A stretch of DNA of 64,000 bases, taken from contig OZ024743.1 in assembly GCA_964016885.1 (NCBI GenBank), positions 332,878,001-332,942,000 of the forward strand. The letters are read 5' to 3'. The position numbers and the translations under genes were made by a program. Below, piece after piece: positions 1 to 64,000 of this stretch; positions within the stretch are counted from its first letter, which is position 1, and each line of letters begins with the position of its first letter. A model generated the notes under the pieces. That model was given only the letters and a program-made list of their open reading frames with translations, searched no databases and was not told where the DNA came from. The DNA comes from Eledone cirrhosa. Lineage: Eukaryota.

Positions 1-261
1 GCCAGTAAAGTCACAATACCAACAGCAGACATCCACCATATCATCATCATCATTTTACATATAAATATGAGAATTAGACATGGCATTAGGTCCAATTAGG
101 TTCAGTATCACTAAAGCTGGACAGCTGGAAGCAGAGGTTTTAACGAGGTTGATAACTAAAGTGTTAAAAAATTCCCAAACAACCAAAATGGAGTTTTTAT
201 AGGATGTTGTGCCATAGATCTCAACTCCTGCTAGAGTGGTAAAGGCATGATTTGATGATGA

Positions 262-552
262 TTTCATTTTACGTCTGCTTTTTCCCTGCTTGCAAGGGTG
301 GGACAGGAACTGATTCTGGCTTGATTTCTACAGCTGGATGCCCTTCCTAACACCAACCTCATTTACAGTGAGGGCTGGGTGCTTTTTTGCCGTGGCACCT
401 CCACGACCACTTTGCAGTGGAATGATATGGACCCCAGTTCCTATCATCTCATTTCTACAGCTGAGTAAACTGGAGCAATGTGAAATAAAGTGTCTTGCTC
501 AAGGAAACAACACATCACCCGGTCTGAGAATTGAACTCACTACCTTTCGATT
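262..552 (-). mobile_element. tRNA-derived CORE-type SINE, body and tail; its head is split off to 1134-1164 by a nested insertion
   Basis: Reverse complement matches the intact SINE copies at 10343-10690 and 59033-59372. The sequence breaks at 'ttcgatt' and resumes at 1134 'ggccaattctctaaccactaagccatgtgcc'. Confidence 0.85.
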
Positions 553-1133
553 CATCATCATCATCATCATCATCGTTTAACATCCTTGTTCCATGCTTGC
601 ATGGGTTTGGACGGGAGTTTTCCCACTTGAGGCAAGAGTGGTTGTCTTGCTCGCATAGGACTGTCTGGCGGGTTTTCTACAGTTGGATGCCCTTCCTAAC
701 ACCAACCACATTTACAGTGTGGGGCTGGGAGGTTTTTACCGTGTTGCCTACACGGCCACATTACAGCGTGGACTGTCTGGCAGGTTTTCTACAGCTGGAT
801 GCCCTTCCTAACACCAACCACATTTACAGTGTGGGACTGGGACGTTTTTACCGTGTTGCCTACACGGTCACATTACAGCGTGGACTGTGTGTTTTTTTTT
901 CGTGACACCTACACGATCTCATTTGTTTCGGCCTGGATTTTGTGGCACCAACATAACTTTACATTGAAAGGGGCGGTGTGGATGGGGTGGGGGTGGTGGG
1001 ACAGGGGTGTATTTTGTTAGAGATGCCTACTGACTGTAGTAGGTTTTACTTTGTATTTAGGTAACGCGGGTCTTCTCTGTTACTGAGTACCGCCAAAGGT
1101 CTCGGTCCAGTGACATTGTCTTGGAGAGGTGTA
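553..1133 (-). mobile_element. 5'-truncated RTE family B copy (3'UTR plus last ~70 nt of ORF) nested in the SINE head
   Basis: Near-identical to 49018-49490, with a (CAT)n tail at 553-573 and an internal ~110-bp tandem duplication (~659-770 and ~771-885). Confidence 0.85.
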
Positions 1134-1410
1134 GGCCAATTCTCTAACCACTAAGCCATGTGCCCTATTATTATATATAGCCTGTCATAGGCATTTTAAA
1201 CCTGGAAGAGCCCATTTCTCTTCAGGTCAGAACACAATTGAGTCTTTCCAGAAGAATAAAAAAAAAAGAACAAAAGACAAGTTGATCACGGTGAGATTAG
1301 AACTCAGAGCATAGAGAGCTGGAATGAAACTACAATGTGTTCTAACTGATGTTCTAATGACTCTGCCAATTGCCACTTTTCTTTTAAATAGCCAATTAAA
1401 TTAAAATGAA

Positions 1411-1800
1411 GGCACATGGCTTAGTGGTTAGAGCATTGGGCTTGCAATCGAAAGGTTGTGAGTTCAATTCTCGGACCGGGTGATGTGTTGTTTCCTTGAG
1501 CAAGACACTTTATTTCACATTGCTCCAGTTTACTCATCTGTAGAAAGGAGATGATAGGACTGGGGTCCCTATCATTCCACTGTAAAGTGGACATGTAGGC
1601 GCCACGGAAAAAAAGCACCCAGCACTCACTTTAAATGAGGTTGGTGTTAGGAAGGGCATGCAGCTGTAGAAATCAAGCCAGAATCAGTTCCTGAATGGGC
1701 AAGACAAGGTCAGCCGACTGGACACTGCTCACAACAGGACAACCTGTCTAATCCATGCTAGCATGGAAGAACGGACGTAAAACAGTGATGATGATGATGA
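1411..1800 (+). mobile_element. tRNA-derived CORE-type SINE with RTE-like 3' tail
   Basis: A box TGGCTTAGTGG, B box GAGTTCAATTCT, CORE-like 'ccttgagcaagacactt...cagtttactcatctgtagaaa', and tail 'catgctagcatggaagaacggacgtaaa' followed by (TGA)n. Confidence 0.85.
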
Positions 1801-2170
1801 AGGAAGGAAACAATGATTTTTTTTTTTTGCTTTAATATGTCTCAAGGCAAGAGGCTTAGGCTAGAGTTTATATTGGTTTCATCAGGTGTTGAGCAACCAT
1901 AAATACAAGACTCTGCACTGGCTGGGAGAACAGTTCATCACAAGATTAAAGAAAACCCACCCTCCTGGCTGCTGCTGTTGGTACTCATTTTTTCAGTTAA
2001 GTGGATCAGAATAAAGTAAAATGAAATGCCTTACTCAAAGAGACAAGGTGCTGTCTGGTCTGGGGATCAAACTCACAAAGTTATGATCAAAAGCCCAACA
2101 CCTTCACCACAGGGCAACATACTGTCAATGATAAATGTAAATATATTTTGAATAAAATTTTATGACTCAC

Positions 2171-2277
2171 TTGCAAAAGCCACTTTGATCACATGTCTTG
2201 AAATTTTCTCTAGTAACAGCTACCACACTGTATATTAGACATATACAATATAGAACAACATGCCAATGTTGGGCCAT
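2171..2277 (-). CDS. GANAB: First coding exon of neutral alpha-glucosidase AB (glucosidase II alpha subunit, GH31)
   Basis: Manual translation gives MAQHWHVVLYCICLIYSVVAVTRENFKTCDQSGFC(K): a signal peptide followed by the conserved 'V.R.NFKTC..S.FCKR' N-terminus of glucosidase II alpha. Acceptor 'tttttcag' ends at 2285; donor GTGAGT at 2170-2165 (phase 2). Confidence 0.85.
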
Positions 2278-2419
2278 TGTTGACCTGAAAAATAAATTCA
2301 ATGATTATTAATCTGAAATATTGTTGATTTATAACATTAAAAATAGTTCAATTCATTTATAATACACACAATTTCAATTTTCCAGGGTTAACAAAATCTT
2401 ATCCTATCCAATCCAGGGC

Positions 2420-2656
2420 CTTCTCACTCCTGCTGGAGGAACCTCCCCACCCCCTGGCTGACCACCACACTCACCGTGCTTAGTCAATTGCGGGTTGGTG
2501 AGGCTATTTAACCCATAGTTGGGGTGGATGGCCACTGACTGTTCATCTGTCCTTTTAATCGCTTGTTTTTTGTGCTGCTGGGGGAGCCAGTTTAGTCACC
2601 AACCACACAACCATGTACTGGGTTACATGGTACCAGTAGCAGGCAGAAGCCTGACT
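2420..2656 (-). mobile_element. Degenerate RTE-type 5' module (same type as 59987-60085)
   Basis: Reverse complement 'gtcagg...ctactggtaccatgtaacccagtac...ggtgactaaactggc' aligns with 59988-60070. Confidence 0.55.
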
Positions 2657-4919
2657 TAACAAAATAGATAAGGCTTCATCAAATCAACTGTTTTATGTTT
2701 ATAGCTTAGATGTCAAGGACCCTTTTTTTTATTGCAGGAGCTCTGAGACTGGTGACTAGTGAAGAAAAAAGAGAAGGAAACACCACCCGATAGGTTGAGG
2801 TGGTAGGAAGCAGTTTATGAAAATACTGAGTTACCCTCAGATTGGAGTCCTTGTTCTAATGTTTGCAACAGAGAGGACTCTGTGAAAGCCACCTGAAAGC
2901 CAAATGGTGATGTTACACCAAACAACAGATTAAGTCTACCTTCCAAAATAACACTTATACAAAACAGTGTCTAGTTAGGAGGAACTTGATGTAAAGACAG
3001 TCATTAATATAATTACCAATTTTGGAATAAATTGGAATTTTAAAAAGATGTCCCACTTCCACAACCACTTGCAAATGCAATAAAGATTTCTTACATACAT
3101 TGTCATAAATTAGTAAGGAAAGGGATATCAATTGACTTGACAAATACTAGTACAAATTTTATCACCACTATCCTTGAGGGAGCAAAAGCTCTGGCATATC
3201 CAGAAGAATTTGAACTAAGGATTCTTCAGATGTGTCAAGAGAACAGCAACCTCTCTAGTGTTGGTGACATGATAAAACACACTTAGTACATTCTGTGAAA
3301 TGGCTAGAGACAGGAAGTGCATCCAGCCATAAAAAAAACTTGCCAAATAAAGAGTAAAGAGGACTCTTCAGTTGTGTCAAAGACATGACAACCTCCCAAG
3401 TACAGGTGCCATGATGAAATGCATCCACTGCACTCTACAGTGAGGGATCATATGTAAATGAGATTCAGGCACAGGCTTGTTTGAAAGGTCAGTAACTCTG
3501 ATTAAGTAATGTCAGTGACAACCTATCCAACCCATGCTAACAGGGAAAATGGACATGAAATGATGAAGATGAAAACTAAATATCACAAGACAAATAATCA
3601 AGTGACCTTCTATTGTTGCCACTTCACCACCAATACAAAATAAAATCAATATTACAATGAAATGTTTTATATGACACACTGCTGCTGCTTTTGAATATCA
3701 AATTTGTTGGAATGGATGCAAAGGTAAGAGTTGGAGGTTGCCAATACTATTGTCATTGATTTAAAATTATAATTTCTAATTGTTCCCAATGTTTTTAAAA
3801 GGATTTTTAATTACATTCATGCATCAAGTTGCTGCTACTTCATTCTGTCAAACCCTTCTTTTTTTTCTTTATTGGTGACAAGTTGTAGTGATGTGTGTGT
3901 CCCCGTGAAACATATACATATACACCCAGTCCAAACACAAAGGAACCAAACTCCCACTGTCACTGCCTCCGTTTCTCTTGCTCTATCCATCTCTCATTAT
4001 TATTATTTGATTGTGTCAGACTGAGCAGACCAATGGCTCACAGTCAGCTATATGATTAGGCTGAACCTCAGGGAATTATTGTTTCACACAGCTCCAATTA
4101 CACTGCACACTTAGTAATGGTAACAAGACACTTGCCATTGGTACCATTATAACGAAACCTCAATTAATAAAATCCTTTGTCAAGTTACAACTTTTCTTAC
4201 GGATTCTATATTTCTCTCTGAATTATTTTTTTTTTCTTGGGCCAACTCCATGCAGCTGAACCTCACAAAGGAGATGATCCAGGTCTGAGAATATTGGCAA
4301 TATTTCATGGTATGAGGAACGTGCCTTCCCATGCAAGTGGAATAAAGCAGCACAGAGATGATAGCTAACCTATCTACCTCCCTCCACCCTGAACCTGAAA
4401 AAACAGAGAGGTGGTACAACACTCGTGTACCACTTCCCACCCGCCAGTATACTCCTGATTCCCTACCACCATGCCCCTGATTCCTTTCTCCACCATAAAC
4501 TTGAAGAAGCAGATAGATGGAATAACTTTCAGCTTCTCACCTGTTAATATACTCCTGACTTTTTCACCCAACCCATGCTAGCATGGAAAGCTTGGATGAA
4601 CCTTGATTGATTCACTTTCCCTGCTGAACCTGTTGCACCCCACAAACACTTGCCCAACTAAGGAAAGCCTGGCACACCTAAAAATGACAAACACCACCAA
4701 CCCAACCACTAGCCCCAAGAAGTATATAGTTGCTCCCTTATAGGTCACCAAGAGAAGCCAGGTACAGCCCACAATATATCAGACAGCATCCACTTGCTTT
4801 GAGACCACTACTATGACTCGCCCACTTCCAGCAGTGCAATACCTGTACCCCAACCTCAACCCATACCAATTCCTCCCCAGCATGACCATGTACACTGAAC
4901 ACCCTAGTGTTGTAATAAA

Positions 4920-5150
4920 GTAGTCCTGGTGCCACAACAAAAGCACCCAGTCCACCCTGTAATGTGGTAATGCTGGTGCCATGACAAAAAAGCACCCAAT
5001 CCTCCCTGTAAAGTGGTAGTGCTGGTGCCATGATGAACAGCACCCAGTCCACCCTGTAAGATGGTAGTGCCAGAGTCGTGATAAAATGCTCCCCAGTACA
5101 CGCTGTAGAGTGGTTGGCTTTAGGAAGGATACCAAGCCATAGAAACCAAG
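4920..5150 (+). repeat. SINE-body fragment with ~55-bp internal tandem expansion
   Basis: Repeated unit 'ggtgccatgacaaaaaagcacccagtccaccctgtaaagtggtagtgct', about 4 copies, then an 'aggaaggatacc' motif. Confidence 0.6.
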
Positions 5151-5189
5151 TCAAAACAAAATGTACAACTGTCTAACACATACAGTGCA

Positions 5190-5815
5190 CTCTAAAATTT
5201 CACCAAAAATACATAGAATACTTGTTTACAACATCCTACAAGACATGCGACTGAAAGGAAGAGACAATGGAGACTTAGGGCCTTGAGGAAAAATGGAAAT
5301 TTCAGTATGTTTCCAGCAAGACAGAAAGTGACATGGCAATGGAATGATAAAAAAAATGAAAAAAAAAGAGGGAGAGAGCAATACCAAATAGAAGAAAGGC
5401 TAGGCAGATGCAGAAAAGAAGTTTGCTTATGTTCTAAAATGAGAGGATCAGAGGTGTGAAGTGTTTTAGATTGTGATGGAGTAAATTGAGATTTCAGGGA
5501 GAAATGTGTTCAAATGATAGAAAATTTGCTGCCAGGAAGAAAAAGACTGCTGAATGAAGAGAATAAACAGGAGTGAGGGACTACCCCATGTATATGTAAC
5601 AGAAGGACCAACCATAAAAGTTAACAGCAGTGTGATAGACAATGTGATTAAGGATATGAAGGTATAGAAGGCAGCTGGACCATCTGGTATAGTTACCAGG
5701 ATGCTAAAAACAAGTGGCTTGGTAAATGGCAAGCTAGTCAGATGCACAATCAGCCAAGTAGTAGAGGGTGGTGTCACATCAAATGACAGATACAGCAGTA
5801 TCATAATATAATGTG
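5190..5815 (+). pseudogene. Highly decayed RTE ORF fragment (EN-RT linker region)
   Basis: 'aaggcagctggaccatctggtatagtt' and 'ggtggtgtcacatcaaatgac' correspond to RTE-A 30317-30440 (KAAGPSGIV...GGVIPKD); many stops. Confidence 0.6.
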
Positions 5816-6159
5816 CTCCTAGATACATTATATCTGAAAGAAATAATGACATAATCACAGCTGGAATTCATGTGATTATGTCTACTTCATCAGATAGGAA
5901 GAGAGACTAATCAATAAGTAATAAAATATGTATATATAGAGTCAAAAAACTGAAATATGATAGGACTGGTACCTCTATCATAAACTCTATGTCCTGTTCT
6001 GCATGAAACGGCATTAGTAAGACATTTCTTGTAAAGTACAAAACAATTTAAACTAATACTGAAAATATTTACAACAATCTGTCAACCAGTAAAGATACTA
6101 TAAACATTTGAATTAACCAACTGACTTTTAGGTATTTTCTACTAAATCATTACGGGATG

Positions 6160-6805
6160 TTGAGAATTAAAGCACCCAAGAAACTTTCTATAAAATATAA
6201 CCTTGTAGATCAGGTGTGAGTTGTATCAATATGACAGGACTGGGGTTCTCATTAAAACATCCAAGAAACTTCCTTGAAATACCTCATAGGAGACTAGCTA
6301 AACCTATATAGCATAACAGGACTAGGCCCCTATCATTAAAACATCCAAGAAACAACCCCATAGGAGACCAGCTAAACCTACATAAGTGTGAGCAATATAA
6401 CAGGACCCCTATCATTAAAACACCCAAGACACTCCCTATGATACATAACCTCATAGGAGACCAGTTAAACCTATGTAGGTGTGAACTATAACAACATAAG
6501 AGCGGAGCTTCTAATCATTAAAACTACAAAAAAAATCCTTATGATATATAACCTCATAGGAGACCAGTTAACCCTTTAGAATTTAAACCAGCCATATCCG
6601 GCCAGAATTCTCTCACCTCTTTCTGTTCAAACTGGCTGTAACCGGCCACTCATACTGACATTAAGATACAGTTCTCAAAATAAATAACATCATCATAGAT
6701 TCCATATTATGTAAGATAATTATGTGAGATAAAGCTTTTACCATGAAAATATAATAGTAATGCAAATGCTAAAGGGTTAAACCTATGTATGTGTGAACTG
6801 TAACT
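6160..6805 (+). repeat. Degenerate minisatellite, ~85-100-bp unit, about 5 copies
   Basis: Recurrent 'attaaaacatccaagaaac...cctcataggagaccagttaaacctat' at ~6167, 6251, 6335, 6414 and 6517. Confidence 0.7.
6572..6776. mobile_element. piggyBac-type MITE with TTAA target-site duplication
   Basis: TTAA|CCCTTTAGAATTT ... AAATGCTAAAGGG|TTAA. The empty site 'gagaccagttaaacctatgta' is visible in the preceding minisatellite unit. Confidence 0.85.
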
Positions 6806-7633
6806 AGGATGGAGAATTAATTTGAAGTTGATAAAGCAAGAAATTATTTTTTTGTCTCACTGCTTTAAGTAGAAATCCTGCCTGAGTTAATTTTACTGCT
6901 CATTCCTCCTCCTACATTAGCAATTAAACAAGGAATAATCAGTAATTTACTGGGGTTCATTCAGTCAACTAACTATACCCTTCCTTCTACTACAAAAGTT
7001 GGCATGACATGTTATCAAAAGAAATCAATAATCAGGATAAATTTAGAATTAGACATCAATGGTGCACATATTACAGTTCAATAAATCAAATGGATCAATA
7101 CTGTAATTATTGTGTTATCATAATAATACATTATAGAATATAACATAGGTAGAATGTCACACATTTATAGATGAGGAGGGCATGGACTGATAATGGAAAC
7201 AGGCATTTCTCAAGGATATTTATCAGAACAGCTGACATGAGTCATAAACCACAATTGTCATATCCCCCTGACAACCTTTTCACCCCTTATCTCCTTCACC
7301 TCACCCTCATCAAATTCCACCACCATATGTATTTCAACAACTCAGAAGATATGACCATGAAAATGACATCAAACAAACAGATCATAAAACAACATCAAAC
7401 AACCAACAGCTCAACAAACACATCAAACAGCAGCAAACAGATCATCAAAGTAAAATATTAAAACTAATCACAGTGTAAATAAAGGATCATAGATGACTGT
7501 GAGGTGGTTAAAGAGACAATCTAGAAACAGTCAAATTTGTTTTACAGAAAAGTTAAGTATAAAAAAATAAATCTGTAAAATATCAACTATTTTAAAAATG
7601 AAATTATGGAGTTAGACAATTTCAATAGTTTAA

Positions 7634-7880
7634 CCCTTTAATGACTGCATTTCTAATGAAATACACTGTATTTTAATTAATTAATGAAGAATTTTGAAGG
7701 ATTTACTAAAATTATTAATGACTAAAATTATTAATGATTTCATTACTACTAAGTAACTTAATGTAAGGTTCTTATATAAAATTATATTGGAAGGTTTTAA
7801 TTTAAATTGGAAACATTTAAAATGGGTGGTTTTATGTCATAGAACCAGAGCCAGTTTTAGCCAGGTTGGTAACTAAAGAG
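7634..7880. mobile_element. Older piggyBac-type MITE of a different family
   Basis: TTAA|CCCTTTAATGACT ... GGTAACTAAAGAG|TTAT; degenerate TIRs. Confidence 0.55.
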
Positions 7881-8599
7881 TTATTCTTTTACCTGTTCCA
7901 GCCATCTGTCTGAGGCCGTTTTGTTTTTCTTTTGAAATTTAAATTTGTGGATTCTCTAAAGACATTATATTGAAATTTCTTTTACATTTATCGACAATGT
8001 GTATCCTTAACAATATAACAAAAAGGTTAAACTTTCTTATTAGAATTAGGAGTCCGACAAAGACAAAATATTCCAAGTTAAAATATAAAGAAAAAGAAGT
8101 TAAAAACATCTGCTTATCCTTCACTTGACAATAGCAAACTGAAATATATTCCCAGTCCATTTTACATAAAAAAGCATTAAGCTTGTTACATATCACACTA
8201 GGTTTTCATTTGTGAACGTTACTCTCCAATTCATCCTCAATAATGGCTTTGAAGAGGGATCATTCTTATAAATAATGTTACACCTTTTTCACTGTGATGC
8301 ATCTTATATAGATACACAACATTTCTCAACCATCAAAAGCGATAATTTTCCTGTAAGGAATCCTATATATGAACAGAATGGTAAAAGAATGCATGTTCCA
8401 ACCCTTCAAATGAAGCCTCTGATTAAATAACCTGCTAGAAATAGCATCCAAATCTACCTCTAATCACACCCTACCATCTCCAATAAAGGTTTCATCATCA
8501 TCATCATCTTCGTTTAACATCCATCTTCATTCAATAATATAACCCACTCCCATCACTGCCTTCCCACCCACCCCAGCCAAGGACACAATGAACACTTGC

Positions 8600-8940
8600 G
8601 TTGTAATGAAGTAATGCTGGTGTCATGATAAAAACATCCTATCCACCCTGTGGTAGTGCTAGTGTCACAATAAAAACACCCAATTCACTCTGTTAAGCAA
8701 TAGTGCCGGTGCCATGATAAAAGTCCACTCTGGTAGATGGTAGTGCTGGTACCACAATAAAAAATACCCAATCTCTACTGTAAATTGGTAGTGTTGGTAC
8801 CATGATAAAAACACCTAGTTGACCTTTAAATGGTGGTGTTGGTATCATGATAAAAAAACAGCCTATTGACTGTTAAAATGGTAGTGTTTAGCTTCATAAC
8901 ATGACAACCCCATCTACACATGCAAGCAAGAAAAACAGCA
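8600..8940 (+). repeat. SINE-body fragment with ~55-bp tandem expansion (about 5 units) and RTE-like tail
   Basis: Repeated 'ggtagtgctggtaccacaataaaaaataccca', ending 'acatgcaagcaagaaaaacag'. Confidence 0.6.
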
Positions 8941-8945
8941 GTTAA

Positions 8946-9161
8946 CCCTTTAGCATTTACATTACTCTATATTTACTATTGTATTTTCACAGAAAAGGCT
9001 TCACATAATTATCTCACACGATATCAAATCTATGAGATTTTTATATTATTTATTTTGAGAACAATACCTTAAAGTAAGCATGAGGAGTCATTTATTGCTG
9101 GTTTGAACAGAAAGAGGTGAGAGAATTCTGTCCGGTTATGGCCAGTTTAAATGCTAAAAGG
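8946..9161. mobile_element. piggyBac-type MITE, same family as 6572-6776 in opposite orientation
   Basis: TTAA|CCCTTTAGCATTT ... AAATGCTAAAAGG|TTAA. Internal 'tttgaacagaaagaggtgagagaattctg' is the reverse complement of 6603-6632. Confidence 0.85.
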
Positions 9162-9540
9162 TTAAATGGCACCAAATAGAAATCTTACCAAACAAAGGGT
9201 TGGGAGGACCCTCAGTTGTGTCAAAGGCATGACAACCTCTCCTCAGCACTCAATGGAATACAAGACCATACATAAGAGCACTGGTCCCTGGCCTGCCTGG
9301 GAGATCAATGGTTCTGCTTCAATACTGACTTGGTCTATATGGACCCATCCTACACTTGCTAGCAGGAAAAGCAGACGTTAAAATAACAATGATGATGAAT
9401 ATGTCTGAGACACCTTTCATCATGTCTGCTGATTCAAGGTTGATCTGAGACAAAACAACAACTTTTCATACGATCGTACTTGTTAATAACCATTGTTTTA
9501 ATCTTTTGTAGTTTTTAATTATTTTCTGAGAATTCGGTTA

Positions 9541-9735
9541 TTAAAATGACATATATAGATATATATTTAAAATGACATATATAGATATATATTTAAAATG
9601 ATATATATAGATAGATATATTTAAAATGACATATATAGATATATATAGATATATATATTTAAAATGACATATATAGATATATATATAGATATATATATTT
9701 AAAATGACATATATAGATATATATATTTTTTTTAA
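9541..9735 (+). repeat. Minisatellite 'ttaaaatgacatatatagatatatat', about 6 copies
   Basis: Visible tandem units of 26-40 bp. Confidence 0.8.
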
Positions 9736-10013
9736 ATGAAAGCATGTAGACAGTAGATGAGCAAAGTTAACCACTGATGCAAGATCAATCAACTGCATAC
9801 TTGTTATCTTATTGGACATGTGAGCTATGGCTGGTGTCACTAAAATAAATTTGGTGACTTTTCTCTCGCGTCTGCCTCGCGTGTGTATGTATGTATGTAT
9901 ATATATATATATATAAATGAAGTAATTCCGTCGGAAAAGTCCAGGAAAAAAGAGTGCTCTATGTAGGTAACAGAGCTTAATAGTTATGTAATAAACAACA
10001 TAAGGCAATTATT

Positions 10014-10069
10014 CCATTTACCAGTGGTTTCTTAAAAGGAAAAAATTTTGCTTTCAATCATCAGAATGA
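10014..10069 (-). ncRNA. Type I hammerhead ribozyme motif with intact core
   Basis: Minus strand reads tcatt-CTGATGA-ttgaaag...cttttaa-GAAAC-cactg-GTA-aatgg; stems I, II and III all pair. Confidence 0.75.
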
Positions 10070-10082
10070 GAAAATAGGATTT

Positions 10083-10142
10083 TTTCATTCTGATGATTGA
10101 AAGCAAAGTTTTTTGCTTTTAAGAAACCACTGGAAAATGGAA
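10083..10142 (+). ncRNA. Inverted copy of the same hammerhead with U16.1 mutated (GTA to GAA)
   Basis: tttcatt-CTGATGA-ttgaaagcaaa..tttgcttttaa-GAAAC-cactg-GAA-aatggaa; forms the right arm of the palindrome 9998-10156. Confidence 0.65.
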
Positions 10143-10160
10143 TAATTGCCTTATGTATAT

Positions 10161-10316
10161 ATCATCATCATCATCATCAGGTTTAGCGTCCGTGTTCCAC
10201 GCTTGCATGGGTTTGGACGGGGGTTTTCCCACTTGAGGCAAGAGTGGTTGTCTTGCTCGCATAGAACTGTCTGGCGGGTTTTCTACAGTTGGATGCCCTT
10301 CCTAACACCAACCACA
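10161..10316 (-). mobile_element. Short RTE-B 3'UTR fragment
   Basis: (CAT)n followed by 'cgtccgtgttccacgcttgcatgggtttggacgggg', as at 49045. Confidence 0.8.
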
Positions 10317-10342
10317 TATATATATATATACACACACACAAT

Positions 10343-10690
10343 GGAGAGACATGGCTTAGTGGTTAGAGCATTGGCTTTGCAATCGAAAGGTTGTGAGTTC
10401 AATTCTCGGACCGGGTGATGTGTTGTTTCCTTGAGCAAGACACTTTATTTCACATTGCTCCAGTTTACTCAGCTGTAGAAATGAGATGATAGGGACTGGG
10501 GTCCATATCATTCCACTGCAAAGTGGTCGTGGAGGCGCCACGGCAAAAAAGCACCCAGCACTCACTGTAAATGAGGTTGGCGTTAGGAAGGGCATCCAGC
10601 TGTAGAAATCAAGCCAGAATCAGTTCCCGTCCCAGCCTTGCAAGCAGGGAAAAGCGGACGTAAAATGAAATGATGAAATGATGATGATGA
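10343..10690 (+). mobile_element. Full-length tRNA-derived CORE-type SINE with RTE-A 3' tail
   Basis: A and B boxes, CORE-like segment, and tail 'ccttgcaagcagggaaaagcggacgtaaaatga' identical to the RTE-A 3' end (31918-31950). Confidence 0.9.
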
Positions 10691-11880
10691 TACACACATT
10701 CTTTAAAAGTACAAAACAGTACTATGACTGCAACACTCTAAAAATTCAAGTCTTTATAATGCAAATTAAAGTTTTTAGTTTATTGCAAATTTTCACAATA
10801 ATCTGTCCAGTAGTAAAGATATGATAAACATTTAAATTTGCAAACCACATTAATAAGATATTCTTGAAAAGTACCAAACAGCTCTATGGCTGCATCACTT
10901 TAACAATTCAAGTCTTTATTACTGCAAATTTTCATAATTTATCCAGGTGGAATCAAGAGACAAGACCTCATTTGCTTGTGAGGTGGAACTCATCAAATCA
11001 GACCAAAGAAATTGTATAAGTTTTTCCATTGCTGATGCTATCTATTGGTTGCAACTCCAGAATTAGCAAACCACATGAACCCACAGTAAAAAGACATTCT
11101 TGAAAACTACAAAACATCATTATGCCTGCATCACTTTAAAAATATAAGTCTTATACTGCAAATTTTCACAATGATCTGTCCAGTATTAAAGATAGTGTAA
11201 ACATTTGAATTAAGAAACCCATTTTAAGATATTCTCTGCTAAATTATTAAAGAATGTTAAGAGTTAAATAGAAGCAGCAAATAAGTATCTCCAGACTCTC
11301 TGATGAGAATGATCATTTAAAATAGAAAACAGCATGAGCCAGTGAAAATGTTTTATGTGTCAGACTGAATGTGAAGTATTCTTCATCGAGAATGAAAAGA
11401 AAACAGATGAAAGAGCTTGATACGGTTTATAAGAGAGAATATCTACTACTGCAGCTAACAGATGGTTGAGATTAACAGATGAGGAACAACAACAACAACA
11501 ATAATTGTATGATAAGGAAAAGCAAGTATGGTGAAGAAGTACACTTCAACAAAGATAAAGGGAAACAATTTAGTATCTGGTGAAACTATTGCAATCTATA
11601 GACCTAATCCAAAGAACAAAGTAATAAAGGTAATGAAAACTTGTTAGAGAGATTTCTACAGACAGGTGGATAGGTGAGAAAGATTTCAATACTTCAGTAC
11701 ATATTCCCAAGACTAATCATCATCACTGTTTAACTGCTTTCGTTCAAGCTTGCATAAGTTGTCACATCAGGAGCTTAGTCAAGTTAAGTGACCATGTCTT
11801 TCTCATGTTAATAAGAAAATCTCAGTCCCTGCCAATTTTAATAAAAAGTTAATGAATATTATATGTATATATATGTATAT

Positions 11881-12557
11881 ATCTCAAGCTGTGGCACGCC
11901 ACCCAGGCTTTGCTCTTCCTCTCAACCACATCATCTTCTGTATTCCCAATCTTTGCTCCCAAATACAGGAAGTCCTCAACTCATTCCAGCGGCTTCCCGC
12001 CTACATTAGTAATCCTCTCTGGCTTCTCAACATTCTCTACCAGACATTTTGTCTTAGACTCAATCATTCTCAGCCCCACACTCATCCACACAGTCTCAAC
12101 TTCCTGCATCAAATCCTCTGCCTCCTTCACTGTATTTGTCACCAAAACTATGTCATCGGCAAATTCAACATGCGATATCTTTTTTGCCTTAACTCTCCTG
12201 CTTGAGATCGGTGTGGAAGTCGGACCTTCGTGGAGACCTGAAGATCCGCCTCTTCATTGCTGTAGTGGAATGTGCTGCTATACGGGTCTGAGACTTGGAC
12301 ACTGACCAAGAAACTCACTCAGATGGTGGATGGGTGCTATACGAGAATGCTGAGGATGGCTCTGAACAATAATCAGTATACACTGAGGATCAAAAACTCA
12401 GAGCTGTATGGGAGCCTCCCAAAAGTCAGCTCAAAAGTGACACAGAGGAGACTGAGGTTAGCTGGACATGCTCACCGACATCCAGAGTTGACATTGCACT
12501 CAGTGCTCCTGTGGGAGCCCCTGCATGGACACACTGGAAGAGGAAGACCAAGGTTAA
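11881..12557. mobile_element. RTE-clade fragment with internal inversion (11881-12200 minus, 12201-12557 plus)
   Basis: The minus part encodes ...SHVEFADDIVLV...DFLYLGAKI...KAWVACHSLR. The plus part continues LRSVWKSDL...[11 protein letters not shown]...GRGRPRL. Confidence 0.8.
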
Positions 12558-12567
12558 TATATGTGTA

Positions 12568-20584
<8,017 letters not shown>

Positions 20585-21168
20585 ACTCTTTTACTCTTTT
20601 ACCTGTTTCAGTCATCCGGCTGAGGCCATGCTGGGGCACCGCCCTTGTTGCTACACATTTTATCTCCAGCCTGTATAGGTTGGCCACTGGTGTAGGAGGG
20701 AGTTTGTTGCTGATGCCCTTAGGTTTCCCTCGTGTCTTGCTGTGGGCTCATCCGGGATCCGGGATAACAAGGTGTCGAGATGTTTCTTAAAGACATCCAC
20801 CTCCACGTCATGCAAGTCTCGCAGATGCCTCGGCAGCCTGTTGAAGAGTTGAGGGCCCTTGAATCCCAGGCTATTGCAATACCTGCTCCTTATTCTAGAT
20901 GTGGAAGACGGGACCTTTGGCACCACACAGTGACGTCCTGTTCGACGGTTGGTCCAGCTCCCAATGCCAAAGTTTGGTGCTAGTCCCTCCAGGATTTTAC
21001 ACATGTAGATCACTGCGTATCTCTCCCGTCTTCGCTCCAAGGAGTAGAGGTTCAGTTCCTTCAGCCTCTCCCAGTAGCTTGTCTCCCTCATCTTGGCAAT
21101 CCTCTTGGTGTAGCTTCGCTGGATTGCCTCAAGCTCCGTGGTTAGTTTGACACTATGGGGTGACCACA
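20585..21168 (-). mobile_element. 5'-truncated CR1-group LINE (second family): ORF2 C-terminus and tail
   Basis: WSPHSVKLTTELEAIQRSYTKRI...YWERLKELNLYSLERRRERY...SATNSLL, homologous to the C-terminus of the ORF at 24857-27877; tail (GTAAAAGA)n. Confidence 0.88.
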
Positions 21169-21197
21169 TGTATATATATATGGGTGACCATATGTAT

Positions 21198-21601
21198 ATC
21201 ATCATCATCATCATCATCAACGTTTAACGTCCGTGTTCCACGCTTGCATGGGTTTGGACGGGGGTAGTCCCACTTGAGGCAAGAGTGATTGTCTTGCTCG
21301 CATAGGACTGTCTGGCAGGTTTTCTACAGTTGGATGCCCTTCCTAACACCAACCACATTTACAGTGTGGGTCTGGGAGGTTTTTACCGTGTTGCCTACAC
21401 GGCCACATTACAGCGTGGACTGTGTGTTTTTTTGTCGTGACACCTACACGATCTCATTTGTTTCGGCCTCGATGGCGCGGCACCAACATAACTTTACATA
21501 GAACGGGGTGGTGTGGATGGGGTGGGGGTGGTGGTGGTGGGACGGGGTGTATTTTGTTAGAGATGCCTACTGGCTGGAGTAGGTTTTACTATATATTTAG
21601 G
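21198..21601 (-). mobile_element. RTE-B 3'UTR-only insertion
   Basis: Near-identical to 49018-49421; ends at the ORF stop region. Confidence 0.88.
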
Positions 21602-21959
21602 TATATATATATATATATATATCTATACATGTATATATATATATCTATATATATATCTATATATGTATATATATCTATATATCTATATATCTATATATGT
21701 ATATATATATATCTATATATGTATATATATATATCTATATATGTATATATATATATCTATATATGTATATATATATATCTATATATGTATATATATATAT
21801 CTATATATGTATATATATATATATATATATCTATATATATATATATCTATATATGTATATATATATATATGTATATATATATATCTATATATGTATATAT
21901 ATATATCTATATATGTATATATATATATCTATATATGTATATATATATATCTATATATG

Positions 21960-21992
<33 letters not shown>

Positions 21993-22045
21993 CTATATCT
22001 ATATATGTATATGTCTATATATGTATATATATATATCTATATATG

Positions 22046-22076
<31 letters not shown>

Positions 22077-22219
22077 CTATATCTATATATGTATATGTCT
22101 ATATATGTATATATATATATCTATATATGTATATAAGGACGTGTTTTTACTTCTCTCCCCGAGTAAGCAGCAAGTCACACAGCCACAAAACAAAACCACA
22201 AGACAAAACCAAACAAACA

Positions 22220-22372
22220 AAAATTGACCGGTTAATACATTTTCATACATCTATATTATTATATATTTGAAAATTGACCGGTTAATACATTTTTCATACA
22301 TCTATATTATTATATATTTGAAAATTGACCGGTTAATACATTTTTCATACATCTATATTATTATATATTTGA
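22220..22372 (+). repeat. Three ~51-bp tandem repeats in the LINE 5'UTR
   Basis: 'aaaattgaccggttaatacatttttcatacatctatattattatatatttg' at 22220, 22270 and 22321. Confidence 0.9.
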
Positions 22373-22640
22373 AACCACGTGTTTTCGAACTTGTGAGTAC
22401 ATTTTCCTTTAACTACAAATTATTATTATATACTTTCGTCTTTTCATTAATTTCAAATAACCAGAATATACATATATATATATTGGAATAAATGCTCTGA
22501 AATAGCGATATATATGTGAGTATAGACATAGAATATTCGAAAATATTCTGTATGTTTATAATAAACATTTTGAAGACCTAATCGCTATAGAATAGAATAC
22601 GTCACGTATTACAATTAGATTCTCGACAAAAGCAAGGGAA

Positions 22641-22683
22641 GTAATCTACGCGTTTCATTCTTGTTAGAATTCATCAGGACCAC
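22641..22683 (-). ncRNA. Minimal type I hammerhead ribozyme (left arm)
   Basis: Exact reverse complement of 23165-23207. Confidence 0.8.
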
Positions 22684-23164
22684 ATATCCAGTGCTTTTAT
22701 CGAGAATGACACAGCTAGAGACTTATAGAATACTTAGCTGTGTACTGGAACTGGTTTGAAAGAGCGGTTGCCGGTCCGGCAGAAATTAGAAATTGGAATA
22801 AATGCTCTGAAATAGCGATATATATGTGAGTATAGACATAGAATATTCGAAAATATTCTGTATGTTTATAATAAACATTTTGAAGACCTAATCGCTATAG
22901 AATAGAATTTGTCGAGAATCTAATTGTAATACGTGACGTATTCTATTCTATAGCGATTAGGTCTTCAAAATGTTTATTATAAACATACAGAATATTTTCG
23001 AATATTCTATGTCTATACTCACATATATATCGCTATTTCAGAGCATTTATTCCAATTTCTAATTTCTGCCGGACCGGCAACCGCTCTTTCAAACCAGTTC
23101 CAGTACACAGCTAAGTATTCTATAAGTCTCTAGCTGTGTCATTCTCGATAAAAGCACTGGATAT

Positions 23165-23207
23165 GTGGTCCTGATGAATTCTAACAAGAATGAAACGCGT
23201 AGATTAC
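23165..23207 (+). ncRNA. Minimal type I hammerhead ribozyme (right arm); predicted cleavage after 23201
   Basis: gtggtc-CTGATGA-attct-aaca-agaat-GAAAC-gc-GTA-gattac. Stem I is 6 bp (2 GU), stem II 5 bp, stem III the palindrome ACGCGT (dimeric type). Confidence 0.82.
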
Positions 23208-23705
23208 TTCCCTTGCTTTTGTCGAGAATCTAATTGTAATACGTGACGTATTCTATTCTATAGCGATTAGGTCTTCAAAATGTTTATTATAAACATACAG
23301 AATATTTTCGAATATTCTATGTCTATACTCACATATATATATATATATATACTCATATTTATATATATACGCTTCTCACTCACACACAAGAAAAACAAAA
23401 AACAAAAATAAATTTAAAAAAAAAATATATATATTGAAATACTTAACTAAAACACACACACACGAACTTGTGAGTACATTTTCCTTTAACTACAAATTAT
23501 TATTATATACTTTCGTCTTTTCATTAACTTAATTAATTTCAAATAACCAGAATATACATATATATATATACTCATATTTATATATATACGCTTCTCACTC
23601 ACACACAAGAAAAACAAAAAACAAAAATAAATCAAAAATAAATTAAAAAAAAAATATATATATATTGAAATACTTAACTAAAACACACACACACTCAAAA
23701 CTAGA

Positions 23706-24869
23706 ATGGCTAACCAGCAAAAATCCAAACAGAACTGGTCTGATAATGAAATCAACATTCTAATAAACACATGGCATTGCCTTTCCCAAACAGAAGATAT
23801 AGATGCTTCATCTCTGAACGACATTGCTAAACGTACAGTTCAATTTTTGAAAACTCGATCTGAACAACAGATTCAAAATAAATTAAAGCAAATCGAAATT
23901 GCTTTTAAATTAATCAATAAACATTTGGATAAACTACGGTGTGTTTTCTCTTCGAATGCTGTCCAGCAGCAGCAACAACAACAACAGCAGCTACAACAGC
24001 AACAACAACAACAACAGCAGCTACAACAGCAACAACAACAACATCAACAACAGCTACAACAACAACATCAACAACAGCAACAACAACAGTGTGAACCACT
24101 CCTTGATTCATCAACAATGGCCGATCTACTAAATGAAACTATTGACCCCCCAGTAGCCTCTGTCTCACAGCATGAAACGCCACATCCTTTCTCTGGCCCA
24201 GCAGTCCAATCATCACCACTGCCAACATCTCTGCCTACTACTACTACTACTACTACAACATTTTTGTCTACTGCTATGTCAAGGAATTTACCTTCTAATA
24301 CCAGAACAAGAACTCTCCCTCCCACAGTCCACAAAGGTCGTCAAATCCTACCCAAACCATCATCTACACCTCTCACAACACCCACACCCATATACCCACC
24401 CACTCGAAACCCCATCATTTGCCGCTACTCTCTACGCTATAGAATATGTACGGATAGTGGCTGCAAATTCACCCATTTACCTAGGACAAAACGATCTATC
24501 CCCACAAACAGCCACCACCATAATACATACTCTAATTTAACACCAACACAACCACCAATAACTCAAACAAGGAATCCACAAATCTGCCGTTTTTCCCTGC
24601 GAGACAGATTGTGTTTAGACCGGGATTGTCCCTTTACCCATCTCCCGGGGACCCGTCGGATAAATGAAAATAAAAGCAAAAACAAAAACCATAACCTACA
24701 TAAAAATAACCACTACCACAGTCACCAACAGTCTTCTAAACAGGAAACTTCTTCCTCTTTTTTAGCCATAATGAATCTGGCAAAAGAACTGGAAAAAAAC
24801 ATTCGAGCTATCACCCAGCACCACCCTCCACTATCACCCCACTGCACAAACTCCCATTGCTGCCATTAA
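23706..24869 (+). CDS. LINE ORF1: Myb/SANT-like N-terminus, polyQ, two CCCH-type zinc fingers
   Basis: NWSDNEINILINTW...RSEQQIQNKLK; CRYSLRYRICTDSGCKFTH and CRFSLRDRLCLDRDCPFTH (C-x8-C-x4-C-x3-H). Confidence 0.85.
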   Translation: MANQQKSKQNWSDNEINILINTWHCLSQTEDIDASSLNDIAKRTVQFLKTRSEQQIQNKLKQIEIAFKLINKHLDKLRCVFSSNAVQQQQQQQQQLQQQQQQQQQLQQQQQQHQQQLQQQHQQQQQQQCEPLLDSSTMADLLNETIDPPVASVSQHETPHPFSGPAVQSSPLPTSLPTTTTTTTTFLSTAMSRNLPSNTRTRTLPPTVHKGRQILPKPSSTPLTTPTPIYPPTRNPIICRYSLRYRICTDSGCKFTHLPRTKRSIPTNSHHHNTYSNLTPTQPPITQTRNPQICRFSLRDRLCLDRDCPFTHLPGTRRINENKSKNKNHNLHKNNHYHSHQQSSKQETSSSFLAIMNLAKELEKNIRAITQHHPPLSPHCTNSHCCH

Positions 24870-27800
24870 CAAACAAACAAATTAACAACACACCAAAACA
24901 ATTAAAACCATCCACTCTCGCCTCTACATTTTTGCTTAACGCCCAAGGCATCAGCCCTTCCACCAATACTCAAAAATGGAAGATCAAATTCCTGGAGGAC
25001 TGGATTGATGTCCATCCAAACCACATCCCTTTCTTCGTCCTCACTGAAACCCATCTCAGTAACCTCCACTTGGAAGCCGAGGTGAAAGTGAAAAATTTCA
25101 AAGCCATCCGTGCTGATCGCGCTGGCAGAAGAAAGGGCGGAACTGCCATTTATGTCCATAATTCTTTCTCAACAGAGGCTATGAACATATTCACTAATGG
25201 ATACTGTGAGGCAGTCACTGTATTCAGTCAAACCAACAACCTATTAGTAGTTGGGCTCTATAGGCCACCCCAAACGCCTGTACCATGCTTCAAGGAATGC
25301 CTCAACAGCATAAAGTGTTTCATCCAAGAGTGTCACCCTGACAACATCTTAATGATGGGGGACTTCAACCTCCCCGGAGTTGACTGGTCCACAAACACCC
25401 TGCCACCAGGTTCTTCTGCCTCAACCTCTGACAGGGAAGCTGTGGAATCGCTTCTTGACTTCATGGATGATTTCTTCCTATCCCAACTAGTGCTCGAACC
25501 AACGAGGTGCCACAAAAACGTCCTAGACTTAATTTTCAGCAATCACACTGACAATATCCACAATATTGCAGTGGAGAAAACTCTACTCTCTGATCATGAC
25601 ATGGTTCTCTGTGATCTGAGATTCCACCGTCCAATATACAAACCCAATGTCATTTCTCCTGTCCATCCGTTTGACGCTATGGATTTCCACAATGCAAACT
25701 GGGAAGCGATCAGTCATGATCTTGCACATGTCGACTGGTCCTTCACGCACACTCATACACCCACTAACATCAAAAAGTCCTGGCAGACATTTGTGGACAC
25801 TGTTACAAACATATGTGCTAAACACACCCCATTAAGAACTATAAACAAATCTAAGAGCAGAATCCCTAGAAATAGAAAAACGCTCATCAGAAAAATTAAG
25901 AGAACGAACAAAAAAATCAACAATCTGAAATACTGTCAGCAGCAACACATCAACTTGACTGCCATTTCATCACTAGAGATTAAAAAACATAACCTCCAAA
26001 ACAACATAATGTCCCTCATCAACAATCAGAGAAGAGCTGAAGAGGCCTGGGCCATTGAGAAGATCAAACTTAATCCCAAAGTGTTCTTTTCATTTGCAAA
26101 AAAACACAAAATCACTGGCTCTACTGTTGGCCCTCTAATTGATGAAAATGGCACTCTTCAAGACAATGCTAAAACCATGGGTGAGATACTGCAGAAACAA
26201 TACTGCTCTGTTTTCAGCAATCCTGATATGGCCGATCTGGGCTGTATCGGCGATGTTACTCCCCATTACACCTTATCGGACATAACGTTTGGCGCCCCTG
26301 ATGTCTTGGCGGCAATAAAGGAAATCAAGCATAATTCAGCAGTAGGTCCCGATAGGTTCCCTGCTTGTGTCTTGAAGGCGTGTCAACACCAACTTGCTTC
26401 TCCTCTTGCCAATCTGTGGCGGAACTCACTGGATGCTGGATATGTGCCAGAAAACCTTCTATCCCAGTCTGTTGTCCCAGTTTTCAAAAAGGGAAACAAA
26501 TCCCTTGCCGTGAATTACCGTCCAATCTCACTCACCTCTCATATCATTAAGGTATTTGAGCGAGTGGTGAGATCGCGAATGACCCACTTCCTTGAGAGTA
26601 ACAATATGCTGAACTCCAACCAGCATGGATTCCGTAATGGAAGGGATTGCCTGACGCAACTACTGCATCACTTTGATGACATTTTGAGAGCCTTGGGAGA
26701 GGGTTCCAACACTGATGTTATCTACCTTGATTTCAGCAAGGCCTTTGACAGGGTTGATCATAACATTCTACTGAGAAAGCTGTCCAATATTGGTGTCACT
26801 GGAAAGCTGCTGCAGTGGATCAAGAGCTTCCTGTCAAACAGAACCCAACATGTTGTAGTTGAGGGAGTCAAATCAAGCCCAGCCAAAGTCAGTAGTGGAG
26901 TCCCACAAGGCACTGTGTTGGGCCCACTTCTCTTCATCATCTATATTAATGACATCACTGACATCATCAAACACAGCAACATTAAAATTTTCGCTGATGA
27001 TTCCAAGCTCCAAAAGGTCATCAATGGCGTGGATGACCGGATAAGCCTTCAGTCAGACCTACTGGCTGTTACCCAATGGGCAGAAAAGAACAACATGTTA
27101 CTGAACGAAGACAAATTCGAACTGATCCACTTTGGAAAAGAGGATGCTCTGAAACTCCCGTACTCCCTTCCCTCCGGGGAAACTCTCGTGGCATCTAACA
27201 ACATCAGAGACTTGGGAGTAACCGTGGACAGCAACATAAGCTGGACCACGCATATAAGCAGCAAAGTTGACATGGCCCGCAGAATGTGTTCCTGGATCCT
27301 CAGAACCTTCCAGTCGAGAGATTCCCGCACCATTATCCTTCTCTTCTCTACTTTCGCCCGACCACACCTTGAATACTGTTGTCCACTGTGGTCTCCCCAC
27401 ACGAAACAAAGTATCATGAAACTTGAAGCTCCTCAAAGGGCAATCACGAAAAAGATAGATGGCATGTCAGACCTTGATTACTGGGGTCGATTGGAAAACC
27501 TGAAACTTTACTCACTCCAACGTCGCCGTGAGCGTTATATTATCTGCATGATGTGGAAAATGTTCCATCATCACTGCCCAAATGATGTTGGCATCGCCTT
27601 CAAGATACACCCAAGGCTTGGGCCCCGTGCTATCCGTCCCATTCAAAAATCTAAATCGCAACTCATAACAACAATACGGCACAATTATTTCACCTCAATC
27701 GGCCCTGCTCTCTTCAACATCACACCAGGACACGTCAAAACAGAAACTGACCACACAAAATTCAAGAAGTCTTTGGACAAATTCCTCCAAGTAATCCCGG

Positions 27801-27877
27801 ACAAACCACCCACACCCGGATATGTCTCCGCAAACAGTAATTCTCTTCTCGAATGGGCCATGGTGCCCAAATCCTGA
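24758..27877 (+). CDS. LINE ORF2: APE endonuclease plus reverse transcriptase (CR1 group), intact, with no in-frame ATG before the EN domain
   Basis: LLNAQG, LTETHL, MGDFNLP, SDHD, NYRPISLTS, DFSKAFDRV, GVPQGTVLGP, FADD, ARPHLEYCCPLWSPH; frame open from 24740. Confidence 0.93.
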   Translation, partial: FFSHNESGKRTGKKHSSYHPAPPSTITPLHKLPLLPLTNKQINNTPKQLKPSTLASTFLLNAQGISPSTNTQKWKIKFLEDWIDVHPNHIPFFVLTETHLSNLHLEAEVKVKNFKAIRADRAGRRKGGTAIYVHNSFSTEAMNIFTNGYCEAVTVFSQTNNLLVVGLYRPPQTPVPCFKECLNSIKCFIQECHPDNILMMGDFNLPGVDWSTNTLPPGSSASTSDREAVESLLDFMDDFFLSQLVLEPTRCHKNVLDLIFSNHTDNIHNIAVEKTLLSDHDMVLCDLRFHRPIYKPNVISPVHPFDAMDFHNANWEAISHDLAHVDWSFTHTHTPTNIKKSWQTFVDTVTNICAKHTPLRTINKSKSRIPRNRKTLIRKIKRTNKKINNLKYCQQQHINLTAISSLEIKKHNLQNNIMSLINNQRRAEEAWAIEKIKLNPKVFFSFAKKHKITGSTVGPLIDENGTLQDNAKTMGEILQKQYCSVFSNPDMADLGCIGDVTPHYTLSDITFGAPDVLAAIKEIKHNSAVGPDRFPACVLKACQHQLASPLANLWRNSLDAGYVPENLLSQSVVPVFKKGNKSLAVNYRPISLTSHIIKVFERVVRSRMTHFLESNNMLNSNQHGFRNGRDCLTQLLHHFDDILRALGEGSNTDVIYLDFSKAFDRVDHNILLRKLSNIGVTGKLLQWIKSFLSNRTQHVVVEGVKSSPAKVSSGVPQGTVLGPLLFIIYINDITDIIKHSNIKIFADDSKLQKVINGVDDRISLQSDLLAVTQWAEKNNMLLNEDKFELIHFGKEDALKLPYSLPSGETLVASNNIRDLGVTVDSNISWTTHISSKVDMARRMCSWILRTFQSRDSRTIILLFSTFARPHLEYCCPLWSPHTKQSIMKLEAPQRAITKKIDGMSDLDYWGRLENLKLYSLQRRRERYIICMMWKMFHHHCPNDVGIAFKIHPRLGPRAIRPIQKSKSQLITTIRHNYFTSIGPALFNITPGHVKTETDHTKFKKSLDKFLQVIPDKPPTPGYVSANSNSLLEWAMVPKS

Positions 27878-27963
27878 ATTGAAAGACTTCGCCAGGTGGT
27901 GCTATTAAGTTAGACATGGCCTGGGCCAATACTGGCCAAAACATTTCAAAGTTATTCAAAGTT

Positions 27964-28180
27964 ATATATATATATCTATATATGTATATATATATATCTA
28001 TATATATATATATATATCTATATATGTATATATATATATATCTATATATGTATATATATCTATCTATATATGTATATATATCTATCTATATATGTATATA
28101 TATCTATATATGTATATATATATATATCTATATATGTATATATATATATCTATATATGTATATATATATATCTATATATG

Positions 28181-28213
<33 letters not shown>

Positions 28214-28360
28214 CTATATATGTATATATATATATCTATATATGTATATATATATATATCTATATATGTATATATATATATATCTATATATGTATATATA
28301 TATATCTATATATGTATATATATATATATCTATATATGTATATATATATATCTATATATG

Positions 28361-28395
<35 letters not shown>

Positions 28396-28560
28396 CTATA
28401 TATATCTATATATATATCTATATATGCATATATATATATCTATATATGTATATATATATATCTATATGTGTATATATATATCTATATATGTATATATATA
28501 TATCTATATGTGTATATATATATATCTATATGTGTATATATATATCTATATATATATATG

Positions 28561-28592
<32 letters not shown>

Positions 28593-28801
28593 TATCTATA
28601 TATGTATATATATATCTATATATATATATGGATATATATATATATATGTATATATATATATCTATATATATATATGTATATTATATATATATATGTATAT
28701 ATATATATACTATATATATATATGTATATATATATATGTATATGATCTATATATATATATATCTATATATGTATATATATATCTATATATATATATATAT
28801 C

Positions 28802-28871
<70 letters not shown>

Positions 28872-28880
28872 TGTATATAT
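27964..28880. repeat. Interrupted (AT)n array
   Basis: Variant pattern matches ~36050-36988. Confidence 0.95.
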
Positions 28881-31800
28881 ATGAAGACGTCGCATCTCAG
28901 AGTTGCAACACTTAATGTTGGCACTCTCAGAGGTAGATCGGCTGAAATAGCGGAGATGCTGGTGAGAAGGCAGGTGTGTGCTGCGTGCAAGAGGTGAGAT
29001 GGAGAGGTGCCTCTGCGAGACTAGTCGTAGGCAAGCGTCTTAGCTATAAGCTATTCTGGGTAGGTAAGGATGATGGGTTAGGGGGAGTAGGCATTTTCCT
29101 GGCTGAGAAATGGATCAATAAGACAATAGAGGTAGTTCGAGTTAGTAATCGAATAATTAAGCTTAGATTAGTTGTAGGTAGGAGACTACTGACAATCATC
29201 TCGGTCTATGCTCCCCAAGCAGGCCTAGGCAAAGATGAGAAAGACTGCTTTTATGAGCAACTTTTGCAAACAACCACAATGACAGAGGACGGAGACATCG
29301 TTATGCTAGCAGGAGACTTCAATGGTCATGTTGGACAGCTCCAGGATGGTTACACTGGGGTACATGGTGGGCATGGTTACGGTTCAAGAAATGAAGAAGG
29401 AGTGAGACTTCTTGAATTTTGTGATGCAAGTACATTGACTATTTGCAACACAAACTTCCAGAAACCTGCCAATCACCTAATAACCTACAAATCTGGTGAG
29501 CACATAAGCCAGATTGACTTCCTGCTAGTTAGGCAGCGGGACAGGCAGATAGTGTCTAATACCAAGGCATACCCTGGGGAAGAATGTACCCCACAGCATA
29601 GGTTAGTTGTTAGTGATATCTCAGTAAGCAAGAGATGGAATGAGACATATAGGAAGGTGTGGAGAAGAAAGGTCTGGAAGCTAAAAGACCTTTCACTAAA
29701 ATTCAAATTTAGGAAAGCCCTTCAAGATGTATATGACGAAAAAGAAGACGATTTAGAGACGTATGACATAGATAATAACTGGAAGTTCTTACGTGACAAC
29801 TTGCTGAAGGCTACTGATGAAACTTGTGGCTGGAGCAGAGCCCCAACCAGACAGAGAGTGACCTGGTGGTGGAACAGCAGTGTAGATAAGGCTATTAGAG
29901 ACAAAAGACTAGCATGGAAGGCTTGGAATAAGGGTGGGAGTAGGGAAGAATATACAGCCACTAAGAGAGAAGCTAGACGTCAGGTGTACTTAGCACGCAG
30001 GGAGGCAGAGAGTAGGAGGTTTGCCAATGTTCTGCGACGGGAAGATCAGAGGTGTGCGGTGTTCCACATTGCAAGGCAGTGTGTCAATGCAAATCAGGAT
30101 GTTGTTGGTGATAAATGTGTCCGGGATGATGCCGGTGTACTTAGTGTCACGAATGACCAGAAAAAGGAGGCCTGGAAATGCCATTATGAGAGACTGATGA
30201 ATGTGGAGAACGAATGGGAGAGAGAGAAATTACCCTTGGTAGATCCGACAGAGGGACCAGCTATTGAGATTGACGAATATAGGGTCCAAGAGGCGATTAG
30301 GGAAATGAAAAATGGTAAGGCGGCCGGACCATCGGGAATAGTTGCTGAGATGCTGAAGGCATCAGGGGACGTAGGCACTAAACTGGTTGCACGCATAATC
30401 AATCAGGCTATATATGGTGGTGTCATACCCAAAGACTGGTGCAGCAGTATTCTCATAAATTGCTACAAAGGTAAAGGGGATGCTTTGGAGAGGAGCAATT
30501 ATAGGGGTATAAAACTGATAGATCAGGTTATGAAAGTGGCAGAAAGGATTTTAGCACAACTAATTAGAGAAAGGGTCAAACTAGATGAGATGCAGTTTGG
30601 TTTTGTGCCTGGGAAGAGTACAACAGATGCCCTCTTCTTGGTGAGACAAATGCAAGAGAGGTTCTTAGAGAAGAATAAGCCACTATACTTGGCCTTTGTT
30701 GACCTAGAGAAGGCCTTTGATAGGGTACCCCGATCTGTCATCTGGTGGTCCCTAAGGAAGCTGGGTGTTGAGGAATGGCTTGTAAGGACAGTGCAAACTT
30801 TGTACAGAGGTACTCTCAGTAAAGTCAGGGTAGGAATGGAGTTTAGTGAGGAATTCCAGATACAAGTAGGAGTACATCAGGGTTAGGTCCTCAGCCCGCT
30901 CTTGTTCATTATAGTCCTCCAAGCCATAACAGAGGAGTTTAAGACTGGCTGTCCATGGGAACTTCTCTATGCTGACGATCTGGCTCTTATGGCAGAATCA
31001 GTAGAGGAGCTAGAGAATAAATTCCGGCTATGGAAACAGCAGTTGGAAGCAAGAGGACTGAGAGTAAATCTAGCTAAGACAAAAGTGTTGATGAGTAGAA
31101 AAGAGGACAAAACCCTGATTCCGTCAGGGAAATGGCCATGTTCGATATGCAGAAAAGGAACTGGCATAAATTCTATAAAATGCACACAATGTAGGTCCTG
31201 GGTACACAAGAGATGTAGCGGGATAGCAGGCAAACTAACAGGTAGGGAGAAATATGTATGCAGTAGATGTACAGGGAAATTAGACAGTAGAAGTCGCACT
31301 GATAGACACATTTTTCAAATGCGAGAGGGCGCTATAGAAGTGGTGGATAGCTTCCGGTACCTAGGAGATCAGATTAGCATGGGAGGAGGGTGTTCCGAGG
31401 CCATAGTATCTAGAATAAGGACGGGTTGGAAGAAGTTTAGGGAGCTGCTTCCTCTGTTGACGAAGAAGGGTTTCTCCCTGCGTACGAAAGGCCGGTTGTA
31501 TGATGCCTGTGTGAGGAGCGCGATGCTGCATGGTAGTGAGACATGGGCAGCTACCGCAGAAGATATGCGACGGCTGGAGAGAAATGAGGCAAGCATGCTC
31601 CGTTGGATGTGCAGTGTAAATGTGCGTGAACGACCCAGCATAAATGTGTTGAGAGAGAAACTGTGTCTGAGAGGGATAGAATGTAGTGTACGGGAGAGGA
31701 GACTGAGGTGGTATGGACATGTGATGCGCATGGAGAATGACCGATGGGTGAAGAAGTGCCAGGAAATGCCAGTTGAAGGAAGACGTAGTAGAGGTAGACC

Positions 31801-60595: not shown

Positions 60596-61296
60596 ATATG
60601 TATGTGTATGTATGTATGTGTGTATGTATGTACTTGTATGTGTATATGTATACATGTGTGTATATAGATATATGTATATGTGTGTATGTGTCTGTATGTG
60701 TTTATGTGTACATATATGTATGTATATATATATATATATGTATATGTGTGTGTGTGTATGCCTCTCTCTATATATATATGTATGTGTGTATGTGTGTGTG
60801 CATGTATGTGTGAACGGAGGTATATATACGAACATATGTATGTGTGTGTGTGTGCGTGTATGGGTATATATGTATATTTAGTTATGTATCTTTATGTGTG
60901 TATATGTATGTATATGTATGTATATATATATATATATACACCCATGTGGAGGTATGAGTACATATTCGTGTGTGTACGTATGTGTATATGTGTTTTTATG
61001 TCTTTATATGTTTTTGTGGATGTATGTGTACATGGGGTGTGATTGATGGTGTGTGCCTATATATTCCTACATATGCCCGTGTGTGTATGTACGTATATGC
61101 GCACATGAACAAAGGACTAATTTTGGGATGGGCGTAGAAAAATTCTTCAGAAAAAAATAATTGTTTACAAACTTGGCAGGTGCGATTTGCCTGTGACCAT
61201 TCTCAACACAAAGGAATCCCCTGAATAAAGGAATTTTTCGAGAATGACCGGGGCAGGCCGCACTTGCTACATTTCTCCCCACCCAACCCTACTCAC

Positions 61297-61510
61297 CGTC
61301 TCAACTCATTACTGCTATTAACACTTTTTCAACACACCTACACCCATACACTTATTAAAAAGGGGGAGAAAAAACCCCCCACCACACCACAGACATGTTA
61401 AATCCCTATATATAGAACAACACACCACATACACATCAGTTTGACAAGCGCACCTCAGCGTGAAAGGTCGTTCTAAAAACGAAACAATACCTCCTACGTT
61501 AACCAAGAAC
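61297..61510 (-). other. Candidate non-coding exon 1 / promoter-proximal region of the GANAB-like gene
   Basis: Consensus donor G|GTGAGT at 61297/61296-61291 in unique, relatively CpG-containing sequence. The ATG exon at 2284 has an acceptor, so an upstream exon is needed. Confidence 0.35.
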
Positions 61511-61694
61511 TCCGAAGACCTAACTTAATTTATAAAATAATTTTTTTTAAGGAAAAAAAATTTTTTTTCTAATCCGGAAAAAAATTCTTTTTGGATTTTG
61601 TGAAGAAAATAAATTTGTTGAAAGCACAAGTGAAGCCATTTTTTCTTCCCCCCTGTCTTAATATAACTAACTGTACCAAGGATTACACACATTT

Positions 61695-61743
<49 letters not shown>

Positions 61744-61888
61744 CATATATATTTATATATATACATATATATACATATATATATATATATACATATATAT
61801 ACATATATATATATATATACATATATATTTATATATATACATATATATACATATATATATATATATACATATATATACATATATATAT

Positions 61889-62141
61889 GTAGGAGGTGAG
61901 TATTATTGTAGTACAATAAAGCAATGCAGATATCGGATAAGAAGCACTCTACAGTTTGTGGGACTGGAGTATGCATAATATAAGATCAAAAGATGGTTAA
62001 AGGAGTTCAATATATTTTATTATGCGCATTTCAAAAACAAACATCATCAAACAATAATATTTGTGTTTTCATCAGATAAAACAGGAGAACATGATATGAA
62101 GGCTAAAAAAACACTTGTTGATAGTGCAGTTTTAAATCAAC
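61889..62141 (-). mobile_element. ~250-bp hammerhead-bearing non-coding island between (AT)n tracts
   Basis: Unique sequence bounded on both sides by microsatellite; contains the motif at 62014-62082. Confidence 0.7.
62014..62082 (-). ncRNA. Minimal type I hammerhead ribozyme; predicted cleavage between 62021 and 62020
   Basis: gttttat-CTGATGA-aaacacaaatattatt..gatgatgtttgttttt-GAAA-TGCGCA-TA-ataaaat. Stem I is 7 bp, stem II long, stem III the palindrome ATGCGCAT. Confidence 0.8.

Positions 62142-64000
<1,859 letters not shown>

Follow-up and report, generated by a model that had tools for sequence, protein, structure and literature searches.

In what we consider the probable reading, the inverted repeat at positions 22482-23340 of the window (the whole 64,000-nucleotide stretch of DNA that was analysed) is one member of a young, non-coding, two-armed family residing in (TA)n runs, and it was made in trans by the protein of a Penelope-type element (PLE) from one monomeric sense RNA that is probably a circle. 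The left, tail-bearing arm (22482-22908, minus strand) comprises 427 nt or 1.38 units and runs from phase 49 at its inner end to phase 165 at its outer end. The right, non-tail arm (22908-23340, plus strand) comprises 433 nt or 1.40 units and runs from phase 17 to phase 139. Phases are counted from the base that follows the predicted hammerhead cut 23201^23202, which is phase 1. The preliminary description had reported a right arm of 1.40 units, a 310-nt period in both arms, one hammerhead per arm in divergent orientation, and pairing of 22508-22908 with 22940-23340 around a 31-nt spacer, and all of these were reproduced (0 mismatches in 401 nt against the reverse complement; spacer 22909-22939; cores at 23171 on the plus strand and 22677 on the minus strand). 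It was also right that the left arm exceeds one unit, although its start and size were corrected from 22483 and 1.37 units to the values given above. The recent origin that had been proposed for this insertion is supported.

A PLE-type tail of 26 nt (22482-22507, minus strand, phases 140-165) is present at the left outer end only, and the right arm ends in an AT run that belongs to the unit. At the inner junction (22908-22939), base 22908 is compatible with both arms and constitutes a 1-nt microhomology; the next 31 nt open the right arm and are unpaired. In the genome, this junction sequence is found a single time. Since the left arm extends 26 nt beyond the end of the right arm and provides just 148 nt from the phase at which the right arm starts, neither arm can be read off the other at this locus. 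No source copy of the exact window unit was found: the variant of its hammerhead region occurs at two other loci, both of which differ at phases 127 and 211 and one of which reaches an assembly gap. Matches of miRNA families on the inverted repeat were rejected, as they reflect the hairpin shape only.

The unit is 310 nt long with a GC content of about 34% (base counts), is non-coding and without LTR structure, and has ends joined straight to (TA)n. The absence of a long ORF noted earlier holds, the longest ATG-started frame around the predicted circle having 30 codons. The type I hammerhead with an extended stem I (23141-23229, plus strand; core 23171-23201) has a 6-nt palindrome as helix III, which is predicted to be able to pair between two unit copies, and its predicted cut is 23201^23202; the second copy (22619-22707, minus strand) has its predicted cut after 22647 on the minus strand. 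At the Rfam gathering thresholds nothing was found in the 64-kb window, and the HH9 model matches both hammerheads weakly (20.5 bits, E 0.054, with a gathering score of 52). The unit agrees with the canonical architecture of animal type I hammerheads as presented in PMC4209133. When we folded the monomer as a circle, stems I and II formed with pair probabilities of 0.89-1.0, except for the two outermost pairs of stem I (0.79 and 0.66), and the predicted fold had a z value of -3.75, with 0 of 100 shuffles being equally stable. The position 23201/23202, which had been put forward as the junction of a circular RNA, is supported as the junction of the predicted circle. Across 36 haplotypes the hammerhead core shows no fixed change, and the free position N7 varies. 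In an alignment of the unit, its older relatives and a second local repeat, which comprised six sequences, four of them close kin, two-sided changes were observed at 6 of 10 pairs. As regards viroid-like features, the hammerhead core occurs on one polarity only, and the predicted fold is branched, not rod-like. Arrays of the family reach more than 22 units and contain at least two consecutive hammerheads. The window insertion has just one per arm, so that it is not itself an 'active' array by the criterion given in a 2026 preprint (bioRxiv 10.64898/2026.07.22.740005). We suggest that the family is a new one among the non-LTR retrozymes, a class that is itself known, with cleavage and circle formation predicted from the models.

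The insertion is less singular than the preliminary description took it to be: it is one of about a thousand. The tail end at phase 165 joined to (AT)n was found 1,006 times genome-wide, while the reversed-pattern control gave 0 matches, so other copies of the unit do exist. A search by unit similarity returned 348 candidate places, and 413 matches lay within the 40 that were scored. Our sample consisted of 119 genome stretches and the window: 20 stretches were chosen by unit similarity, 98 cover the first 100 tail matches on contig C1, and 1 was chosen by variant. BLAST matches shorter than 60 nt or more than 8% divergent were removed before arm pairing. The first 100 C1 tail matches gave 93 two-armed and 4 one-armed insertions and 3 unresolved ones, in which a gap was present or the array was longer than the stretch; two-armed insertions thus amount to 93 of the 97 resolvable tail-bearing ones. 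Among 110 divergent pairs, 107 had one end at about phase 165 and the other at 126-139, and the other 3 leave the stretch. One tail and one non-tail end were therefore present in 107 of 107 resolved pairs, and no tail/tail pair was found among the 110; because most sampled insertions were picked by their tail, a pair of two non-tail ends would have been visible only in 18 of the 110. The set chosen by similarity, which was not selected by ends, showed one tail and one non-tail end in 17 of 17 resolved pairs. These 20 stretches and the window contained 17 pairs, one with a second arm of 17 nt, and 4 one-armed insertions, 2 of each end type. The tail measures 26-39 nt, depending on the assignment of the AT run, and 102 of 106 outer ends in the first 53 pairs abut an AT run. 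The pattern of the non-tail end gave 69 matches, some of them double, and detects the youngest subfamily only, so this number is not a census. Older relatives of the unit in L052 (2433-2883, 66-70% identical) and L049 (1777-2637, about 95%) share the two-armed, one-tailed structure, indicating that the mechanism is old in this lineage.

Comparison of the arms revealed that either can be the longer one, the non-tail arm in 50 and the tail arm in 57 of 107 pairs, and that one arm exceeds the other by more than one unit in 16 and 24 of the first 52 pairs for the two directions. Arm lengths correlate weakly (rho 0.24, p 0.012); the near-equal arms of the window locus are a chance outcome, and the two-armed layout is the family norm. 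Since a copy made by fold-back cannot outgrow its template, yet either arm can be longer, both arms come from a repeating template. When pairs with at least two units per arm were compared, the same haplotype was found in both arms in 66 of 69 (permutation mean 6.7, maximum 14), and the shared haplotypes include changes that a single insertion alone carries. Of the three discordant pairs, L198 has just one difference, beside a short repeat, which is probably an alignment effect, and was kept as discordant. The 36 haplotypes were distinguished in 114 array records with a within-arm variation of 0.05%; a complex three-part insertion, L121, contributes one pair and two of the 114 records (one haplotype). 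Two rare haplotypes were traced genome-wide and turned up only where their units follow one another directly, one with 26 units at 2 loci and the other with 77 units at 9 loci. Uniform arrays with 36 haplotypes, together with rare haplotypes confined to unit runs, require frequent monomer bottlenecks.

Inner ends showed no pile-up at the ribozyme cut (5 of 214 against 7.6 expected) and avoided no phase, and they were enriched in the inverted repeat of stem I (30 of 214 against 16.6 expected). For the inner end of the tail arm, we saw no concentration at the second priming site (11 of 107 against 10.7 expected). Neither run-off at the ribozyme cut nor a halt at the second primer in the manner of L1 was therefore seen. 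We analysed 53 junctions with ends taken from BLAST, of which 13 had inserted bases, and microhomology of at least 3 nt was present in 13 of the 40 junctions without inserted bases, where 6.5% is expected. In L190 (G000:C1:136718900-136726900, positions 600-7001), each arm has two units of one haplotype followed by an in-register switch, which shows that one unit can be the starting point of both cDNAs and that these can take a common path along the template. In L142 (976-4994), the tail arm consists of four A276 units and then two G276 units, and all units of the other arm have G276; the inner end of this tail arm is at phase 123, adjoining the second start site.

We propose the following course of insertion. 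The simplest model has one primer on each target strand and a single RNA that runs unbroken past the cut, with the cDNA ends annealing afterwards. An array would be transcribed, and hammerheads paired via the palindromic helix III would cut out 310-nt monomers, which a host ligase would close into circles. Within a (TA)n run, both strands would be cleaved by the PLE endonuclease, and each of the two target 3' ends would prime on the same RNA at AU-containing start sites, at phases 165 and 126-139. Each reverse transcriptase would pass the cut site and go on for a number of rounds that varies, and the two cDNAs would anneal at their 3' ends by a few matching bases and then be filled in. The outcome would be head-to-head arms of largely independent lengths and one haplotype. 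In this way, the copying of a 310-nt hammerhead unit beyond unit length, as first interpreted, is retained, while the accompanying fold-back or template jump onto the first cDNA is not.

Substitutions that are private and fixed over a whole array were A-to-G in 17 of 29 cases, compared with 13 of 129 single-unit changes (Fisher p 7e-8). There were 3 T-to-C and 1 C-to-T changes of the whole-array kind, and single-unit changes were strand-symmetric (13 A-to-G against 16 T-to-C). An older divergent copy, L049, was excluded from the substitution count, as its direction of change is ambiguous. Read on the hammerhead strand, the whole-array changes are mostly A-to-G, and these A-to-G changes recur at phases 20, 276 and 259 on 5, 5 and 3 backgrounds. 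This count presumes clonal backgrounds; with free long-range recombination, the origins would number about 4 for phase 276 and 3 for phase 20. All 7 of the A-to-G sites are in predicted stems, while 54 of 94 A positions are paired overall (p 0.02). ADAR prefers double-stranded RNA and disfavours a 5' G. Judging from the sequence pattern, where an A-to-G change is fixed throughout the units of both arms, it is likely to stem from A-to-I editing of the template, since editing of a folded monomer followed by repeated copying would give whole-array A-to-G changes at paired sites in one step. G20 may be ancestral in the oldest background, and G-U tolerance in stems could add to the bias. The window copy has both G20 and G276, at which most insertions have A. 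These candidate A-to-I marks are located in stem I on the plus strand, at 23221 (also 22911, mirrored at 22627) for phase 20 and at 23167 (mirrored at 22681) for phase 276.

The window insertion is located in a young LINE (22132-27963, plus strand) with a 5'UTR to 23705, an open ORF1 at 23706-24869 and an open AP-endonuclease/RT frame at 24740-27877. It is flanked by a left target run (AT)6 (22472-22483), of which the final 2 nt also fit the arm, and a right target run (AT)9 (23333-23350), of which up to 8 nt also fit the arm. When we examined 14 sister copies of the LINE, those spanning this position had (AT)8-10 without the insertion. Compared with the present flanks, an empty site of (AT)9 would correspond to a duplication of 2-12 bp. 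The preliminary description had thus placed the repeat correctly within the LINE 5'UTR, but the LINE takes no part beyond offering an (AT)n run: it is a bystander and target, not part of the element. ORF1 of this LINE gave no Pfam match and contains a polyglutamine tract and repeated Cys/His motifs, and its 5'UTR has 51-nt and about 220-nt repeats in variable number.

Autonomous PLEs are present in the same genome. There are 10,595 GIY-YIG candidates genome-wide, of which 150 were scored, and the 40 stretches drawn from these showed no PLE terminal repeat homologous to the unit. Open frames with RT and, at the C terminus, GIY-YIG, carrying a CxxxxCxxC motif, reach 938 codons and have the architecture that Craig et al. 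2021 (PMC8557442) give for Neptune and Nematis. In several PLE families, the terminus lies in (TA)n, downstream of a hammerhead-like motif whose helix III is palindromic, and where PLEs form inverted pairs, one end is long and the other short. A Neptune-type family represented in L083 and L090 has its ends 124 and 164 nt beyond the cut of its own hammerhead-like motif, which matches the 126-139 and 165 of the retrozyme, and has an adjoining inverted tail-less arm in 16 of 40 scored candidates. This family is young, with many 100%-identical ends, from which we infer that an autonomous PLE is active in the same genome. No PLE with sequence similarity to the unit was found among five families (z -2.2 to 2.3; L083/L090 z -0.3), and sequence matches to the unit near PLEs were rejected as other hammerhead repeats inserted nearby. 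The L083/L090 family is therefore a candidate partner on the basis of its geometry and co-activity. The Penelope-type link suggested earlier is supported by the one-sided tail, the inverted arm and the (TA)n target. As seen in the PLE 3' regions of L071, L083, L087 and L089, most of the autonomous PLE families have a hammerhead-like motif in which U3-A8 replaces C3-G8, again with a palindromic helix III, and tail lengths vary by family (about 28, 40 and 65 nt).

As the template, we consider a circle considerably more probable than a linear multimer, that is, an uncleaved multimeric transcript of an existing array that is read in parallel by both reverse transcriptases after the same two-strand priming by the PLE, with monomer bottlenecks being rare. 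Such a multimer is unlikely on balance, but it has several observations in its favour. The in-register two-unit switch in both L190 arms is explained directly by a mosaic multimer, whereas a circle needs a joint template switch, and single-unit A-to-G changes at hot sites in L220 and L226 fit a multimer and speak against editing of one shared monomer. The mosaic tail arm of L142 likewise counts against repeated copying of one edited monomer. Arrays of more than 22 units exist as potential sources, the rare haplotypes include long arrays able to template shorter siblings, and the account of the PLE protein PAc in PMC11167929 reports that hammerhead cleavage is not needed in vitro and unprocessed RNA is used. 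On the other hand, 36 haplotypes that are nearly all uniform over both arms require many monomer bottlenecks, and the editing-like changes are mostly whole-array while single-unit changes have no A-to-G excess, the opposite of what independently edited units would give. An improbable explanation is the fold-back, in which a cDNA, or an antisense RNA as in the self-priming model published in PMC3846280, primes on itself and the second arm copies the first. The haplotype common to both arms, the near-equal arms at the window locus and short templated inserts at some junctions would agree with it, but it is largely refuted by the arm lengths, with either arm capable of being more than one unit longer and neither contained in the other at the window locus. 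Moreover, each of the two outer ends is at a fixed site and adjoins target (TA)n, and it is the hammerhead strand, as opposed to the antisense strand, that shows the A-to-G bias.

The probability is smaller still that an AP-endonuclease LINE, either the host or a neighbouring family, mobilises the unit by L1-type twin priming, although the window holds many young LINEs that have open frames and lie beside (TA)n. In L1 twin priming, two target 3' ends prime on one RNA and the cDNAs are joined by microhomology, which likewise yields head-to-head inversions. Here, by comparison, neither start site varies, the sequences of the arms overlap, the first cDNA does not halt at the second primer, and the inversion is the rule rather than the minority. 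Furthermore, no poly(A) or LINE-like 3' end was seen at the insertions, the inner end of the tail arm is not concentrated at the second priming site, as described above, and the fixed tail of 26-39 nt matches PLEs of the same genome. Perfect inverted repeats can be read artefacts, but a chimeric read or assembly artefact at the window locus is hardly credible: the arms are asymmetric, the differing flanks continue the LINE 5'UTR on both sides, the ends are at the same two family-wide sites as in 106 other pairs, and each junction is distinct.

Animal retrozymes form circles (Cervera and de la Pena 2020, PMC7229834), and reverse transcription of a circular template, with which the two-primer model agrees, was proposed for them in the same paper; a PLE origin of retrozymes is argued by Li, Clavereau and Pollet 2026 (the above preprint), and the model is in line with this and with the PLE data obtained in vitro. 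The present family resembles the animal non-LTR retrozymes of both accounts in its tandem, low-GC, non-coding units (150-450 nt), each with a type I hammerhead, in a short palindromic helix III and a U-U mismatch at the base of stem II (here in older haplotypes), in the hammerhead formed in the predicted circle and in the co-occurrence with PLEs. It differs in that retrozymes are described as tandem repeats, the words 'inverted' and 'orientation' being absent from the main text of PMC7229834, and fixed two-site ends, two-armed insertions and editing marks were not seen in the main parts of those accounts. The circles are reported in the retrozyme papers, whereas here circle and cleavage are predicted. 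The adjoining inverted truncated copy with a 30-40 bp tail at one end is a PLE signature (PMC8557442, PMC3846280), and the insertions agree with Neptune- and Nematis-type PLEs as described there in having a head-to-head inverted 5'-truncated copy, a tail of 30-40 bp that is confined to one end, targets in (TA)n, junctions with microhomology and a hammerhead near the terminal repeat. Unlike those elements, the unit has no ORF and its arms are multi-unit arrays (up to 19 and more than 22 units), and its hammerhead has the canonical core while most local autonomous PLE families have a UUGANAA variant. The published PLE account, as given in the latter source, is self-priming on an antisense template, which the retrozyme arrays do not fit. 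In the green anole, a Poseidon PLE encodes the PAc protein, which cuts both strands, extends them and has two start sites bounding the tail (Frangieh et al. 2024, PMC11167929). PAc is alike in its AT-rich DNA, the cutting and extension of both strands, the two internal start sites and a predicted dimer. According to that account, its start sites in vitro are equal between strands and not homologous to the cut DNA, while in the present family the two sites are each used a single time per insertion and match the (TA)n primer over 1-8 nt.

In the literature searched, which consisted mainly of open main texts, we found no prior account of two-armed retrozyme insertions or editing marks. Within this scope, what is new is the family, the rule that an insertion combines one start of either kind with a single template haplotype, and the bias that resembles editing, while the retrozyme class and the PLE insertion signature are known. 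Craig et al. 2021 (PMC8557442) describe the origin of tandem and inverted PLE insertions with a one-sided tail as undefined, and Arkhipova et al. 2013 (PMC3846280) do not decide between models for it. Movement of retrozymes via PLE proteins acting on circles has hitherto been a proposal from co-occurrence and sequence kinship. Because the arms are countable arrays with haplotype markers, start sites, run lengths and the identity of the template can be read from about 1,000 young insertions. What emerges is a strict rule of one of each start site, one template haplotype and largely independent lengths, together with a named candidate partner, so that both the PLE tail origin and retrozyme movement become directly testable. 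If true, the copying of one RNA from both cut strands at once would explain the long-standing PLE puzzle, and the editing-like bias, if confirmed in RNA, would mean that RNA edits enter inherited DNA. We put forward tentatively, at slightly below an even chance, the broader reading that an A-to-I-edited circular ribozyme RNA is copied in repeated rounds by two PLE reverse transcriptases starting on opposite strands where a (TA)n run is cut, each at its own start site, with the two cDNAs then being joined, that this is the general origin of the PLE inverted repeat and one-sided tail, replacing antisense self-priming, and that the genome keeps a heritable editing record.

Several further observations were made in the sampled stretches. 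Long arrays in L133 (2007-7887) and L154 (1010-8001) have variants that recur every 7 units or at irregular intervals, which suggests either later amplification of a satellite-like kind or effects of the assembly. A distinct hammerhead repeat in L081 (7140-7900) has a period of 511, internal (AT)n runs and the same loop II sequence. A small two-armed element in (TA)n was observed in L083 (3130-3330) and L079 (5860-6020 and 6800-7010), with a truncated hammerhead-like core and 72% similarity to the unit over 80 nt. Words of the unit (window 22920-23230) were found in 20 public runs with 18 organism codes from 17 studies, at 46-85% of the sampled words, reflecting either close relatives or horizontal spread; none of the runs listed was an RNA data set, which says nothing for or against expression. 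Finally, the window itself contains near-identical LINE-bearing blocks, which are duplicated at 20575-21602 and 34115-35142 (100%) and at 28881-31964 and 36989-40076 (99.8%) and triplicated at 49013-50953, 51967-53908 and 54489-56409 (98-99.9%), representing either recent duplication or assembly redundancy, and an inverted fragment of the 3' end of the host LINE lies near 33600-33830.
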